DNA of 64,000 nt. Source: Clostridia bacterium (GTDB lineage Bacteria > Bacillota > Clostridia > Oscillospirales > CAG-272). Each line of letters opens with the position of its first letter. The first letter of the stretch is position 1. Shown here in pieces: positions 1 through 64,000 of this stretch. A program made the translations under genes and the position numbers. The notes beneath the pieces are model-generated. The model was given only the letters and a program-made list of their open reading frames with translations. It was not told where the DNA came from and did no database searches. Where the stretch lies: contig JAFUNJ010000002.1 of assembly GCA_017482355.1 (NCBI GenBank), positions 11,092 to 75,091 on the forward strand, in the 5' to 3' direction.

Positions 1-647
1 TCGCGTCCGAGGATCGCATATATGACATTGACAAGCGAATTATCGCCTGCAGTCTGGAAGCGGAGGTTTCCGTCGACGATAAACTTGAATGCGATATCGG
101 GGCGCGAAAGCGCGAGCTTTTCCATTACCGCGCTGACTGCCGCCGTTTCCGACGCGTCGCGCTTTAAGAATTTACGTCTTGCGGGAACGTTTGAAAACAG
201 CTCCTCGACGATTACCGTCGTGCCGTAAGGGCATCCGCTTTCCTCGCAGGAAACGATATTTCCGCCCTCGCTCGTTACCATAACGCCGAGCTCGGAATCC
301 TTCGTTCTCGTCATTATTCTCATTTTCGATACCGACGAGATCGCGGCGAGCGCCTCGCCTCGGAAGCCGAGGGTGACGATACCGTCAAGGTCGGTCGCGT
401 CCTTTATCTTACTCGTCGCGTGACGGCGGGTACAGACAAGGGCGTCCTCCTTTGACATTCCGCATCCGTTGTCGGTTATACGCATAAGCGACACGCCGCC
501 GTTTTTTATCTCGGCGGTGATCTGCGTTGCGCCTGCATCTATACTGTTTTCAAGCAGCTCCTTTATCGCTGAGGCAGGACGTTCAACGACCTCGCCTGCC
601 GCGATAAGATTCGCCACCTGTGTGTCAAGAAGATTTATCTTCTGCAT
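1..647 (-). CDS. mutL: DNA mismatch repair protein MutL, N-terminal part (gene runs off the left edge)
   Basis: Reverse-strand reading from the ATG at 645-647 gives MQKINLLDTQVANLIAAGEVVERPASAIKELLENSIDAG..., the GHKL-ATPase N-terminus typical of MutL. It starts about 11 nt downstream of the mutS stop. Confidence 0.9.
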   Translation of the reverse strand, partial: MQKINLLDTQVANLIAAGEVVERPASAIKELLENSIDAGATQITAEIKNGGVSLMRITDNGCGMSKEDALVCTRRHATSKIKDATDLDGIVTLGFRGEALAAISSVSKMRIMTRTKDSELGVMVTSEGGNIVSCEESGCPYGTTVIVEELFSNVPARRKFLKRDASETAAVSAVMEKLALSRPDIAFKFIVDGNLRFQTAGDNSLVNVIYAILGR

Positions 648-658
648 ATTATTATCCT

Positions 659-3226
659 TTATTTTGCTATCTTTTTAAGCTCCGAGAGAACGTTCAGCGC
701 TTCGATCGGGGTAAGCAGGTTAAGGTCGAGATTCAGAAGCTTTTCTCTTACCTCGTCCGCCTTATAGTCATCGAAGGTTATCGTGTTATCGCGTCCCTTA
801 TACTCGACGGGGCGCGCGTTTTCGGTCGTCAGCTGATTAAGCACTTCCTTTGCGCGTCTGATTACCTCGTTCGGTACTCCTGCGAGCTTTGCAACCTCGA
901 TTCCGTAGCTGTCGTCCGTTGCGCCTCTTACTATTTTGCGAAGAAAGGTAATATCGTCTCCCTTTTTCTTTGCGGCGATATTGTAATTGACGACGCCCGT
1001 CATTTCCTTTTCAAGGACGGTAAGCTCGTGATAGTGCGTTGCGAACATCGTCTTTGCGCCGAGCTTTTTGCCCGCCGTGTATTCCGCCACCGCACGAGCG
1101 ATGCTCATTCCGTCGAAGGTCGAGGTGCCGCGTCCTATCTCGTCATAGATTATGAGACTGCGGTTCGTTGCGTTTTTGAGGATATATGCGACCTCGTTCA
1201 TTTCGAGCATGAAGGTCGAGGTGCCCGATGCAAGGTCGTCTGACGCGCCTACGCGCGTGAATATCTTATCGACGATACCTATTCTCGCTTCCTTTGCGGG
1301 AACGAAGGAGCCGATCTGCGCCATAAGCACGATAAGCGCGACCTGTCTCATATAGGTCGATTTACCCGCCATATTAGGTCCTGTGATGAGCGCGAGGCGG
1401 TTATGATTCGTATCGAGAAGCGTATCGTTCGGCACGAAATAGCCGTCCTTTGAAAACTGCTCTACGACGGGATGGCGTCCCTCTTTTATAACTATCGCGT
1501 TGCCGTACTCGATCTCGGGGCAGGTGTAGTCATTACGCACCGCGACATCGGCAAGCGACACGTAGCAGTCGAGCTTCGCGAGTAGCGACGCGGTCTGCTG
1601 TACTCGCTTTATTTCCGATGCGATACGCTCGCGTATCTGTGTAAACAGCTCATACTCGAGGGCGTTCAGCTTGTCCGATGCACCGAGGATAAGCCCCTCT
1701 TTTTCCTTGAGCTCCTCGGTGATGAAGCGCTCGGCGTTAACGAGCGTTTGCTTTCTTATATATCGGTCAGGAACCTCGTTGAGATTCGATTTAGTGACCT
1801 CTATATAGTAGCCGAAGACGCGGTTGAAGGCGACCTTCAGGTTCTTGATTCCCGTTGCTTCCCTTTCGGCTTCGGCGATCTTCTCAATATAGCTCTTACC
1901 GTTATGAACGATCTCGTAAAGCTCGTCCGCCTCGGGATTGAAGCCGCGGCGGATAAATCCGCCCTCGCGGAGCGAGAATGGGGGATCCTCCTCTATTGAG
2001 CGCTCGATCAGGTCTCTTATATCGGAAAGAGTATCAAGATGCAGATGTATATCGGAAAGCTCCTCACTGACAAAACTCGAGGTGAGCTCCTTAATGTCGG
2101 GAATGAGCGACGCGGTCGCCGCGATGGCGCGGAGGTCCTTTGCGTTTGCCGTTCCGTAGACGAGCTTCGTCATAAGTCGGTCGAGGTCGAGAATGTGAGA
2201 AAGGCACTCGCCGAGCTCCTCGCGAGCCATAAAGTTAGATACAAGCTCCGCAACTGCTCTCTGGCGTCTGCCGATCTTATTTGCATTCACAAGCGGCTGC
2301 TCTACCCAGCGGCGGAGCATTCTCGCGCCTGCCGACGTGCCTGTACGGTCGAGGACCGAGAGCAGCGAGCCCTTTTTGTCCTTACTGCGCATCGTTTCAC
2401 AAAGCTCTAAGTTTCGTCTCGTTGCGACATCGAGCTCCAGATATTCGCCGTTCTGATAAAATTTAAGTCCCGAAACGTTTGCCATATCGGTTTTTTGCGT
2501 GTCGGTAACGTAGCGGAGAAGCGCACCGATGGCACACACGGTCTCGCGGCTTCTTTCCTTTGCCTCGTACGCCTGCGAGCCAAACTGTCTCGTTACGCTG
2601 GCGAGGCATCCGTTATAGCCGAAAAGCTCCTCTTTACTGCTTCCTACGTAAGCACCGAGGCGGTTATTTACAAAAAATTCAACGTCGGGAAGCTCACTTA
2701 GCGGCTTATTTACCATTACCTCTTTCGGTAAGAACTTTGCAAGCTCGTTTACGACGCTGTCCGACTGATAGGTATCGAAGCTCGTTGCCGTCATTTCGCC
2801 CGTCGAAACGTCGAAGAAGCAGATCGCCGCGCTTTCGTTTACGCAGATGGCGCAGAGGTAGTTATTCTTCGAATCGTCGAGCTGAGTATTGTCGATGACC
2901 GTACCCGGCGTTACGACGCGGACTATATCGCGCTTGACGAGCCCCTTCGTTGTCGCAGGATCCTCCATCTGCTCGCAGACGACGACCTTATAGCCCTTTG
3001 CGACAAGGCGACCTATATACACGTCTGCCGAATGGAACGGAACTCCGCACATCGGTGCGCGTTCCCCGTCTCCGCAGGCGCGACCTGTTAAGGTAAGTTC
3101 AAGCTCCCTTGACGCCGTCTTTGCATCGTCGAAGAACATTTCGTAAAAGTCTCCGAGGCGGTAGAAGAGGATCGCGTCGCGGTGGCGGTTTTTTATTTCG
3201 AGGTATTGTTCCATCATTGGAGTCAT
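659..3226 (-). CDS. mutS: DNA mismatch repair protein MutS
   Basis: 855-aa ORF. N-terminal TPMMEQYLEIK...GDFYEMF mismatch-binding motif, Walker A GPNMAGKSTYMRQ and IIYDEIGRGTSTFDG. Confidence 0.97.
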   Translation of the reverse strand: MTPMMEQYLEIKNRHRDAILFYRLGDFYEMFFDDAKTASRELELTLTGRACGDGERAPMCGVPFHSADVYIGRLVAKGYKVVVCEQMEDPATTKGLVKRDIVRVVTPGTVIDNTQLDDSKNNYLCAICVNESAAICFFDVSTGEMTATSFDTYQSDSVVNELAKFLPKEVMVNKPLSELPDVEFFVNNRLGAYVGSSKEELFGYNGCLASVTRQFGSQAYEAKERSRETVCAIGALLRYVTDTQKTDMANVSGLKFYQNGEYLELDVATRRNLELCETMRSKDKKGSLLSVLDRTGTSAGARMLRRWVEQPLVNANKIGRRQRAVAELVSNFMAREELGECLSHILDLDRLMTKLVYGTANAKDLRAIAATASLIPDIKELTSSFVSEELSDIHLHLDTLSDIRDLIERSIEEDPPFSLREGGFIRRGFNPEADELYEIVHNGKSYIEKIAEAEREATGIKNLKVAFNRVFGYYIEVTKSNLNEVPDRYIRKQTLVNAERFITEELKEKEGLILGASDKLNALEYELFTQIRERIASEIKRVQQTASLLAKLDCYVSLADVAVRNDYTCPEIEYGNAIVIKEGRHPVVEQFSKDGYFVPNDTLLDTNHNRLALITGPNMAGKSTYMRQVALIVLMAQIGSFVPAKEARIGIVDKIFTRVGASDDLASGTSTFMLEMNEVAYILKNATNRSLIIYDEIGRGTSTFDGMSIARAVAEYTAGKKLGAKTMFATHYHELTVLEKEMTGVVNYNIAAKKKGDDITFLRKIVRGATDDSYGIEVAKLAGVPNEVIRRAKEVLNQLTTENARPVEYKGRDNTITFDDYKADEVREKLLNLDLNLLTPIEALNVLSELKKIAK

Positions 3227-3278
3227 AGTGCGGTTCTCCTTGTGGGTTAGAATAGAGATATATAAGCTTTTATTGAAT

Positions 3279-3412
3279 GGCTCCCTTGTGTAAAGGGAGC
3301 TGTCGACGAAGTCGACTGAGAGATTGTTATAAAAACGTTTCTAACTTTTTACAATCCCTCAGTCATTTGCTCCGCAAATGCCACCTCCCTTTACACAAGG
3401 GAGGCATTTACG
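3279..3412. repeat. Hairpin-chain intergenic repeat, family 2 (inverted copy of 9987-10182)
   Basis: Chain of stem-loops: ctccctt/aagggag, gtcgac-gaa-gtcgac (3302-3316), catttgc-tcc-gcaaatg and cctccct/agggagg. The reverse complement aligns by eye with 9987-10043 and 10133-10176. Confidence 0.75.
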
Positions 3413-3421
3413 TGATCGCCG

Positions 3422-4849
3422 TTAAACAAGCTCACCTGTGAGGCAATAGGTGTCTGCGGTGATTATTTTCACGTTTACAAACGTTCCGATAAGGGAATCG
3501 TCGCCTTCAAAATGGACGAGGCGGTTTTTCTCGTTTCGTCCCGTGAGCATTTTCTCGTCGGTCTTGCTTCGTCCCTCGACGAGGACTCGCTCACGCTTGC
3601 CGACGTATTCCTTATTCTTTTCAAGCGATATGCGGTTTTGTGTTTCGAGCAGGCGTGAAAAGCGTTCTTTTTTGACCGCGTCGGGAACCTGCTCCATCGT
3701 TTCAGCAGGAGTTCCGCGCCGTATCGAATAGATGAACGAGAAGAACGCGTCGTATCTTACCGCCTCGAGCATTGAAAGTGTATCTAAGAAATCCTCCTCC
3801 GTTTCGGTCGGGAAGCCGACTATAATGTCGGTCGAGAGTGCTATATCGGGTATTTTTTCCTTCATATATCCGATGAGCGAGAGGTAGGTCTTTCGTCCGT
3901 AATGGCGGTTCATTTTATGAAGGATGGCGTCAGAGCCGGACTGAAGCGGCAGGTGGAACTGCTTTACAATTTTCGGCTGACAGTCGTCACCGCAGTTTTC
4001 GGCGATAACGTCAATAAGCTTGTGGCTCGCATCCTTCGGGTGGCTCGTCATAAAGCGGATCCAGTAATCGCCCTTTATCTTGCATATATCGGAAAGCAGA
4101 TCGGCAAAGCCGTAATCGTCGTAAAGACCCTTGCCGTAGGAATTCACGTTCTGACCGAGAAGGGTTATCTCCTTACAGCCGTTTTTCACGAGTTCTTCTA
4201 CTTCGGCAAGAATATTTTCTCGGCAGCGGCTTCGCTCGCGTCCGCGGACGTAAGGAACAACGCAATAGGTGCAGAAATTGTTGCAGCCGTTCATTATGCT
4301 GATCCAGCCCTTAAACGTGCTTTCGCGTCTGACGGGCATATTTTCGGGGATCGAGTAGCTTTCGTCGGGGTAGAACACTCTTTTTCGCTTCCGCATTGAT
4401 TCAGCGAGATAGTAGGGGAATTTTTCATGGCTTCCCGTGCCGAAGAGGAAGTCGACGTAGGGATATTTATTCTTTATGTCGTTTAATCGGTGCTCCTGCG
4501 CGACCATGCAGCCGCAGATGCCGATTTTGAGGTCAGGATTTTGCGCCTTCAGGTGCTTGAGCTGTCCCGTTATCGAGAGCGCTTTAAGCTCTGCGTGTTC
4601 ACGAACCGCACAGGTGTTGTATAGGATAAGCGACGCTTTTTCCTCGGTCTCGACCTTTTCGTAGCCCATAAGCACAGCCATTCCCATATATCTTTCGCTG
4701 TCGGCTTCGTTCTGCTGACAGCCGAAGGTTCTTATAAAGACGCCCGGGCGTTTTCCGTTTTTTTCATAGTACGCATCGGTCATTTTTTTGACGAATTTTA
4801 CGTCGGGCGACGATGCGTCGAATTTCGTTGTGTATATCATAGAGCACAT
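3422..4849 (-). CDS. miaB: tRNA (N6-isopentenyl-adenosine-37) methylthiotransferase MiaB
   Basis: 475-aa ORF. MTTase N-domain FGCQQNEADSE, radical-SAM CNNFCTYCVVP and a C-terminal TRAM-like region. miaB-mutS-mutL order is common in Clostridia. The true start may be a few codons inside the ORF. Confidence 0.92.
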   Translation of the reverse strand: MCSMIYTTKFDASSPDVKFVKKMTDAYYEKNGKRPGVFIRTFGCQQNEADSERYMGMAVLMGYEKVETEEKASLILYNTCAVREHAELKALSITGQLKHLKAQNPDLKIGICGCMVAQEHRLNDIKNKYPYVDFLFGTGSHEKFPYYLAESMRKRKRVFYPDESYSIPENMPVRRESTFKGWISIMNGCNNFCTYCVVPYVRGRERSRCRENILAEVEELVKNGCKEITLLGQNVNSYGKGLYDDYGFADLLSDICKIKGDYWIRFMTSHPKDASHKLIDVIAENCGDDCQPKIVKQFHLPLQSGSDAILHKMNRHYGRKTYLSLIGYMKEKIPDIALSTDIIVGFPTETEEDFLDTLSMLEAVRYDAFFSFIYSIRRGTPAETMEQVPDAVKKERFSRLLETQNRISLEKNKEYVGKRERVLVEGRSKTDEKMLTGRNEKNRLVHFEGDDSLIGTFVNVKIITADTYCLTGELV

Positions 4850-4918
4850 TTTCCCATAATAAAAGTTTATTGTATTATTATATAATAAAATCCGACGCTT
4901 GTCAACAAAATGTACCTA

Positions 4919-4947
4919 TTGACACGGCTTTTTTATTTTGGTATAAT
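4919..4947 (+). promoter_or_regulatory. Sigma-A type promoter for mntP
   Basis: TTGACA (4919-4924), 17-nt spacer, TATAAT (4942-4947), 33 nt upstream of the ATG. Confidence 0.6.
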
Positions 4948-4980
4948 TTTCGGGTAATATAAAATAACGAGGATATAAAT

Positions 4981-5541
4981 ATGCAGCTTTGGGAGATTTT
5001 CCTCATCGGCGTTTCTTTATCTATGGACGCATTTGCCGTTGCGGTATGCAAGGGGCTTTCGCTTTGTAAAGTCAAGCTTTCGCAGGCCATCATAGTCGGT
5101 CTTTATTTCGGCATTTTTCAGGCGCTTATGCCGCTTATCGGTTATTTTCTTGCGTCAACCGTCGCGTCGAAGATCGCCGATTATTCCTTCTACATAGCAT
5201 TCGCGCTTCTGCTCCTTATCGGTGCGAACATGATAAGAGAGGCGATAAAGGGTGATGATGACACTTGCAACGTATCGCTTTCCTTTAAGGAAATGGTGCC
5301 GCTCGCGCTTGCTACGAGCATTGACGCGCTTGCGGTCGGTGTTTCATTTGCGCTCGTTGAGGTTGAGATATTCTCGTCTGTCGGGCTTATCGGCGTGACG
5401 ACCTTTGTTCTCTCGGCTGTTGGTGTCGCTCTCGGCTCATTCGTCGGTGCGAGGTTCCGCAAGGTTGCGACGATAATCGGCGGGTCGGTGCTTGTCTTGA
5501 TGGGAGTAAAGATACTCCTTGAGGAGTTGGGGGTTATATAA
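4981..5541 (+). CDS. mntP: Manganese efflux pump MntP
   Basis: 186-aa polytopic membrane protein with duplicated SMDAFAV / SIDALAVG motifs typical of the MntP/DUF204 family. Confidence 0.85.
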   Translation: MQLWEIFLIGVSLSMDAFAVAVCKGLSLCKVKLSQAIIVGLYFGIFQALMPLIGYFLASTVASKIADYSFYIAFALLLLIGANMIREAIKGDDDTCNVSLSFKEMVPLALATSIDALAVGVSFALVEVEIFSSVGLIGVTTFVLSAVGVALGSFVGARFRKVATIIGGSVLVLMGVKILLEELGVI

Positions 5542-5543
5542 AC

Positions 5544-5574
5544 AAAAAGAGCAAGACGTACTTGCTCTTTTTTA
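5544..5574 (+). terminator. Rho-independent terminator of mntP
   Basis: gagcaag-acgta-cttgctc stem-loop followed by a T6 run. Confidence 0.75.
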
Positions 5575-5575
5575 A

Positions 5576-5734
5576 TGAATTGATGCTAACGCATCACGAA
5601 TTGGCTTCGCCATGATTTCTCGCTTCGCTCCATGAATTGAATTGCAACTGAATGCCCGTAGGGCAATTCATGCCGCAGGCAATTCACGAAAGCAGAGCTT
5701 TCAATTCATGCAACCGCGAGGTTGCAATTCATTG
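5576..5734. repeat. Mini-hairpin array with AATTCA(T/C) spacer word
   Basis: At least six short GC stems with 3-4 nt loops: 5581-5596, 5602-5612, 5653-5665, 5671-5681, 5688-5702 and 5710-5725. They are separated by aattcat/aattcac/gaattga words at 5665-5671, 5681-5687, 5703-5709 and 5726-5732. Confidence 0.7.
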
Positions 5735-5767
5735 CAAAAAAGCAAGAGTAATCCTCTTGCTTTTTTG
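5735..5767. terminator. Bidirectional terminator (serves the minus-strand gene 5771-7429)
   Basis: A-run, gcaagag-taatc-ctcttgc stem-loop, then a T-run. Confidence 0.7.
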
Positions 5768-5770
5768 CTT

Positions 5771-7429
5771 TTATTTCATTGCGTTTTCGATAGCTGTGTT
5801 TACCTTTTCGCGGAGATTTACGTAGTAGCTCTGCTCAAGCGGACAGTAGTTGAATGCAAGTTCCTTATCAAGGTCCTCCTCGACGAGCTTCATCGTTTCT
5901 TCCTTGCCGATGAGGGAGGAGAGGTACTGAAGCGCGCGGAGGTCGGTGAGTGCGTCTACGAACTGCGCCTGGTGAAGCGAGCGGTATGGCATTCCCTTCG
6001 GTCCGGGATAAACGAGGAATGCGTCTCCTGCAGGCGCGAAATACTCGCCGCAGGTCTCGGAGAAGGGGTTTATCGGGTAGTTTGAATACTGGCAGTTATA
6101 GAAGTTGAAGCCCCACTGAAGGAATCCGACGATGTCATACTTAAACATCTGAACGCCGATCGCTCTCGTTCTCGTTCCCGGCATCGAGAGGAAACGGTTT
6201 GAGGTCTCCCAGTCCTGGCTTACGCAGTAGTACACCCAGAGGTTCGGAACCTTGTTTTCAAGGAATGGCTCGATATGGTTCGACGCGGGGATCGGGTTCT
6301 TGACTGCTCCCATTTCGTAGAACTTATAGTCAGAAAGCGCGTCTATCTGATGGTATTCTCCGATTATATCCCAAATTGCATCCTTTGCTTTGAGGTAGGA
6401 TTCAAGGTGCTCGCCGTAGGGCTCGTCGGAGATATGGAAGTAGAGCATTCCGTCGATTCCGAGCTTCTTTGCGTGAGCGACAAAATCGGTAAGGAATGCG
6501 CGGATGAAGGTCGTATATTCCTCGCTGTGCGAATCGGTCTCCCAACCGAAAATTTTCTTTTCCTCGCCGTTTACGTTTGCAAATATCTTCGGCGCGTGGT
6601 GACAGCCCCACTGCGTGAAGAGGTGGGAAATCTCAAAGTATTCAAATCCAAGCTCAAGGCAGAGCTTTACCCATCTGTCAAAGCGGTCGTAGCCGAACTC
6701 ATAGCCGTTTTCGGTCACGGTTACGTCGACGAGCTGGCAGGTCATTCTCTCGCCGCCGACAGCAGTATCAAGCGGAGGGGTGAAGACAGGGGTGAGTATC
6801 ATATTTACGCCCGTCTCTCTTGCTTCATAAAGGAAATTACGGAGAATCTCCCAATACTTTTCGCTGAACATTTCGGTCTCGTAATACTGGCAAAGTCCGT
6901 CGTTATGGAACCACTCGGTATGTATGAGCGTCTGCTTCGGGAGCACGGCGTCGATGACCTTTATCGGCATCGTTGCTTCGGCGACACAGTTTTCGCCCTC
7001 GTATGCTTTGAAGGTAACGTAATGCTCGCCTGCGGGGATTCCGTCCTTATTTTCTACGATAACGTAGAGCGCACGGAGCTCGTCCTTATGGAATATGAAC
7101 TTATACTGCTCCTCCACGGGACGGAGAAGGTCGGGGTATAGACCTGCCTTTTCGCGGAGGTAACCGTCCATCGGAAGGTCGGGGCGCTTCGGGAAGGTTA
7201 CGGGAACCTGCTCTACGCGGTATGCTTTTACGCATTCTTTTATATCGGATTCGATCTCAAGGCGCGTGAACACCGAGTGCCAGTCCATATCAGTCGCCGC
7301 GTATGCGAGCTGGAAGCAAAGGCGCTCGTTACGCAGCATTGAGAGCTTTTCTATACCGTACTTATCGTCTATATTTTCGTCGATAAAGCACTTTTCGGTT
7401 GAGGGGAGAAATTTGAATTTGTAGTTCAT
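5771..7429 (-). CDS. Putative glycoside hydrolase, DUF4091-like (GH123-related)
   Basis: 552-aa cytoplasmic ORF with no signal peptide. The overall resemblance to DUF4091 proteins comes from memory of the family. No catalytic residues were verified. Confidence 0.45.
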   Translation of the reverse strand: MNYKFKFLPSTEKCFIDENIDDKYGIEKLSMLRNERLCFQLAYAATDMDWHSVFTRLEIESDIKECVKAYRVEQVPVTFPKRPDLPMDGYLREKAGLYPDLLRPVEEQYKFIFHKDELRALYVIVENKDGIPAGEHYVTFKAYEGENCVAEATMPIKVIDAVLPKQTLIHTEWFHNDGLCQYYETEMFSEKYWEILRNFLYEARETGVNMILTPVFTPPLDTAVGGERMTCQLVDVTVTENGYEFGYDRFDRWVKLCLELGFEYFEISHLFTQWGCHHAPKIFANVNGEEKKIFGWETDSHSEEYTTFIRAFLTDFVAHAKKLGIDGMLYFHISDEPYGEHLESYLKAKDAIWDIIGEYHQIDALSDYKFYEMGAVKNPIPASNHIEPFLENKVPNLWVYYCVSQDWETSNRFLSMPGTRTRAIGVQMFKYDIVGFLQWGFNFYNCQYSNYPINPFSETCGEYFAPAGDAFLVYPGPKGMPYRSLHQAQFVDALTDLRALQYLSSLIGKEETMKLVEEDLDKELAFNYCPLEQSYYVNLREKVNTAIENAMK

Positions 7430-7525
7430 AGTAAGATGCTCCTTATGTTAATATTTCGATTATATCACACTAAAAGTTTTCAGTCAATAGCACTTTCATA
7501 ATACAAGCCCGATTTTTCATACACT

Positions 7526-8425
7526 GTGAAAAAAGAATTTGGGGGGCTTATGAGGAAGGTTGCGATTACTTACGGTGAAATGATGAAGGAGCTTGATATT
7601 TTATGCGAGGAATGTCCGTTTTTTATGCGGAGCGTTATCGGAAAGTCGCTTGTAGGGCGGGAAATACCGCTTATTTCGGTCGGGCAAGGGAAAAAGGCGG
7701 TGCTTTTCGTTGGGACGCACCACGGAATGGAATGGATAACGACGGCTTTGCTTCTTGATTTTTTGCGCGACGTTGGAAAAGAGGTCGGGCGCGGAGGAGA
7801 TTTAAGCGTGGTGCTTGAAAATCGGACGCTTTGCGTCGTTCCGATGCTGAATCCCGACGGAGTTGAGCTTCAGATAAACGGAAAAGACGAATTAAACCCG
7901 CTCACGGAACGACTTCACGCAATGAGTGGCGGAGATTATTCGCGCTGGCAGGCGAACGGGCGAGGAGTTGATCTCAATCACAATTATGACGCAGGATTTT
8001 TTGAGTACAAGGAATACGAGCGCGAGCACGGTATCGTGCCCGGTTCGACGCTTTATTCGGGCGAGCATCCTGAATCCGAGCCCGAGACCTCTGCTCTTTG
8101 CTCCTTCATTCGTGCACGCGGGATAGATTTACTTATTGCTTTACACACGCAGGGCGAGGAGATATATTACGATTTTGGCGGGGTTGTACCCGACGGCGGA
8201 AGGGTGATTGCGAAGCGTTTATCCGCGCTTACGGGATACACTTTATCCGAGCCGACGGGAAGTGCCGCTTACGGCGGGTTAAAGGATTGGTTTATCAAGG
8301 AATACGGCTTGCCTGCGTTTACTCTTGAGTGCGGAAAGGGTGTTAATCCTTTGCCGATAGGGGACACGGATATTATTTACAAGGGGTTAAGGGAAGCTCT
8401 TTTTTCGTGTCTTACGGTGGTATAG
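7526..8425 (+). CDS. M14-family zinc carboxypeptidase (gamma-D-glutamyl-meso-diaminopimelate peptidase-like)
   Basis: HHGMEWIT (HxxE zinc ligands), VDLNHNY and ALHTQGEEIYY. The start is uncertain (GTG 7526 or ATG 7550). Confidence 0.75.
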   Translation: MKKEFGGLMRKVAITYGEMMKELDILCEECPFFMRSVIGKSLVGREIPLISVGQGKKAVLFVGTHHGMEWITTALLLDFLRDVGKEVGRGGDLSVVLENRTLCVVPMLNPDGVELQINGKDELNPLTERLHAMSGGDYSRWQANGRGVDLNHNYDAGFFEYKEYEREHGIVPGSTLYSGEHPESEPETSALCSFIRARGIDLLIALHTQGEEIYYDFGGVVPDGGRVIAKRLSALTGYTLSEPTGSAAYGGLKDWFIKEYGLPAFTLECGKGVNPLPIGDTDIIYKGLREALFSCLTVV

Positions 8426-8427
8426 GT

Positions 8428-8720
8428 TTTTACCACTTTTCTTTGCTCGTGCAAAGAAAAGTTCCAAAAGAAAGCACGCCAAGGGGAAAACCGATAAAAA
8501 CGCGTTCGCGTTTTTTATACGTTTTCCCCTTTGGAAACCCCTTTCGTTTTAAGGAAGATTTACCACGTTGTCTTGCCTTCCCCTCAGGGGAAGGTGGCGG
8601 CGAAGCCGTCGGATGAGGTGTAGGTTGCGAAGCAACCGTGTGTTGAAGGAAAGTAACATCGTTTTTGCACGGAAGGGGGACCCCTTCCCCACGAGAATGA
8701 TTTTATATTTTTTCGCAATA
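8428..8720. repeat. Modular hairpin-chain intergenic repeat, family 1
   Basis: Nested and serial stem-loops at 8436-8461, 8494-8518, 8576-8594, 8596-8610 and 8623-8637. Shares modules with 10832-11075, 39190-39487, 43403-43759 and 54741-54905. 8610-8666 is a perfect reverse-complement copy of 39283-39339. Confidence 0.85.
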
Positions 8721-8721
8721 C

Positions 8722-8748
8722 AAAAAAGGACGGAAGAACCGTCCTTTT
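8722..8748. terminator. Bidirectional terminator between the M14 peptidase gene and hemW
   Basis: A6, ggacgg-aagaa-ccgtcc, T4. Confidence 0.65.
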
Positions 8749-8754
8749 GGGTGA

Positions 8755-9942
8755 TTATTTATCGGTGCCGTTTGCGATGCCTGAGAGGATATCGCTGTCG
8801 AAATCGAACATTGATGAGAGGATATAGTTTGAAACGTACATTCCCTTCGGCGTGAACGACCAGCTTCTGTCCTTCTTACGGACGAAGCCGTTTTTCTCAT
8901 ATTTTTCGAGGTATTTACCGAAGAGACGCTCGAAATCTATTCCGAACGCAGCAGCGAAAAACTCGGTATCTACGCCCTCGCTCAGGCGCATACGGAGCAT
9001 TACGTATTCGCCGATGCGCTCGTTATCTTTGATCTCATAATTTTCGCTCAGGATATCGGGAACGCTGCCCGGCATTTCCATATTCTTAACGTAATCGGAG
9101 ATATTCTTCTTATAAGCGAAGCGGCGGTTTCCGAAATAGGAATGTGCGCCCGGTCCGAAGCCGATATATTCCTCGCAGTTCCAATAGCGCAGGTTATGCA
9201 CACACTGATGTCCCGGCTTCGAGAAGTTACTTATCTCGTACTGCGCGTAGCCCTTTGAGGAAAGATATTCGACCGTATCGAAATACATCTTACACTCGGT
9301 GTCCTCGTCGGGAAGCGCGAGGGTATCCTTTCTTTCGTCAAAGGGTGTTCCCTCCTCGATCTTCAGTCCGTACACCGAGATATGCTCGGGGCGGAGCGCG
9401 GTCACTGTTCTGAGCGTATTTGCGAAGCTTTCGGGGGTCTGATTCGGGATACCGTACATAAGGTCGATGCTTATATTATCGAAGCCCGCCTTACGTGCGA
9501 TACGGTAGCTTTCTTCAAAATCCGCGTAGGTATGTATTCTTCCGAGAGCGCGAAGCTCGTCATCGTTTGCGCTTTGCAGTCCTATGCTGAGACGGTTCAC
9601 GCCTGCGTGACGGAGCTTGCGGAGAGACGCTGTTTTAAGCGTCGCAGGGTTTGCCTCGATAGTGAATTCTGCGTCTCCGCAGACGTTGAAGTTATCATAT
9701 ATGCCGTCGATGACCTTAAGGAGCTGCTTTGTACTCAGCATTGAGGGCGTACCGCCGCCGAAGAAAATACTGTCGACATCGTGGCGCGATGCCGCCTTTG
9801 CATAGTCCTGCATCTGAAGCACTATCGCGTTTACGTATCTGTCTGCACAGGACGAATCGGTTATTGAATAGAAGTCACAGTACGGGCATTTACTTTGGCA
9901 AAATGGAAAATGGATATATAAGCCGAGAGTTTTATCTGTCAT
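8755..9942 (-). CDS. hemW: Radical SAM heme chaperone HemW (HemN-like)
   Basis: 395 aa. LYIHFPFCQSKCPYCDF (CxxxCxxC) and a HemN_C-like C-terminus. Confidence 0.9.
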   Translation of the reverse strand: MTDKTLGLYIHFPFCQSKCPYCDFYSITDSSCADRYVNAIVLQMQDYAKAASRHDVDSIFFGGGTPSMLSTKQLLKVIDGIYDNFNVCGDAEFTIEANPATLKTASLRKLRHAGVNRLSIGLQSANDDELRALGRIHTYADFEESYRIARKAGFDNISIDLMYGIPNQTPESFANTLRTVTALRPEHISVYGLKIEEGTPFDERKDTLALPDEDTECKMYFDTVEYLSSKGYAQYEISNFSKPGHQCVHNLRYWNCEEYIGFGPGAHSYFGNRRFAYKKNISDYVKNMEMPGSVPDILSENYEIKDNERIGEYVMLRMRLSEGVDTEFFAAAFGIDFERLFGKYLEKYEKNGFVRKKDRSWSFTPKGMYVSNYILSSMFDFDSDILSGIANGTDK

Positions 9943-9986
9943 TTTTTATTCCTCTGATAAATATTTATTTGGGGTATGATCTCGCG

Positions 9987-10182
9987 CGTATTTAGCCTCC
10001 CTCCGGGAGGGAGGTGACATTTGCGCAGCAAATGACGGAGGGAGCCCGCGATGTAAATGATTACGAAGAAGATACCCTTCTCATCCAAGGCGGATCCATA
10101 AATATTTGTCATCAAAAGTATCTCGCCCGAAGGCTCCTCCACCGCCTTCGGCGGAGCCCCCTCCCAGAGGGAGCCACAAAGG
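9987..10182. repeat. Hairpin-chain intergenic repeat, family 2
   Basis: cctccct-ccgg-agggagg, catttgc-gca-gcaaatg, ccgcc-ttc-ggcgg and ctccc-aga-gggag. Both ends align with the reverse complement of 3279-3412. Confidence 0.75.
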
Positions 10183-10252
10183 TTCTTTGCAACAAACAGT
10201 TTAAGTCTAAACTATATTCATTATATCACATAAAGGCGCAGGTGACAAGAGT

Positions 10253-10828
10253 TTGGTTAATAAAACAAAAAAATTTATAATTCATCCTTCTACGATAATT
10301 TTTTTAATTATTTTGTCGATTTCGGGCGTTGGGTACGAGGGTATCATCACGCTTTTCTGTGCGCTCGTTCACGAGCTTGGACACTATTTTGCCGCGAAGA
10401 TCTGCCGTGCGGCGCCGACAAGGATAGTCATTTATCCTTTTGGCGCGGATATGGCGTTGCCTATCGGTTTGCGGTCTTACAAAGCCGATATTTTTATAGC
10501 TCTCTGCGGCCCTACGCTTAATCTTATTCTCCTTTTTCTCGGAATAACACTTTCGCTCGGGGAATTTTTCTGCGCCTGCAATCTCGCGCTTGCCTTTATA
10601 AACCTGATGCCGATACGTGGGCTTGACGGCGGAACTGTTTTGGAGAATCTTCTCCTTACGTTTCTAACGCCGAACACGGCGGAAAGGGTGCTTTTGGGAT
10701 CAACGTTTTTTATCCTCCTTTTCCTCTATTTATTCTCGGTTTATTTTCTGTTTTCGGGCGTGGGTGATCCGTCGCTGTTTATTATCGTTTGCGCGATGTT
10801 TGTATCGTCGGTGGTGAGGAGAAGATAA
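10253..10828 (+). CDS. Site-2 protease family (M50) membrane metalloprotease, short SpoIVFB-like form
   Basis: HELGH (HExxH) in a TM helix and NLMPIRGLDGG (NxxPxxxLDG). 191 aa with no CBS domain. Non-ATG start in the ORF track. Confidence 0.75.
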   Translation: MVNKTKKFIIHPSTIIFLIILSISGVGYEGIITLFCALVHELGHYFAAKICRAAPTRIVIYPFGADMALPIGLRSYKADIFIALCGPTLNLILLFLGITLSLGEFFCACNLALAFINLMPIRGLDGGTVLENLLLTFLTPNTAERVLLGSTFFILLFLYLFSVYFLFSGVGDPSLFIIVCAMFVSSVVRRR

Positions 10829-10831
10829 GAT

Positions 10832-11075
10832 TCATTTGCAGGGGAGGTGTCTCCCTCTCGCATAAAACAATGTTACATCGTTTTAAAACACCTCATTCAC
10901 CGCTACCGCGGCCCCCTTCCCCAAGGGGAAGGCAAGACAACGTGGCAAAGCTTCATTAAATCGAAAGGGGGTTCCAAAGGGGAAAACGTGTGCAGAATTT
11001 TGCCTTTGCAAAATTCAAACCCGTTGTCACCTTGGTGCCGTTCTTTGCTGTAGGTTTGCGAAGCAAAACTACTCA
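10832..11075. repeat. Modular hairpin-chain intergenic repeat, family 1
   Basis: Contains aaaacaatgttac (10864-10876), ccttccccaaggggaagg (10915-10932), aaatcgaaagggggttccaaaggggaaaacgt (10958-10989), hairpin 10995-11016 and gtttgc-gaa-gcaaa. Confidence 0.85.
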
Positions 11076-11129
11076 TTTCATTGGGCAAGCAAGAAAGTTG
11101 AAAAAAAACAACGATACCATAAGAAAACC

Positions 11130-11209
11130 GAGGATACGCGAGGATAACGGAGGATTTTAAGAAAAATCCCGAAAAACTCCCGTCTAATCACGCCTAATCG
11201 CGCTTAATC
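11130..11209 (+). promoter_or_regulatory. Two sets of three direct repeats at exact 10-bp phasing upstream of the pot promoter
   Basis: gaggata/gaggata/gaggatt at 11130, 11140 and 11150. taatc(a/g)cg at 11185, 11195 and 11205. Inverted repeat ggatttt-aagaa-aaaatcc between them. Confidence 0.4.
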
Positions 11210-11239
11210 GCGGTTTTTCAAGATATTTTTACAAAACTA

Positions 11240-11268
11240 TTGCATTTTCCTTTACATAATGATACAAT
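11240..11268 (+). promoter_or_regulatory. Sigma-A type promoter of potABCD
   Basis: TTGCAT (11240-11245), 17-nt spacer ending in TGa, TACAAT (11263-11268). Confidence 0.55.
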
Positions 11269-11328
11269 TATGCTGTATTTCTATTTAGGGGTATTTTTGC
11301 CCCGTGAAAGGCGGTCGATAATTGTAAA

Positions 11329-12498
11329 ATGGAAAACAATACTGAGATAATTATTCGTCTTCAAAACGTCGTAAAATCTTACGATGGCGAACAGATTTTA
11401 AAGAGTATTAATCTTGACATAAGAGATAAGGAATTTATTACCCTGCTCGGTCCCTCGGGCTGCGGTAAAACGACTACTCTCCGTATTATCGGCGGCTTCG
11501 AAACTCCCGACGACGGACACGTATATTTCGACGGAAAGGACGTAAAGGACGTTCCCCCTTACGAAAGACCGGTAAATACGGTATTCCAAAAGTACGCCCT
11601 TTTCCCTCATCTCAACGTCTATGAAAATATTGCCTTCGGTCCGCGTCTTCGCAAAATGGACAAGAAGGAGCTTCACGAAAAGGTTCTTAAAATGCTCGAG
11701 GTAGTCAACCTCAAGGGCTTTGAAAGAAGAAAGGTCACTACCCTCTCCGGCGGTCAGCAGCAGAGAGTTGCTATCGCGCGCGCTCTTATAAACGAGCCGC
11801 GAGTTCTTCTCCTCGACGAGCCGCTCGGCGCGCTCGACCTCAAGCTCCGCAAGGACATGCAGATGGAGCTTAAAAACATTCAGCAAAGAACCGGCATCAC
11901 CTTCGTTTACGTCACGCACGATCAGGAGGAGGCGCTTTCGATGTCCGATACCGTCGTTGTTATGGACAACGGAGAGATACAGCAGATCGGTTCTCCTCAG
12001 GATATTTACAACGAGCCCGAAAACGCATTCGTTGCCGATTTTATCGGCGAAAGTAACATCGTTGACGGCGTTATGCACGAGGACTATCTCGTTTCCTTCT
12101 CGGGCAAAAAGTTCCGCTGTCTTGACAACGGCTTTGAGAAAAACGAGCCCGTTGACGTAGTCGTGCGTCCCGAGGACGTTGACGTCGTTTCCGTTGAGCG
12201 CGGAATGCTCACGGGTGTCGTTACCAGCGTCACCTTCAAGGGCGTTCACTATGAAATTATTGTTGATATCGGCGGATTCAAGTGGATGATCCAGACGACC
12301 GATTACGTTGAAAACGGCGCGTCTATCGGTCTTTACATTGAGCCCGACGCTATCCACGTTATGAAGAAGTCGGAATTCTCCGGTATGTTCGGCGACTATT
12401 CGACCTTCTCCGAGGAAATGGAGCACATGTCAGACCCGACGTTTGATCCCGATTCCGAGGATGAGGAAGAGGATGTCTCGGAGGAGACCGAAGAATGA
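11329..12498 (+). CDS. potA: Spermidine/putrescine ABC transporter ATP-binding protein PotA
   Basis: [35 protein letters not shown] and a TOBE-like C-domain. Unusual acidic tail [15 protein letters not shown]. Confidence 0.9.
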
Positions 12499-13316
12499 AG
12501 CGTAAAAGCATTTTCCAGCGTATGGCGGCGGCTCCCCATATCGTCTGGATGGTGATGTTCATCGTCGCCCCCATGCTTTTCGTACTCTACTTCGCCTTTA
12601 CCGACGAAAAGGGCCGCTTCACCTTTGATAATATTCTTTCTCTTTCGGGTTACTCGAACGTATTTGTTCTTTCGATCGCCTTTGCGCTTATTGCGACCGT
12701 GATATGCCTCCTTATCGGCTATCCGCTTGCGTATTTTATGTCGAAGGCGTCGCCGCGGACGAGAAAGCTTCTTATGGTGCTTATAATGCTCCCTATGTGG
12801 TGCAACCTTCTTATCCGCACCTACGCACTCATGGCTCTCCTTGATAACGGAGGTCTCTTAAACGCTCTCCTCGTCAAGCTCGGGCTTAACAAGCTTTATA
12901 TTGTCGGATCCGATTTCGGCGTTATTCTCGGTATGGTCTACGACTTCCTGCCTTACATGGTTCTTCCGATCTTCACTACAATGACGAAGCTCGACAAGAG
13001 ATACATTGAGGCAGCAGCCGATCTCGGCTGTAACAGCTGGCAGACCATGACAAAGGTCGTTATGCCTCTTACCGTTTCGGGCGTTATTTCGGGAGTTACG
13101 ATGGTATTCGTGCCTTCGATCTCGACCTTCTACATCTCTCAGAAGCTCGGCGCAGGCAAGATAGACCTTGTCGGTGATACCATTGAGCGTCTCTTTAAGA
13201 ACACCAGCACCTACAACGTCGGTGCAGCCGTTTCGCTCGTTATGATGGTACTCATCATTATCTCCGTCGGAATCATGAACAAGTTTTCCGACGATGACGG
13301 AGGTATAATAGTATGA
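12495..13316 (+). CDS. potB: Spermidine/putrescine ABC transporter permease PotB
   Basis: Six TM segments and EAA loop [22 protein letters not shown]. 4-nt overlap with potA. Confidence 0.85.
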
Positions 13317-14134
13317 AAAAGTTTCTTTCAAGCGGTTATATCTTCCTCATTTTCGCGCTCCTTTACGCACCGATCCTCGTTCTTATCGTTTTCTCCTTTA
13401 ACGAGGGCGGCTCGCTCAGCGAATTTACGGGATTTTCCTTCACCTGGTACAAGGAGCTCTTTAACGACGAGCAGGCGCTGACTGCGCTCAAAAACTCGCT
13501 CGTGCTTGCGGTGCTATCCTCCTGTATTGCGACCGTTATCGGAACCTTTGCCGCGCTCGGTCTTCATCACATGAAGAGAAAATGGGCAAAGGGCGCGATC
13601 ACGTCGATCACAAACATTCCGATGATGAACCCCGATATTGTTACCGGCGTTTCGATGATGCTTCTTTTCGTTGCAGTTGCGACCATCATCAAGGCAAACG
13701 ACTTTATGGGCTTCGGCACGATGCTCGTGGCACACACGACCTTCAACCTGCCCTACGTTCTCCTTTCTGTAACTCCGCGCTTCAATGCGCTCGACAAGTC
13801 GCTCTCCGAGGCGGCTATGGATCTCGGCTGTACCCCTGCAAGAGCGTTCTTCTCGGTAGAGCTTCCCGAGATAGTTCCCGGAATCGTTTCGGGTCTTATG
13901 CTCGGATTCACGATGTCTCTTGACGATTTCGTCATCAGCCACTTCGTGTCCTCGCCGAATTTCCAGACGCTTCCCCTTTACGTTTACAACCAGACCGTGC
14001 ATAACGTAAAATTCAGTATGTACGCGCTCTGCGCAATTATCGTTGCGACTATTCTCGCGATCCTTCTTATCGTCAATTTCGCCGGCTCGATGGGCGACCG
14101 CAGAAGCCGTCGTGCGAAAGGGGGGGCAAGATGA
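13313..14134 (+). CDS. potC: Spermidine/putrescine ABC transporter permease PotC
   Basis: EAA loop SEAAMDLGCTPARAFFSVELP. 4-nt overlaps on both sides. Confidence 0.85.
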   Translation: MKKFLSSGYIFLIFALLYAPILVLIVFSFNEGGSLSEFTGFSFTWYKELFNDEQALTALKNSLVLAVLSSCIATVIGTFAALGLHHMKRKWAKGAITSITNIPMMNPDIVTGVSMMLLFVAVATIIKANDFMGFGTMLVAHTTFNLPYVLLSVTPRFNALDKSLSEAAMDLGCTPARAFFSVELPEIVPGIVSGLMLGFTMSLDDFVISHFVSSPNFQTLPLYVYNQTVHNVKFSMYALCAIIVATILAILLIVNFAGSMGDRRSRRAKGGAR

Positions 14135-15357
14135 AAAGATTTGTTTCTTTAATTCTTATCTGCCTTGTGCTCGCGCCGATGCTCTTCTCCTGCTCGAAGG
14201 GCGAAGAAAAAGTAAAGACCCTTTACGTTTACAACTGGGGTGAATACATCTCGGACGGAAGCGAGGGCTGTCTTGACTCGAACAAGGCGTTTGAGGATTG
14301 GTACTACAAGGAAACGGGCGAGCGCGTAAAGGTCGTTTATTCGACCTTCTCGTCGAACGAGGATATGTACGCGAAGCTTAGTTCCGGCTCGGTAAGCTAC
14401 GACATCGTCGTTCCGTCCGACTATATGATAGAGCGCCTCAGAGAAGAGGATATGCTCGCTCCCCTTAACTATGATAACATTCCCAACGCAAAAAACATCG
14501 TTGAAGAATTCAGAGTGTTGAATTGCGATACCGACGATGACGGTAACGGTTACAGCGACTACTCGATTCCCTATTTCTACGGAATGATCGGAATTATCTA
14601 CAACACGACGATGGTCGATAAAGCAGATATCGGATCGTGGGATCTCATGTGGAATCCGAAGTACAAGGGCAACATTCTTCAGTTCAATAACTCTCGTGAC
14701 GCCTTCGGTACTGCGCAGTACAAGCTCGGTCTTGACGTTAACAGCGAGAATCCGAAGCAATGGCGCCTGGCTCTTGAGGAGCTTCGCAAGCAGAAGGACA
14801 TCGTTCAGGGCTACGTCATGGACGAGATCTTCAACAAGATGGAGGGTGGCTCCGCCGCTATCGCCGCCTACTATGCAGGCGACTTCCTCGCTATGTACGA
14901 GAACAACGAAGATCTCGATTTCTACTATCCCGAAGAGGGCACTAACCTCTACGTCGATGCTATGTGCGTTCCCAAGTCGAGCAAAAACAAGGAGCTCGCC
15001 GAGGCATATATAAACTTTATGCTCTCCGAAGAGCCCGCCGTCGCAAACGCACTCTACACCTATTACGCTTCGCCCAACAAGGTCGTTCTTGAAAGCGAGG
15101 AGTACAAGGAGGGAATGAATAGCATAAGAGAAGACGCATACGAGCTTATGTACAATACCGATGCTCTCAAAACCGCTACCTCCTACGAGAATCTTCCGGG
15201 AAGTCAGCTTGCGCTTATCAACAATCTGTGGGAAGAGCTGAAGTCGGATATTGAGATCAGTCCTCTTATTTATATTCTCTGCATCGGAATAGTTATCGCG
15301 CTTGCGTTCTTTGGAATTTTCTTTGCTGTTCGCAAAAGGATCAGAAATAATTATTGA
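14131..15357 (+). CDS. potD: Polyamine-binding lipoprotein PotD with an extra C-terminal TM helix
   Basis: Lipobox LFSC, PotD-type SBP body, and a C-terminal hydrophobic segment LIYILCIGIVIALAFFGIFFAV followed by RKRIRNNY. Confidence 0.85.
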   Translation: MKRFVSLILICLVLAPMLFSCSKGEEKVKTLYVYNWGEYISDGSEGCLDSNKAFEDWYYKETGERVKVVYSTFSSNEDMYAKLSSGSVSYDIVVPSDYMIERLREEDMLAPLNYDNIPNAKNIVEEFRVLNCDTDDDGNGYSDYSIPYFYGMIGIIYNTTMVDKADIGSWDLMWNPKYKGNILQFNNSRDAFGTAQYKLGLDVNSENPKQWRLALEELRKQKDIVQGYVMDEIFNKMEGGSAAIAAYYAGDFLAMYENNEDLDFYYPEEGTNLYVDAMCVPKSSKNKELAEAYINFMLSEEPAVANALYTYYASPNKVVLESEEYKEGMNSIREDAYELMYNTDALKTATSYENLPGSQLALINNLWEELKSDIEISPLIYILCIGIVIALAFFGIFFAVRKRIRNNY

Positions 15358-15374
15358 TTTGAGGTAGCTACTGT

Positions 15375-15752
15375 ATGTACGCTAATATCGGAAAGAAAAT
15401 TATGATTCTCGCGGTCGTCATAGCGATAATAATGATGATCGTTTCTGCCCTTCACGGAGTTATTCTCTTGATCAAAGGTCAGGGCGTGATCGGCGTTATA
15501 ACAATGGTATTCGGACCGTTCGTGTCCTGGATCGCCGGATTCTTCATTTACGGCTTCGGACGCCTTATTGACAACACCGACTATATTGCCCGTAAGATGG
15601 GTCGCCGTGACGGCTTCGGTATTCCCGATGTTTCCGACAAGCTCGATTGGAGCACGCCCGAGGAGGACGAAACAGTCGAGGAACCAGTCACGCCTCCCAA
15701 TTTTATTGCGCAAAGAGTTGTGACCGAAAAGGATCCCGATAAGGATAATTAA
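15375..15752 (+). CDS. Small membrane protein, unknown function
   Basis: 125 aa. Two or three hydrophobic helices then an acidic tail. Lies 17 nt after potD and before a terminator. Confidence 0.5.
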   Translation: MYANIGKKIMILAVVIAIIMMIVSALHGVILLIKGQGVIGVITMVFGPFVSWIAGFFIYGFGRLIDNTDYIARKMGRRDGFGIPDVSDKLDWSTPEEDETVEEPVTPPNFIAQRVVTEKDPDKDN

Positions 15753-15756
15753 ATTG

Positions 15757-15788
15757 AAACACGCTCTCAAAAGAGGGCGTGTTTTTTT
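15757..15788 (+). terminator. Rho-independent terminator of the pot operon
   Basis: acacgctctc-aaaa-gagggcgtgt followed by T7. Confidence 0.8.
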
Positions 15789-15878
15789 GGAAATAGTGTT
15801 ACATCACACCAAAACGATGTTGCATCGTTTTGCGACACTGATGCAAAAAACAACCGAGCATTTGCTCGGTTGTTTCTC
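15789..15878. repeat. Short family-1-related hairpin block
   Basis: aaaacgatg-ttg-catcgtttt (contains the aaaacgatgttgc word) and acaaccgagc-attt-gctcggttgt. Confidence 0.6.
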
Positions 15879-16394
15879 TATATTCAGTTTTTTATTTCCT
15901 TATTTTGTGTTTCTTAACTTATCTTGTTTCCGACTCCGCATGATCTATATGAATCATTTTTCATTTGCGTAATCAAGCTTTCCAACTTCTTCCCTTACGG
16001 CTCGGAAACTCTTTTCTTTTTCGGTTTTCTCTTTTCTTTCAGATTTTCGGTAAGCTGTTTTTTCTCACCCGCGGCTGCGGCTTTTTCATCTCTTAACTTA
16101 CCGTTTATCTTACTTTTTCCTTTTGTGCTCGGCACTTACGGTGTTAAGAAACGATCACGCATTTACGGGTGAATACTGCTGTTCATCTTGTGCCAACGGT
16201 ATCACCACTTTCATTTTTATTCTGCTATTTCCTTTAGCATCTTCATTTTAGCACAACTTTTTCTGTTTGTCAATAGGTTTTTTATAAAATTTTACTAAAA
16301 TTTTGTGAAAATCAGTTTTTGTTAACATCGTGTAACTTTTTAGACGATTCTATTGACATGGGCGACCGACTTAGTGTATAATTAATATGTTAGT

Positions 16395-17051
16395 TTGTTT
16401 TTTGGAGACATCATGCACTATTTATTTGATTTTGACGGAACGCTCGCCGATTCGATGCCGACTTGGGCGGGCTTTCATGTTTCTATGCTGAAGGAATACG
16501 GCATTCCCTGCCCCGACGAATTCGTCAAGACGATCACTCCGCTTGGCAACGTTCGCGCATCGGAATATACGATCTCGCTCGGCGTGCCACTCACGCTTGA
16601 AGAATATCTTGACAGAATGCAGGTCGTGCTTTCGGAGCAGTACGGAAACCGTATTTTGCTCAAAAAGGGCGTTGAAAAAACGCTTCGTCACCTTATTTCA
16701 GAGGGTCACACGGTTCACGTTCTGACTGCGTCGCCGCATAAATATATTGATCCATGCCTTAAGCGTAACGGTATTTACGAGCTTTTCGATAAGGTCTGGT
16801 CGATAGACGATTTCGGTTACCCGAAGAGCGAGGTCATAATTTATGAGGAAGCGGCAAATCGTCTCGGTGTCAGCGTTTCCGACTGTGTTTTCGTCGATGA
16901 CAACCTCACCTGCTGTCTTACCGGAAAAAAGGCGGGAATGACCGTCATCGGAATTTACGATGAGACCTCGTCGAACCTCGTCGAGGAGATCAAAGCGGCG
17001 TCGGACAGGTACGTTTACGAGTTTGATGAGATAATTGATATTGAGTTTTGA
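16395..17051 (+). CDS. HAD-family hydrolase
   Basis: Motif I FDFDGTLADS and motif IV-like VFVDDN. The likely true start is the ATG at 16413 (MHYLFDFDG). Promoter candidate TTGACA 16353 / TATAAT 16377. Confidence 0.8.
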   Translation: MFFGDIMHYLFDFDGTLADSMPTWAGFHVSMLKEYGIPCPDEFVKTITPLGNVRASEYTISLGVPLTLEEYLDRMQVVLSEQYGNRILLKKGVEKTLRHLISEGHTVHVLTASPHKYIDPCLKRNGIYELFDKVWSIDDFGYPKSEVIIYEEAANRLGVSVSDCVFVDDNLTCCLTGKKAGMTVIGIYDETSSNLVEEIKAASDRYVYEFDEIIDIEF

Positions 17052-17076
17052 AAAGCGCCTCATCAGGCGCTTTTAT
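17051..17076 (+). terminator. Rho-independent terminator
   Basis: aaaagcgcc-tcatca-ggcgctttt. Confidence 0.7.
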
Positions 17077-17104
17077 TATTAAACTCGCTCGCTTCAAGGA
17101 ACAC

Positions 17105-17240
17105 TGCCTCGACGATCCGCGCAAAAACAATGTTGCTTTGCTTACAAGACGGGCGAGCAATGCTCGCCCCTACGAGGACGTTTGGAATCCTCTTGTAGGG
17201 GCGACCATTGGTCGCCCGTGTAAAAACGATGTTGCTCCTT
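17105..17240. repeat. Family-1-related hairpin block
   Basis: cctcgacgatccgcgcaaaaacaatgttgc, gggcgagc-aa-tgctcgccc and gtaggggcgacc-attg-gtcgcccgtgtaaaaacgatgttgc. Confidence 0.7.
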
Positions 17241-17259
17241 TAGTATTTCCTTTTAACTC

Positions 17260-17288
17260 TTGACTGACGGCGCAGTTCGGGATATAAT
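17260..17288 (+). promoter_or_regulatory. Sigma-A type promoter of pepF
   Basis: TTGACT, 17-nt spacer, TATAAT. Confidence 0.6.
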
Positions 17289-17321
17289 ATAAATAACGTT
17301 ATTTAATGGAAGGTAACAATT

Positions 17322-19121
17322 ATGAGCATGAAAAAGATACCGCTTAGATCCGAGGTCTTAAAGGAAAACACCTGGGCGACCGAGGACATATTTGAAGACG
17401 ACGCGGCATGGGAAAAGGCGTTTGAGGAAGCTCAGTCATACCCTGCTAAGATCGCGTCCTTCGCAGGCAAGATCAGCGCAAGCGCTGAGGGTCTACTTGA
17501 ATACCTGACCTTTGATGAGGAAGCAGACATTGTTCTTACGAAGCTGTACAGCTACGCTCATCTCAATTCCGATACCGACACCGGTAACGCGAACTATCAG
17601 GCGATGGTCGGCAGATCCTATTCGTTCTTCGTTCAGTGCGGCGCGGCAAGCGCGTTTGCTACTCCCGAGCTTATCGGAATCGACGACGAGACGATGGAGC
17701 GCTTCTACAAGGAAGAGCCGCGCCTTGAGCTTTACCGCCGTTATCTTGACAGAATAAGAAAAAAGCGTCCTCACGTTCTCTCCGAAAGCGAGGAAAAGCT
17801 TCTCGCAGGCGCGTCCGAGATCTCGGGTGCGGCGAACACTATCGGCTCCTTCTTCCGCAACGCCGATCTCCGATTCCCCGACATCGTTGACGGCGAGGGC
17901 AACACCCGCCAGCTCACGCAGGGCTCCTATATTCCTTGCGTTGAAAGCTCCGACAGAGTTCTCCGCAAGAACGCCTTTGATGCGCTTTATCACACCTTCG
18001 GCTCCTTCAAGAACACAACTGCCGCGCTTCTTGACGCGCAGATGAGACAGCTCAAGTTCTTCGCATCCTCGCGCAAGTACGGAAGCGCTCTTGAAGCTTC
18101 TCTTGCGAGAACCGAGGTTCCGACCGAGGTTTATCACAATCTCATCGCAACCGTTCACAAGAACATGCCTCTCATGCACCGCTACATGGCGCTCCGCAAG
18201 AAGCTTATGAAGCTTGACGAGCTTCATATGTACGACATTTATCCGACCCTCGTCTCCGAGGCAGAGAACGTAATTCCCTTTGAAGAAGCGAAGAAGATCA
18301 CACTTGAGGCGCTCAAGCCCCTCGGCGAAGATTACCTGAAGGTAGTCAAGCACGCTTACGAGAACAGATGGATCGACGTTTACGAGAACGTCGGCAAGCG
18401 CGGCGGCGCATATTCGTCGGGCGCTCGTCCTCATCCTTACGTGCTTCTCAATCACGAAGATACGTTAAATTCCATGTTCACCCTCGCGCACGAGATGGGA
18501 CACGCGATGCATTCCTACCTCTCTAAGGAAACACAGCCGACTGTTTACGCTGATTACGTTATCTTCGTAGCAGAGGTCGCATCGACCTGCAACGAGGCGC
18601 TTCTCATGTCGCATCTTCTCTCGAAGACCACCGACAAGGCAGGCAGAGCGTACCTCATAAACTACTTCCTTGAGCAGTTCCGTACTACCCTTTACCGTCA
18701 GACGATGTTCGCAGAATTTGAGCTCGAAATGTCTAAGCTCGTTGAGGGCGGACAGTCGCTCACCGCTGACACGCTTTGCAAGATCTACCACCGTCTTAAC
18801 GAGGAATACTACGGTCCTGCAGTTACTATTGATCCCGAGATCGACATGGAGTGGGCAAGAATCCCTCATTTCTTCATGAATTTCTACGTATTCCAGTACG
18901 CGACGGGCTTCTCGGCTGCAATGGCGCTTTCGCGCAAGATCCTGAACGAGGGCGACGAGGCAGTCAAGAAATACCTCGGCTTCCTCTCCGCGGGATGCTC
19001 CGATACGCCTATTGAGATTCTCAAGAAAGCAGGCGTCGATATGGCGACCGCCGAGCCGATCGAGACCGCGCTCAAGACGTTCGAAGAGCTTCTTGACGAG
19101 TTCGAAGAGCTTATGGCTTAA
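17322..19121 (+). CDS. pepF: Oligoendopeptidase F (M3B)
   Basis: 599 aa. HEMGHAMH zinc motif and M3B-family length and layout. Confidence 0.92.
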   Translation: MSMKKIPLRSEVLKENTWATEDIFEDDAAWEKAFEEAQSYPAKIASFAGKISASAEGLLEYLTFDEEADIVLTKLYSYAHLNSDTDTGNANYQAMVGRSYSFFVQCGAASAFATPELIGIDDETMERFYKEEPRLELYRRYLDRIRKKRPHVLSESEEKLLAGASEISGAANTIGSFFRNADLRFPDIVDGEGNTRQLTQGSYIPCVESSDRVLRKNAFDALYHTFGSFKNTTAALLDAQMRQLKFFASSRKYGSALEASLARTEVPTEVYHNLIATVHKNMPLMHRYMALRKKLMKLDELHMYDIYPTLVSEAENVIPFEEAKKITLEALKPLGEDYLKVVKHAYENRWIDVYENVGKRGGAYSSGARPHPYVLLNHEDTLNSMFTLAHEMGHAMHSYLSKETQPTVYADYVIFVAEVASTCNEALLMSHLLSKTTDKAGRAYLINYFLEQFRTTLYRQTMFAEFELEMSKLVEGGQSLTADTLCKIYHRLNEEYYGPAVTIDPEIDMEWARIPHFFMNFYVFQYATGFSAAMALSRKILNEGDEAVKKYLGFLSAGCSDTPIEILKKAGVDMATAEPIETALKTFEELLDEFEELMA

Positions 19122-19130
19122 AACAAAAAC

Positions 19131-19159
19131 CGCCCGAGTGGAGATCTCCCACTCGGGCG
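19131..19159. terminator. Bidirectional terminator between convergent genes
   Basis: Perfect 13-bp palindrome cgcccgagtggga-gatc-tcccactcgggcg. Confidence 0.7.
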
Positions 19160-19165
19160 ATATTA

Positions 19166-20473
19166 TCATTTCGCTATTATCGGTCGCTTTTCAAGGACGA
19201 GCTTAGTAAACAGGATATCAATGACGATAATGAAAAAAGCTATTACTGCGAGAACCTGCTGTCCGTAGACCTTGATCCCGAAGAGCTGATTTCCGTTCTT
19301 CTGTACCGTCTCGAAGATCGACGCTCCGATAAGCGACGCGCCGAAGCCGCATATTCCTCCTATACTGTTCATTATCGCGACAGCTTCAACGTAATATTTT
19401 GAATCGACGTAGTTGAACGCTATATTACCGGAATTCTGCCCGATAGCCACCGTTGCGGAATTATATATCAGTACATAGAATATCATCATCCACCAGATTT
19501 TCGGTGTCGTGAACACGATACAAAGCGTCGCAACCGCCGCTATGCTAAATCCGAGGTTAAGTCCGTATGCGTAATTGCGCTTATCGGTATAGTCAGCGAT
19601 TAGCTTTGAAGACAGCATTTGCGCAAACGAGCTTCCGATGCCCAATCCTGCAATCAGAGTAAGACTCATCCCGAGCTCCTTGATCTGATAAATGCCGATA
19701 AAGCCGACAAAAATTCCCGACCCTACGCACCAAAGAGCGTATGCGAAGATCGCGCAAATGTAGCTTTTATTCGAGAAAAGCATCCTTATTACTTCCGAAA
19801 CTTTGAGAGTATGTGCGCGCTCCTCCGGCTCCTGCTTTACGTTCGTCATACAAGCAAGGCATATAAGATCGACTACGTTAAACACGAGGATCAATATTGC
19901 AAGGAAAAGGAATCCTGCGTGATCGCCGTGCGTCTTGCAAAGATAGTCAAAAAGCGCACTTGCGCCGAAGCTCACAACAATGTCGGAAGATAGACTGACG
20001 ATCGAAACCGCCGACGAGAACGATGCTCTGCGCGAGGGGTCAACGAAGCTGCTTGCCCATCTGTAAATTATCGACGCGACCGAAGACCTGCACAGATACC
20101 CGATAAGCAGACATCCGCCGACAAACAGCGATGCAACGCTTGTGGGAAGCTTAAGAAACGGAAGCAGGTACAAAAAGGTAAACAGGCACTGTCCGAGCAT
20201 ATGTATCGGCACTACGGTTTTCTTCACGTTCCTTATCTTCTGAACGAAAAATATCGATATGAGCTGAGAAAAAACGGCAAGCGAAAGCACAGACGAGATT
20301 ATTCCGACGGTCGAGTCGGGAATACCCATATTTGAAAGCAGCTTTGCAAGATATGCGCCACCTATCAGTAACAAAACGAAATACTCGAATGCGGCCTCTA
20401 TTATATACATAAGACGGGAACGCTTAGCGCTCGGAAGGTCAAAGCTTTTTGTGCTCATAAAATTCTCCCTCAC
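19166..20473 (-). CDS. MFS transporter
   Basis: 435 aa with about 12 hydrophobic helices. Promoter TTGACA-17-TATTAT on the minus strand around 20490-20520. Confidence 0.75.
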   Translation of the reverse strand: MRENFMSTKSFDLPSAKRSRLMYIIEAAFEYFVLLLIGGAYLAKLLSNMGIPDSTVGIISSVLSLAVFSQLISIFFVQKIRNVKKTVVPIHMLGQCLFTFLYLLPFLKLPTSVASLFVGGCLLIGYLCRSSVASIIYRWASSFVDPSRRASFSSAVSIVSLSSDIVVSFGASALFDYLCKTHGDHAGFLFLAILILVFNVVDLICLACMTNVKQEPEERAHTLKVSEVIRMLFSNKSYICAIFAYALWCVGSGIFVGFIGIYQIKELGMSLTLIAGLGIGSSFAQMLSSKLIADYTDKRNYAYGLNLGFSIAAVATLCIVFTTPKIWWMMIFYVLIYNSATVAIGQNSGNIAFNYVDSKYYVEAVAIMNSIGGICGFGASLIGASIFETVQKNGNQLFGIKVYGQQVLAVIAFFIIVIDILFTKLVLEKRPIIAK

Positions 20474-20568
20474 CGATTATTTTCGAGGTCATAATAGCAT
20501 CTTTTACAAGGTTTGTCAATATGATTTTTGATAAATTTTTATTTCTTGACATGACGGTCGTTTGACGC

Positions 20569-20594
20569 AAAAAAGCACCCTTTCGGGTGCTTTT
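20569..20594 (-). terminator. Rho-independent terminator of the Fur-family gene
   Basis: Minus strand: gcaccc-gaaa-gggtgc followed by T6, immediately after the stop codon. Confidence 0.75.
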
Positions 20595-20999
20595 TCATTT
20601 GCAGTTTTCGCATATACCGTAGAATACGGTTTTGGAAAAATCGACCGTGAATCCGTGGTCGGATGCGATATGTGAAGCGATCCTCTTCAGCTCCTCGCAC
20701 TCGGCGTGAATGAGGGCTCCGCAGACGGCGCATTTGAGGTGAAAATGCTCGTGACAACCGCTATGACCGTCGTTTCGCTGATAGCAGGATGCCGCTCCGT
20801 CTACTATATATTTGCGAAGCTCGCCGCTTTCCGACAGGCGGTCTATCGTGCGGTAGACAGTTGCCTGCCCGATCGGCAGACCTTTATCCGACAGCTTCTT
20901 TACTACGTCGGACGCCGTGAAATGTGCCTGCCCGAACTCGGATATCGCTTTCAGTATTTCGTCCTTTTGACGTGTATTGTATACTCGTTTTTCGTTCAT
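20595..20999 (-). CDS. Fur-family transcriptional regulator (Fur/Zur/PerR type)
   Basis: wHTH N-domain and metal sites HEHFHLKCAVCG ... CENCK. Start reassigned to MNEKRVY (ATG 20997-20999, RBS AGAGGA). The ORF-track N-extension to 21074 is probably not translated. Confidence 0.85.
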   Translation of the reverse strand: MNEKRVYNTRQKDEILKAISEFGQAHFTASDVVKKLSDKGLPIGQATVYRTIDRLSESGELRKYIVDGAASCYQRNDGHSGCHEHFHLKCAVCGALIHAECEELKRIASHIASDHGFTVDFSKTVFYGICENCK

Positions 21000-21068
21000 G
21001 GCGGTTGTTTTTCCTCTTTCCGTGTACGTTTTTGTCGATAAACGTTGTTCAAATTTTTCGCAAAATGC

Positions 21069-21097
21069 TTGCAAACGTCCTTGCTCTGTGATACAAT
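21069..21097 (+). promoter_or_regulatory. Sigma-A type promoter of the lipoprotein gene
   Basis: TTGCAA, 17-nt spacer with TGa, TACAAT. Confidence 0.55.
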
Positions 21098-21134
21098 GTT
21101 GGTATTCAGTTAATATGAAAGGACATTTTAGATC

Positions 21135-21887
21135 ATGAAAAAACTACTTCTCATTCTTCTCGCGCTTACCCTCGCATTTTCGTCATTCTCTCTCGTTTCC
21201 TGCGACAAAGAAGATGGCAAAAAATTCATCGAGACGCTCAAGGGTAAGACTCCCGAAGAGATCTACGAGCTGTCGCGCACAAAGCTTAAGGACGCTACCT
21301 CTTACTCCGTAACCGCTTCTCAGGTAATCACCATGACCGCAAACGGTCAGACGTTAACCATGAATCAGTCGGTCATAAGCAAGATCAACGGCGATAACAG
21401 CTACGTAAAGATGACAAATGACTATACCTCTTCCGCAAACATGGAAGCTTGGTACGTTGACGGTATCGTTTACTCCTCCATGGCAGGCGTCAAAGCTAAA
21501 GCAGAGATCTCAAAGGAAAAATTCATGGAAGAATACATGAATACAGATCCGTCCGAAAGCACTCTTCTTGACATTCCCGAAAGCTGGTTTGCAGATATTA
21601 AGTTTGAGGCAGACGGCAAGGGTTGGGCTCTTAACTTCGTTGTTGACGGCGAAAAGTGGTCAGAGGTGCTCGGTAACGTCGGTCTTGGCGGAACGATCTC
21701 CGGCAACGTAAACTACAAGCTGCACTTTGATGACGACGGCAACATCGAAAAGCTCACCACTACGTTCGACATGACCGTAAGCGGCGTTAAGGCAAGCTGC
21801 GTTTCCGAGTCTATCATCAAGATCGAGAACGTTACTATCACACCTCCCGAGGATGCTGACAGCTACCAGACTGTTGTTCTTCCTTAA
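21135..21887 (+). CDS. Lipoprotein, unknown function
   Basis: Signal peptide with lipobox LVSC. 250 aa, beta-rich, no recognisable motif. Confidence 0.6.
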   Translation: MKKLLLILLALTLAFSSFSLVSCDKEDGKKFIETLKGKTPEEIYELSRTKLKDATSYSVTASQVITMTANGQTLTMNQSVISKINGDNSYVKMTNDYTSSANMEAWYVDGIVYSSMAGVKAKAEISKEKFMEEYMNTDPSESTLLDIPESWFADIKFEADGKGWALNFVVDGEKWSEVLGNVGLGGTISGNVNYKLHFDDDGNIEKLTTTFDMTVSGVKASCVSESIIKIENVTITPPEDADSYQTVVLP

Positions 21888-21908
21888 GATCCGTAAGTAA
21901 ATTTAATT

Positions 21909-21946
21909 CAAGTCTCCTATAAGCTTTTATAGGAGACTTGTTTTTT
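21909..21946 (+). terminator. Rho-independent terminator
   Basis: caagtctcctataa-gctt-ttataggagacttg followed by T6. Confidence 0.8.
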
Positions 21947-21986
21947 CATTCAAAGCAAACGACGCATTTCATCTGCGTTCTTTCGG

Positions 21987-22352
21987 TCAACAAAGCTCGA
22001 TTCCGATGACGCCGTATTTCTTCTGCTCTTCTGCGGAATAATATTGCTCCATATCGGACGGTTTTGCGTTATCTATATCGTTCGCGGTATATCCGCATTT
22101 TAACAATGGCAAGGATTTATACAGCTCTTCAAAGCTATCAAAGCGGTGCAATTTTACGGCAGTTTTCTCGAGCGTCTCGCCGTTTAAGGTATTCGTGAAA
22201 ACGATTTTATCTCCGACCTTTATTTGTCGGCGCTTTTCGTCATACAAACGCAGCTCTATCGTTTTTTCGCCACTCTTTATCATCTCAAATGGAGCTTGGT
22301 GGAGCTTCATATTGTGATTATCGGTTTGCACGACGGATTCTGTGTGGGTCAT
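21987..22352 (-). CDS. ASCH-domain (PUA-like fold) protein
   Basis: MKLHQAPFEMIKSGEKTIELRLYDEKRRQIKVGDKIVF... matches the ASCH beta-barrel pattern. About 107-121 aa depending on the start. Confidence 0.7.
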   Translation of the reverse strand: MTHTESVVQTDNHNMKLHQAPFEMIKSGEKTIELRLYDEKRRQIKVGDKIVFTNTLNGETLEKTAVKLHRFDSFEELYKSLPLLKCGYTANDIDNAKPSDMEQYYSAEEQKKYGVIGIELC

Positions 22353-22441
22353 AAGAAAAAGTCTCCTAATCGGTCAAAATGGGGGGTGTAACGACAAAAA
22401 GTCTCAAAATCATAGGTGGAAAGTAACATTTGTCCCTAAAC

Positions 22442-23455
22442 TCAATCGAAATCAAACGAACCTTTGAATACCGATGTATGGTGGAATTTCAAATATTCAA
22501 CTCTCTTTTCATCCATAGGAAGTGTTTTGACAAAAGCGTCGTTGGTCAAGCCTATTTGTTTCCATGTATATGGAGATATAAATTCCGATAATATGATGTG
22601 TCTTTTCTCTGTAAAGGTAATAAATCCTCTATCAAACAATTTGTCATAAAGTGGAGACAAAATATATCCGTTATAAGGATCTACTTTTTCTTGATCGTTT
22701 GAGGCCGCCCAAGGTTTAATGTGACTTGCAATAAGCAAGCGTTCGTCGGCAATCATCGTAAACGGGCAGAAGCGGCATTGCTCTAAAAGTTGCTCACGGT
22801 ATTTGCCTTGTCCGTCTCTTGCACGAGTTATTTCCTGTCTTTCGGCTTGCTTTTTCTTACTCGTCTTTTCCTCGACTACTTCGGCAGTAGTCTTTCCTTT
22901 TCCATACCGAAATACCAATGGACCGTTTTGCTTTTCCCATATCGCCTCAAAATCCACAAATAATTTCCAGTAATATAGCGGCGCCGTTTCCGTTCCGACT
23001 TTTTCTACATATATGTAACTAACCAACGGCAACGCAATTTGACGAATAATCTGATATCCATCGTCTTTTGAGTTGATATATCCTCTTGGTCCAACAATTT
23101 GATGCTGATCTGAAATATTAAAGAAAATCACATCATCAAGCTTTGAAATCATCTCCATTCGCTTATTCCACAACTCAGGGAGATCCTCTTTCTTGGCGTA
23201 TTCCTGCGAAGGTGCTGTATATTCGTTTTTAATAGCCAACATATAGGATAATAAATCCGCTTTTAACATAAAACACTTGGCTGTGAATTTTTCTCCACCA
23301 TAAAAGTCATACATCTCATCTTTGGACGAAATATAAAATTTCGCTTCGCCGTGCCCGTGTCCTAATTTGTTGCTTCCGACAACTACACAATCGGGAACGG
23401 TCATCATGTTTGGAAATACTGATATTGTTCGTAAAGTTTCACCGTTAACCTTCAT
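22442..23455 (-). CDS. HNH-family restriction endonuclease (type II R subunit candidate)
   Basis: C-terminal HNH_2-type motif CRFCPF...ASHIKPW...NGYILSPLYDKLFDRGFITF. 11-nt overlap with the methyltransferase gene. AT-rich. Confidence 0.8.
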   Translation of the reverse strand: MKVNGETLRTISVFPNMMTVPDCVVVGSNKLGHGHGEAKFYISSKDEMYDFYGGEKFTAKCFMLKADLLSYMLAIKNEYTAPSQEYAKKEDLPELWNKRMEMISKLDDVIFFNISDQHQIVGPRGYINSKDDGYQIIRQIALPLVSYIYVEKVGTETAPLYYWKLFVDFEAIWEKQNGPLVFRYGKGKTTAEVVEEKTSKKKQAERQEITRARDGQGKYREQLLEQCRFCPFTMIADERLLIASHIKPWAASNDQEKVDPYNGYILSPLYDKLFDRGFITFTEKRHIILSEFISPYTWKQIGLTNDAFVKTLPMDEKRVEYLKFHHTSVFKGSFDFD

Positions 23456-24767
23456 AATTTACTCCATACGTTGTAATATCCATCTGCTTTAGAATTGCAA
23501 TAAGAACATCTACAACAATACTATTTCCTGATTGCTGATACATAGATGTATCCGAAACTACAATCTTAAAGGAATCCTTAAAGCCCATCAAGCGTAAACA
23601 TTCGCGTGGTGTAAGTTTTCTAATTCTACCTTTGTGCGTTACATAATTATCAACTCCAGCACGATGCATTTTGTGCATTGTTTGAAGAAGAGGTCTTGCT
23701 ACATCCAAATCTGTTTTGGTAGAAGTTCTAAACCCCTTCGTTCCACCTGCCAAAACATACTTTGCGACTTTTTCGGAAAGATAGTATTTTTCTTCAACAT
23801 CCCTTACGTCAAAAATAAATTCATCAAAATCTTCCTCAAAGGGTTCTCCCTCTGCGACAGGATGATATACGAAATCGCCGTGCCAATTAAACTGTTGATT
23901 CCTCTTTTGACAAAGAGCTATATCGCCATTCACCTGTGTGTAGCTTTTTTCTCTGTTTTTATGACTTGTTACAAATTTAATACCTTTCTCCTTGAGGAAA
24001 TATTTCGTATAAGCGTAGTCTTCCAAAAAGTCGTACATTCTATATTCCAACTCAATTGGAGCAGGAAAACGAAACTCGGTAGGTTTCTTAAATCCTAAGC
24101 AAAAAAGGCGTTCACGATTTTGAGGGATTCCATAATCTTTGCTATTGAGTATTCTAAAATGAACGTCATATCCAAGTTCTTCAAAGATATCATGGATAAC
24201 TTGCCATGTTCTTCCGTTGTCGTGATTTATTAAACCTTTGACATTTTCAAAAAGAAACACTTTAGGTTCGGTTTCCTTTACCACTCTTGCGAACTCATAA
24301 AAAAGTGTTCCGCGTGCATCCTCAAATCCCAAGCGTTTACCTACCATTGAAAACGCCTGACACGGTGCACCGCCAACGATAAAATCAACCTGACCTCTGT
24401 ATTGGGTTGCATCAAATTCTCTAATGTCGGTAAACCAATCATCTTCATTGATTTCATAATTTGCAAAATAACTTTGGCGGCACTTTTCTTCTATATCACC
24501 CGCAAAAACTATTTTGTATTTGAGTTTTAATCTTTGAAAAGCGTGTTCTATTGCTCCTATACCGCTAAAAACAGTGCCCAATCTGACTGTATTATTTGGA
24601 AAAGAAAATGTTTTGGCTTTCCAATCTTCGCTTGATAATTCTTCGGGTGTCGTTTGAAAGGTCTCAACAGCAGACGATCGTGCTTTCACAATTTTTTTGA
24701 CACTATTAATCTTTTCGGACTCTTCATATATGCTTTTTTCTACATCTGTCATTTGTTTACGCATCAT
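23445..24767 (-). CDS. DNA (cytosine-5)-methyltransferase
   Basis: Motifs I FSGIGAIEHAF, IV GGAPCQAFS, VI ENVKGL, VIII QNRERLF, IX-like TPRECLRLMGF and X GNSIVVDV. Confidence 0.93.
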   Translation of the reverse strand: MMRKQMTDVEKSIYEESEKINSVKKIVKARSSAVETFQTTPEELSSEDWKAKTFSFPNNTVRLGTVFSGIGAIEHAFQRLKLKYKIVFAGDIEEKCRQSYFANYEINEDDWFTDIREFDATQYRGQVDFIVGGAPCQAFSMVGKRLGFEDARGTLFYEFARVVKETEPKVFLFENVKGLINHDNGRTWQVIHDIFEELGYDVHFRILNSKDYGIPQNRERLFCLGFKKPTEFRFPAPIELEYRMYDFLEDYAYTKYFLKEKGIKFVTSHKNREKSYTQVNGDIALCQKRNQQFNWHGDFVYHPVAEGEPFEEDFDEFIFDVRDVEEKYYLSEKVAKYVLAGGTKGFRTSTKTDLDVARPLLQTMHKMHRAGVDNYVTHKGRIRKLTPRECLRLMGFKDSFKIVVSDTSMYQQSGNSIVVDVLIAILKQMDITTYGVNYEG

Positions 24768-24807
24768 ACTTCCTCTCTTTCAACATCAATTATATCGTCA
24801 AAATTGC

Positions 24808-26112
24808 TTATTTTCGTGTGAGACAAACGACACTCTCGACATGTCCAGTTCGAGGGAACATATCAACGGAAGTTACCGTTCCCATTTCGTAGCCGGATTC
24901 GATAAGCTTTTTTGCATCGCGTGCGAGGGTCGTTGGGTCACAGGAGACGTAGACGAGCTTGCCCAGATTACTTTTCGCGATCTTCTCTGTCAGCTCCGCC
25001 GACATTCCCTTACGGGGCGGGTCAATGAAGACACAGTCGAAATCGCCGATCTCAAAGGTCATCGCGTCGGCGCAGATAAAGGTTGCATTTTCTATGCCGT
25101 TAAGACGTGCGTTCGCTTTTGCATTTTCAACTGCCTGCGGGATTATCTCGATGCCGAGGACTGATGCTTCGGGGCGCGATTTCGCAAACGAAATTCCGAT
25201 TGTTCCTGCTCCGCAGTACAGGTCTGCGACCTTTTTTGCGTCACCTGCGCGCTTGATGGCTTCGTTATACAGAAGCTCGGCGCACGAGCGGTTGACTTGA
25301 TAAAAAGAGAGCGACGAGATTCCGAATCGGCAATCGCAGAGGACATCTTCGATTTTGTCGGTGCCATAGAGCACCTTTATTTTTTTGCCGAGAATAACGT
25401 TCGTTTCCTCGGGGTGTATATTGAGAATCACGCTTACGACGCTCGGAAATCGCTTTATCAATATTTCGGCAAATTCCTTTTCACCCTTGAGCGACTCGTT
25501 CGGCGTGACGAGGCAGGTCATAATCTGTCCCGTTTTTTCGGCGAGGCGGAGATAAATGTGCTTTACCTGCCATTTTTTGCTCTTTATATAGCCCGAGACG
25601 AAGGATGCTATCTCAGAAAGCTCGGGCGCGGTAAGGTCGCACCTTTCGCACGGAATTACGGTATGAGAATGGCGCGCATAATAGCCGATATTTCCGTTTT
25701 CGTCTATCGGGTACTGCGCCTTATTGCGGTAGCCGCCGGTTCTTCCGTCGGTCAGCACCTCGTTTACGACCGCGTCAATGCCGTTTTTTCTGAAAGCCGA
25801 GATAACAATATTTCTTTTCAGCTCAAGCTCATATTCGCGGCTTATGTGTCTGAAAGAACATCCGCCGCAACGCGGAAAGACCGCGCAGTCGGGGCATTCA
25901 CGGTAGGTTGACGGAGTTATTATTTTCTCTATTCTTGCGACCCCGTAGTCCTTTGCGGCTTTTATTATTTTGATTTCAAGCTCGTCGCCCGTCACGCCGC
26001 CGTCGACGAAGGTTACGATACCGTCCACCCTGGCGACCCCGTAGCCGAGGTCGTTCATATCGGTGACTGTGACGGTATGATAAGTATTCTTTTTCAGCAT
26101 TTCGCTCACCAA
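24808..26112 (-). CDS. rlmD: 23S rRNA (uracil-C5)-methyltransferase, RumA/RlmD family
   Basis: N-terminal TRAM, Cys cluster [20 protein letters not shown] motif [10 protein letters not shown] and catalytic YVSCDP. Confidence 0.85.
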
Positions 26113-27644
26113 TACTTTCTGTCGAGCGAGCGGAGCTGTATCGCCTCCGCGATATGTTTGGCTTCTATGTTTTCGCTTCCGTCGAGGTCGGCAATCGTTC
26201 TCGAAACACGTAAAATTCTATCGTATCCTCTGCCCGAAAGCCCCATTTTCTCGAATGCGTTTTTGAGCAGATTCGACGCGGCATCGGAAAGCTGACAGTA
26301 TTTTCTTATCTGCGAGGATTCCATTCCTGCGTTACTAAAGGTTGTCTCACCGTTTGAGCGGAAGCGGTTTACCGCGCGACGGCGCGCCTCAACGACGCGT
26401 GCGCGAACGGTTTCGGAGGATTCCTCCTTCTTATCCGACGCAAGCTCATCGTAGGATAGCGACGGCACCTCTATCTGAATATCTATGCGGTCAAGAAGCG
26501 GACCGCTTATCTTCTGCAAATAATCGGATATATCCTTTTTGCGGCAAGTACACTGACGCGTCGGATGTCCGTAGTAGCCACATCTGCAGGGGTTCATCGC
26601 GCAGACGAGCATAAACGAGCAGGGGAAGGTCACTCTTCCCGACGCTCTCGTTATCGTTATTTTACGGTCCTCGAGGGGCTGACGGAGCACCTCTGCCGAG
26701 GATTTTGAATATTCGGGAAGCTCATCGAGGAAGAGGACACCGTTATGCGCAAGGGATATTTCGCCCGGCATCGGTATAGTTCCGCCGCCTGCGAGGGCGA
26801 TAGGAGAAAGCGTATGATGTGGCGAGCGAAAGGGTCTGCTCGTTAGAAGTGAGACGTTTTCGGGAAGTATTCCTGCGACGGAATGAAGCTTCGTCGTTTC
26901 TATTGCCTCTTCGAAATCGAGAGGAGGAAGAATACTCGGTATGCGCTTTGCCAGCATGCTTTTTCCTGTACCGGGAGGTCCGATAAGGAGAACGTTATGA
27001 CCGCCCGCAGCAGCAATTTCAAGCGCTCTTTTTGCCTTTTCCTGTCCCTTTACGTCGGAAAAGTCGAAGCCGAAGGACGTGCTTCCGTCTTCAAAGAGCT
27101 TCATATCAAAGACTGTCGGTGAGATCTGTGCTTCATTTTTTAGGTGAAGAATAAGCTCGCGGACGTTACGCACGCCGTAGACCTCTATCCCGTCCGTCAC
27201 CGACGCCTCGCCTGCGTTTTCATAAGGCACGAAGACCTTTTTCTTGCCTGCGTTGCGTGCCGCCAGGCACATACACAGTACGCCCTTAACGCCTCTTACC
27301 TCGCCCGAAAGCGACAGCTCGCCTATAAAGCAGGTGTCCTCTATATCCTTCGGGAGAGAGAGCGCACCGCAGGAGCCGAGAATGCCGATAAGCATAGCAA
27401 GGTCATAAGCCGAGCCCTGCTTTTTCTTATCCGCAGGTGCCATATTTACGGTAATTTCCGCCTCGGGAAATTCAAAGCCGCTGTTTTCAACTGCCGCCTT
27501 GATTCTCTCCCTTGCTTCCTTTACCGCCGCATCGGGCAATCCTACGACTTCAAATTTCGAAAGACGGTTTGCGCAGTTACATTCGACTGTGACCGGAAAT
27601 CCGTCAACGCCTGTAAGTCCTGCCGAGTATATCACTTGGAGCAT
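26106..27644 (-). CDS. YifB/ComM-family Mg-chelatase-like AAA+ ATPase
   Basis: Lon-protease-like N-domain, Walker [14 protein letters not shown], Walker B LFLDELPE and C-terminal [12 protein letters not shown]. Confidence 0.92.
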
Positions 27645-27665
27645 TTCGTTCTCCTCCGATGTTCT

Positions 27666-28649
27666 TTATTTTATATCGTCGAGCTTTAGATTTTTCCAGA
27701 AATCGGAAAACTCCATTTTCATGTCTTTCTGAATTTCGGCGACCATTTCATTGAATCTTCTCGCCACGTAGTAATCGGCGAATGTCGCAATATTTTTATT
27801 CGCGTATTCAAGGTCGATCGTTTCGCGCTTGACTATGAAGAAGCCCGTCTTTACGTCGATTATCGGGCTTATTTCACCGTATTCAAGCTCCTCGACCGCG
27901 TTTTCAACCTTTTCATCTATCATACCGATCGTATAATAGTAACCGATGTCTATATAATTTGCCATCGTTGTATCTTCACCGTGCTCCTTTATGAGCTGAG
28001 CGAAGTCTTCGCCTGCGTTTGCCTTTTCAAGCACCTCGTCGGCGAGCGCTTTTTTTGCCTCTTTGTTCGATTCGCTATATTTGATGTAAACGTATCTTAT
28101 GTTCCTGAAATTCTCGGGAATGTCCTCAAGGACGGTCACGTCGTCGCTCTTGATCACTCCGCTTTCGGGGGAGATCACATAGTCGTATGTCTTTCCCCAA
28201 AGCACCGAGAAGCGCTGAATATATGCAAACGAATAGTCGGTAAGATAGTTTTCCTTCTTTGCCTCTTCCCAGCCGCTTTTATCCGCTTTAAGCTCTTCAA
28301 GGGTATCGTTTACCGCCTGCTTTTCGCTTGCGGTCAGCTCTATCTTATAGCGCTTTCCGAGCAGCTCAATTGCGCGGTTACGTGCAATGGTATCGAGAGT
28401 TGACGCCTTCAGCTCTTCAAACGCTTCGGGGTTATTTTCCCAATAATTCTCGCCCTCTCCGTATTCCATATCCGCCTTGGTGTTGAGGTAGACGTATCTT
28501 ACGTAATCGTACTTTATCTCCTCGCCGCCGAGGGTGAAGACCGTCTTACCGTTTTCCGGCTCCGGCAGCTTTACCGCCGCATCTCCACAGGAGGCAAAAA
28601 GCGTCGACAGCGTTATAATTATCAAAAGCAAAGAGATCGTTTTTTTCAT
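27666..28649 (-). CDS. PrsA/SurA-like peptidyl-prolyl isomerase lipoprotein
   Basis: Lipobox LFASC and a C-terminal parvulin-like segment ...DFAQLIKEHGED...GEISPIIDVKTGFFIVKR. Confidence 0.65.
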   Translation of the reverse strand: MKKTISLLLIIITLSTLFASCGDAAVKLPEPENGKTVFTLGGEEIKYDYVRYVYLNTKADMEYGEGENYWENNPEAFEELKASTLDTIARNRAIELLGKRYKIELTASEKQAVNDTLEELKADKSGWEEAKKENYLTDYSFAYIQRFSVLWGKTYDYVISPESGVIKSDDVTVLEDIPENFRNIRYVYIKYSESNKEAKKALADEVLEKANAGEDFAQLIKEHGEDTTMANYIDIGYYYTIGMIDEKVENAVEELEYGEISPIIDVKTGFFIVKRETIDLEYANKNIATFADYYVARRFNEMVAEIQKDMKMEFSDFWKNLKLDDIK

Positions 28650-28707
28650 TTTCTTGCCTTTCTTTTTAAGGGCTATCGCCGAAGCGGTAGCCCTTATTTT
28701 AATAGAA

Positions 28708-30288
28708 TCAGATATTCGGGTCGATCGTAAGTCCTCTATTGAAGTAATCGGTATCGCGCAGTACCTTTTCTACGGTGTCTCTGCTTACGTAGAAGGAATA
28801 GTGCTCGCTAAGCTCGCCGTTAAGCGTATAATAGCAACGTGTACTTGTATACGCGTAGAAATCGAACTTCTTGACCGTTCCGTCCGTCAAGGTTATGGTT
28901 ATCGTAGCGATATGCTTGGGATCCGTAACGTTTTCACGGTCATACTCGCCGATAACGTGGATATTGACGATATCTCCGTATATCTGTCTGAAGTTTTTGA
29001 CCTCGTCTGCCGTATACGTTTCATTCGTCTTTATATTCCAAACCGACTGCTCGGTCTTGCCCGTTTCGGAATCAACGACCGTCGACTTGATACCGTACGC
29101 CGAATCTACGTCGATTCCCTCGTCGGGAAGCTTACCGCTTATTTCTATCTTACTTACGGTACTTATGGAATCAAGCGTGATATTCGGCATAATGAAATCG
29201 CTTACGTTATAATTGTAAAACGAAACCGAAGTGAGCGGTATCTCGACTACGATATTATAAACGGATGAATAGGCGTAGCAGATACCGTTCTTATCGGGCT
29301 CCGAAATGTATATATACGCCTTTTCCACATTCTTTGATTCCGGTGCCTGATAATGATAGTAAACACAGAAATGAGTATTCTTCGGGTCAATATCTATTTT
29401 GAATTCTGTCTTGAGCCGTTCTGTTGTTATCTCTGCGCCCTGGGCAACTGCTTTTGAGCCCGCAAGTCCCGAAAGAGAACCGATATAGATGCTTCTCTGC
29501 GCATCGTTTACCTGGAAATTACTAAGCTCCTTTGACGTAAATTCAAAGCTATAGATCGGAGAGTCTGTTTTATTGGTTCCGTTTTCCTCCGGCGTAAGAG
29601 TCTTTGTCTCGAAAAGCGTAGCGCCGTTCTTGACTGCGCCTATAAGGGTAACGTAATTATAATCCGTCTGGGCAACGGTAAGCCCGAGGTTAGGCGTCAT
29701 AAGTCCGTAAACGTCGGTATAAAGCACGCCGTAGCCCGTCGTTTTCATAAGATACACCGCGGGTCTTCCGTCATAACGACAATAGAAGCCGTCGCCCGAC
29801 GGAGCTTCCTTTCCTACCCAGACCTTGTGAGTGTTCTTTCTGTCGTCGGTGAGAATATAACAGCCGCGGTCTTCATCGGTATCGGCAAGTCCGTATACCG
29901 AAAGATCGGTGTTTTCGTCAATAAGATATCTCGTCGTAGCGATTCCCGAGCCGGTAGTTGTGACAAGCGCCGCCAAAGCGTAAAGATCGTATGGCGCGCT
30001 CTCCATTCCTTCGATATAGAAGTCGCCGTCCTTCTCTTTATAGAAGGTATAGCCGCCTTCCTTATTTTGGACCTCTATTCTTGTTATTCTCGCTCTTTCA
30101 AGGGGTGGGAACATATATACCCTCGTCTGATCGGAGGTGCGAACTTCAAGAGGGTCGATAAGCTCTATAGGAGTTACCTTTTCCTCTTTCGGAGCAAGCG
30201 CCGGTACCACCGTCAGAAAATATACCACGGCAAGAATGATCGCAAGAACGCCGCAGACGATAGCTGTGATAGTTTGCTTCTTTATCAT
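28708..30288 (-). CDS. DUF4340-like membrane-anchored protein (fourth gene of the Gld-like ABC operon)
   Basis: Start reassigned to MIKKQTITAIVCGVLAIILAVVYF (ATG 30286-30288), which forms an ATGA overlap with the upstream gene stop. Single N-terminal TM and a large extracytoplasmic domain. Confidence 0.6.
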   Translation of the reverse strand: MIKKQTITAIVCGVLAIILAVVYFLTVVPALAPKEEKVTPIELIDPLEVRTSDQTRVYMFPPLERARITRIEVQNKEGGYTFYKEKDGDFYIEGMESAPYDLYALAALVTTTGSGIATTRYLIDENTDLSVYGLADTDEDRGCYILTDDRKNTHKVWVGKEAPSGDGFYCRYDGRPAVYLMKTTGYGVLYTDVYGLMTPNLGLTVAQTDYNYVTLIGAVKNGATLFETKTLTPEENGTNKTDSPIYSFEFTSKELSNFQVNDAQRSIYIGSLSGLAGSKAVAQGAEITTERLKTEFKIDIDPKNTHFCVYYHYQAPESKNVEKAYIYISEPDKNGICYAYSSVYNIVVEIPLTSVSFYNYNVSDFIMPNITLDSISTVSKIEISGKLPDEGIDVDSAYGIKSTVVDSETGKTEQSVWNIKTNETYTADEVKNFRQIYGDIVNIHVIGEYDRENVTDPKHIATITITLTDGTVKKFDFYAYTSTRCYYTLNGELSEHYSFYVSRDTVEKVLRDTDYFNRGLTIDPNI

Positions 30289-31799
30289 AGGTAGCGTCTC
30301 CTTGCATATACGACTATACCGACAAGCGCGATTGCTGAGGGGAAAAGAAGCGTACAGATCGCCGTCCAAGTATTTGCCTCTTTAGCCGTCAAGGTAAGCG
30401 AATCGTTGCTGAACACCTTTACTCTTACGTTGGAAGGTACGTTCTTCTTCGCCATAGTCTTCAGGGCGTTATAAAGAATATCCTTATTTGCATAGGAGCT
30501 TCCGTTTATATACTCATTGTCGGAAAACGCGTTTGTACCGCCTGCGATGAGGAAGGACTGCTGATCGACGCCGTCCTTCTTTCTCTGCTGAACGGTGAGG
30601 GTAAGAACGTTTACTGCGCCCTCGGTGGATTTGCCTTCCCCGTCCAGAGGATAAGACACTGCATCTGTAGAGGTCATAAGAATGCTTGACGCATATCGGG
30701 TTCCGCTGTTATTGCTGAAATACTTACCCGTAGTATCGTCGTAAAGAAGAGTTATCGGGCGGCAGTTCGTGACAACCGGCTTCTGCGGGCTCGAGCTTTC
30801 GCGAAGCGACTTGGTTATCGTCGCGCCGTTACCCGTCGTCGCATACTGTGCATATATTACCTTACCGTCGGTTCCGGGAGCGCTGCTGCTGTAGTCGCGA
30901 ACGCTCTGACGCTCGAACCTTACGCCCCAATGGGCAAGGAAGTCCTCAAGAACCGGAAGCTCATTCGCTGTCTCATCGAGGAAGACCATAAGTCCTGCCG
31001 AGCCGTCGAGAAGGGTATCAAGCTTCTTTATTTCGTTTACTACCTGATCTGCGCCCCAGAAATCGGTCTTGGGGTTGTTTATTACGACCATCTTAGCCGA
31101 AGGATCAAGCTCCTCGGTCGTAAGGTCTATATCTATTACTTCATATCCCGCGTCGACGAAAAGCTCGCGGAGCACGGTGTTTTCTACCGCTTCGCCGTGG
31201 TTAGTGACGAAATGCGCGATCGGCTTATCGCCCGAAAGACGCAATATTGCAGATACGATCTTCTGATCTGCATTGACCGCGTAATAGCTGGTTGAGCTCT
31301 CGTCGCTTCTTACGAAGAAGCTGTCGATAGAGTATACTATCGAGTTTGTACCGTTAGTAACGATAACGCTCGTCGTCTTCGGAGACGCGGCGGTATTGTT
31401 CAGATATTTGTCTAGCAGCTGAGGATTTTGATTGATATCAATATATTTTACGCTGATAAAATCATACTCCTCATCGTACTGCTTCAGGATACTGTTTACC
31501 ATATTGCAAAGGTCGTTCTTTATGAGCTTATCCTCAGGCATACAGAAGATGAACTCAACGTTGAATTCCTCGCTTCCTCTGTACTCCTCAAGAAGATTCA
31601 TTGCGTTCGGGTCAGGAGTATAAAGATCGCGCTCGGTCATATCAATGAACCAGCCGTTCTTGAGACATAGGGAGCCGAAGATCGCGTTTATCAGTATAAC
31701 AAGCGCGATAACGGTCACCGTGAGAATAAGAGCGAAAGTGCCGTACTTGAAGCGGCGCTTTCTCTGAATATCGTTAATGGGGTTATAATTCTTATTCAT
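30285..31799 (-). CDS. GldG-like ABC-transporter auxiliary protein
   Basis: 504 aa. N- and C-terminal TM anchors flank a large external domain. Position after the ABC-2 permease matches GldA/F/G-type operons. Confidence 0.6.
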   Translation of the reverse strand: MNKNYNPINDIQRKRRFKYGTFALILTVTVIALVILINAIFGSLCLKNGWFIDMTERDLYTPDPNAMNLLEEYRGSEEFNVEFIFCMPEDKLIKNDLCNMVNSILKQYDEEYDFISVKYIDINQNPQLLDKYLNNTAASPKTTSVIVTNGTNSIVYSIDSFFVRSDESSTSYYAVNADQKIVSAILRLSGDKPIAHFVTNHGEAVENTVLRELFVDAGYEVIDIDLTTEELDPSAKMVVINNPKTDFWGADQVVNEIKKLDTLLDGSAGLMVFLDETANELPVLEDFLAHWGVRFERQSVRDYSSSAPGTDGKVIYAQYATTGNGATITKSLRESSSPQKPVVTNCRPITLLYDDTTGKYFSNNSGTRYASSILMTSTDAVSYPLDGEGKSTEGAVNVLTLTVQQRKKDGVDQQSFLIAGGTNAFSDNEYINGSSYANKDILYNALKTMAKKNVPSNVRVKVFSNDSLTLTAKEANTWTAICTLLFPSAIALVGIVVYARRRYL

Positions 31800-31817
31800 T
31801 TCCTTTATCCTCCCCTC

Positions 31818-32597
31818 TTATGCCCAACGGCGCTTCTCGTATACGCGCACGGTAAGGAAAAGGAATACGAAGCATATCGAGATATAATATACTATTGCTG
31901 CCGGATCAAATACTCCATATAAGAAGTTTCCGTATCTGCTGTATACTGAGAGCCATTCAAGAACCTGACGCACGGGAGCGAAGGGAATAAGATTATTGAA
32001 TGACGCGATGAACATGAAGCAGATAAGGATCGCTATCGAGCCGACAAGAGATATGAGCTGGTTTTCGGTAAGCGAGGAAATGAACATTCCTATTGCCACG
32101 AAAGCTGCACCGATAAGGAGGACTGCAACAGTCGGTCCGATTATCGAAAGAGCATAGGAAGAAAATACGTCCCACTTTGTTATCGCGCCCTCTCTTTTTG
32201 CGTCCTCAACGACCCAGAGGTAAAGCGAATCTGCAAATTTGTGGTATACGGTAAAGTTGAACAGCGTTCCGAATATGAAGGTGCCCGAGAAGATCGTATA
32301 GACCGAAAGGAATTTTCCCATAACGATCTTACCGATGCTGACGGGAGAGGTAAGAAGAAGCTGCTCTGTCTTTTGCTTCTTTTCCTCCGAAAAGCTCTTC
32401 ATGGTGAGCACGGGGATAACGATGGCGATAATTATCGTGACCATCGAGAAATATCCCGTTATGCTGCTCTGGCTTCCTGCCTGAAGAGTCATAAGAGAGA
32501 AGAGTCCGCCGTTTATTGCGAGAAATATCGCCATAAAGACGTAACCTATCGGCGTTGTAAAGTAGGAGACCAAGTCTCTTTTGAATATTGCAACCAT
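31818..32597 (-). CDS. ABC-2 type permease (GldF-like)
   Basis: 259 aa with six hydrophobic helices, adjacent to the ATPase. Confidence 0.7.
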   Translation of the reverse strand: MVAIFKRDLVSYFTTPIGYVFMAIFLAINGGLFSLMTLQAGSQSSITGYFSMVTIIIAIVIPVLTMKSFSEEKKQKTEQLLLTSPVSIGKIVMGKFLSVYTIFSGTFIFGTLFNFTVYHKFADSLYLWVVEDAKREGAITKWDVFSSYALSIIGPTVAVLLIGAAFVAIGMFISSLTENQLISLVGSIAILICFMFIASFNNLIPFAPVRQVLEWLSVYSRYGNFLYGVFDPAAIVYYISICFVFLFLTVRVYEKRRWA

Positions 32598-32614
32598 AAT
32601 TTGTGCCTTACCTT

Positions 32615-33598
32615 TCAGTTAGCGTTACGCTTTTTACTTCCGCGCTTTTTCTTCGTATTCGAGCCCGCGGTATTATTGATGAGCGAAAGGAATACGTCCT
32701 CGAGATTGACGTTTGAAGCTTCTGCTCCGATAAGCGGCCAGCCGTTACGGGAGAGCATCGAGAACATCGGCTTTCTTATATCTATTGCGGAATCGCTTTC
32801 GATAACGAAGGAGTAGCTGTCGGCATCGAGATTACCGAGACACTCTGCCGAGTATACACCGGGAAGCGAACGGAGCGCCTGAGTTACCTCCTTTTCGGGG
32901 CCGCATATCTTGACAGCAAGACGGCGGTTGCCTTCTACTGCCGACGCCAGATCCTCGGTGCGCTTATCCGCAACTATCTTACCGCGGTTTATTACGATAA
33001 CTCGGTCACAGACCGCCTGCACCTCCTGAAGAACGTGCGTCGAGAGGATAACGGTATGAGTAAGTCCGAGAGTTCTTATCAGGTTTCTTATTTCAACGAC
33101 CTGACGCGGGTCAAGACCAACTGTCGGCTCGTCGAGGATTATTACCTTAGGGTTGCCGACAAGTGCCTGTCCGATTCCGATACGCTGACGGTATCCCTTT
33201 GAAAGATGTCCGATCACGCGATTCTTTACGTCGGTAAGCTTTACGACCTCGAGTATTTCCTCGATGTGCTTTTTCTTATCGAGCTTACAGCCCTTGAGCT
33301 TATATACGAAATTCAGATATTCGATTACCGTCATCTCAGGATAGAGAGGCGGAACCTCAGGAAGATAACCGATGCTCTTTTTTGCCTCGTTCGGGAATTC
33401 GAACATATCGAGCCCGTCTATCTCTATCTTTCCTTCGGTGAAGGAAAGGAATCCGGTAAGGATATTCATAGTCGTACTTTTTCCTGCGCCGTTAGGTCCC
33501 AGGAAGCCGACAATTTCGCCCTTTCCTATTTCAAAGCTAACGTTATTCAGCACTACGTTGCGTCCGAAGCTTTTTGTCAGATTTTGTATCTTTATCAT
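32615..33598 (-). CDS. ABC transporter ATP-binding protein (GldA-like)
   Basis: GPNGAGKSTT, LSKGYRQRIGIGQAL and IILDEPTVGLD. Start reassigned to MIKIQNLTKSFG (ATG 33596-33598, RBS GGGGGA). Confidence 0.9.
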   Translation of the reverse strand: MIKIQNLTKSFGRNVVLNNVSFEIGKGEIVGFLGPNGAGKSTTMNILTGFLSFTEGKIEIDGLDMFEFPNEAKKSIGYLPEVPPLYPEMTVIEYLNFVYKLKGCKLDKKKHIEEILEVVKLTDVKNRVIGHLSKGYRQRIGIGQALVGNPKVIILDEPTVGLDPRQVVEIRNLIRTLGLTHTVILSTHVLQEVQAVCDRVIVINRGKIVADKRTEDLASAVEGNRRLAVKICGPEKEVTQALRSLPGVYSAECLGNLDADSYSFVIESDSAIDIRKPMFSMLSRNGWPLIGAEASNVNLEDVFLSLINNTAGSNTKKKRGSKKRNAN

Positions 33599-33759
33599 TA
33601 ATACATCCCCCATTATCGGTTGACAAATTTTCACTTATACAGTATAACACGGAATTATAAACAAATCTTGAACATACGGTATCATATAACTCTTTACGGC
33701 ACTTTTTTTGCAAAAAAAGCGTCATATTTTGCCCATTAAAAGAAAATGGCGCTACGTTA

Positions 33760-33788
33760 TTGTAATTTCGGAGCTTTTAAGATATAAT
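33760..33788 (+). promoter_or_regulatory. Sigma-A type promoter of the rnfC-like operon
   Basis: TTGTAA, 17-nt spacer, TATAAT. Confidence 0.5.
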
Positions 33789-33821
33789 AGAAGTATAAAT
33801 TTTCTTTAATCCGGAGAAATT

Positions 33822-35102
33822 ATGTCAAAAAGCTATCGCGGAGGTATTCCGTTCTCAAGAAAATACGCTCCGCCCGAAAAGGCGGTAGTTCATATTCCCG
33901 AGCGCATTCTTCTCTCGCTCAAAAACGGCGCGGACTGCGCTTTAGAAGAGGGGGATACTGTCAAAAGGTTTGGAATGATCCTCAAGGAAACCGATTCTTC
34001 ACCTGCGGTATTTGCCGGTGTCGGCGGAACGATCGAGCACATTTACCGTATCGGAAGCAGAGTCGATATAACGATTCTTGCCGATCCCGATGCTGAGATC
34101 GAGATCCCCTTTGACGCGCCCGAAAAAAGCATTTCGGATATGACCGAAGGCGAGCTTTCTTCCCTCCTTCTCAGCCGAGGTATTACCCCTCTCAAAAGGG
34201 GCAAGCGCGATCCCCGTGCTCTTACCGTCGACTGTACATCTTCTCCCTATAACGACAGCCGTCTTTACATTTGCCGTGCATTTCCCGAGGAGGTCGTTCT
34301 CGGCGCGAAGATAATTATGAAGCTTATCGGTGCCCGAAGCTGCAATTTTGCCATTCCGCGCTCCGATCTTGATGCGGCGCAGAGCATTTACGATCACATT
34401 CCGAAAAAGAGCGACATGCTTAAGATCGTTCTTACGAAGGACAAGCTTCCTGCTACTGTACCGAATCTTACCGTTTCGGCGCTATATAACATCGAGATCA
34501 GTGCTGTTAAGGACATTTCCGACGTGGGTTATCCCGTCGTTTCGCCTCTATACTGCCTTGCCTGCTACCGCGCACTCGTCGACGGAATACCCTTTTGCGA
34601 GGGCTATCTGACGGTTGCCGAGCTTGGCTCGGAGCTTGACGTTTTCAGTGTTCCGTTCGGCGCGTCTCTCAAGCCGATAGCAGATCCGAGCGAAAGCGAG
34701 CGCGTTATCCGCGCAGAAAATCTCTACGGTGCGGAGATCACGGGCGAGGTCATGACCGAGAGGACTGAGGCGATCGCCGTTATTTCGAATGAAGAACCAA
34801 GGTCAAAGAGAACAGAAGAATGTATCGGCTGCGGCAGGTGCATTGACGTTTGTCCCTCCCGTATTTCGCCGATCGAGATCTTCTCCTCCGTCAAGGGCGG
34901 AAAGGGTACTCCTTCGCTCGTCTCTTACGCCGCGAGCTGCTTTGAATGCCGCGCCTGCTCCTACGTTTGTCCCTCTGCGCTTCCCCTTTCCGAGACTATA
35001 ATAAAATGCCGTCACGATAACGGTCTCATTTCGGTCGATATTGAGGACAAGGATCCCGATTTCTATGACGATATTCCCGAAAAGGAGGCAGGACATGAAT
35101 AA
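33822..35102 (+). CDS. RnfC/NqrA-like protein with two 4Fe-4S ferredoxin motifs
   Basis: N-terminus SYRGGIPF...IPERILLSL...GDTVKRFGMIL resembles the RnfC N-domain. CIGCGRCIDVCP and CFECRACSYVCP are present. No GGAGFP-type NADH/FMN motif was seen. Confidence 0.6.
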   Translation: MSKSYRGGIPFSRKYAPPEKAVVHIPERILLSLKNGADCALEEGDTVKRFGMILKETDSSPAVFAGVGGTIEHIYRIGSRVDITILADPDAEIEIPFDAPEKSISDMTEGELSSLLLSRGITPLKRGKRDPRALTVDCTSSPYNDSRLYICRAFPEEVVLGAKIIMKLIGARSCNFAIPRSDLDAAQSIYDHIPKKSDMLKIVLTKDKLPATVPNLTVSALYNIEISAVKDISDVGYPVVSPLYCLACYRALVDGIPFCEGYLTVAELGSELDVFSVPFGASLKPIADPSESERVIRAENLYGAEITGEVMTERTEAIAVISNEEPRSKRTEECIGCGRCIDVCPSRISPIEIFSSVKGGKGTPSLVSYAASCFECRACSYVCPSALPLSETIIKCRHDNGLISVDIEDKDPDFYDDIPEKEAGHE

Positions 35103-36135
35103 AAATCCAAAGCACCGCCTCCGTTTAACGCGCCGTCCGAAGGGCTTTAAGGAGGTTCCTCTATACCCTATCCTTCCCTCCTCCGAGCGCGCGCAGTCCC
35201 TACGTTACGATCTTCTTATAGCGATGGTACCGCTTCTTCTTTTGAGCGTTTACCACTACGGCTTCCGCCCGATCACCCTTACGCTTGTTTCTGTGATGGC
35301 TATGACGGGGCTTGATTTTGCCGTTAATAAGCTTTTTAAAAAGGAATACCGTTTTGACATTTCGCCGATCGTAAGCGGCGTTTTGATCGCGCTCTTTTTA
35401 CCCGCCTCAGCTCCGCTGTGGCTTCCGCTGATCACTGCCATTTTCGCTACCGCTATCAAGACCGGATGCGACAAGCTGAGATTTTCACTCTCCTCCGTTG
35501 CTCTATCGCTTCTTCTTTCCTTCCTTCTTTTTCCCGGAATAATGAACGCGATCCCCGAGGCGGGACGCACGCTTCATCCCTTTGCAATTTCGCTTAAATC
35601 GTTCAGGGCGATCCCTGCGTCTCCGCTTGAAAAGGTACTTACGGGATTCCTTCCCGACACGACGACCTTCGAGACCTTTTTCGGTCTCAATTCGGCGCGC
35701 ATAGGCGAGATATCGGGATTTCTTATCGCTGTCGGATTTATTTATCTTCTTATACGAAAGACCGTCAAGCCCGTACTGCCTCTGACGTTTATTATCACCG
35801 TCGGTGTTTTTGCATATCTTAATCCGTCGCTCGAGGCGGCGTCCGACGTTGTTGCTCTTGACGGAGCGCTTTACAATGTTTTCGGCTCGAACACGTTTCT
35901 TAGCGCCGTATTTCTGATGTCAGAGCCCAAAAGAGCTCCGAAAACGTTTATCAGCGCCGTATTTTGCGGTGCCTTCGGCGGTATCGTCACGATGCTTTTG
36001 CGCGGACGTATCCCTCTCTTCCTGACTGCGCTTATTGCAGTTATTCTGATCGACGTTCTCTCCCCGATAGTAAACAGATTTATTAAGCCCTCCCCCTTCG
36101 GCGGAAATATTGCTCCTCAAAAGGAGGAAAAATAA
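35095..36135 (+). CDS. RnfD/NqrB-family membrane protein (divergent)
   Basis: Start at ATG 35095 (RBS AAGGAGG, ATGAATAA overlap with the upstream stop). Polytopic. ...IGEISGFLIAVGFIYLLIRKTVKPVLPLTF... matches RnfD. The canonical D-x-x-S/T-G-A-T flavinylation motif is replaced by RAIPASPL. Confidence 0.7.
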   Translation: MNKNPKHRLRLTRRPKGFKEVPLYPILPSSERAQSLRYDLLIAMVPLLLLSVYHYGFRPITLTLVSVMAMTGLDFAVNKLFKKEYRFDISPIVSGVLIALFLPASAPLWLPLITAIFATAIKTGCDKLRFSLSSVALSLLLSFLLFPGIMNAIPEAGRTLHPFAISLKSFRAIPASPLEKVLTGFLPDTTTFETFFGLNSARIGEISGFLIAVGFIYLLIRKTVKPVLPLTFIITVGVFAYLNPSLEAASDVVALDGALYNVFGSNTFLSAVFLMSEPKRAPKTFISAVFCGAFGGIVTMLLRGRIPLFLTALIAVILIDVLSPIVNRFIKPSPFGGNIAPQKEEK

Positions 36136-36136
36136 T

Positions 36137-37423
36137 TTGAAAAGTAAAAAGAGATTCTGGCTGACCCTTACCGTCTTTTCCCTTATAGGGCAGATCGCGT
36201 GGGTCATCGAGAACATGTATCTGAACGTCTTTATCTACAATCAATTTAAGGCGACTCCGTCTGACATTTCGCTTATGGTTGCCGCGTCTGCCGTTACTGC
36301 GACGCTGACCACCGTAATTATCGGCGCGTATTCCGACAAGGTCGGTAAGCGCAAGATATTTATGGCAGGCGGTTACATCGCCTGGGGACTTTCCATCATG
36401 TCCTTCGCGCTCATAAATAACGGCGTTCTTAATTCGTTCTTCCCGACTTTATCGGCGGCGTCACTCGGCGTGTCGCTCACCATAATCGTCGACTGCGTTA
36501 TGACCTTTTTCGGCTCGAGCGCGAACGATGCGGCATTCAACGCCTGGCTTACCGACGAAACGTCGGATGGAAACCGCGGAGCGGCTGAGGGTGTAAACGC
36601 CATTATGCCGCTTATCGCGATGCTTGCCGTTTTCGGCGGATTTATGGCTTTCGATCTTGAGAAGAGCTCAAGCTGGACTACGATATTCCTTATCATCGGC
36701 ATCGCGGTATTTATCATCGGCATTCTCGGGCTTTTCCTTATCAAGGAAAGTGCCGCTCGTCGCGAAGAAAATTCGAAATATTTTGCAAATATTATATACG
36801 GCTTCCGCCCGTCCGTTATCAGGAAAAACGGCAGTCTTTATATCACTCTCATCGGCTTTGCGCTTTTTGGGATATCAATTCAGGTATTTATGCCATATCT
36901 GATAATCTACTACACCGAAACGCTCAAGATGGATAACTACGTTCTCATAATGGCGCCTGCCATTATTGTCGCGGCTGTCGCCTCCGTTCTCTACGGACGC
37001 CTTTACGACCGCTTCGGGTACAGAAAGGTCATCTTCCCTGCCGTTATCACGCTCGCTATCGGATATATTATAATGTGCTTTGCTACGGCGACCGCTCCCG
37101 TATTTATCGGCTCGCTTCTCGTTATGGTCGGTTACCTTTGCGGCAACGCCGTTTTCGGTGCCATGCTCCGCGATAAGACCCCCGAGGGCAAGGCGGGAAT
37201 GTTTCAGGGACTTCGTATCGTTTGCCAGGTGCTTATACCCGGCGTTATCGGTCCCGCGATCGGCGCAAAGGTGCTTGAAAATGCGACTGAGATCGTCAAT
37301 AGTGACGGTACGAAGTCGTTTTTGCCCGACGAGCGCATCTTCATCTGGGCGCTTATCGTATCGGCAGTTCTTGCTCTCTATCTCATTCTGACTAATCTAA
37401 AAAAGGACAAAAAGAATGTCTGA
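36137..37423 (+). CDS. MFS transporter (glycoside/cation symporter-like)
   Basis: About 12 TM helices. TTG at 36137 lies 9 nt after AAGGAGG. The alternative ORF-track start 36110 overlaps the upstream gene. Confidence 0.75.
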   Translation: MKSKKRFWLTLTVFSLIGQIAWVIENMYLNVFIYNQFKATPSDISLMVAASAVTATLTTVIIGAYSDKVGKRKIFMAGGYIAWGLSIMSFALINNGVLNSFFPTLSAASLGVSLTIIVDCVMTFFGSSANDAAFNAWLTDETSDGNRGAAEGVNAIMPLIAMLAVFGGFMAFDLEKSSSWTTIFLIIGIAVFIIGILGLFLIKESAARREENSKYFANIIYGFRPSVIRKNGSLYITLIGFALFGISIQVFMPYLIIYYTETLKMDNYVLIMAPAIIVAAVASVLYGRLYDRFGYRKVIFPAVITLAIGYIIMCFATATAPVFIGSLLVMVGYLCGNAVFGAMLRDKTPEGKAGMFQGLRIVCQVLIPGVIGPAIGAKVLENATEIVNSDGTKSFLPDERIFIWALIVSAVLALYLILTNLKKDKKNV

Positions 37424-39122
37424 ATTTAATCAGCTTTTGACCCCCTTCGCCGAGAGCATCGGCGATATTCCGCTTCCCGAATATCCGCGCCCGACGCTCG
37501 TTCGTGATTCATTTATAAATCTCAACGGCAAGTGGAAATTCGGCGTTTGCGACTCAATTGAAAATGCGGTTTTTGACCGCGAGATACTTGTTCCCTTTCC
37601 GCCCGAATCTCTCCTTTCGGGGATAAACGAGGTCTTTGACGAGAGCAAAACGCTCTGCTACAAGCGCCTTTTTTCGCTTCCCGACGGCTTTAAGGTCGGA
37701 CGCGTCATTCTTCATTTCGGCGCTGTCGATCAGGTTGCCGAGGTCTTTCTTAACGGTAACAAGCTCGGCTCGCATATCGGCGGCTACGCTCCGTTTTTCT
37801 TTGATATTACCGAGCATTTGAGCGAAAATAATACCCTTACCGTCTTCGTTCGCGACAACCTTTCCAACCTTATTCTTCCCTACGGAAAGCAATCTCGCAA
37901 GCGCGGCGGAATGTGGTATACACCCGTCAGCGGCATCTGGCAGACTGTCTGGCTTGAAAGCGTAAAGGAAAATTACATCGAGCGTCTTGATCTTCCGACG
38001 ACACCCGATGATCCTATAATTGCCGCGCATTTTTGCGGTCAGAATGAGGACGGAACGGTTACGGTTAACACTCCTGACGGGAAGGCAGTTTTCCCTCTCA
38101 AGGACGGCAGAGCCGAGATAAAGCTTGATTCTCCGCGCCTGTGGTCACCCGAGGATCCTTATTTATACGAATTTGAGATCGTGACCGAGAGTGACACAGT
38201 GCGCTCCTATTTCGCACTCCGTTCGCTTGAGATAAAGACCGTCGGCTCCCATCAGCGCCTGTGTCTGAACGGAAAGCCCTATTTCTTCCACGGGCTTCTC
38301 GATCAGGGTTATTTCAGCGACGGCATCTTCACTCCTGCGTCGGTCGAATGTCTTGAAAGCGATATCCTCCGCGCAAAAGCCCTCGGCTTCAATATGCTTC
38401 GCAAGCATATTAAGGTCGAGCATCCATATTTCTACCACCTTTGCGACAAGCACGGCATCGTCGTTTTCCAGGATATGGTCAACAACGGAAAATACTCGTT
38501 TTTCTTTGATACTGCCTTGCCGACTGTCGGGTTTATCTCGCGCAGTGACAAGAAGCTTCACCCCGACAAGCGAAGCCGAAAGGCGTTCCTTTCGCACATG
38601 GAGGAAACTGTTTCACTTCTCAAAAATCACGCGTCGATCTGCCTTTGGACGATATTCAACGAGGGTTGGGGACAGTTTGACGGCGACTCAGCTTATCGCC
38701 GCTTGAAGGCGCTTGATCCGACCCGATTTATAGATACCGCGTCGGGCTGGTACAGATGCAGTCAGACCGATCTCGACAGCCGTCATATTTACTTCCGAAA
38801 GGTAAAGCTCAAGTCAAAGGACAAGCCGCTGTTCCTATCGGAATTCGGCGGTTACAGCTATCGAGTTGAAAACCACGTTTTCAATCCCGACAAGGCGTAC
38901 GGCTACGGAAAATGCGGCAGCCGCGAGGAATTCGTTACGGCGCTCCGCAATCTGTATGAAAATGAGATAATTCCGCTCGTCGATCAGGGGCTTTGCGCTT
39001 CGGTCTACACGCAGCTGACCGATATCGAGGACGAGATCAACGGTCTCATTACCTACGATAGGGTAGTTATGAAGGTCACGCCTGAGGAATTTGCAGATAT
39101 TGGAAAGAAATTGAAGATATAA
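37416..39122 (+). CDS. Glycoside hydrolase family 2 protein
   Basis: 568 aa. GH2 N-terminal sugar-binding, Ig and TIM layout. WTIFNEGWG (acid/base NE) and LSEFGGYS (nucleophile E). 8-nt overlap with the MFS gene. Confidence 0.8.
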   Translation: MSEFNQLLTPFAESIGDIPLPEYPRPTLVRDSFINLNGKWKFGVCDSIENAVFDREILVPFPPESLLSGINEVFDESKTLCYKRLFSLPDGFKVGRVILHFGAVDQVAEVFLNGNKLGSHIGGYAPFFFDITEHLSENNTLTVFVRDNLSNLILPYGKQSRKRGGMWYTPVSGIWQTVWLESVKENYIERLDLPTTPDDPIIAAHFCGQNEDGTVTVNTPDGKAVFPLKDGRAEIKLDSPRLWSPEDPYLYEFEIVTESDTVRSYFALRSLEIKTVGSHQRLCLNGKPYFFHGLLDQGYFSDGIFTPASVECLESDILRAKALGFNMLRKHIKVEHPYFYHLCDKHGIVVFQDMVNNGKYSFFFDTALPTVGFISRSDKKLHPDKRSRKAFLSHMEETVSLLKNHASICLWTIFNEGWGQFDGDSAYRRLKALDPTRFIDTASGWYRCSQTDLDSRHIYFRKVKLKSKDKPLFLSEFGGYSYRVENHVFNPDKAYGYGKCGSREEFVTALRNLYENEIIPLVDQGLCASVYTQLTDIEDEINGLITYDRVVMKVTPEEFADIGKKLKI

Positions 39123-39126
39123 AAAT

Positions 39127-39160
39127 GACACCCTTTGGCATTTGTCAAAGGGTGTTTTCG
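39127..39160 (+). terminator. Rho-independent terminator of the GH2 operon
   Basis: acacccttt-ggcatttgtc-aaagggtgt followed by a T-rich run. Confidence 0.65.
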
Positions 39161-39189
39161 GTTTTGTTCGTTCTATCCTCGCGGTTGAA

Positions 39190-39487
39190 AAAATTCTGCC
39201 ACCCTTGTAGGGGGCGACCTCTCGGAACCCCAAAAATTCGCGTTCGCTCGTTTCGGGGAACCCCTACCTCGATGCCCCGTATAAAAACGATGTTACTTTC
39301 CTTCAACACACGGTTGCTTCGCAACCTACACCTCATCCGGTCTCGAGTAGTTTGTGCTTCGCACAACCTACCGCTCAACCACCTTCCCCAAGGGGAAGGC
39401 AAGGCGGCGTTCGCTTTACGCGTTATGTAGATAACAGAGTGAGCGTGGGAGCGGCGGACGGTCGGGGACGCCCGTTCCTACAAATTA
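39190..39487. repeat. Modular hairpin-chain intergenic repeat, family 1
   Basis: Modules gtaggggg..., cggggaacccctacctcga (39254-39272), aaaaacgatgttac (39283-39296), ggttgc-ttc-gcaacc, ccttccccaaggggaagg (39382-39399) and gtgagcgtgggagcggcggacggtcgggg (39439-39467). Confidence 0.85.
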
Positions 39488-39540
39488 ACGTTCGATATAC
39501 CTTTGTATGGTGAGAGGTATCCCATCTCGCACAAAAGCAC

Positions 39541-39572
39541 AAAAACAGACGACGTTTCCGTCGTCTGTTTTT
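39541..39572. terminator. Bidirectional terminator (metA 3' end)
   Basis: A5, cagacgacg-tttc-cgtcgtctg, T5. Confidence 0.8.
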
Positions 39573-39573
39573 A

Positions 39574-40497
39574 TTATTTTTCGTCCAATTTTGAAAGGTC
39601 AAACGGCGTCGTCTGGTAGACGAAGTAGTTGAGCCAGTTCGAATAGAGCAGGTTTGCGTGCGAGCGCCAGGTCACGACAGGCGGCTTTGAAACGTCGTCG
39701 TTCGGGAAGTAATTTACCGGAATATGCGGATTTTTGCCTGCTTCGAGATCGCGGAAATACTCGTCCGAGAGCGTGTACGCGTCGTACTCGCTGTGTCCTG
39801 TTATAAATATCTGCTTGCCGTTTTTCGTCGCCATAGCGTAGACTCCGCATTCATCCGACGATGCGAGGATCTTAAGCCCCTCGACCTTCTCTACGTCGGC
39901 GCGGTCGACCGTCGTATGACGGCTCTGCGGAACGGGGAAAACGTCGTCAAATCCGCGCAGGAGCATTGAATTCTTATAATCGGCACGGTGCGGATATACG
40001 CCCGAAAGCTTGCTCGGGAGAGCGTGCTTCTGTATTCCGAAATGGTAGTAGAGACCCGCCTGTGCGCCCCAACAGATGTGGAAGGTACTGTGTACGTGGG
40101 TCTTGCTCCACTCCATTATCTCGCAAAGCTCCTCCCAATATTCGACCTCCTCGAACGGCATCTGCTCAACGGGCGCGCCCGTTATTATCATTCCGTCGAA
40201 GTTGCGGTGCTTTACGTCGGAGAACGTTTTATAGAACTTGAGCATGTGCTCCTTCGCTACGTTTTTCGATTCGTAGGTGCTCGTTTTTATAAGCTCCATT
40301 TCGACCTGAAGCGGTGTGTTTCCAAGCAGACGCGAAAGCTGTGTTTCGGTCTCTATCTTCTTCGGCATCAGGTTCAGTATCAGTATCTGAAGCGGACGTA
40401 TGTCCTGTCCCTCCGCGCGCGTTTCGTCCATCACGAAGATGTTTTCGCGTGATAGGATCTCGGCGGCAGGGAGATTGTTCGGTATCTTGATCGGCAT
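39574..40497 (-). CDS. metA: Homoserine O-acyltransferase MetA
   Basis: 307 aa. [11 protein letters not shown]...[12 protein letters not shown]... typical MetA/HTS family N-terminus and length. Confidence 0.92.
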
Positions 40498-40547
40498 TTT
40501 CGATTTCCTTTTGGGGTTAATATTATACTATCGTTGTTTCGGGGCAA

Positions 40548-40590
40548 TGTGTCGCCTTCCCCAAGGGGAAGGCTTAATTGCGTTCTATCT
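40548..40590. repeat. Solo family-1 module between metY and metA
   Basis: gtcgccttccccaaggggaaggc (hairpin 40555-40572), identical to the hairpin at 10915-10932 and 39382-39399. Confidence 0.75.
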
Positions 40591-40602
40591 TACCCTTAAA
40601 TA

Positions 40603-41883
40603 TCAGTTCAACGCCTGTTCGATATCGGCGATAAGGTCGTCGGCGTCTTCAAGACCGACGGAGAGACGTACGAGGTCGGACGGTACGCCCGCATTTGTCA
40701 GTTCCTCATCGGACATCTGACGGTGAGTCGTTGATGCAGGATGCAGGCAGCAGGAGCGCGCGTCTGCGACGTGCGTTTCGATCGCGGCGATCTTCAGCTT
40801 ACCCATAAACGCCTGCGCCGCCTCGCGTCCGCCCTTTACTCCGAAGCTTACGACTCCGCAGGAGCCGTTCGGCAGGTACTTTTTAGCGAGGTCATAGTAA
40901 GGCGAGGATTCAAGCGAGGGATAGTTTACCCACGCGATCTTCTCGTGATTTTCAAGGTATTTCGCGATCCTCTCCGCGTTTTCACAGTGGCGCTTCATTC
41001 TTACGTGCAAGCTTTCAAGTCCGAGGTTGAGAATGAATGCGTTTTGGGGCGACTGAACGGAGCCAAAATCACGCATAAGCTGTGCGGTCGCCTTCGTTAT
41101 ATACGCGCCACTTAGACCGAAGCGTTCGGTATAGGTCACGCCGTGGTAGCTGTCGTCAGGCGTGCAGAGACCGGGGAATTTGTCGGGATATTTCGTCCAG
41201 TCAAACTTGCCCGAGTCGACGATACATCCGCCGACTGCCGCGCCGTGACCGTCCATATACTTGGTCGTCGAATGAGTTACTATATCTGCGCCAAATTCGA
41301 ACGGACGGCAGTTTACGGGAGTCGCGAAGGTATTATCAACTATCAGCGGAACACCGTGCTTATGTGCGGCATCTGCGAATCTTTCAATATCGAAAACGGT
41401 AAGAGCCGGGTTTGCAATAGTCTCACCGAACACTGCCTTTGTATTCGGCTTGAACGCCTTTTCAAGCTCCTCGTCGGAGCAGTCGGGGGAAACGAAGGTG
41501 AATTCGATTCCCATGCGCTTCATAGTAACGGCGAAAAGGTTATAGGTTCCGCCGTAGATAGACGCGCTTGACACGATGTGGTCGCCGCAGGACGCTATAT
41601 TGAAGATGGAGTAAAAGGATGCCGCCTGACCTGAGGAGGTGAGCATAGCAGCGCTTCCGCCCTCAAGCTCACATATCTTCGCCGCGACCGTGTCACAGGT
41701 CGGGTTCTGCAGGCGCGAGTAGAAATATCCCGACGCTTCGAGGTCGAAGAGCTTTCCCATCGCCTCACCCGTCGCGTATTTGAACGTCGTGCTCTGAATT
41801 ATCGGTATCTGTCTCGGCTCGCCGTTTCCGGGCGTGTATCCGCCCTGAACGCATACTGTGCCTACTTTTCTTTTATCTGCCAT
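40603..41883 (-). CDS. metY: O-acetylhomoserine sulfhydrylase / aminocarboxypropyltransferase (PLP-dependent)
   Basis: Cys/Met-metabolism PLP family with the PLP lysine in HSTTKYMDGHG. Start reassigned to MADKRKVG (ATG 41881-41883, RBS AAAGGAG). Confidence 0.9.
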   Translation of the reverse strand: MADKRKVGTVCVQGGYTPGNGEPRQIPIIQSTTFKYATGEAMGKLFDLEASGYFYSRLQNPTCDTVAAKICELEGGSAAMLTSSGQAASFYSIFNIASCGDHIVSSASIYGGTYNLFAVTMKRMGIEFTFVSPDCSDEELEKAFKPNTKAVFGETIANPALTVFDIERFADAAHKHGVPLIVDNTFATPVNCRPFEFGADIVTHSTTKYMDGHGAAVGGCIVDSGKFDWTKYPDKFPGLCTPDDSYHGVTYTERFGLSGAYITKATAQLMRDFGSVQSPQNAFILNLGLESLHVRMKRHCENAERIAKYLENHEKIAWVNYPSLESSPYYDLAKKYLPNGSCGVVSFGVKGGREAAQAFMGKLKIAAIETHVADARSCCLHPASTTHRQMSDEELTNAGVPSDLVRLSVGLEDADDLIADIEQALN

Positions 41884-41916
41884 TTTGTTTTGCTCCTTTA
41901 GGGGTTTATTAAAATA

Positions 41917-41945
41917 ATTATAACGCATTTCCCCCTCATTGGCAA
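41917..41945 (-). promoter_or_regulatory. Sigma-A type promoter of metY-metA
   Basis: Minus strand: TTGCCA, 17-nt spacer, TATAAT. The leader is only about 30 nt. Confidence 0.55.
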
Positions 41946-41990
41946 TAGTTTTGATAAATTTCTTTTTTTCGCCTTGGTATATTCACGCCG

Positions 41991-42491
41991 ATGATAATTG
42001 GTGAAATAAAGCGGTATCTGCGCGACAACAACTCGGTTCGCGTGAGCCGTTCGCTTCGCGATCTCGCCTATAGGGCGCTTCAGGCGAAGGAGGTTATTTC
42101 GCGCCGCGACTGCAAGGACGCGACCATTGACGAGATCGTTGAGGAGCTCAACAAGGATGGAGATACGAAGACCAAAGAAGAGGTCTCACGCGCTCTGGAA
42201 GCAATTTCCGCGCCTATCTCGATCTACGATCCCGTTTACGGCGACGGCGACGATTCGCTTTACGTTATGGATCAGCTTCGTGACGATTCCGCGTCGGAGG
42301 AAAGCTGGCTTGAAAGCATTGCGCTCCGAGAGGCGCTTAAAAATCTCTCGGAGCGTGAAAAAACTATTTTGAATCTGCGTTTTTACAAAGGGCGGACGCA
42401 GATGGAGATAGCGTCGGAGATCGGAATCTCGCAGGCGCAGGTGTCAAGAGTTGAAAAGGGGGCAATTGAGAGGATAAAGAAGGAAATGTAA
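41991..42491 (+). pseudogene. sigG: 5'-truncated SigG/SigF-type sporulation sigma factor (regions 2.4-4.2 only)
   Basis: MIIGEIKRYLRDNNSVRVSRSLRDLAYRALQ... and ...GRTQMEIASEIGISQAQVSRVEK closely follow the B. subtilis SigG pattern from region 2.4 onward. An in-frame TAA at 41955-41957 leaves no room for the roughly 90 N-terminal residues. Confidence 0.8.
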
Positions 42492-42495
42492 ATCC

Positions 42496-42969
42496 TCAAG
42501 ACGGAAAGATTATGATCTCTCTGCCTTTCTTTACGGCATAGTCGAGGGCGATTTTCGTACCGCTTCTACGGGTACTTGGCGCACATTGCTCGTCATAATA
42601 AACGATACAGTATTTGCTCTTGTTTATCATTTCATAGTTGCGCTCAACGTAGGCGGCTCTGCCTGCACCGAGAATTTTTTCGGGGTAATAGGTATCATCG
42701 CAGGATTTGAGCAAATAAGCCAGATATTGATCGGTAATATAAGGAAATTCTGCCCGCACGTAGATTCGTTTTATGTGCGGGTACTTTTCCTTTATTTGCG
42801 TCACAAGGTCAAGACACAGACTGTTAAAGCCGCTTCCGCTGCCAAACAAAAAGGTGTCTACGTTTTCGTCCGTAATCAGCTTTTCGACGGTTTCGGTTAA
42901 TTGAGCTTTTAGCTCTTCCGTTTCTATTATGTTTCTGTGACCGAAAAAACAGCAGGTGTTCTCTCGCAT
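42496..42969 (-). CDS. SLOG-fold protein, DUF1273 / YpsA-like
   Basis: 157 aa. CCFFGHR...FLFGSGSGFNSLCLDLV...RNYEMINKS pattern of the YpsA/DUF1273 family. Confidence 0.7.
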   Translation of the reverse strand: MRENTCCFFGHRNIIETEELKAQLTETVEKLITDENVDTFLFGSGSGFNSLCLDLVTQIKEKYPHIKRIYVRAEFPYITDQYLAYLLKSCDDTYYPEKILGAGRAAYVERNYEMINKSKYCIVYYDEQCAPSTRRSGTKIALDYAVKKGREIIIFPS

Positions 42970-42982
42970 ATACGTTTCTCCA

Positions 42983-43002
42983 AAGTAAATGATATTTTAC
43001 TT
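42983..43002. promoter_or_regulatory. Candidate operator palindrome in the SLOG/XRE divergent region
   Basis: AAGTAAA-tgatat-TTTACTT. The half-site AAGTAAA is repeated at 43025-43031. Confidence 0.4.
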
Positions 43003-43109
43003 ATTATAAACTATCTTTCACTTAAAGTAAATATATCTGCATATGAAAGTTATAATAATTTACCCCTTTTTTCGGTAAAATGTATGTATAAAGGAAAAGG
43101 GGCAATATA

Positions 43110-43340
43110 ATGAATACAGAATTTCCTGACAAGTATATAACTCTCGGTTTGAAGATCGCATATTACAGAAGAAAAGCGGGCTTTACGCAAGAATACTTTG
43201 CAGAGCTTATCGGCAAAAGCGTAAGCTTTGTTGGTCAGGTCGAAGGCACCGGCACGGTGCGCGGCGTTTCGCTCGAAACATTATTTAAGATCGCACAGGT
43301 ATTAAAAATACCGCCGTCCAAATTGTTGGAAGAAGATTGA
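43110..43340 (+). CDS. XRE-family helix-turn-helix transcriptional regulator
   Basis: 76 aa. ...GFTQEYFAELIGKSVSFVGQVE... HTH_3 pattern. Confidence 0.75.
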   Translation: MNTEFPDKYITLGLKIAYYRRKAGFTQEYFAELIGKSVSFVGQVEGTGTVRGVSLETLFKIAQVLKIPPSKLLEED

Positions 43341-43353
43341 CCGTAATTATAAC

Positions 43354-43390
43354 AAAATCTCTCTGCTGAATTTCGGCAGGGAGATTTTTT
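43354..43390 (+). terminator. Rho-independent terminator
   Basis: atctctctgc-tgaatttcg-gcagggagat followed by T6. Confidence 0.7.
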
Positions 43391-43402
43391 AATGTAGCAA
43401 AT

Positions 43403-43759
43403 AGCGTGAGCGCGGGAGCGGCGGACAGTCGAGGCGAGGGGGTCCCCGAAACGAGCGAATGCGAGTTTTGGGGGTTCCCGAGGTTGCCTGTCCCTAAAAA
43501 TCGACGTGGCGAAGCTTCGCCCGAGATTCCGCCGCGCATACGCGCGAACCCCAAAAGCTCGTTGCATTCGCATTTGGGAACCCCGCCGCTTCGGCGCCCT
43601 GCGGGTTCGACTTCGGACTTCGTCCTGCGCTCAGAATGACACGGGCAATCGAAAGGGGTATCCAAAGGGGAAAACGTGTGAAATTTGCTACGCAAATTTC
43701 ACGGTTTGCCTCTTGGCGTGTTTCTTTGGTCACCTTTCTTACACGAGTAAGAAAGGTGA
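43403..43759. repeat. Modular hairpin-chain intergenic repeat, family 1 (longest copy)
   Basis: gtgagcgcgggagcggcggacagtcgagg (43406-43434), ggcgaagcttcgcc palindrome, aatcgaaaggggtatccaaaggggaaaacgt (43647-43677), 11-bp hairpin 43678-43702 and 12-bp hairpin 43730-43759. Confidence 0.85.
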
Positions 43760-43762
43760 GAT

Positions 43763-46195
43763 TCAAACCACCCTCACCGCAACAACCGTCATATCGTCGC
43801 TTCTTTCGTTATTTTTCTTTGCTTTTTCGAGGATTGAACGGGCTATATTCGCAAGCGGACCGTCTGCGTCGATCTCCTCCGAGAGCATCGAAAGAAGCCA
43901 CGCTCCGTCCTCGAAGCTTTGGCTTACACCGTCGCTCACCATTACGATAAGGTCGTCCTTTTCAAGCTTAAATTTGACCTCCTCCGACGCGATCTCGCGC
44001 GTTATTCCTATCGGAAGCGACTTCGACGCGATCTTGAAAAGGCGTCCTTTTCTTATAACGTACGACGCCGCCGCGCCGCTTTTGATGAACGACGCTTCGC
44101 CCGTCAGCATATCAACTTCAAGCAGGTCGACGGTCGCGAAGCATTCGAGGTTTTTATTTCTTATAAAATTATTGAGCATTTTTAGCACCGTGTGCTTTTT
44201 ATTGCCCGCCGCAAGGAGCTTGCTTAAGAATATACCCGTCGTTTTCGAGGTCATGGACGCGTCCTCGCCGCTTCCCATTCCGTCGCTTATCAGCGCGTAA
44301 TACTTATCCTCGCAGTTTTCAAACACTATCGCGCTGTCGCCGTTGACCTCCTCGCCCTTCTTCTTCACCGATGCGCGTGCGGATTCGCACCCGACCGTTC
44401 GTTTTGCGCTTGCGAGCATCGTCGTGTAGTCGTCTTCCACCTTGAATTCGGGGCTCGTCAGCTCTACTCCGCAGGCGAGAGAGAAGGTTTTTCTCATTTC
44501 CTCCGTTGTCAGGCGGACGTTTTCAAGGTCGATACCGCCGCCGATGACGGTCTTTTTTCTTTTTCCGTAGACCGCTATACTGTGGAAGCCCATCCCCATA
44601 TCGAGCGCCGCCCTCCGTACCTTCTCAGTCAGTGCGCCGTCGAGGACGTACTCCTGCGCGTTCTCCTCCGATGCCTCCGAAAGCAGCTTTGCCATTGCCT
44701 CGTAATCGAGCGCGAACACCTCAGTCTTATTCTGCTTCGCGGCACTTTCAAGCAGTCGCGCATGTGTGAGATTGACCTCCGAAAGCGCCTTTACCGTGTT
44801 CGGACAGATGTCGAGAAAATGGCTCGGCACATACGAGGAATCAGCGTTTCCGTGCCTTACGACGGCGTTTGCCAGCTTATTCATCACGTCGGCGGTCCTT
44901 TCGTATTCGCGACCCCAGCAGACCATATTTTGAGAACATGATTTACAGTATTTTTTAAATGACGCCTCGCATATACCCCTCACCTGCCACGCGCCCGGGG
45001 TAGTGAGTCGATTCGAGAGCGCGTAGAAAACGCTTGACAGCGATGTCATGGCATCAGAAAGCGCGTTCAGCCGTACCGTCATTGCCTCCTCCTTTTTGCT
45101 TATCAGCATCGTCGTGCTTGACGCCTCCTCGCTCATAACGGTGCGGCTTCCGAGAATACTCAGCTTCGCACCTCCCCCGAATCTGACTATCGGCAGACAT
45201 ATTGCTCCGCCCCACAAAAGCGCCGGCACCGTCGTCATCAGCGACGGGCTTCCGCCCGTTATGAGCGCAAATATCACGCCGCCTACGCATCCTCCTCCGA
45301 CAGAGGCGATCTGCGAATAGCTTCTGAGCGTGCCCGCGATCGCGCCGATCAGTCCCAGCATGACCGCCTCCTCTGCCCCTATGCAGAGTCCGCCTGCCAT
45401 TCCGATAAGACCGCCCTTGACGCTTCCGCCGCCGAGAGCTGAAGTCAACGTCATAAGTGAGCCGACCACCAAGGCGGGAGAGAAGCCGAGCAAGCTGAAG
45501 CTTTTAAGACCGATGATCAGTGATAGATAGAGGGCGAATGAGCCGAGCTCCGCGCGTGTATTCCCCTCTCTTTTTTTGCCGAGCGCACCTGAATAGAGAT
45601 ACGCAGAAAGCGGCACTGCAAATATCAGAAATATTGCCTGAAAGAGCTGCTTCTGACCGAAGCCGCCTGCGAAAATTCCGTAAATTCCGCATACAAATCC
45701 GCCTGCCGCACCGACCGCCAACCGCAGTGACAGCGGCTCGGAAAATATCCTTTCGCGCCGTCCTTCAAGAATGTAGGACACGAGAAAACGTATTATCACA
45801 ATAAGCAACGAGGCAACAAAATATATCGTTCTGTGATCTCCGTAAAGAGACGAAAGCAGTATTCCGCTCAAAACCCAGCCGACCCGTTTTTCGCTTCCCG
45901 TCAGGAACGCGAGTCCGAACGGCATCGTTCCGTCAAATACCTCTGCGCGCGACAAAGTAAATGCGAAAATGAAGGACGCGATGCCCTTCAGTGCCGATTC
46001 AGCCGTCTTCGACTGCGTTTTTTCGGCGCTCTTTTCGGTTTTTACGTATGTACCTACCCATTTTGATAGCTGCGCTATTATTCCCTTTTCTTTTTTCTTC
46101 TCAGAGTCCGTTTTTTCCATTTTTTCGTCCGTCCTTTGTTTTAGTAAGTCACATTTTACACCAAAGCTACCGCGCAGTCTGTCGAAGTCGCTCAC
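43763..46195 (-). CDS. spoIIE: Stage II sporulation protein E (PP2C phosphatase)
   Basis: 810 aa. About 10 N-terminal TM helices, a central regulatory region and a C-terminal PP2C domain (SDGMGSGEDA ... DDMTVVAVRV). The start may be an internal Met. Confidence 0.9.
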   Translation of the reverse strand: MSDFDRLRGSFGVKCDLLKQRTDEKMEKTDSEKKKEKGIIAQLSKWVGTYVKTEKSAEKTQSKTAESALKGIASFIFAFTLSRAEVFDGTMPFGLAFLTGSEKRVGWVLSGILLSSLYGDHRTIYFVASLLIVIIRFLVSYILEGRRERIFSEPLSLRLAVGAAGGFVCGIYGIFAGGFGQKQLFQAIFLIFAVPLSAYLYSGALGKKREGNTRAELGSFALYLSLIIGLKSFSLLGFSPALVVGSLMTLTSALGGGSVKGGLIGMAGGLCIGAEEAVMLGLIGAIAGTLRSYSQIASVGGGCVGGVIFALITGGSPSLMTTVPALLWGGAICLPIVRFGGGAKLSILGSRTVMSEEASSTTMLISKKEEAMTVRLNALSDAMTSLSSVFYALSNRLTTPGAWQVRGICEASFKKYCKSCSQNMVCWGREYERTADVMNKLANAVVRHGNADSSYVPSHFLDICPNTVKALSEVNLTHARLLESAAKQNKTEVFALDYEAMAKLLSEASEENAQEYVLDGALTEKVRRAALDMGMGFHSIAVYGKRKKTVIGGGIDLENVRLTTEEMRKTFSLACGVELTSPEFKVEDDYTTMLASAKRTVGCESARASVKKKGEEVNGDSAIVFENCEDKYYALISDGMGSGEDASMTSKTTGIFLSKLLAAGNKKHTVLKMLNNFIRNKNLECFATVDLLEVDMLTGEASFIKSGAAASYVIRKGRLFKIASKSLPIGITREIASEEVKFKLEKDDLIVMVSDGVSQSFEDGAWLLSMLSEEIDADGPLANIARSILEKAKKNNERSDDMTVVAVRVV

Positions 46196-46401
46196 GCGCG
46201 TTTTAATTCTTTTTGACGATATTAGGGTGCTTTTATACTTACATCGTTTTTCGCGCGAAAAAAAGATAAAACCGTGGCGCAGTTTCGTTTTTGCCGTGAT
46301 TTTTAGGCGAACGGTTTTAGTAATTTTTTAAATTTAACCACTTATATTTATTGAAATGTCGCTATTTGTTATCTTTTTTTGCACAAATTATGAAAAATCT
46401 G

Positions 46402-46430
46402 TTGCCATACCGCACATTTTTTGATATAAT
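46402..46430 (+). promoter_or_regulatory. Sigma-A type promoter
   Basis: TTGCCA, 17-nt spacer with TGa, TATAAT. Confidence 0.55.
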
Positions 46431-46470
46431 TAAGAAGATAACGCTGCATCTCCTTGAAAGGATTACATTG

Positions 46471-47403
46471 ATGTACGAAAAAAGAAGAAGAAAACTCGGC
46501 GACCGTTCCGACGGATACAAGGTCCGCGGTCTTGATCCGTACGATTACGTTTCGCCTTATATAATGGTTGAAAGAAACGATGCGTCAAACTATTTCTCCG
46601 ACAAGTTCGAAACATCGCAGGCGGAAAAATACGTTAAGGAAAAGCGCGATCAGGGGCTCAAAAATTTCGGAATCATGCACGTCATTCTCGCCGCCTACGT
46701 TCGTACCGTTTCGCAGAAGCCGTATCTTAATCGCTTCCTTTCCGGTCAGAAGATCTACGCCCGCAAGGATATTCAGGTAAATATGGCTGTAAAGGAAGAG
46801 ATGACTTCAAGCAACACGAACACCGTTATCAAGGTCATCTTTCGCCCCGAGGATACTGCCAAGGACGTTTTTGAACGCTTCACGAACACCTATAACGAAG
46901 CGTTTTCGGGCGGTGAAAACGCCTTTGACGGCGTTGCACGTATTCTTAACTACGTTCCCGGACTGATCAAAAAGTTCGTTGTCTGGTTTCTCAAGATGCT
47001 CGATTATTTTGGGCTTCTCCCGGGCGGTCTTACCAAGGTAAGTCCCTTCCACGGCTCGATGTTCATTACCTCTATGGGCTCTCTCGGTATTCCGCCAATT
47101 TATCATCATCTTTACAACTTCGGTAACGTTCCCGTTTTCATTGCCTTCGGCGCAAAGCGCCACGTTTGCGAGCTTGACCTTGACGGAAATCCCGTTCGCC
47201 GCAAGTATATCGACTACGCTATCGTTACCGACGAGCGTATCTGCGACGGCTTCGCTTACGCCTCCGCCTTCAAGATCTTCCGCCGTTATCTTGCCAATCC
47301 CTGGCTTCTCGACAATCCTCCCGAGGAGGTTTTCGAGGACCCCGATATAGACAAGAAAAAGAAGGTCAAAAAGAAGAAGGAAAAGAAACAGAAAAAGGAA
47401 TGA
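46471..47403 (+). CDS. 2-oxoacid dehydrogenase E2 / CAT-like acyltransferase-fold protein (no lipoyl domain)
   Basis: Start reassigned to MYEKRRRKLGDRSDGY. DERICDG stands in place of the catalytic DHRxxDG. Lys-rich tail DKKKKVKKKKEKKQKKE. Confidence 0.55.
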   Translation: MYEKRRRKLGDRSDGYKVRGLDPYDYVSPYIMVERNDASNYFSDKFETSQAEKYVKEKRDQGLKNFGIMHVILAAYVRTVSQKPYLNRFLSGQKIYARKDIQVNMAVKEEMTSSNTNTVIKVIFRPEDTAKDVFERFTNTYNEAFSGGENAFDGVARILNYVPGLIKKFVVWFLKMLDYFGLLPGGLTKVSPFHGSMFITSMGSLGIPPIYHHLYNFGNVPVFIAFGAKRHVCELDLDGNPVRRKYIDYAIVTDERICDGFAYASAFKIFRRYLANPWLLDNPPEEVFEDPDIDKKKKVKKKKEKKQKKE

Positions 47404-47435
47404 AAAAAACGCCTCGGCTGAGCCGAGGCGTTTTT
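47404..47435 (+). terminator. Rho-independent terminator
   Basis: cgcctcggc-tga-gccgaggcg followed by T5. Confidence 0.8.
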
Positions 47436-47442
47436 AGGATGC

Positions 47443-47467
47443 AAAAAGCGGAGTGAATTCACTCCGC
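47443..47467 (-). terminator. Rho-independent terminator of the GDPD gene
   Basis: Minus strand: gcggagtg-aatt-cactccgc followed by T5. Confidence 0.7.
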
Positions 47468-47473
47468 GTTTCT

Positions 47474-48262
47474 TTATCTGTGAAGATTCTTTTTTCTCAG
47501 GATCTCGATGACCTCGTCGGGATTGTCGCAGGTGATAAGCTCTACGCCCATCTCGATAGAAGCGTCTATATCCTTTTCGTTATTTGCGTACGTTCCAGCC
47601 CAGAGGCGGATGCCCGTTTCTTTCTGAAGCTTTTCGGTATCCGAGCGCGTTATCTCGCCCTCTTGAAATCCGAATATGCAGGTGCAGTAGCCGTAAACGT
47701 AGGGATCACTTGTTGAGGGATTGTACCACTCAAGATGTCTTTTCGGATAGTACATGTGCAGCCGGTACTTATTTCCGTATTTGCCGTATATGTACTCATG
47801 CAACTTGACATCCCAGGAGTTGATGACGACGCGGTCGGTAAAGCCGTAGTCATCAATGATCTTAAGCGCCTTATCGCAAGCTTCGTATGCAAACTCATCT
47901 CTTCCCTCTATGGGATAATCCTTTAGCTCAACGTCAAGCGTGAGCGTTGGATGATCCTTTACAAGCTCCATAAGCTCGATGAACTTAGGGACCTCGTTTC
48001 CGTTGCCTGCGTCAAGGGTCTTGATTTCGGAAAGCGTCATCTCGCGAATGAGACCGCTGCCGTTCGTCGTTCTGTCGACCGTGTCGTCGTGCATTAGGAT
48101 AAGCTCTCCGTCCTTCGTCATGTGAAGGTCAGTCTCGATCTGGTCTATGTCGAACTTTAATGACGCCCTGAACGCCTCCATCGTGTTTTCGGGATGCTCA
48201 GCCGCGCCTCCCATGTGTGCCGCGACGTAGATATTTTTGGTGCTTTGCGTCCAGTAATTCAT
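47474..48262 (-). CDS. Glycerophosphodiester phosphodiesterase
   Basis: HMGGAAEHPENT and LMHDDTVDRTTNG GDPD motifs. Confidence 0.88.
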   Translation of the reverse strand: MNYWTQSTKNIYVAAHMGGAAEHPENTMEAFRASLKFDIDQIETDLHMTKDGELILMHDDTVDRTTNGSGLIREMTLSEIKTLDAGNGNEVPKFIELMELVKDHPTLTLDVELKDYPIEGRDEFAYEACDKALKIIDDYGFTDRVVINSWDVKLHEYIYGKYGNKYRLHMYYPKRHLEWYNPSTSDPYVYGYCTCIFGFQEGEITRSDTEKLQKETGIRLWAGTYANNEKDIDASIEMGVELITCDNPDEVIEILRKKNLHR

Positions 48263-48266
48263 ATTA

Positions 48267-49325
48267 TTAGCCCTCGAACGTGAATGCTTCCCAGGGAATA
48301 TTGACCGGCTTCTTCTGAGTGATGATCTCGTCTATATGCATAAGAAGCGGGAATTCCTCCGCGTTTACAAGTCCCTTTTCCGCCTTTACCTTTACCGCCT
48401 TCGCAACGCGCTCCGCAACAACGAGGGATTCGAGGGTAACGCCCTTAAGCTCTGCCTTTGCCTCGTCGATATTGAGTCCGCGTCCGAGCAGGATTCTGAC
48501 AAGACGAGTTCTTCCGCCATATACTGTTACGTAGAGGTCTCCTGCGCCAAGCACGAGATTGTCAAAATCTTCTGCTCCCTGGAGCTTAAGAAGCTTGTTC
48601 ATCTCTCTTACCGACTGACCGAATACTGCCGCCTGAGAATTGAAGTGAAGCTCGCTGTCGAGACCGAATGCCTTCTGATTCAAGCCGATAGTAAGAGCGA
48701 TACCGAGAGCATATCCGTTTTTCAGTGCAACTGCACTCTCAACGCCGACGATGTCGGTAGACAAGCTGATATGATAATAATCGGTCGCCATTGCGCCCTT
48801 GATCATTCTGAGCACAGACATGTCTTTACCGCAGAAGGTGACCTCCGTCTGGTCGTGCGCGACAAGCTCGTAGCTCGTGCAGGGACCGCCGATAGCGTTA
48901 AGCGGGATGTTCTTGCCAAGCTCGTCAAGCTTTGCCTGCCATATATCAAGATAGGTAAGCAGATCGCCGTCGGGGGTATTCATAAGACCCTTAGTTACCG
49001 AAATTACCGGAATATTCTCGGGAAGCTGTGGCAAGATCTCGTCTCTGAACCATTCTACTCCGAAGCTGCTGACGCCGCAAATGATAAAGTCGGTGCCGGT
49101 AAGGGCCGTTCCAAGCTCTTCTATCTGGTAATAGGAAACGCCTGCCGGAAAGTCCTTATTGAACTTCGTGTGGCGACCTCTTGCGCGGCAGTTTTCGATA
49201 ATGTCTCTATCGAGGTGTGTTCCTACGAGGCGAACCTCGTTTCCGTTTTCTGCGGCAGGAAATGCAAGGGCTGAGCCCATCATGCCTGCACCGATAATAG
49301 TAATCTTTTTCATGGTTATTGACAT
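48267..49325 (-). CDS. NAD(P)H-dependent glycerol-3-phosphate dehydrogenase-like protein
   Basis: Rossmann motif ITIIGAGMMGSALA and GpsA-like length. Divergent from canonical GpsA. Confidence 0.75.
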   Translation of the reverse strand: MSITMKKITIIGAGMMGSALAFPAAENGNEVRLVGTHLDRDIIENCRARGRHTKFNKDFPAGVSYYQIEELGTALTGTDFIICGVSSFGVEWFRDEILPQLPENIPVISVTKGLMNTPDGDLLTYLDIWQAKLDELGKNIPLNAIGGPCTSYELVAHDQTEVTFCGKDMSVLRMIKGAMATDYYHISLSTDIVGVESAVALKNGYALGIALTIGLNQKAFGLDSELHFNSQAAVFGQSVREMNKLLKLQGAEDFDNLVLGAGDLYVTVYGGRTRLVRILLGRGLNIDEAKAELKGVTLESLVVAERVAKAVKVKAEKGLVNAEEFPLLMHIDEIITQKKPVNIPWEAFTFEG

Positions 49326-49438
49326 CCTTTCACTGGTATGATACTATTATATCAAATGAACAGCATTTGTGCAAGTATTGTTTTATATTCTGATAAACGA
49401 GCATAATTCCAACCAAAGCCGAACAGAGAGGAACAAAA

Positions 49439-50167
49439 ATGATCAAAAAGGAAAGACAGGATCACATTCTCGAGATCGTCAAGCAAAGGAAATACTGCAC
49501 GGTCAATTTCCTATCCAAGCTGCTTTACGTTGCACCGATAACGATCCGCCGAGATCTATATGAGATGGAAGCGGCAGGATTCTTAACCCGATGCTACGGC
49601 GGTGCCGCGATTCCCGAGCATGAAAACCGCGAGGTGCCGTTTGACCTCCGAAACACCAGCAACGCCTCCGTCAAGGAGCATCTTGTAAAAAAAGCCGCGA
49701 AGCTCATTCACACGGGCGACGTTGTGTTCCTCGACGCGTCATCGACCGTCAGCCGACTCACTCAGCACCTTTCTTCGGAGCAGAATCTGACTGTTATAAC
49801 GAACAGCACTCTTGTTGCCGAAAAATTAAAGGAAAGGCACGTTCGCTGTTACGTTACGGGAGGTATGTCGGTTGAAAACTCGCACGCCTTAGTCGGAAGT
49901 ATTGCGGAAAAGAATATTTCCGAGCTTTACGCGAATATTTGCTTCTTCTCTGCGCAAGGCATTGACGAGGACGGCACGATCTCCGATCACTCGGAGGAGG
50001 AAAGCGCCCTTCGCCGGCTTATGATCGAAAATTCCAAGGAACAGTATTTTCTTTTCGACAGCAGTAAGTACCGCAAGCGATTTGCTTTCAAGATATGCTC
50101 CGCGCAAAATATCAGCGGTGTCATCAGCGACATGAACGGTATTTCCTTTGAGAAAGGAAAGAAATAA
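49439..50167 (+). CDS. DeoR/GlpR-family transcriptional regulator
   Basis: N-terminal HTH (ILEIVKQRKYCTVNFLSKLLYVAPITIRRDL) and a DeoR C-terminal sensor domain. Confidence 0.88.
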   Translation: MIKKERQDHILEIVKQRKYCTVNFLSKLLYVAPITIRRDLYEMEAAGFLTRCYGGAAIPEHENREVPFDLRNTSNASVKEHLVKKAAKLIHTGDVVFLDASSTVSRLTQHLSSEQNLTVITNSTLVAEKLKERHVRCYVTGGMSVENSHALVGSIAEKNISELYANICFFSAQGIDEDGTISDHSEEESALRRLMIENSKEQYFLFDSSKYRKRFAFKICSAQNISGVISDMNGISFEKGKK

Positions 50168-50175
50168 GTTAAAGT

Positions 50176-50268
50176 TAAGGGGAAGGCGAGACAACGTCCC
50201 CGATGCTTCGCCATGTTTTTTGTAGGGACAGGCGTCCTCGACTGTCCGCACAAAAACAATATTACTTA
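50176..50268. repeat. Short family-1 repeat block
   Basis: ggggaaggcgagacaacgt (half of the P hairpin plus its flank), gtagggacaggcgtcctcgactgtccg and aaaaacaatattac (50252-50265). Confidence 0.75.
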
Positions 50269-50270
50269 AC

Positions 50271-50312
50271 AAAAAGATCTGCCCGTAAGCTCTTCCGAGC
50301 TTACGGGCAGAT
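50271..50312 (-). terminator. Rho-independent terminator of the ASRT/creatininase operon
   Basis: 16-bp stem atctgcccgtaagctc-ttcc-gagcttacgggcagat. A T5 run follows on the minus strand. Confidence 0.8.
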
Positions 50313-50316
50313 TTAA

Positions 50317-51372
50317 TTATTCTTTAATCTTTGCTATTTTGTCAAGGACAGCGTCTGCCTCGTCCTTTTCAAGATAGCCCGCCTCGATGTCAAACGAAAG
50401 CTTTTCATACGAGCCGAGAGTTCTCATTTGTCCCGTACGCTTTGAATAAGAGTAACCCATCGCCTCAGAGGTCGCAGGAAGAATCATTCCCATAGAATCC
50501 TCGTCGCCGGTTCTCGATATCCAACGCACGCCGACAGGCAACGCCTCAACCGGATGGCTCACGTAGCAAGCGCCCTCTCCGTTTGTCTGTAAGGTATACG
50601 CTCTGCCCGTCTCGTCTCCTTTATAGGTAACGGTAAAGCAGATCTCGGGGTCGTAGATCTCGCCTTCAGCTCCGACCTTATGGTGAAGCTCGGGGTTTTC
50701 GGACAGCTTATCCTTAAACGCCTTAAGCTCCTCCGAGTCGCCGTCGCCCTTAATAACCTTGATATGGTCGGGATCGTAGTCAGCGCTGTAAACAAGCGTC
50801 GAGCCGTCGATCGGACGGAAGTTGATATGGCAAAGGTACGCATACTCAAGCGGACTCTTACGTTTATTCTCGATCTCTACGTGTATCTTCAGCACGCTGT
50901 CGTTTTCGTAAAGACGGCATTCGGGCGAGAAGGCATAATTCATAACGAACGTTTTATCGTAATCATATCTTCCGCCGACTGCGATATAATCCTCTCCTAC
51001 GTCGATATACGCGCTCTGATAGCACACGTTCGGAATCGTACCGTGCTGAGAATGCTTATCCTCATAGCAGACGGGGGATCCGATCGCGTCAAGACCGCAG
51101 TGAAGGAGGAACGCGCCGTAGGTTTCGAGGTAAACGCTCGTCTTCTGTGGCTCATCCATCATCGTCTTCATCCAAAGATCTTTACCGCAGAAATGTGCTC
51201 TCCAGATCTGCTGTCCCTTGAAGGGCAGGATGATGAAATATCCCTTTTTGTTCTCAACTCTTATCGCCTCAACGCCTGTCGAATATCTGAACGCTACTGC
51301 CTTCATCGACGCGTTTTCGGCAACAAGAAATTCTCTGTCCGTGAAAAATTCTTTGTTCAAATAAAAGCGCAT
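50317..51372 (-). CDS. Aldose-epimerase-fold protein (DUF4432-like)
   Basis: 351 aa and beta-rich. The assignment is from general resemblance only. Confidence 0.4.
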   Translation of the reverse strand: MRFYLNKEFFTDREFLVAENASMKAVAFRYSTGVEAIRVENKKGYFIILPFKGQQIWRAHFCGKDLWMKTMMDEPQKTSVYLETYGAFLLHCGLDAIGSPVCYEDKHSQHGTIPNVCYQSAYIDVGEDYIAVGGRYDYDKTFVMNYAFSPECRLYENDSVLKIHVEIENKRKSPLEYAYLCHINFRPIDGSTLVYSADYDPDHIKVIKGDGDSEELKAFKDKLSENPELHHKVGAEGEIYDPEICFTVTYKGDETGRAYTLQTNGEGACYVSHPVEALPVGVRWISRTGDEDSMGMILPATSEAMGYSYSKRTGQMRTLGSYEKLSFDIEAGYLEKDEADAVLDKIAKIKE

Positions 51373-51389
51373 ACTTTACTCCGCAAAAA

Positions 51390-52127
51390 TTATTTGATAA
51401 TATCCTCGAGCGCCTCAAGCGTACATTTTACCATGTGCTGTCCGAGCTCCATGCTGGTCTCGACCGAATTGAGAGCGAACCACTCGGTGTTTCTCTTAGT
51501 ACGTTCAAGATCAACGTGGTCGGGATAAAGGGCATACATAAGACTGCTCTCATATTTGCCTGCGTGGTCAAATCCGCCGCACTTATGCTGTGCTTCCTTG
51601 CTTATAAGCGGAATCACCTTGATATAGGAGAAAGGATCGTCGCCGCTTCCGAGGTTCTCGTAGTAGTCAGCGTAATCGTTGCTGCCCCACCAGCCCTTGC
51701 CGCGAGTGTCTTCCATATACTCCATGATGACCTTCTTCGCCGCCTTATGGCATGCGATGGTCATAGGCATAAGTCCTGCTTCCTCGGTCTGATGATGTGC
51801 GACGCAGTAGATATTCTTAACACCGCCGTAAATCATGGACTTGAGTATGCAATAAATGTAGTTCTCGTACGCGTCAACGTCAACGTGGATCGTTCCGCTT
51901 TCGGGTCCTGCAACCGCGTAGCTTGCAACTCCGTACCAGATCGGAGGACATACTACGATCTCCTTCGTCTTCTCAAGCTCGCGCATAATTCCGTTGATTA
52001 CCATCGTATCGGTGCCGCAGCTTGCGTGAAGCGCGTGATACTCAATAGTTCCTATCGGAATTATAAAGGGAACCTTTCTCTTTTTTGCGTCTTCGAGTTC
52101 CTCGAAGAACATATCTACCATCTGCAT
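51390..52127 (-). CDS. Creatininase-family amidohydrolase
   Basis: 245 aa. PFIIPIGTIEYHALHASCGTD corresponds to the family motif (P.G..E.HG.HLP.GTD). Confidence 0.7.
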   Translation of the reverse strand: MQMVDMFFEELEDAKKRKVPFIIPIGTIEYHALHASCGTDTMVINGIMRELEKTKEIVVCPPIWYGVASYAVAGPESGTIHVDVDAYENYIYCILKSMIYGGVKNIYCVAHHQTEEAGLMPMTIACHKAAKKVIMEYMEDTRGKGWWGSNDYADYYENLGSGDDPFSYIKVIPLISKEAQHKCGGFDHAGKYESSLMYALYPDHVDLERTKRNTEWFALNSVETSMELGQHMVKCTLEALEDIIK

Positions 52128-52156
52128 ATAAATTATCTCCTCACTCGGAAGTGATA

Positions 52157-53335
52157 TTAGAATTCGAGCTCGTAAAGAGTACCGATCTCAGGGGAAAGAA
52201 CGTCACAACCGGTCTCGGTTACTGCAATACCCTTTTCCCAACGAACGCCGAACGTATCGGAGGAAATGTAGGTATCTATCTGGAAGGTCATGTTGGGCTT
52301 GAGGTCATAGGTAGAGCTGGTCTCGCACCAGGGTGCTTCAACCTCGATCATACCGGTACCGTGAAGCGGTCCGTATACGAAGTTATCCTTGTAGCCGTTC
52401 TTTACGTAGAAGTCGTAGAAGCCCTTAGCAACGTCAGCGGCGGGAACGCCTGCCTTGACCTGCTTCTCGGTCCATCTGTGTGCTTCAAGACCGAACAAAA
52501 CGACTTCTCTACGCTTGCCCTCGAGCTTGCCGAGAACGATCGGATAACCGATAGCTGCGGAATAACCGTCGATCTTAGCGGAGAGGTTAAGCTGAACGAT
52601 ATCGCCCTTCTCGAACTGTCTGTAGCTTGAGCGGGAGATAGCGTGACGGGTAGATGCCTCGGAGAATACGTACATGGGAAGTCCCTCGTACTCTGCGCCC
52701 TGCTCGTATATAACTCTCTGTGCTACACCGACCATCTGAAGCTCGGTCATACCGGGCTGGATCTCCTTGATGACCTGCTGAGAAGCAAGCTCTGCAATGC
52801 GGTAACCCTCGCGGAGGCAAGCGATCTCGTTTGCGGTCTTGATCTGACGGAGCGAAACCATTATGCTGTCTGCTCTTACGATCTCTGCCTCAGGGAATGC
52901 TGAACGGATACCCTCCATGATGATAACAGAGGTGTCAAGGTAGCTTGCAACACCGATGCGGAGCTTCTTACCCGTTACGCCGATCGCCTTCATAACGTCA
53001 GCGAAGGTATCAGGGATAAGCTCGGGATATGCGGGGTCTGCGCTCTCTCTGTATTCCTTGAGGACGAAGATCTTTTCGATCTTGGAACGGTCTGCCGCGA
53101 AGATAGCGCTCTCGGGTCCGACCATAAGTGCTGCGTCTCCGGTAGGAGCAATAGCTACGCCGCATCTTTCGAAAAGCGGCCAGAAGCCGGAGAAATAGCG
53201 AGCGTTTGCGTAGTCTGCTTCGTTCGAGTTTACGATAAGAACGTCAAGTCCTGCCTGCTTGATAAGCTCTGCGGCTCTCATTCTTCTTTCTACGTACTCG
53301 TAGTCGGGAATTCTGATAGTTCCATGCTGTGCCAT
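52157..53335 (-). CDS. M24-fold protein, creatinase / Xaa-Pro peptidase-like (metal ligands apparently degenerate)
   Basis: 392 aa. Creatinase-type N-domain plus a pita-bread domain. By-eye alignment puts N and A where the two Asp metal ligands of Xaa-Pro peptidases sit (QLNLSAKIDGYSAAIGY). Confidence 0.7.
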   Translation of the reverse strand: MAQHGTIRIPDYEYVERRMRAAELIKQAGLDVLIVNSNEADYANARYFSGFWPLFERCGVAIAPTGDAALMVGPESAIFAADRSKIEKIFVLKEYRESADPAYPELIPDTFADVMKAIGVTGKKLRIGVASYLDTSVIIMEGIRSAFPEAEIVRADSIMVSLRQIKTANEIACLREGYRIAELASQQVIKEIQPGMTELQMVGVAQRVIYEQGAEYEGLPMYVFSEASTRHAISRSSYRQFEKGDIVQLNLSAKIDGYSAAIGYPIVLGKLEGKRREVVLFGLEAHRWTEKQVKAGVPAADVAKGFYDFYVKNGYKDNFVYGPLHGTGMIEVEAPWCETSSTYDLKPNMTFQIDTYISSDTFGVRWEKGIAVTETGCDVLSPEIGTLYELEF

Positions 53336-53374
53336 AATATTTTTCTCCTTTAAGAAAATTAATAATTTTTTGTT

Positions 53375-53737
53375 TTAATCGCAGCAGTAGCCGGGGGTAG
53401 TGTAGAACGCAACGGTTCTCGGCTCTGCTCTTCCGTACTGTGCAACGACAGGTACGTCGCTTTCGAGCATTATCGCATACTGCTCTTCAAATTTTGCCGT
53501 GCGCTCGCCGAAGTCCTTCGGCTCGTTCGTACGCAGGCAACGAACTCTTCTCGCGCCCACTGTAACGACGATGTCGTTTATCGGCTCCTTATCCGTATAA
53601 ATAAACGTTATGCGGATATGAGCGTCAGCGTCGCCGGTGTTCGTGATGATTATCGACTCGTGTCCCGGGATGCAGTTTACTCCGACAGGCGGAAGCTCGG
53701 CATCCGGAAATATCCATACTTTCTTTCCGTAACCCAT
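53375..53737 (-). CDS. ASRT-family protein (sensory rhodopsin transducer homologue, DUF1362)
   Basis: GHESIIITNTGDADAHIRITFIYTDKEPINDIVVTVGARR...SDVPVVAQ closely parallels Anabaena ASRT (SHETVCILNAGDEDAHVEITIYYSDKEP...ARR...SNVPIVVQ). Start taken at MGYGKKVW. Confidence 0.75.
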   Translation of the reverse strand: MGYGKKVWIFPDAELPPVGVNCIPGHESIIITNTGDADAHIRITFIYTDKEPINDIVVTVGARRVRCLRTNEPKDFGERTAKFEEQYAIMLESDVPVVAQYGRAEPRTVAFYTTPGYCCD

Positions 53738-53781
53738 ATAGTTATTCCTCCAAAAATATTTATTCACATGTATTTTATCAC

Positions 53782-53810
53782 TTGAAATTTCTTTTGTCTA
53801 GTGTTATAAT
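53782..53810 (+). promoter_or_regulatory. Sigma-A type promoter of the AraC gene
   Basis: TTGAAA, 17-nt spacer with TGt, TATAAT. Confidence 0.55.
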
Positions 53811-53869
53811 GTAAAAAAATAGGAAAATATTCACCTTATCACTGTATTTGGCAAAAAGAGAGGAACAAA

Positions 53870-54730
53870 ATGCATTATTTCTCCTACAATGAGAACAAAC
53901 AGCACGGCACGCTTAATTTTCCCGTCGCTTATTACCTCGTCGATTCAAAGCAATCGCCATACGTTATGCCGCTTCATTGGCACAAGGAATGGGAACTTAT
54001 TTACGTTACGGGCGGAAGCGTTGATTACATAATAAACGGCGAGCATATTACCGCCAAAGCAGGCGACGTTATACTCATGGGCGGCGGCACGCTGCACAGT
54101 GCAAGCGCAGAGGCGTGCTCCTATCAATGCCTGAATTTCGGGCTTCACGAGCTTGTGCTAAACGTCCTTTCTGTGCGTGAGGCGTTTCGACTTTTCTACC
54201 GAAACGTATACATTCCACGCACCCTCTATACCTCGACCGACAGTGAGATATGCAGCATCGTTCGCGAGATATTCTCCGCCTTCGGACCCAACTGCTCCGA
54301 AAGCTTCTGCAGAATGTCGACGCTCGGCAATATAACGCGACTCTTCGCTCACATTCTTGAAAACAAATACTATACCGAAAATTCCGACAGCCCGTCGGGC
54401 ACGTTTGAGAAGATAAATATGCTTAAGCAAGTCCTCGAATATATCGAAACGCATTTTTCCGAGGAGATAAAGCTCTCGACGCTCGCAGAGATAGTCGGAA
54501 TGAATGAAAATTATTTCTGCCGTTTTTTCCATTCCCATACCCGTCAAACGCCGATAAACTACCTCTCTCTTTACCGCATCGAGCAGGCGGCAAATATGCT
54601 CTTCGGAAGTAATATGTCTGTTACCGAGATCGCCTTCCGTTGCGGCTTCAACGACGTCGGATATTTCATCAAATGCTTCAAGAAGATCAAGGGCTGTACA
54701 CCTAAGCAGTTCCGCCTTCGCGCAAGCTGA
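53870..54730 (+). CDS. AraC-family transcriptional regulator (cupin sensor plus HTH)
   Basis: N-terminal cupin (HWHKEWELIYV...GGGTLHS) and C-terminal double HTH (...YFCRFFHSHTRQTPINYL...EIAFRCGFNDVGYFIKCFKK). Confidence 0.9.
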   Translation: MHYFSYNENKQHGTLNFPVAYYLVDSKQSPYVMPLHWHKEWELIYVTGGSVDYIINGEHITAKAGDVILMGGGTLHSASAEACSYQCLNFGLHELVLNVLSVREAFRLFYRNVYIPRTLYTSTDSEICSIVREIFSAFGPNCSESFCRMSTLGNITRLFAHILENKYYTENSDSPSGTFEKINMLKQVLEYIETHFSEEIKLSTLAEIVGMNENYFCRFFHSHTRQTPINYLSLYRIEQAANMLFGSNMSVTEIAFRCGFNDVGYFIKCFKKIKGCTPKQFRLRAS

Positions 54731-54740
54731 TATTGTAAAG

Positions 54741-54905
54741 AAAAAAGCACACATTTTCCCCTCCCCAAACCCCTTTCGATTTAAAGAAGCTTTGTGACGT
54801 TTAATTGTAGGGACGGGCAACCTCGGGAACCCCCAAAGCTCATTGCATTCGCTTCGGGGAACCCCTACCTCGACCGTCCGTTACTCCCACGTCCATTATA
54901 TCCGC
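54741..54905. repeat. Modular hairpin-chain intergenic repeat, family 1
   Basis: Reverse-complement copy of aaatcgaaagggg...ggggaaaa (54751-54783), gtagggacgggcaacctcgggaaccccc, cggggaacccctacctcga (54855-54873) and cctcgaccgtccgttactcccac (54868-54890). Confidence 0.85.
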
Positions 54906-54987
54906 TATTAAAAAGTTAGATCGAGCCCCATGCACTCCCGCCGTTTTCACACTCATCTTATGTCATACGAAAACTTCCAATCTGCTC

Positions 54988-55016
54988 TTGACAAATTTGG
55001 ATTCAGATGATATAAT
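54988..55016 (+). promoter_or_regulatory. Sigma-A type promoter upstream of tRNA-Leu
   Basis: TTGACA, 17-nt spacer, TATAAT. A second TATAAT lies at about 55030. Confidence 0.6.
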
Positions 55017-55188
55017 ACATAGCGTTGTATAATCTTATACGCGGGTATGACGGAACGAGCCGTGAAACGGCGAAGCGAGAACACGAAGTGCTCTTGTGTA
55101 GAACGCTTGCGTTCTACTCCAGACACGCGCGCGGCTGCCAAATATGGGAGCTTCGTGGAAACCCGTAATAAAAATCATAATTAAATAC
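55017..55188 (+). other. About 170-nt structured leader between the promoter and tRNA-Leu (possible ncRNA)
   Basis: Contains a 19-nt near-copy of the tRNA 5' end (atacgcgggtatgacggaa at 55038-55056, against 55186-55204) and several hairpins (ccgt-gaaa-acgg, gtagaac-gcttgc-gttctac). No ORF. Confidence 0.35.
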
Positions 55189-55275
55189 GCGGGTATGGCG
55201 GAATTGGCAGACGCGCTAGATTCAGGTTCTAGTGGTAGCAATACTGTACAGGTTCAAGTCCTGCTACCCGCACCA
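55189..55275 (+). tRNA. tRNA-Leu (anticodon CAG), class II with a long variable arm, CCA encoded
   Basis: GCGGGTA acceptor pairs with TACCCGC. Anticodon stem CTAGA/TCTAG with loop TTCAGGT. T arm CAGGTTCAAGTCCTG. 87 nt ending in CCA. Confidence 0.95.
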
Positions 55276-55277
55276 TG

Positions 55278-55307
55278 AAAAAGGACTTCCTTTTGGAAGT
55301 CCTTTTT
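55278..55307 (+). terminator. Rho-independent terminator after tRNA-Leu
   Basis: ggacttcc-tttt-ggaagtcc followed by T5. Confidence 0.8.
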
Positions 55308-55490
55308 CAATGATATCCGTTCCCTGCGGTCACGGATGATATACTCTAACGGGTATAATATCTGCTCCGCAGATGATATGCGCTTCGCGCATGAGGGGAA
55401 CGGATATTATATCATGCTTGCTTAGCAAGCATATCATGCGGCGAAGCCGTATATCATATCGCCACAGGCGATAACAACATGACATCTCCA
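55308..55490. repeat. Mini-hairpin array with ATATCAT spacer word
   Basis: Hairpins at 55315-55337, 55360-55374, 55378-55392, 55414-55432, 55439-55449 and 55458-55472 (loops tcc, ttc, tta, gaa, aca). They are separated by atatcat (55409, 55431, 55451) or gatgatat (55335, 55372). Confidence 0.7.
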
Positions 55491-55494
55491 CAAA

Positions 55495-55526
55495 AATCGC
55501 TCGTATGAAACCATACGAGCGATTTT
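55495..55526 (-). terminator. Rho-independent terminator of the sugar-ABC locus
   Basis: atcgctcgtatg-aaac-catacgagcgat flanked by A and T runs. Confidence 0.75.
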
Positions 55527-55535
55527 GTTTTGCAA

Positions 55536-56573
55536 TTAGCCGACGATACCGGAGCGTTCGATTCCCTGAACGAGGTATTTTTGGCAGAAGAGGTAGATTA
55601 CTACGAGCGGAAGCATTATGAGGATCGCCTCAGTACTGTATACTGCCGCTGTAAACAGTGCCTCACCGGGATAACCCTTGACCTTCAGAATTCCGGGGAT
55701 ACCCTGGATTTCATTTAGTAGGAAGATACCCTTATTGTCGATCAGACCGAACAAGTCGACATAGAAGTTATCCGTCCACTGCCATGCAAACGAGAACAGG
55801 AACACCGTTATAAGCATCGGGATCGAGATCGGGATAATGATCTTGAAGAAGGTCTTGAACGGACCGTAGCCGTCTATGTACGCCGATTCTTCAAGCTCGT
55901 CGGGCACGCCCGAGAAGAACTGTCTCAACATGAATATGAAGAGTCCGTTCTTGAACGCCAGACCGGTTATTGACAGAATAACCATCGGCAAATAGGTGCC
56001 CAGCATATCTATCTGCTCGATTCCGAACATCTTCAGAATTCCAAATTCACCGATACCGATATCGAAGTTCTGGAATCGCATGTAGAACGAATGGCGGAGC
56101 GTCTGGTGCGGAATTACCATCGAGAAGACGACAAGCGCGAAGAGCAGCTTTCTGCCCTTGAACTTATACTTCGCAAAGCCGTAGCCGATTATTGCGCACA
56201 CAAACGTTTGCAGGATCGCACATACGAACGAAAGCGATGCCGTACCGAGAAGTCCGTCAAGGTAGCCCTGATTTTCGATTACCGCCTTATAGGTATCAAG
56301 AGTAGGTCTACGAGGAATGAGCTTGACAGTTACGTCGATGAAGTCATCGCGACCCATGAAGGACGATGCGATCTTAGTATAGAACGGGAAGAGAATTACG
56401 TAAGAAATTCCGAGAAGAAGGACGAATCTGAACAACCACGTCAAGCCCTTCGCGATCGAGGTTCCCGTAAGGAAACGGAGGCGGAAGCGCTTGAACCAAT
56501 TGGTTCTTTCGAAATCAACCTTTATCTTATTCTTCGATTCTCTTTTGATCTTCGGAGAGTTTACTTTATTCAT
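55536..56573 (-). CDS. Carbohydrate ABC transporter permease (MalG-like) with N-terminal extension
   Basis: EAA loop EESAYIDGYGPFKTFFKIIIPIS and six TM segments. Confidence 0.85.
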   Translation of the reverse strand: MNKVNSPKIKRESKNKIKVDFERTNWFKRFRLRFLTGTSIAKGLTWLFRFVLLLGISYVILFPFYTKIASSFMGRDDFIDVTVKLIPRRPTLDTYKAVIENQGYLDGLLGTASLSFVCAILQTFVCAIIGYGFAKYKFKGRKLLFALVVFSMVIPHQTLRHSFYMRFQNFDIGIGEFGILKMFGIEQIDMLGTYLPMVILSITGLAFKNGLFIFMLRQFFSGVPDELEESAYIDGYGPFKTFFKIIIPISIPMLITVFLFSFAWQWTDNFYVDLFGLIDNKGIFLLNEIQGIPGILKVKGYPGEALFTAAVYSTEAILIMLPLVVIYLFCQKYLVQGIERSGIVG

Positions 56574-56587
56574 ACTGTTTTCCCTCC

Positions 56588-57565
56588 TTAATCACGTCTC
56601 TGATAGAAGACATACGCCGAAAGGACAGCTGCTACCAGAGCAATTATTCCAATAACTATCGCGAAATAGATCCATGACATCGCGGTAGAGATCTCGGGTC
56701 CTCCGCCGCCCATAACGTCACCGTACTTCGAGGAGATAAACGTCATTATCTGGCTGTCGCTCGACGTAAAGGAGTCAATGACCGTATATATCGCGTTTAC
56801 GAGAATCATCGGGCTTATCATCGGGAAGGTTATCTTCCAGAAGGTCTCCCATCCCGTCGCGCCGTCTATCGAGCAAGACTCATAGATAGCGGGGGAAATG
56901 GACTGAAGGCCTGCAAGGAAGATAAGCATCTGAACACCCGAACGGTTGATGATGTTATAGATATCGTTTACGATACCCGTAACGTATTCAAGTAGACCGC
57001 TTCCGACCTGCATGTTCTGGAACAGCCACCTGAAGTCGGTCGCCGCCACGATGCCTTCGGCTCCGCTTGCGCCTTGACCTGATCCGTCGTCTACGGCACC
57101 GGTCTGACCCATGTAGCTCTCGCCTGCCATTGCCGAATGAGATATCTCACTTATAAGTCCCGTCGAAAGAATAACGGGTATGAAGAATATCGCACGGAAC
57201 GCCGCACGTCCGAAGATCTTTTTATTCAGAAGCACCGCTACGAAGAGCGAGAATATTACTATCGCGGGGATATCGAACACGAGGTCCTTTATACCCGAAA
57301 CAAGCACCTTTGTGAATTCCGGATCCTGGAGTGCCTTCTGATAGTTTCCGAAGCCAACAGGATTCAGCTCGTATGCGCCGCCCTTAAGAGGTATTATCTT
57401 ATTAAAGCTGTAATTGAGCGAGTCAAATACTATCGGAAGATATATGAGAATAAGTCCGATAATAAAGGGAAGAACGAACAGCCAGCCGGCTCTTGCCTTT
57501 TTTCTGTCCAAAGAAATCGCCTTTCTGCGTCTTCTATGAACCTTTCTTCTTTTTACTTCCGTCAT
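56588..57565 (-). CDS. Sugar ABC transporter permease (MalF-like)
   Basis: EAA loop YESCSIDGATGWETFWKITFPMI. Confidence 0.85.
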   Translation of the reverse strand: MTEVKRRKVHRRRRKAISLDRKKARAGWLFVLPFIIGLILIYLPIVFDSLNYSFNKIIPLKGGAYELNPVGFGNYQKALQDPEFTKVLVSGIKDLVFDIPAIVIFSLFVAVLLNKKIFGRAAFRAIFFIPVILSTGLISEISHSAMAGESYMGQTGAVDDGSGQGASGAEGIVAATDFRWLFQNMQVGSGLLEYVTGIVNDIYNIINRSGVQMLIFLAGLQSISPAIYESCSIDGATGWETFWKITFPMISPMILVNAIYTVIDSFTSSDSQIMTFISSKYGDVMGGGGPEISTAMSWIYFAIVIGIIALVAAVLSAYVFYQRRD

Positions 57566-60500
57566 GCTGCCGCCTCCTCTCCGCTGTTAATTACTATTTC
57601 GCCGTCTGCGTTAAGCACAACGTATCCGAGCTGCTCGATAACTGTATCGCCGAGCTCTTCAACGGTAACGTCGTAATAGTTATAGTTGAGAATGAAGCTA
57701 TAGCCGTTCTCAAACGTCATCTTGACTATCATTCCGTTATCAACAAGATACTTGGAAACGGTTGACGGCGAGGTGTTGAGCTCGGGAGCTTCCGTTTCGG
57801 TATCATTCTTAATGTAGTTATTTCCGAGATGGTCCTTAAGCTGCTCTTCTCTTTCAGATGCCTCTTTGTCTGCCAAATCCTTATCTGCCTGCTCTTTGTC
57901 TGCCTGCTCCTTTTCGAGCTTATCAGCATCGAGCTCCTCGGCAGTCGGTACTCTCATACCGGTAAGGAAGCCATGGTAAACGATAGTGGACGTTTTAACG
58001 GGAGAAAGCGCTGCATTGAGATCCTTATACGTCTCAACAAGGTCTTCCTTCCAGTTCTGATAAGAGATCGCAAAATACTTGGAAAGCTCCTTATCCTGCT
58101 TCAGCTTTTCAGAGTTACGGTAAACGAGAATGAAGTAGGGGTTTGCACCGTTTTCAAGGATCTTGAGCATTTCATAACGCACGTCGCCTGCCATATTGGT
58201 AGCCGAGCCGGCGTAATTCAGATAGCCGTGATATACGAGTGCAAAGAAGGGGATCGCCTCAGATGCCTGCGCACGGCGCGAGGATACGAGCGGAATATTG
58301 AGAATATGCTTTGCATATCCGACCGCGTAAGCGTTTCCTCCGTCTACCATCAGATCGTAGCCCGCATTACGCACCTTATTCAGGGTATTGATCACCTGCT
58401 GCTTCGAGTCCTCACGGTTATAAGGATCATCCTCATCAAAGTCAGAGGAAAGATCGGATCCGAGAGAGCCGAGAGCGAGACCCTCGAGGTTGAGCTTCTT
58501 AGCATCCTTATTAAGCTTGCCGAAGATGCTCTCGAACGAGGAGGGAGCGATAACAAGAAGACCTGTACTCGTGAACTTTTGGAGAACCGCGTCATACGCC
58601 TGCTTCTGTACGAATCGGCCGTCTATTGCGCGGAGAGCTTCATCCTCACGGCTGAAGCCGTCAAACATAGCATCCTTATAGGTATACGAGAAATCTGCAT
58701 TGAGGTAGATCTCAAAGTTCTTTTGATTCGCATACTTCTGGAGGTTCTTTAAGCCCTTATTGCCGCCGACTACCTTTTCAACGTCGATCTGATTTGCTAC
58801 CGTATTCTTCAGACCGCCGTTCATAAAGCCGGTGAGCTTGAATACGAGGTTATTTATTCCCTCGTCGCCGAGCTCCTTGTGTATCGTCTTAACGTCATCA
58901 AAGGTAGTAAGTGCCTTTTTAACGGTTACGGGGATCGAAAGGACTTTTTCCTGAACGTCCATAGCGCCGAGAGATTCGATATAAAGCGGAATGTCGCCTG
59001 CTTCGACCTTTTCGTCAACAAGCGCTCCCGTCGAGATGAGTCGCTGACGGTATGCAAGTGCCATGCCGAGATAGCTTGTGTCATAGCAACCGGTCGTATC
59101 AATTCCGTTCTGTGCGCAATACTCAAGGTCGGTAAGCATTATATAACGGATAGTAAAGTTACCCGTATATCTGCGGTCAAGAGTTTGGGTTATACCTCCG
59201 TCTCCGCCGACCGATACTATCGAGCTAAGCGAGAAGGAGTCCGACGGGCTTGAGTCAAACTCTATCGAGGCAGCGTAATAGTGATGTCCCTTTTCACCGT
59301 GAGTTGCACGGAGAGTTGCGAGAGCTTCGCCCTCTTCTATGATAGCGAAGTATCCGCTCTTACGGATAGAGGTAGAGCTTTCGCCGCTTGCCTCGTCGGT
59401 TACCGTGTACTGCGTGTCTTCAACGACACCGAATACCGGCATGCGCATCGGCATAGCGTTCTTTATCATCTTCGCTTCATTTCTGTACACGTGGTCCTGA
59501 CCGTAGGCAGACGCATACAAGGTGAAGGACTGTCCGTTCGCCTTTACGTCCTCAAAGCGGGTAAGAGTACCCGAGCCGTCGGGGAACATCGTATATCCCG
59601 TATAGTTCGAATTAGCTGCGCCCATATAAGGGAGGCAGATGATCTTATTAAGTCGGTAAGTACTCTGGTCGAAACGGATACCGTTTGCGGGAATTCTTAC
59701 GCGAAGACCGGTCTCCTCGATATAGTACTCGAGAGCAACTCTGAACTGAACGGGGTTTTCTCTCTTTTCCTCGTACTTACAAAGCTCGTGGTCGTACTCT
59801 CTTTCTTCATACGTGTAGTTAGGGCAGTAAAGCTTGATAATATACTCGATCTCGTTCTTGAGCTTCATGCTCGCCTTCGAATCGAACACGTAAAGTGCCT
59901 TAACGTCGGGGCTGCTCTTACCGACATCGGTAGTCTTGTCAAGAACCGGATACTGTATAAGCATTGAATTAATAACAGATTCAGGAGTACCCTCAGCAGT
60001 CGGATCCTTAAGAAGGTATGATGCCTTGATTCTTCTGTAATGCGCATACGCCTGCTTTTCTTCATAGGTAGCGGTCTGCGCATTATAGGTCTCTTCATCA
60101 TACGGGATCATTGCGAGTATTTCGTTTTCGAAACGCTCCTTTTCGATCTGATCCGGGAAGAGATAACGAGATTCCTGCTTACCGATTACGTACTCAACAC
60201 GGGCGCCGTTTTTGATCGGCTTTACCTTTATCTGGTTGAGCTCGGCAGCATACTCAAAGCTATAAAGATCCTTAGCTTTGATAGTTCCGTCTACGCTTTC
60301 GAAATTTACCGCAACCTGCGAAAGCAGCTTTTTCTTTATAGAATCGTCTGCCTTGAAATTTCCAACGTCGTAGGGGTTTGTAGTAAGTATATCGCCTGTT
60401 TTTTTGTTAACGATCGCGACCTCACCGGTGAGCGGTTCGACACGGAGCTCATAATCGTAGCGCGATGCCATAACCTCCATCGAAGCAACCTTTTCTTCCT

Positions 60501-60669
60501 TCGAAGAGTATCCGTATGTGAAGAAATCGGTTGCGTTTATCGGTCCCTGCGGAGTTTCGGTTTCCTCGGCAGCGAATACGGGAAGCGCCGAGATAACGGA
60601 AAGCGTACCAAGCAACATGCAGAAGGCCATAACAGCCGATAAAAATTTCTTATAAGTTTTCATTTTCAT
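57562..60669 (-). CDS. Large secreted protein of unknown function (possibly DUF5696-type)
   Basis: 1035 aa. Signal peptide ...LSVISALPVFAAEE. No TM anchor. Acidic repeat DKLEKEQADKEQADKDLADKE near the C-terminus. 4-nt overlap with the downstream permease gene. Confidence 0.5.
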   Translation of the reverse strand: MKMKTYKKFLSAVMAFCMLLGTLSVISALPVFAAEETETPQGPINATDFFTYGYSSKEEKVASMEVMASRYDYELRVEPLTGEVAIVNKKTGDILTTNPYDVGNFKADDSIKKKLLSQVAVNFESVDGTIKAKDLYSFEYAAELNQIKVKPIKNGARVEYVIGKQESRYLFPDQIEKERFENEILAMIPYDEETYNAQTATYEEKQAYAHYRRIKASYLLKDPTAEGTPESVINSMLIQYPVLDKTTDVGKSSPDVKALYVFDSKASMKLKNEIEYIIKLYCPNYTYEEREYDHELCKYEEKRENPVQFRVALEYYIEETGLRVRIPANGIRFDQSTYRLNKIICLPYMGAANSNYTGYTMFPDGSGTLTRFEDVKANGQSFTLYASAYGQDHVYRNEAKMIKNAMPMRMPVFGVVEDTQYTVTDEASGESSTSIRKSGYFAIIEEGEALATLRATHGEKGHHYYAASIEFDSSPSDSFSLSSIVSVGGDGGITQTLDRRYTGNFTIRYIMLTDLEYCAQNGIDTTGCYDTSYLGMALAYRQRLISTGALVDEKVEAGDIPLYIESLGAMDVQEKVLSIPVTVKKALTTFDDVKTIHKELGDEGINNLVFKLTGFMNGGLKNTVANQIDVEKVVGGNKGLKNLQKYANQKNFEIYLNADFSYTYKDAMFDGFSREDEALRAIDGRFVQKQAYDAVLQKFTSTGLLVIAPSSFESIFGKLNKDAKKLNLEGLALGSLGSDLSSDFDEDDPYNREDSKQQVINTLNKVRNAGYDLMVDGGNAYAVGYAKHILNIPLVSSRRAQASEAIPFFALVYHGYLNYAGSATNMAGDVRYEMLKILENGANPYFILVYRNSEKLKQDKELSKYFAISYQNWKEDLVETYKDLNAALSPVKTSTIVYHGFLTGMRVPTAEELDADKLEKEQADKEQADKDLADKEASEREEQLKDHLGNNYIKNDTETEAPELNTSPSTVSKYLVDNGMIVKMTFENGYSFILNYNYYDVTVEELGDTVIEQLGYVVLNADGEIVINSGEEAAA

Positions 60670-60687
60670 CTTCTCCTTCTTTAGTAG

Positions 60688-62787
60688 TTACCGATACGAC
60701 AACTCGACCACGATACCCGTAATGAAGTTAACCATCTTCATAACCAGCGTCGAGAAGAGCAGTACGCAGAATATAATCACCGCCATAGCGATTATCGTTC
60801 CGATACAGGTCAGGACGTTTTTACCGATAGAATAGTCGTGGGTGACCATCGTTCCGAAGAACAGGAGCAGTCCTACCCATACCCATGCTACCGAGACGAG
60901 CATTTCGTAGATCGTTGCCTCACTGAGCGTGAGAATGTTTGTTATTGCCGTTGCGGGAATGACGAGCAGCACGAGAGGTACTGCACAGTAACAAGTTGCA
61001 ATGAAGATATCCTTCATGCTTCCTTCGCCCTCAAAGAGCGTTGTCAGGCACCAGTTTCCGATTACCCACAGTGCGACAGGCACCAGGAGCGAAAGGAGTG
61101 AGCCGAACATTGACGTGTAAGAGGCACGCGGATTAAATACGTACGCTCTTCCGACCGACTGGTAACAGATTGCGATGAGCGCAAGAACGAGCCAGAAGAT
61201 CGCTCCTCTTACAGATCCGCGCTTTTCGTGCTTGAGGTCCCAGAATCCGTCGAACGGATGGAATATAACGTGGAATGCGTACAGCACCTCTTCCTTGAAG
61301 GTCTTTTTGCCCTTCTTGAGCGCTGTTCTCTTGTTTACCTTGCCTGCGTATCCGAAGAACTTAATGACTACAAAGAGGAATACTACGATAACGATTGGGA
61401 TAACGATAAAATATTTATCTGCCCAGCTCTGTCGCATTTCCTTCAGTGCCTTCGAGTAGTTTTCGGTCTCGTATGCACTTGCAAACATCTTCATCGCTTC
61501 TTCGTACTTACCCTGACGGTAAAGTGCTTTACCGATACCGATGTAAGCTGCGTCGAAGTTACTGTTTCGCTTAAGGATATCCTGATAGTCGGTAACTGCC
61601 TCGCCGTGCTTACGGTCGATCTCGTTCTGAAGAGCTCTGATAAGAACGTCACCGTACTCTGTACGGGTATAAAGTGTGATAGTCTGACGGAGTCCGTCGA
61701 ACGCGAGGAAGTTTGAATCCTGGTAAGCAATAGCAACCGACATCTCGCTCAGGTTACCGAGAAGGTCTCCGCGGTCACCGAACACGAAGAGCAGGTTACC
61801 GTACTGGTCGTAGGTAAATATCTTCGAACGGTCTGCGTCGATTATCGACCATGAGCCGGACGGTCCGAGAGCTACGTCGATGATCCTGGAGGGATTGGTT
61901 GAAAGTCCGCCGCCATCAATCTTGACTTCACCGCCGGGTCCGAAGAAGCCGTTACGTCCGAGGATATCCTTACCTGCGGCGTTAAACTTCTTGATAGCAG
62001 AGTAGTCGCCGGACTTATCGGTAATGGCTTCCTGCTTAACGTTTGCACTTGCCGTACAGTAGATGAAGCCCTCGTCGTCTATCGTTATGTTGTTATACGA
62101 GGTAGGAAGGTTCTTTTTGCCCGAGTCGTCATTGAAAAGCTTCTTGAACATTTCATCCCAGGCACTGTAGGAAACCTTCTGAGCACCGATGTATCCCTGG
62201 AACTCACCGTCTGCATTCAGGGAGAGAACACCCTGATATATATCGGGAGAGATAACGTAGATACGTCCCGACGCGTCGACAGCGATCGCTGTCGGGCGGT
62301 ACTGAGTATTGTCCTCGAAGATATCCGATTTCGGCTCTTCAAGGTGTCTTACGTAGTTACCGTCGAGGTCGAAGATAACTATACGTCTGTTTTCGGTATC
62401 CGCAACGTAGATACTGTCCTCCGTTACGAAGCAACCGTTGGGGCTATTGAAGGAATCCTCAATACCGTTGCTGTTGATAAAGGTATCAATAGTGAAGCGG
62501 TATCTGAGATTTCGGTCGAGAACGACAATTGCATTCGCGTCCTTATCTGCAAGGTATACGTTGCCCTTTTCGTCAACGACCATGTCGGAAACCTTCTGAA
62601 GCGGTACGGGAAGTCCCATTTTGACCGAGTCGAAAATTTCTCTCGGCGTATACGCGTGAGGAGAAAGAAGCTGCTCACCGTCTATACTGTAGGTATAGGT
62701 CTGATACGGTTCCGCCGAGATCACCATCGGCAGAAGCGTCATGACTGCGATGAGGACCGCAATAAATTTAATAAGTTTGTTTTTCAT
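60688..62787 (-). CDS. NHL-repeat / TPR / Yip1-like multi-pass membrane protein
   Basis: Signal peptide. NHL-like blades (GNVYLADKDANAIVVLD, DSIYVADTENRRIVIFDLDG, GRIYVISPD). TPR-like YRQGKYEEAMKMFASAY. Six C-terminal hydrophobic helices. Confidence 0.6.
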   Translation of the reverse strand: MKNKLIKFIAVLIAVMTLLPMVISAEPYQTYTYSIDGEQLLSPHAYTPREIFDSVKMGLPVPLQKVSDMVVDEKGNVYLADKDANAIVVLDRNLRYRFTIDTFINSNGIEDSFNSPNGCFVTEDSIYVADTENRRIVIFDLDGNYVRHLEEPKSDIFEDNTQYRPTAIAVDASGRIYVISPDIYQGVLSLNADGEFQGYIGAQKVSYSAWDEMFKKLFNDDSGKKNLPTSYNNITIDDEGFIYCTASANVKQEAITDKSGDYSAIKKFNAAGKDILGRNGFFGPGGEVKIDGGGLSTNPSRIIDVALGPSGSWSIIDADRSKIFTYDQYGNLLFVFGDRGDLLGNLSEMSVAIAYQDSNFLAFDGLRQTITLYTRTEYGDVLIRALQNEIDRKHGEAVTDYQDILKRNSNFDAAYIGIGKALYRQGKYEEAMKMFASAYETENYSKALKEMRQSWADKYFIVIPIVIVVFLFVVIKFFGYAGKVNKRTALKKGKKTFKEEVLYAFHVIFHPFDGFWDLKHEKRGSVRGAIFWLVLALIAICYQSVGRAYVFNPRASYTSMFGSLLSLLVPVALWVIGNWCLTTLFEGEGSMKDIFIATCYCAVPLVLLVIPATAITNILTLSEATIYEMLVSVAWVWVGLLLFFGTMVTHDYSIGKNVLTCIGTIIAMAVIIFCVLLFSTLVMKMVNFITGIVVELSYR

Positions 62788-62798
62788 TGCGCCCTCCT

Positions 62799-63677
62799 TT
62801 AGTCCTTCATATCCGACGAAGCCATTGTTTCGACGATCTTAGACTGGTTTATGACAAATATCAGAATCGGCACGCTCATCATTACGACTGAGCCGGCACT
62901 CGCGGCACCCGCCGACACGCCGCTTATCGTTGCGATAGCGTTGTTAAAGGTCTTCAGCTGCTCTGACCAAACGTAACTCGAAGCACCTGCATTCCATACC
63001 TGCTGGAAGGTGGTAACTAGAAGCGTCAGCCATGCCGGTTTAACGAGCGGCATTACTATCTGCCAATAGATCTTGAGCTCGCCCGCACCGTCTATACGCG
63101 CCGCCTCGATCATTTCATCCGAGATATTCGCGTCGATAAACTGCTTCATAAGGTACAGACCGAGCGTTGATGCCCACACGGGGACTATTGATATCCAATA
63201 TGTATTCAGCCAACCCAGCCATATAAATATGAAGAAGTTGGTAATACCTGTGATGGTCGAGCTTATCATGAGCGACCACTGGATCATTTTGAACATTGCA
63301 ACGCGTCCCGGGAACTTGATCTTCGAAAGCGCGTATGCGGTAAGAGAACCGAACACGAGACATCCGAAAGTAGCTGCTACCGATATGATTATCGTATTGA
63401 AGAGGTAACGGCTGATCGGTACCCAGGTACTGTTAATGTTTGAGAAAAGGTCGATGAAGTTCTGCGCCGTCGGCTTCATAACGTAGAGAAGCGGCGGTGT
63501 TATGTTTCTTTCACCGAGCGGCTTGAGCGACTCGATGATAAGATACCACATAGGCAGGAACATCAGCGCTCCGAGAATGATGAGGAGGAGGGTAATTCCG
63601 AAGTCACCCTTCTTCGAACGGTTAAGTACGACACGGTGGCCTCTGACTCTTAATTTCTTTATAGCCATATTACTCAC
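62799..63677 (-). CDS. Carbohydrate ABC transporter permease (MalG-like)
   Basis: EAA loop IEAARIDGAGELKIYWQIVMPLV. Confidence 0.85.
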   Translation of the reverse strand: MSNMAIKKLRVRGHRVVLNRSKKGDFGITLLLIILGALMFLPMWYLIIESLKPLGERNITPPLLYVMKPTAQNFIDLFSNINSTWVPISRYLFNTIIISVAATFGCLVFGSLTAYALSKIKFPGRVAMFKMIQWSLMISSTITGITNFFIFIWLGWLNTYWISIVPVWASTLGLYLMKQFIDANISDEMIEAARIDGAGELKIYWQIVMPLVKPAWLTLLVTTFQQVWNAGASSYVWSEQLKTFNNAIATISGVSAGAASAGSVVMMSVPILIFVINQSKIVETMASSDMKD

Positions 63678-64000
63678 CCACCTTCGAAAGGAACTTCTGT
63701 ACGAGCGCGTTTGCGCCCATCATTATTGCGAACAGGATGACCGCAATAGCTGATGCGTAACCGTATTCAAATCGCGTTCCCATATACTCTGTCAGATGAT
63801 GCTGCAAAGTCCATGCAACGTAGTCTGTCGAGGGGTTTCCGCAGAGGTTATCGACTATTGCACCGAAGCCGAAGGAACCGGTGATAGCGAGGACTGCTCC
63901 GAAGAGAAGGATCGAACGCATTGAGGGGAGCGTGATGTACCACGCCTCCTGCCAACGGTTTCTGATTCCGTCGATCGCGCCCGCCTCGTAAAGCGAACGG
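63670..64000 (-). CDS. Sugar ABC transporter permease (MalF-like), C-terminal part; gene continues past the right edge
   Basis: The reading frame stays open upstream of the ORF-track Met. Residues ...YEAGAIDGIRNRWQEAWYITLPSM... (63919-63990) form the EAA loop. Confidence 0.8.
   Translation of the reverse strand, partial: RSLYEAGAIDGIRNRWQEAWYITLPSMRSILLFGAVLAITGSFGFGAIVDNLCGNPSTDYVAWTLQHHLTEYMGTRFEYGYASAIAVILFAIMMGANALVQKFLSKVGE

Follow-up and report, generated by a model that had tools for sequence, protein, structure and literature searches.

How can hairpins be replaced inside a scaffold that stays the same? The question is raised by three dispersed stretches of a 64,000-nucleotide piece of DNA from a Clostridia bacterium (the window), which an earlier note described as one scaffold carrying two hairpins of entirely different sequence, a pattern ascribed either to a selected secondary structure or to a templated hairpin-generating mechanism. 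The stretches are copies of one undescribed, many-copy intergenic repeat of gut Oscillospiraceae. On balance, the whole is probably best explained by a modular repeat that consists of a long hairpin (P1) and a pseudoknot, exchanges modules between its copies and would have a cis role as RNA.

Copies, hosts and limits of the repeat

Common to the three stretches is an exact 16-mer, CCAAAGGGGAAAACGT, located at 8519–8534 on the minus strand and at 10974–10989 and 43662–43677 on the plus strand, which bears out the three scaffold occurrences first described. Every other match in the window has at least three mismatches, and the observed count was reached in 0/100 dinucleotide shuffles. The scaffold itself had been drawn incompletely: it is not single-stranded, as its halves pair together (CCAAAGGGGAAAACG with CGGTTTGCCCCTTGG), and the shared unit is longer, a core element of ~120–150 nt (8427–8548, 10960–11108 and 43648–43766 in the window). 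These core elements are embedded in larger mosaics of other repeats. The self-pairing of the scaffold, the pseudoknot and the multicopy mosaic family had escaped the earlier note.

Copy 3 (43648–43766, plus strand) is a full core (cmsearch 106.9 bits, E=2e-24; model positions 1–126), made up of the leader, P1, the 3′ pseudoknot domain and an A-rich tail, with a predicted RNA fold of −51.8 kcal/mol (z=−7.8). Directly upstream, at 43392–43647 (plus), the sequence and direct repeat D10, shared with 39425–39467, reveal a mosaic of other repeat modules, in which a GGGGTCCCC...GGGGGTTCCC module is nested within a REP-like hairpin and a GCGAAGC motif also occurs. Copy 1 (8427–8548, minus strand; 126.2 bits, E=4e-29) is also a full core, folding at −51.0 kcal/mol (z=−6.9). 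Its upstream modules at 8549–8700 (minus), recognized by alignment with copy 2, a 21-mer repeat and a terminator scan, are a hairpin CCTTCCCCTGAGGGGAAGG, then CAAGACAACGTGG..CTTCCTTAAAA, then more hairpins. Copy 2 (10960–11108, plus strand; 85.7 bits, E=4e-19) is a full core by cmsearch and sequence, preceded at 10850–10959 (plus) by a CCCCTTCCCCAAGGGGAAGG hairpin and then CAAGACAACGTGGCAAAGCTTCATTAA, of families D2 and D11. It folds poorly (RNAfold z=−1.6), which counts against the explanation preferred here. A fourth copy at 54751–54801 (minus), evident from the sequence and direct repeat D5 (78%), is truncated and degenerate: beyond the upstream module and the leader, only a mutated S5 (GGGGTTTGGGGAGGGGAAAATGT) is left. 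It has a weak cmsearch match at 54753–54780, and flank comparison places a full element at the orthologous locus L072.

Beyond the window, 21-mer matches occur in more than 106 genomic stretches among those listed, from about nine Clostridia/Oscillospiraceae MAGs labelled Clostridia bacterium, Eubacteriales bacterium, ‘Ruminococcus sp.’ or Faecousia. Every genome retrieved is multicopy for the repeat, with up to ~15–25 copies per MAG among the matches listed. With a covariance model (cmsearch), loci totalling 0.76 Mb gave 105 hits, and the 64-kb window exactly three full copies. All of the more than 100 copies found are intergenic; 39 had been placed inside ORFs by crude ORF-based calls, and these ORFs are spurious, laid over the repeats. 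The family is very likely a structured, modular, non-coding repeat.

The only Rfam match above the gathering threshold in the whole window was a tRNA; at E<=10 there was no credible match in 43400–43900, and loci with the other two subfamilies gave no match. A search of plasmids found no element, and one of phages a single match, which is partial and lies at the terminus of a faecal, unannotated ‘Bacteriophage sp.’ contig. A metagenome scan for a non-T base after AAAACG yielded P1-only relatives and chance matches, and no new 3′-domain classes. Contigs encoding an identical HemN-like protein were 99.96–99.99% identical to the window, too close to be informative on strain-level polymorphism.

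P1, the 3′ domain and a candidate triple helix

Since the scaffold pairs with itself, hairpin 1 of the earlier note, confirmed in all three copies (43678–43702, 10995–11016 and, as reverse complement, 8496–8515), is no more than the variable tip of a single long hairpin. Judged by its sequence, P1 is a long bulged hairpin on the strand given. In copy 3 it spans 43662–43716 (plus), the basal stem pairing CCAAAGGGGAAAACG (43662–43676) with CGGTTTGCCTCTTGG (43702–43716) below the variable tip at 43678–43702; among the 105 copies, covariation is seen in basal and tip pairs alike. The corresponding S5, tip and S3 lie at 8520–8534, 8494–8518 and 8479–8493 in copy 1 (minus) and at 10974–10988, 10990–11019 and 11020–11035 in copy 2 (plus). 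The base, CCAAAGGGGAAAACG / CGGTT(T/G)(G/T)CCCCTTGG, is conserved in sequence, and the A/T-rich tip is free to vary provided that pairing is kept. The stems do not differ entirely, as had been stated; they are a few related A/T-rich variants that recur across many copies and genomes.

A selected secondary structure, the first of the two causes proposed, is upheld. Among the 105 members, 93.6% of all stem cells are paired compared to 80.1% in column shuffles (0/500), and 31 of the 40 stem pairs are changed on both sides. Pairing falls to 51–56% when stem partners are slid by one column. Columns 40/55 read UA in 53 members and AU in 47, with zero mismatches, and columns 37/58 read GC in 47 and AU in 44. 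Stem wobbles (G.U 78 vs A.C 18) indicate that folding is strand-specific. This G.U excess is equally compatible with one strand of DNA.

Hairpins downstream of genes, as the element is in the window, could be intrinsic terminators or attenuators that share their flanks by chance. The copy 1 tip, AAAAACGC-GAAC-GCGTTTTT, does score as terminator-like on both strands, and a U-rich tract (b) follows P1 by 4–5 nt. That tip variant is the only terminator-like one, however, and P1 and hairpin 2 are unflagged; the tail after hairpin 2 is A-rich and not T-rich, and the element lacks a GC-rich stem-loop with an immediate U tract. The mosaics of copies 1 and 3 are each preceded by a genuine terminator, several loci have one after the element, and the element is antisense in about one third of co-directional contexts. 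Chance sharing by terminators is thus very improbable.

On the strand given, the 3′ domain has the sequence and covariation of an H-type pseudoknot. It is likely to contain a pseudoknot stem, a/a′, of 4–5 bp, in which the nucleotides directly after P1 would pair with the loop of hairpin 2 (c/d), followed by an L3 that is constant at 2 nt. Although the a/a′ helix was left out of the model used for aligning, it is 92.7% paired vs 72.8% in shuffles (0/500), with a covariation score of 0.533 vs 0.240, and pairing drops to ~15% when it is slid by one column. Its pair types include CGTG/CACG, CACG/CGTG, TGCC/GGCA, CACC/GGTG, CGCA/TGCG, TGCA/TGCA, TGTG/CACA and TACG/CGTA, and within each of the four commonest 3′-domain types a takes two to seven different sequences. 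Hairpin 2 (helix 5) is 97% paired, with 9 of 11 pairs changing on both sides. An extra hairpin is tolerated exactly at the b–c turn.

In copy 3, hairpin 2 (43730–43759, plus) is inverted repeat I19, 100% complementary. The domain there reads a (CGTG, 43717–43720, placed by a/a′ covariation), b (TTTCTTTGG, 43721–43729, a pyrimidine linker and, by its run-length match to d, candidate Hoogsteen strand), c (tcacctttctta, 43730–43741), a′ (CACG, in the hairpin 2 loop, 43742–43745), L3 (AG, 43746–43747) and the purine arm d (taagaaaggtga, 43748–43759). Copy 1 (minus) has a CGTG at 8475–8478, b at 8464–8474, c at 8452–8462, a′ CACG at 8448–8451, d at 8435–8445 and the tail at 8427–8434. In copy 2 (plus), a TGCC is at 11036–11039, b at 11040–11047, c at 11073–11083, a′ GGCA at 11084–11087, d at 11090–11101 and the A tail at 11102–11108.

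Hairpin 2 was correctly recognized in copy 3 (13-nt arms 43730–43742 and 43747–43759, 100% complementary) and copy 1 (8428–8469), and misassigned in copy 2. The sequence named there, gtaggtttgc-gaa-gcaaaactac, is an extra insert that separates the 5′ arm of hairpin 2 from the pyrimidine linker; the real counterpart is degenerate, tcatttcattg-ggcaag-caagaaagttga (11073–11101). This insert, hairpin X (GTAGGTTTGC-GAA-GCAAAACTAC, 11050–11072, plus), sits in the b–c turn and recurs at the same position in ~12 other members (L018, L039, L040, L046, L055, L068, L084, L090, L103 and others).

The earlier note had also raised the reading that the hairpins are independent insertions of unrelated palindromes, with neither positional homology nor structural selection. 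It is true of hairpin X, the claimed hairpin 2 of copy 2, and of an extra hairpin in the P1 3′ strand of L007, L033 and L085. Homology and covariation contradict it for hairpin 1 and, in copies 1 and 3, for hairpin 2: tip and hairpin 2 have fixed positions in more than 90 copies, variants differ by compensated pair changes (columns 40/55 and 37/58), and the non-contiguous a/a′ strands covary. Covariation of the stems and of a/a′ largely refutes this reading, which as a general account can scarcely be credited.

Two other helices were considered and rejected. A leader–b helix (P0), which RNAfold prefers over the pseudoknot, is 81.5% paired vs 82.1% in shuffles and pairs better when slid by one column. 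Pairing of b and the turn (TTTGGAA) with TTCCAAA of S5 is complementary in some variants, with no matching variation by eye.

Linker b, a pyrimidine run of 7–9 nt, has about an even chance of lying in the major groove of hairpin 2 as the third strand of a triple helix, which would comprise U.A-U triples and one C+.G-C. It is the parallel complement of purine arm d in 64 of 66 asymmetric (informative) copies and the antiparallel complement in 0/66, as expected of a major-groove triple helix. The number of Ts 3′ of the C in b equals that of As 3′ of the G in d in 82/84 copies, counts that represent ~five linked sequence classes, or at least three coordinated changes, and the parallel register exceeds the antiparallel by a margin of only 1–2 contiguous positions. 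The layout is unchanged in a divergent Faecousia subfamily (CGGC-TCTTTGG..TTTCTG-GCCG-GA-CAGAAAG). In TCACC-type variants, outer pairs of hairpin 2 would need to open to leave a turn. The sequence has the ENE-type layout of facing U-rich strands, a lower stem and an A-rich tract able to pair both ways. A triplex of this kind would sequester the A-rich 3′ segment, and the 3′ domain might, tentatively, be a genuine ENE-like major-groove RNA triple helix that shields this segment from exonucleases.

Module exchange, mobility and genomic context

At orthologous loci, different species have different ready-made tip and 3′-type variants, and the two types assort independently (chi-square p=0.44 for tip against 3′ domain), which together imply that whole modules are exchanged between copies. 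Hairpin replacement is best explained by such whole-module exchange, both arms moving together, with selection removing mismatched products. The variant modules (tip, a/a′, b–c–d block and optional inserts) would be swapped between dispersed copies by gene conversion or re-insertion, and only products that still pair would persist. The element has a BOX-like modular composition, with independence of tip and 3′ domain, optional inserts and a replaceable P1, which is swapped for another hairpin in L088:2882-2988 and L040:4878-4980. A templated hairpin-generating mechanism, the second cause proposed originally, is not needed, since module exchange accounts for the replacement. Intrastrand templating may lie behind the contiguous palindromes; it fails for the 4-nt a/a′ pair because the two halves are 22–44 nt apart, across non-palindromic sequence.

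Conserved pairing could also be a requirement of mobility. The element would then be REPIN/BIME- or PATE-like non-autonomous mobile DNA, its single-stranded hairpins or triplex recognized by a Y1 transposase (RAYT or IS200-IS605-type) or by host DNA-binding proteins, and its pairing would be kept since the enzyme needs the fold. Its ends are compatible with this, being sharp at 3′ and mosaic at 5′, and neither feature of a MITE is found: the 5′ end ATCGAAAGGGG is not complementary to the 3′ end ..GTGGTAAAAA, and the longest k-mer common to both flanks has a mean of 3.36 nt vs 3.40 nt in shuffled pairings. A 522-nt mosaic is entire in L050 and missing from the same site in L032, and comparison of the filled and empty sites reveals no target duplication. 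Strand-specific folding and head-to-head pairs of elements among the loci also agree with mobile DNA, as do classic REP-like ‘GTAG + GC-rich hairpin’ units in the mosaics, including inverted REP pairs (17146–17222 and 39205–39270). The motif GCGAAGC, a DNA mini-hairpin of unusual stability, is found again in hairpin X. In REPINs themselves, conserved inverted ends enclose a spacer that varies yet forms a hairpin, and compensatory changes are frequent (PMC3116915).

Against mobility, the core lacks the GTAG head and short palindrome that define REPs, and orthologous loci in different species have kept their copies. The 0.76 Mb surrounding the copies yielded no Y1 transposase in a weak test, in which approximate YafM and IS200 TnpA queries (tblastn) gave only matches with E>0.07; the one that recurred lies in a radical-SAM/HemN-like protein. 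The combination of a pseudoknot, an L3 fixed at 2 nt and a pyrimidine strand in parallel is typical of RNA tertiary motifs and is not a known transposase substrate. Mobile DNA thus remains a credible, if less than probable, account. A candidate Y1 transposase beside copy 1 (weak tblastn match, 8833–9183) was discarded, as the protein is Radical_SAM + HemN_C by Pfam.

The sequence evidence leans slightly towards RNA, and not single-stranded DNA, as the form in which the fold acts. The proposed role is in cis: in transcripts that run through from adjacent genes, the fold would be a barrier to decay or processing in the manner of REP/BIME and BOX elements; such an RNA-stability role is possible, though doubtful. 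Copies lie in sense orientation between co-directional genes in 33 cases, antisense in 15, between convergent genes in 15 and between divergent genes in 9. The sense bias between co-directional genes is only 2:1. A terminator-like hairpin at 8724–8748 (minus) follows the radical-SAM gene, with the copy 1 modules downstream of it, and another at ~43357–43390 (by eye) separates the upstream gene from the copy 3 mosaic, so co-transcription of these copies would require read-through. GC skew was too weak (median 0.028) for replication-strand bias to tell RNA from DNA action, and was uncorrelated with gene direction at the 8-kb scale.

A further reading makes the element a riboswitch-like cis-regulatory leader, or a set of sRNA genes with their own promoters, whose pseudoknot binds a ligand or protein. 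SAM-II and preQ1-II riboswitches are H-type pseudoknots with loop–helix triples (reviewed in PMC13541005), and the sequences of the leader and the S5 motif are conserved across subfamilies. In L037, L043 and L093 the end of the element is the exact start of an FMN riboswitch aptamer; no consensus promoter was found there between the upstream terminator and the aptamer, so the element is probably part of that leader/promoter region. The genes neighbouring the copies, including those downstream, are unrelated to one another, the 15 convergent copies have nothing downstream to regulate, and 15 more are antisense between co-directional genes. No sigma-70-like promoter was detected upstream of the window copies. 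The repeat has no curated covariance-model match in Rfam, no fixed 5′ UTR position and no coherent gene set, and is many-copy in each retrieved genome. A regulatory leader is accordingly improbable. A candidate promoter in the upstream module, AAGACA-N16-TTAAAT, is no more than a lead, as it fails the A2/T6 criteria and was not flagged by the promoter scan.

Significance and comparison with known systems

Almost all work on structured interspersed repeats (REP/BIME, BOX, REPIN) concerns Proteobacteria and streptococci. The present family is new to Rfam and comes from uncultured gut Oscillospiraceae. It provides a natural experiment in which structural modules are shuffled between copies while pairing is kept in two hairpins and a non-contiguous pseudoknot stem. 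The elements also break MAG assemblies, many copies being at contig ends, and may confound intergenic annotation. Should the fold work in single-stranded DNA, a REP-type mobilization system in Firmicutes would have a substrate of unusual complexity. If the triplex is real, it would be the first bacterial counterpart of the PAN, MALAT1 and transposon ENEs, present many times per genome and arisen in a mobile or recombining repeat. ENE-like RNA protection would then no longer be limited to eukaryotes and their viruses, and its origin in repeat elements would be testable in bacteria.

Like the RAYT-associated REPIN and REP-BIME elements of Pseudomonas and Enterobacteria, the repeat is short, multicopy, strictly extragenic and set in mosaics with other modules, without TIRs or TSDs of the MITE kind. 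Its P1 base and paired tip correspond to the conserved inverted ends and variable hairpin-forming spacer of a REPIN. Loci of BIMEs are conserved between species though their content differs, as is the case here. In contrast to REPs, the core is not a 20–40 nt imperfect GC-rich palindrome with a GT(A/G)G head; REP-like GTAG hairpins occur separately in the same mosaics (17146–17222, 39205–39270 and 50221–50250). Unlike a REPIN, the element has a second domain with the pseudoknot and candidate triplex, no RAYT was found in the sampled sequence with approximate queries, and its host is a Firmicute (Clostridia), a group in which, to our knowledge, REP/RAYT systems are little described.

The BOX element of Streptococcus pneumoniae (boxA-boxB(n)-boxC) is likewise a modular composite intergenic repeat of a Firmicute, predicted to fold extensively if transcribed, and in both the rest of the fold is undisturbed by the loss or gain of internal modules. 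The sequences are dissimilar, and BOX varies the copy number of a tandem module whereas the present element places alternative variants in the same structural slot. We know of no pseudoknot or triplex described for BOX. BOX elements are thought to influence the expression of co-transcribed genes (PMC3049150).

The candidate triplex invites comparison with the ENE + A-rich tract of KSHV PAN, MALAT1/NEAT1 and plant and fungal transposon dENEs. The part order a/a′, b, c, optional hairpin X, linker, d is that of the lower stem, facing U-rich strands, optional upper stem-loop, short linker and genomically encoded A-rich tract, whose pairing can be Watson-Crick to one of the U-rich strands and Hoogsteen to the second. 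Both are dispersed, repeat-like units. The MALAT1 triple helix has one C+.G-C interruption, as would the element. In the present case the element is bacterial and known here from sequence, has no known mechanism of 3′-end formation, would span 6–8 triples and usually has a turn of 3–5 nt in place of the upper stem, so that it is better called an H-type pseudoknot. According to a 2026 review, prokaryotic RNA triplexes occur only in riboswitches and a group II intron (PMC13541005).

Among H-type pseudoknots that bear triples, the element differs from SAM-II and preQ1-II in having no conserved ligand pocket or Rfam match, in being tied to no gene class or 5′ UTR, and in its many copies per genome. 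With these riboswitches and telomerase RNA it shares the order S1-L1-S2-S1′-L3-S2′ with L2=0, a pyrimidine-rich L1 that is as long as S2 and the parallel complement of its purine strand, and a short, mostly purine L3.

Architecture of the repeat and its copies

When 65 copies of the repeat element are combined into a covariance model, the model finds exactly three full copies in the window, and also a fourth that is truncated (54753-54780). The full copies lie at 8427-8548 (-; copy 1; 126 bits), 10960-11108 (+; copy 2; 86 bits) and 43648-43766 (+; copy 3; 107 bits), flanked by ordinary chromosomal genes: a radical-SAM/HemN-like protein, an M14 carboxypeptidase, an M50 peptidase, an ABC ATPase, an HTH_3 regulator, SpoIIE and YpsA. 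The fourth (54751-54801, -) has lost all but an upstream module, the leader and, from the base of the first hairpin, a mutated S5; it adjoins tRNA-Leu(CAG) (55189-55275). It looks like a deletion remnant, since the orthologous locus L072 has a full element. Identical contigs are found in ENA metagenome assemblies.

On its own strand the element begins with a leader, CGAAAGGGGNTT, followed by a long hairpin, P1, whose base is conserved and whose tip is variable and A/T-rich (variants include gtgcAGAATTTTGC-loop-GCAAAATTCaaac, GAAAATTTGC-loop-GCAAATTTTC and AAAAAACGC-GAAC-GCGTTTTTT). The 3' domain runs from a (4-5 nt) through a pyrimidine run, b (T(2-4) C T(3-4) G), a turn of 3-5 nt or an inserted hairpin X, the 5' arm of hairpin 2 (c), a' (4-5 nt, within the hairpin-2 loop) and a 2-nt linker, usually AG, to the purine 3' arm d and an A-rich tail. 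At the 3' end the boundary is abrupt, information content falling to ~0.1 bit directly past the tail; the 5' side passes gradually into alternative upstream modules. No target duplication was found around the element, and it has no terminal inverted repeats.

An earlier note had described two exchangeable hairpins in a conserved scaffold. The scaffold 16-mer CCAAAGGGGAAAACGT indeed recurs exactly at 8519-8534 (-), 10974-10989 (+) and 43662-43677 (+), a count equalled in 0 of 100 dinucleotide-preserving shuffles, and all remaining matches in the window carry 3 mismatches. The scaffold was nevertheless misread, since its halves, CCAAAGGGGAAAACG and CGGTTT(T/G)CCCCTTGG, base-pair, interrupted by a single bulged A and in many copies also by an A.G mismatch. 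Hairpin 1, which can be read in all three copies at the coordinates claimed, is therefore the mere tip of P1. Hairpin 2 stands in copy 1 (8428-8469) and in copy 3, whose two arms (43730-43742 and 43747-43759) are 100% complementary, but not in copy 2. There, the hairpin assigned to it, GTAGGTTTGC-GAA-GCAAAACTAC (11050-11072), is an additional insertion that recurs at the identical position in about a dozen relatives, and the true hairpin 2 is degenerate (11073-11101).

Among loci fetched from other genomes and metagenomes, L088 (2882-2988, +) and L040 (4878-4980, +) have P1 swapped for another perfect hairpin of hairpin-2-like sequence, CCAGAAGGAACTTTTCTTTGC-GTA-CAAAGAAAAGTTCCTTTGG, with the 3' pseudoknot domain unaltered. 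An optional hairpin, for example GTAGTAAATTCTGCGAATTTACTAC, is inserted in the base of P1, on its 3' strand, in L007 (6220-6395, -), L033 (371-523, +) and L085 (6252-6400, +); like hairpin X, this insert tends to start with GTAG/GCAG and finish with CTAC/CTGC.

Covariation and a candidate triple helix

Across the 105-row model alignment, all stems are 93.6% paired versus 80.1% when shuffled (0/500), falling to 51-56% with partners slid by one column, and 31 of 40 stem pairs have changed on both sides. Tip columns 40/55 hold UA 53 times and AU 47 times with 0 mismatches, columns 37/58 hold GC (47) and AU (44), and columns 43/52 hold UA (87) and CG (16). The P1 base is also compensated, with GGAG/CTCC in five to six copies and G.U intermediates.

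Helix a/a' is not part of the model, so the alignment is unfitted to it. It is 92.7% paired versus 72.8% when shuffled (0/500), with a covariation score of 0.533 versus 0.240 and ~15% pairing when slid by plus or minus one. The observed pairs are CGTG/CACG, CACG/CGTG, TGCC/GGCA, CACC/GGTG, CGCA/TGCG, TGCA/TGCA, TGTG/CACA and TACG/CGTA. Each of the four commonest 3'-domain types holds two to seven distinct a sequences, implying many independent switches. With strands in the order a, c, a', d, helix a/a' crosses c/d, so that the predicted fold of the 3' domain is an H-type pseudoknot (L2 = 0; L3 always 2 nt). RNAfold favours a nested leader-b helix over this pseudoknot, but that helix has no covariation support. 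Because a/a' covaries and mismatched intermediates are nearly absent, comparison of the copies shows the pairing to be under selection, bearing out the selected secondary structure that the note had proposed.

The linker b is the parallel complement of d, not its reverse complement, and is thus the mirror image of c. The d arms AAAGAAAAG, AAGAAAAG and AAGAAAGG go with b runs TTTCTTTTG, TTCTTTTG and TTCTTTGG, respectively; a divergent Faecousia subfamily has AGAAAG with TCTTTG, and CGGC/GCCG as a/a'. The number of T's 3' of C in b equals that of A's 3' of G in d in 82 of 84 copies. Where the orientations differ (n=66), the parallel register holds in 64/66 copies and the antiparallel in 0/66, the former being ahead by just 1-2 contiguous positions. 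The register read from these copies is the one required by a pyrimidine-motif major-groove triplex (U.A-U, C+.G-C), and b occupies the place of L1 in an H-type pseudoknot. The chances that b forms a triple helix with hairpin 2 are put at about even, given this slim margin, the tight linkage of b, c and d, which leaves few independent coordinated changes (at least 3), and variants in which the triplex requires opening of the outer pairs of hairpin 2.

Module exchange, mosaics and distribution

Orthologous loci, assumed to be elements with a common downstream flank in different species, vary in tip variant, a/a' pair, b-c-d class and presence or absence of hairpin X. At one locus, window copy 1 and L071 carry the AAAGAAAAG class and L103 the AAGAAAAG class, in which b, c and d are each one nucleotide shorter. 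Tip type and 3'-domain type are independent across the family (chi-square p=0.44, Cramer's V 0.22). These differences and this independence are best explained by whole modules moving between copies, via gene conversion or repeated insertion. Such movement takes both hairpin arms together and so can leave the scaffold unchanged around stems that are 'entirely different', making the special hairpin generator entertained in the note unnecessary. In one filled/empty comparison (L050 versus L032), an entire 522-nt mosaic is present or absent with no duplication.

Copies are embedded in larger mosaics with other repeats, such as REP-like 'GTAG + GC-rich hairpin' units. At 17146-17222 in the window, such units form a REPIN-like inverted pair (GGGCGAGCAATGCTCGCCC-CTAC, a 21-nt spacer, GTAG-GGGCGACCATTGGTCGCCC) bordered by two copies of CC(G/C)GTGTAAAAAC(G/A)ATGTTGCT (direct-repeat family D9), and this pair suggests a REP/RAYT-type system in the genome. 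The same set of modules makes up further mosaics (39200-39490, 40552-40583 and 50177-50252), which contain CCTTCCCCAAGGGGAAGG hairpins (families D2/D11) and GTAG...CTAC units with a nested GGGGAACCCC module; their block 39425-39467 recurs upstream of copy 3 (43392-43434; D10). GCGAAGC, known as a DNA mini-hairpin of exceptional stability whose loop is GAA, recurs within hairpin X (11056-11064) and in upstream modules of many loci (e.g. 43508-43514), which hints at a DNA-hairpin role for some modules.

In a scan covering a single genome for each species, the matches listed place the 21-mer GGGNNTCCAAAGGGGAAAACG in >106 stretches, nearly all in nine gut MAGs (labelled Clostridia bacterium, Eubacteriales bacterium, 'Ruminococcus sp.' or Faecousia), with up to about 15-25 of those listed in a single MAG. 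The covariance model gives 105 hits in 0.76 Mb of fetched loci, some without the exact 21-mer. No family in Rfam 15 corresponds to the element; it is absent from the plasmids searched, and the phages searched gave a single partial match, located where an unannotated faecal 'Bacteriophage sp.' contig ends. Matches in Planctomycetota (L020, L051, L099), within a conserved stretch GGGCCTCCAAAGGGGAAAACGCCGACGAC, and in L108 and L111 have unrelated flanks and no P1 partner and were rejected as chance. Many copies lie within about 100 nt of MAG contig ends (e.g. L002, L016, L036, L049, L059, L069, L080, L083), suggesting that the family breaks short-read assemblies.

Subdoligranulum, Gemmiger and other Oscillospiraceae carry a third subfamily, seen in metagenome loci such as L091 (1750-1830, -), L025, L058 and L107. 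Here the leader and P1 base (GTCGAAAAGGGAATCCAAAGGGGAAAACG...CGTTGTCCTCTTTG) are kept, the tip is GC-rich, a conserved block (AAATTGTGTGCGAGG...) lies upstream, and there is no pseudoknot domain. The gene immediately downstream of the L091 copy looks ATP-synthase-beta-like by eye, from its N-terminal translation.

Folding strand, possible role and known systems

Stems contain 78 G.U against 18 A.C, so the strand given here is the folding strand. That this strand folds is established by the comparison of copies; the G.U excess fits RNA and one DNA strand equally. Most likely, we infer, the element acts as a cis-acting RNA fold that would form a barrier to decay or processing and in which the triplex would hold the A-rich 3' segment. 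The main rival is a single-stranded DNA, REPIN-like element. A weak test by tblastn found no Y1 transposase in 0.76 Mb around the copies. Between co-directional genes, 33 elements are sense and 15 antisense; 15 lie between convergent and 9 between divergent genes. Copies 1 and 3 lie past terminator-like hairpins of the upstream gene (by terminator scan and by eye, respectively), so their transcription would require read-through.

Elements in L037, L043 and L093 end exactly at the start of an FMN riboswitch aptamer. Head-to-head pairs, ~85 nt apart and right after a strong terminator, occur in L043 (2928-3374), L037 (2887-3331), L093 (953-1393) and L056 (50-379); the sense copy stops exactly at the first aptamer base (RF00050, 105-108 bits). 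Since the element abuts the aptamer and no consensus promoter was detected between upstream terminator and aptamer in L037, L043 and L093, these elements probably belong to the leader or promoter region.

At the genome level the repeat behaves as REP/BIME/REPIN and BOX elements do (PMC3116915, PMC3049150), and it is filed among structured interspersed repeats. Unlike REP, its core lacks the defining GTAG head and short GC palindrome, and no RAYT was found in the 0.76 Mb sampled. The stabilising triplexes listed in a 2026 review come only from viruses, lncRNAs and transposons of plants or fungi, and the prokaryotic triplexes it lists only from riboswitches and one group II intron (PMC13541005). 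With hairpin X, this element has the layout of an ENE: a lower stem, two strands rich in U, an upper stem-loop and then an A-rich tract. By analogy, the 3' domain would work like an ENE or triple-helix pseudoknot, and may constitute a bacterial ENE-like triplex.

Follow-up and report, generated by a model that had tools for sequence, protein, structure and literature searches.

The window, a stretch of 64,000 nucleotides from a Clostridia bacterium, contains a discrete element of about 165 bp at positions 55310-55472, between a tRNA gene and a convergent ABC-permease gene. The tRNA-Leu(CAG) gene, with its CCA encoded, lies at 55189-55275 on the + strand (ARAGORN; Rfam tRNA model, 49.2 bits) and is an upstream anchor of the kind that is typical for the array family described below. 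It is followed on the same strand by a hairpin that resembles a terminator and carries both an A-tract and a T-tract (aaaaaggacttcc-tttt-ggaagtccttttt; 55278-55307), recognized by sequence reading and folding, and by a "ca" linker, and right behind this terminator the array begins at 55310. On the other side, outside the element, are a bidirectional terminator hairpin (55493-55526) and the ABC-permease gene to which it belongs (ORF 55536-56573, minus strand); in G003, G004, G008, G015, and G001, five related genomes, this hairpin is kept beside the ABC gene without an array.

The element is a mirror of short words, with four ATGATAT-type heptamers on the left, three intact copies of their reverse complement, ATATCAT, on the right, and mini-hairpins between the words. 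Read on the + strand, the left half (55310-55379; sequence reading and a full-length match to the Rfam family Gut-1) consists of W1 ATGATAT (55310-55316), the H1 segment (55317-55335), W2 ATGATAT (55336-55342), H2 actc-taac-gggt (55343-55354), a degenerate W3 ATAATAT (55355-55361), H3 ctgc-tcc-gcag (55362-55372), and W4 ATGATAT (55373-55379). Then follow H4 gcgc-ttc-gcgc (55380-55390; sequence reading and folding) and the centre atgaGGGGAACGGATATT (55391-55408), which is supported by MFE folds and by the RNAalifold consensus of 55 copies. The right half (55409-55472; sequence reading and a minus-strand Gut-1 match) is made up of W5 ATATCAT (55409-55415), H5 gcttgc-tta-gcaagc (55416-55430), W6 ATATCAT (55431-55437), H6 gcggc-gaa-gccgt (55438-55450), W7 ATATCAT (55451-55457), and H7 atcgcc-aca-ggcgat (55458-55472), and the customary fourth right-hand word is degenerate in this copy (aacaaca, 55473-55479). 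A first-pass annotation of the same DNA had described three ATATCAT-hairpin units preceded by further units with gatgatat spacers. Sequence reading places the three units exactly at 55409-55430, 55431-55450, and 55451-55472, where they form the right half of the element, and the preceding units with (g)atgatat spacers are likewise present. A short ORF through the right half, read by eye, ends at a stop after 3 codons.

Arrays of this design recur in the source genome (G000, a 1.69-Mb assembly), in which a word scan found six full arrays of four plus four words: two with ATGATAT (the window copy and C14:42132-42261), three with ATGAATT (window 5576-5734, C11:38322, and C14:3460), and one with ATGAAAT (C15:12307-12496). 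Further word families of this genome, which emerged when the DNA downstream of each of its 27 tRNA/tmRNA genes was surveyed, are ATGATG/CATCAT, a heptad type TTATTCA...TGAATAA, TATAAT, and AGATAAT. The paralogue of the window copy (C14:42125-42283) is 86% identical to it, and the array at 5576-5734, in which the words ATGAATT/AATTCAT are arranged in the same design as ATGATAT/ATATCAT, has two close paralogues of its own word type, at C11:38322 and C14:3460. The common grammar that had been proposed for the two arrays of the window is real, and they represent two subfamilies of one superfamily. Word variants are not specific to loci, as each word type is multi-copy and found behind many different tRNAs; unit number does vary, from 1 to 7 right-hand words among 122 copies.

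An origin of such patterns by chance, raised with the first description, is excluded by Markov genomes, shuffled folds, and homologous copies in many genomes. When a run is defined as three or more identical 7-mers spaced 15-30 nt apart, each of 10 first-order Markov genomes of the same size contains 0-5 runs, none with hairpin spacers, and the real genome contains 7 runs with hairpin spacers, 4 of which are arrays of the Gut-1-like family. The count for the real genome stems from a relaxed hairpin test; under a strict one (perfect hairpins in frame with the word), even the real genome gave 0 arrays. The + strand folds at -123.7 kcal/mol, compared with -63.6 +/- 5.2 kcal/mol for shuffled sequences (z = -11.7), and the minus strand of the array folds nearly as well.

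BLAST searches, with alignments that extend over about query positions 33-204 (window 55302-55473), found copies at 74-91% identity in 16 of 41 related genomes (15 besides G000), including other families of the order. Among congeners, 11 of 18 have a match, and one genome (G027) has as many as 12 matches, of which about seven are arrays of nearly full length. An exact copy of the centre motif GGAACGGATATTATATCAT is present in at least 120 stretches of GTDB species-representative genomes; among the matches listed are MAGs of Acutalibacteraceae, Faecousia, Ruminococcus, Oscillospiraceae, and Eubacteriales plus the complete genome of one isolate (NZ_CP188040.1, titled Alloiococcus sp. CFN-8), which carries an ATGATAT array, and the sources among them are human, goat, sheep, buffalo, horse, and deer guts. 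A same-strand tRNA lies upstream of 68 of the 103 copies that have enough upstream sequence, with 28 anticodons represented, and in 65 of these 68 the tRNA ends 33-46 nt before W1; ahead of several of the remaining copies lies what looks like the 3' end of a tmRNA, or no more than a ...CCA fragment. Nearly all copies have a terminator hairpin like that at 55278-55307 in front of them, and in different genomes one and the same hairpin sequence is met after different tRNAs. In gut Oscillospirales the element forms a discrete module, multi-copy and inherited, whose normal place is next to a tRNA or tmRNA gene, right after the terminator hairpin. Typically, it has about four heptamers, a conserved centre, and about four reverse-complement words, and the GC-rich hairpin sequences drift while their pairing is kept. 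Left and right words are complementary to each other in all subfamilies that we examined.

The only non-tRNA Rfam family that matched with an E value below 0.1 was Gut-1 (RF01706), and it matched both halves: the left at 55308-55384 on the + strand (32.8 bits, E = 7.8e-5) and the right at 55426-55527 on the minus strand (29.7 bits). Both matches span all 77 model positions with all three helices aligned, they are seen in the E-value mode of Rfam (tRNA alone appears at gathering thresholds), and they place the window copy below the curated Gut-1 gathering score of 50 bits. The Gut-1 consensus, CAAUGAAAU-hp-GUGAAAU-hp-GUGAAAU-hp-GUGAAAU, has the grammar of the window array, and both the model alignment and reading of the sequence show a CAAUGA-type start and three hairpins with a constant RUGAWAU heptamer between them. 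The likeness thus extends over CAAUGAxAU and the three or four short hairpins that follow, parted by the constant heptamer, and over the habitat, gut Clostridia; differences are the window word, AUGAUAU, and the H1/P1 segment CCGUUCC. In the same genome, the canonical ATGAAAT array scores 67.2 bits on the + strand at C15:12305-12380 and 49.5 bits on the minus strand in its right half. Since this array scores on the + strand with one arm and on the minus strand with the other, we conclude that the complete element consists of two convergent Gut-1-like arms, whereas the Rfam model covers 77 nt, one half, and one strand only.

Gut-1 was described from human-gut metagenomes, its only stated occurrence (Weinberg et al. 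2010, Genome Biol 11:R31, PMC2864571). The flanks of that original alignment contain a tRNA 3' end, a terminator, GUGAUAU words, and downstream AUAUCAC words, and members with GUGAUAU words are already within the alignment itself. ATGATAT arrays and canonical Gut-1 arrays are, moreover, linked through shared loci and intermediates. We read window 55310-55472 as a solitary ("orphan") mirror hairpin array of the Gut-1 family, in its ATGATAT/ATATCAT subfamily, and hold this explanation, taken together with the mechanism proposed below, to be a little more probable than not. The window copy is an orphan member of a subfamily below the model's threshold, and the features seen at the family level exceed the published description, which is without the mirror doublet, the long-range helix P1, the tRNA-flank position, the loop polarity, and the linkage to PF05635 genes (PMC2864571).

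In MFE folds, the left half is closed by P1, a 16-bp long-range helix between 55310-55325 and 55395-55410, in which W1 plus ccgttccct pairs with the 3' part of the centre and the two initial nucleotides of W5. The RNAalifold consensus of 55 distinct full copies also contains P1, together with H3-H7. The P1 segment varies by word subfamily and its complementarity is kept, as in CCGTTCC:GGAACGG, TCGCC:GGCGA, GTGTTCCG:CGGAACAC, GTCGCCC:GGGCGAC, and GCAACC:GGTTGC. As a caveat on P1, the centre also duplicates the 3' arm of the local hairpin H1, which is intact in more distant copies; within the genus, H1 has decayed and P1 is retained. Given P1, the atccgt...acggat unit of the first-pass annotation, whose sequence is present, probably does not form a free hairpin in the window copy. 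A ladder fold (W4:W5, W3:W6, W2:W7) was rejected as the main RNA fold, at -40.6 kcal/mol versus -78.0 kcal/mol for P1 with the local hairpins.

The local hairpins H2-H7 are about 90% Watson-Crick paired in 122 copies, with 37-74 distinct sequences each and many compensatory variants; H4, for example, covaries among copies as gcgc/gcgc, acgc/gcgt, atgcc/ggcat, and acgcc/ggcgt. Four left words are present in 102 of the 122 copies and four right words in 68. The two halves differ in strand polarity. On the + strand, 73 of 153 right-half loops are of the G..A type (GNA/GNNA), and on the minus strand none is; in the left half the picture is reversed, with 54 of 73 on the minus strand and none on the + strand. 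About 87-89% of these loops are closed by a C-G pair. Hairpins with a single defect show a corresponding strand bias, with G.T outnumbering A.C by 43 to 6 in the right half and, more weakly, A.C outnumbering G.T by 13 to 5 in the left half. In DNA, mini-hairpins of the form C(GNA)G have exceptional stability; GCGAAGC is one of them, and the window array contains this unit at 55441-55447. From this polarity we infer that each arm may be used on the strand that reads 5' to 3' away from the centre, a reading that would conflict with the strand chosen by Rfam for the arm it models.

Alternatively, the arrays may encode free-standing sRNAs, either one on the + strand of the left half, as in Rfam, or two divergent ones running from near the centre to the flanking terminators, and to this explanation we assign a small though appreciable probability. 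Conservation of the hairpins by compensatory change is what would be expected of it, and in the right half such changes are accompanied by G.T pairs, which are favored there on the + strand; P1 in the MFE fold also includes G.U pairing on the + strand, and orphan copies have terminator hairpins on both flanks. In addition, the centre reads ATGATATAAT on the minus strand, an extended -10-like motif, of which TGATATAAT is a perfect extended -10 located 6-7 nt before the P1 strand, and centres of the ATGAAAT type show TAAAAT at the equivalent place. However, this motif is missing from the ATGATG, ATGAAG, and GTGAAGT subfamilies, and on the + strand the element starts right behind a terminator, with no promoter detected: a scan for sigma-70 promoters and terminators gave no hit within the element. 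In the Rfam orientation the loops are UNC rather than G..A, and both loop polarity and the G.T counts oppose the modelled strand for the left half. Moreover, only 26 of 63 GNNA tetraloops are GNRA, which is unlike the GNRA selection of RNA and is better accounted for by G..A loops of the DNA type.

The arrays are not fixed at their loci. At the orthologous tRNA-Arg(ACG) locus of seven species of the genus, where the downstream terminator and gene are conserved, we found four array types, chimeric arrays, and losses of units. G000 and G001 have ATGATAT arrays there (that of G000, the C14 paralogue of the window copy, lacks one unit), G004 and G008 have canonical ATGAAAT arrays, G010 has an ATGATG array, G014 and G011 have an ATGATG array with a PF05635 gene, and G003 has an inverted ATATCAT...ATGATAT array; the same terminator hairpin precedes the different arrays of G004 and G000. 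Different array types have the final word and final hairpin in common, so that CATCAT is the final word in G000 and G001 and ATATCAT is the final word of the ATGATG array of G010. At the tRNA-Leu locus, both the tRNA-Leu and the ABC-gene terminator of the window are found again in G004 and G008; between the two, these genomes have a different tRNA terminator and, in place of the array, other sequence. No clean empty site was found for the window locus, given the other sequence in G004 and G008 and broken synteny in G003, G015, and G001. The differing array types at the tRNA-Arg locus and the other sequence at the tRNA-Leu locus lead us to conclude that array modules are exchanged at tRNA flanks.

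Such mobility raises the question of whether the arrays are purely selfish, non-autonomous MITE-like repeats that occupy a safe site behind stable-RNA terminators and have no host function, which we consider rather improbable. Their patchy occurrence within the genus, the several matches per genome that are common, the tandem and nested copies (L050, L139, and L120), the replacement of array types and chimerism at one locus, and the absence of the array from the orthologous tRNA-Leu locus of two species would all fit such repeats. Against this, neither a target-site duplication nor a terminal cleavage signature was seen at the array ends of the tRNA-Leu and tRNA-Arg loci, and no transposase-like partner was found. 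The words are identical within an array, and different families of the order retain the pairing and the loop polarity, which implies continuing selection on the sequence. The element also had no match in phage and plasmid collections, and 2.9 million viral contigs gave a single exact match to the centre motif, from which we conclude that it is not phage- or plasmid-borne.

It is still less probable that the arrays serve as insulators between a strongly transcribed tRNA gene and its neighbor, whether by backing up the terminator, by pausing transcription, or as phased, curved AT-rich DNA ahead of the next promoter. Their position, always between a tRNA terminator and a promoter or convergent terminator, would suit this role, as would the right end, which in many copies is fused through its final word to the -35 box of a promoter (ATATCA running into TTGACA or TTGAAA, then 17 nt and TATAAT), and the spacing of right-hand words, which is 20-22 bp, or about two helical turns, in 249 of 371 intervals. 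Yet left-half spacings (16, 18-20, and 25-26 bp) are not phased, the mini-hairpins have no U-tracts, neither subfamily-specific words nor left/right complementarity would be needed for insulation, and the strand-specific tolerance of G.T argues for a single-stranded form. Finally, the view that a templated or recombinase process makes the units de novo, with no copying from one ancestor, or that they arose by chance, is very improbable: stems are indeed unrelated between subfamilies and unit number varies, but stems are inherited with compensatory substitutions, being shared at 86% identity with the paralogue and 74-91% with relatives, and chance is contradicted by the fold z-score and the Markov genomes. 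What holds of the proposed generative process is that recombination acts on the arrays, as the swaps at the tRNA-Arg locus attest; its grain of truth is module exchange, in which units are copied rather than generated.

Several known systems resemble these arrays in part. REP/BIME and REPIN sequences are likewise hairpin repeats that occur in many intergenic copies behind terminators, and they too have inverted pairs and, beside the hairpin, a short conserved tag. REPs, however, conserve the hairpin sequence itself, whereas Gut-1-like arrays conserve the 7-nt linker and let the stems vary, their order is four direct then four inverted words and not the alternation of REP/BIME, and no RAYT or HUH gene was seen linked to them, unlike the REP/RAYT pairing. 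Membership in REP/BIME was rejected on the ground that stems are unrelated between units and a conserved palindrome is lacking. With iterons and Rep and with the ends of Tn7 and Mu, the arrays share several identical short words that are direct within an arm and inverted between arms, a word type that matches the type of the adjoining protein, and a final word that overlaps the promoter of the protein gene; they differ in that the words have only 7 nt, the spacers are selected hairpins, and neither a replication or transposition gene nor a target duplication is found. A CRISPR array was dismissed, the constant part being 7 nt and the variable part palindromes of 9-19 nt, versus repeats of 23-47 bp with unique spacers, and so was an array of intrinsic terminators, given that the hairpins are followed by AUGAUAU/AUAUCAU and not by a U-tract.

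The adjoining protein deserves closer attention. A gene recurs downstream of ATGATAT arrays, following at least 19 of 122, whose product starts with MSENKLL and belongs to PF05635 (23S_rRNA_IVP, E = 5e-15), with 2RLD, of five chains, as the closest solved structure (E = 2.9e-26). PF05635 is regarded as Avd-like, and the 23S-rRNA intervening-sequence proteins are homologous to the Avd of DGRs (PMC10053308). PF05635 genes are present in 26 of 41 related genomes. Of the 49 genes confirmed in relatives, most of those with usable upstream sequence are immediately preceded by an inverted word array, and for 28 of the 49 a tRNA on the same strand is no more than 420 nt away. In G000, each of the three PF05635 genes comes right after an array, and these arrays follow tRNA-Gly, tRNA-Arg, and tmRNA. 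This attachment to stable-RNA genes is a likeness to IVS genes. We know of no function for PF05635 members outside DGRs. A DGR was itself considered and rejected, as there is no RT beside the PF05635 genes; the sole RT found in G000, a 356-aa ORF at C5:4738-5808 (hit C5:5035-5610) with retron-like YCDD and VTG motifs, identified by eye, is distant from all three.

Words are constant inside a PF05635 protein group and different between groups, and include AATGATG, GTGAAGT, TGAATAA, (A/G)TGAAAT, TGAATTG, GTTATGA, GTTATAT, CGATAT, AAGTAAG, and ATGATAT; proteins of the MSENKLL type, for instance, go with ATGATAT and those of the MKENFLIDKS type with TGAATAA. This correspondence could reflect simple co-inheritance. 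The window copy has no protein gene adjoining it, and a gene of the MSENKLL type is absent from G000 (best tblastn match 46%, in a genome that is 77% complete) and from 40 related genomes (best match 57% identity), 15 of which carry array matches. G027, which is 98% complete and has 12 array matches, contains no cognate gene, so ATGATAT arrays persist without their cognate protein.

Our results lead us to propose, tentatively, a mechanism in which the heptamers would be recognition sites for PF05635 (Avd-like) proteins and the hairpins structured spacers that would present these words in the single-stranded state, each arm presumably being read on the strand that runs 5' to 3' outward from the centre. 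The words might then constitute an address code for cognate PF05635 four-helix-bundle proteins, array and protein gene together might form an undescribed cassette system that homes behind tRNA/tmRNA terminators and exchanges modules there, and the arms might act as a DNA device of extruded or exposed single-stranded mini-hairpins that read outward. This last idea is suggested by the mirror polarity, since the top strand of the right half and the bottom strand of the left are those that carry C-G-closed GNA/GNNA loops and tolerate G.T. We consider the combination of these three ideas unlikely, though by no means negligible. The window copy would be served in trans or would be a relic kept by the recombination dynamics of the family.

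These findings have implications for how intergenic DNA is read in these bacteria. Gut-1, an orphan motif since 2010, is now placed in Oscillospirales of human and livestock guts, such as Acutalibacteraceae, Faecousia, and Ruminococcus, and its catalogued 77 nt prove to be one arm of a mirror doublet that is closed by a long-range helix. The element now has a fixed address behind tRNA/tmRNA terminators. For annotation, the result is of value in that it accounts for a large part of the unusual sequence that follows tRNA genes in these genomes. If the arms do work as a DNA device, the sRNA label of "Gut-1" would be mistaken, as would the strand that Rfam models. Together, Gut-1 and the PF05635/Avd-like family, two orphans that have each been without an explanation, become jointly testable.

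Upstream of the tRNA-Leu(CAG) gene that precedes the ATGATAT array lies a perfect sigma-70 promoter (TTGACA, 17 nt, TATAAT; window 54988-55016), about 170 nt from the tRNA gene, and the leader between the two opens with a sequence that almost repeats the 5' end of the tRNA (atacgcgggtatgacggaa versus atacgcgggtatggcggaa). This leader is 80 to 85% conserved in the related genomes G004 and G008, G001 gives a partial match only, and no Rfam match was found for the leader region (window 54963-55188). Downstream of the tRNA gene, the orthologues of window 55276-55492 in G004 (C52; L029) and G008 (C47; L030) carry other sequence in place of the array, beginning with a terminator unlike that of the window. 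Some 110 nt of unrelated sequence come next, then a partial repeat of the tRNA-Leu 3' end (ggttcttgacccctgctacccgcacca), and last another terminator. In the source genome, G000, the first module of these two loci is also present, behind tRNA-Leu(TAG) (C7:327210).

Several copies of the ATGATAT element have unusual structures. Palindromic insertions are nested in hairpin segments H4 (L139) and H3 (L120), one locus has tandem arrays that share their end words (L050), another has one terminator hairpin between two inverted left arms (L075), and in a fifth the left half has been precisely lost between two GGAACGG repeats (L028).

The other array in the window, array 1 (5576-5734), lies on the minus strand in the canonical orientation of the family, so oriented that W1 and the H1 arm (ATGAATTGCAACC) stand at its right end, while the centre segment that matches them (gaattgcaac) is found near 5645. 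The PF05635 genes linked to this subfamily form a group of their own, located behind rumA-like genes in G003 and G023 (L178 and L193).

Elsewhere in G000, a TTATTCA/TGAATAA heptad variant occurs four times behind tRNA genes or the ends of tRNA clusters (C10:197652, C20:37110, C21:48279, and C21:49077), each with a hairpin-free tandem run of about five TTATTCA-type words, separated from about five TGAATAA-type words by a spacer similar to the 3' half of the terminator. A PF05635 gene (C21:48835-48488) follows the copy at C21:49077, which is behind tRNA-Gly. Another PF05635 gene (C5:143816-144153) is preceded by the tmRNA gene and by a word array of the AGATAAT/ATTATCT type; the match of this PF05635 gene to the family is split into two pieces in different frames, and the gene is probably a frameshifted pseudogene. 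The sole reverse-transcriptase open reading frame in the assembly (C5:4738-5808; 356 aa, with YCDD and VTG motifs) looks retron-like.

Further elements adjoin tRNA genes in G000. The tRNA-Ser genes GGA, GCT, and CGA (C1:23221, C7:229686, and C10:282895) are each followed by one common structured element of about 150 nt, the end of which resembles the tRNA-Ser 3' end. At tRNA-Thr (C7:94701) and tRNA-Met (C20:2141), inserts of about 100 to 150 nt lie between direct duplications, which comprise the terminator in the first case and the tRNA 3' end together with the terminator in the second. Both resemble traces left by site-specific integration at the 3' ends of tRNA genes.
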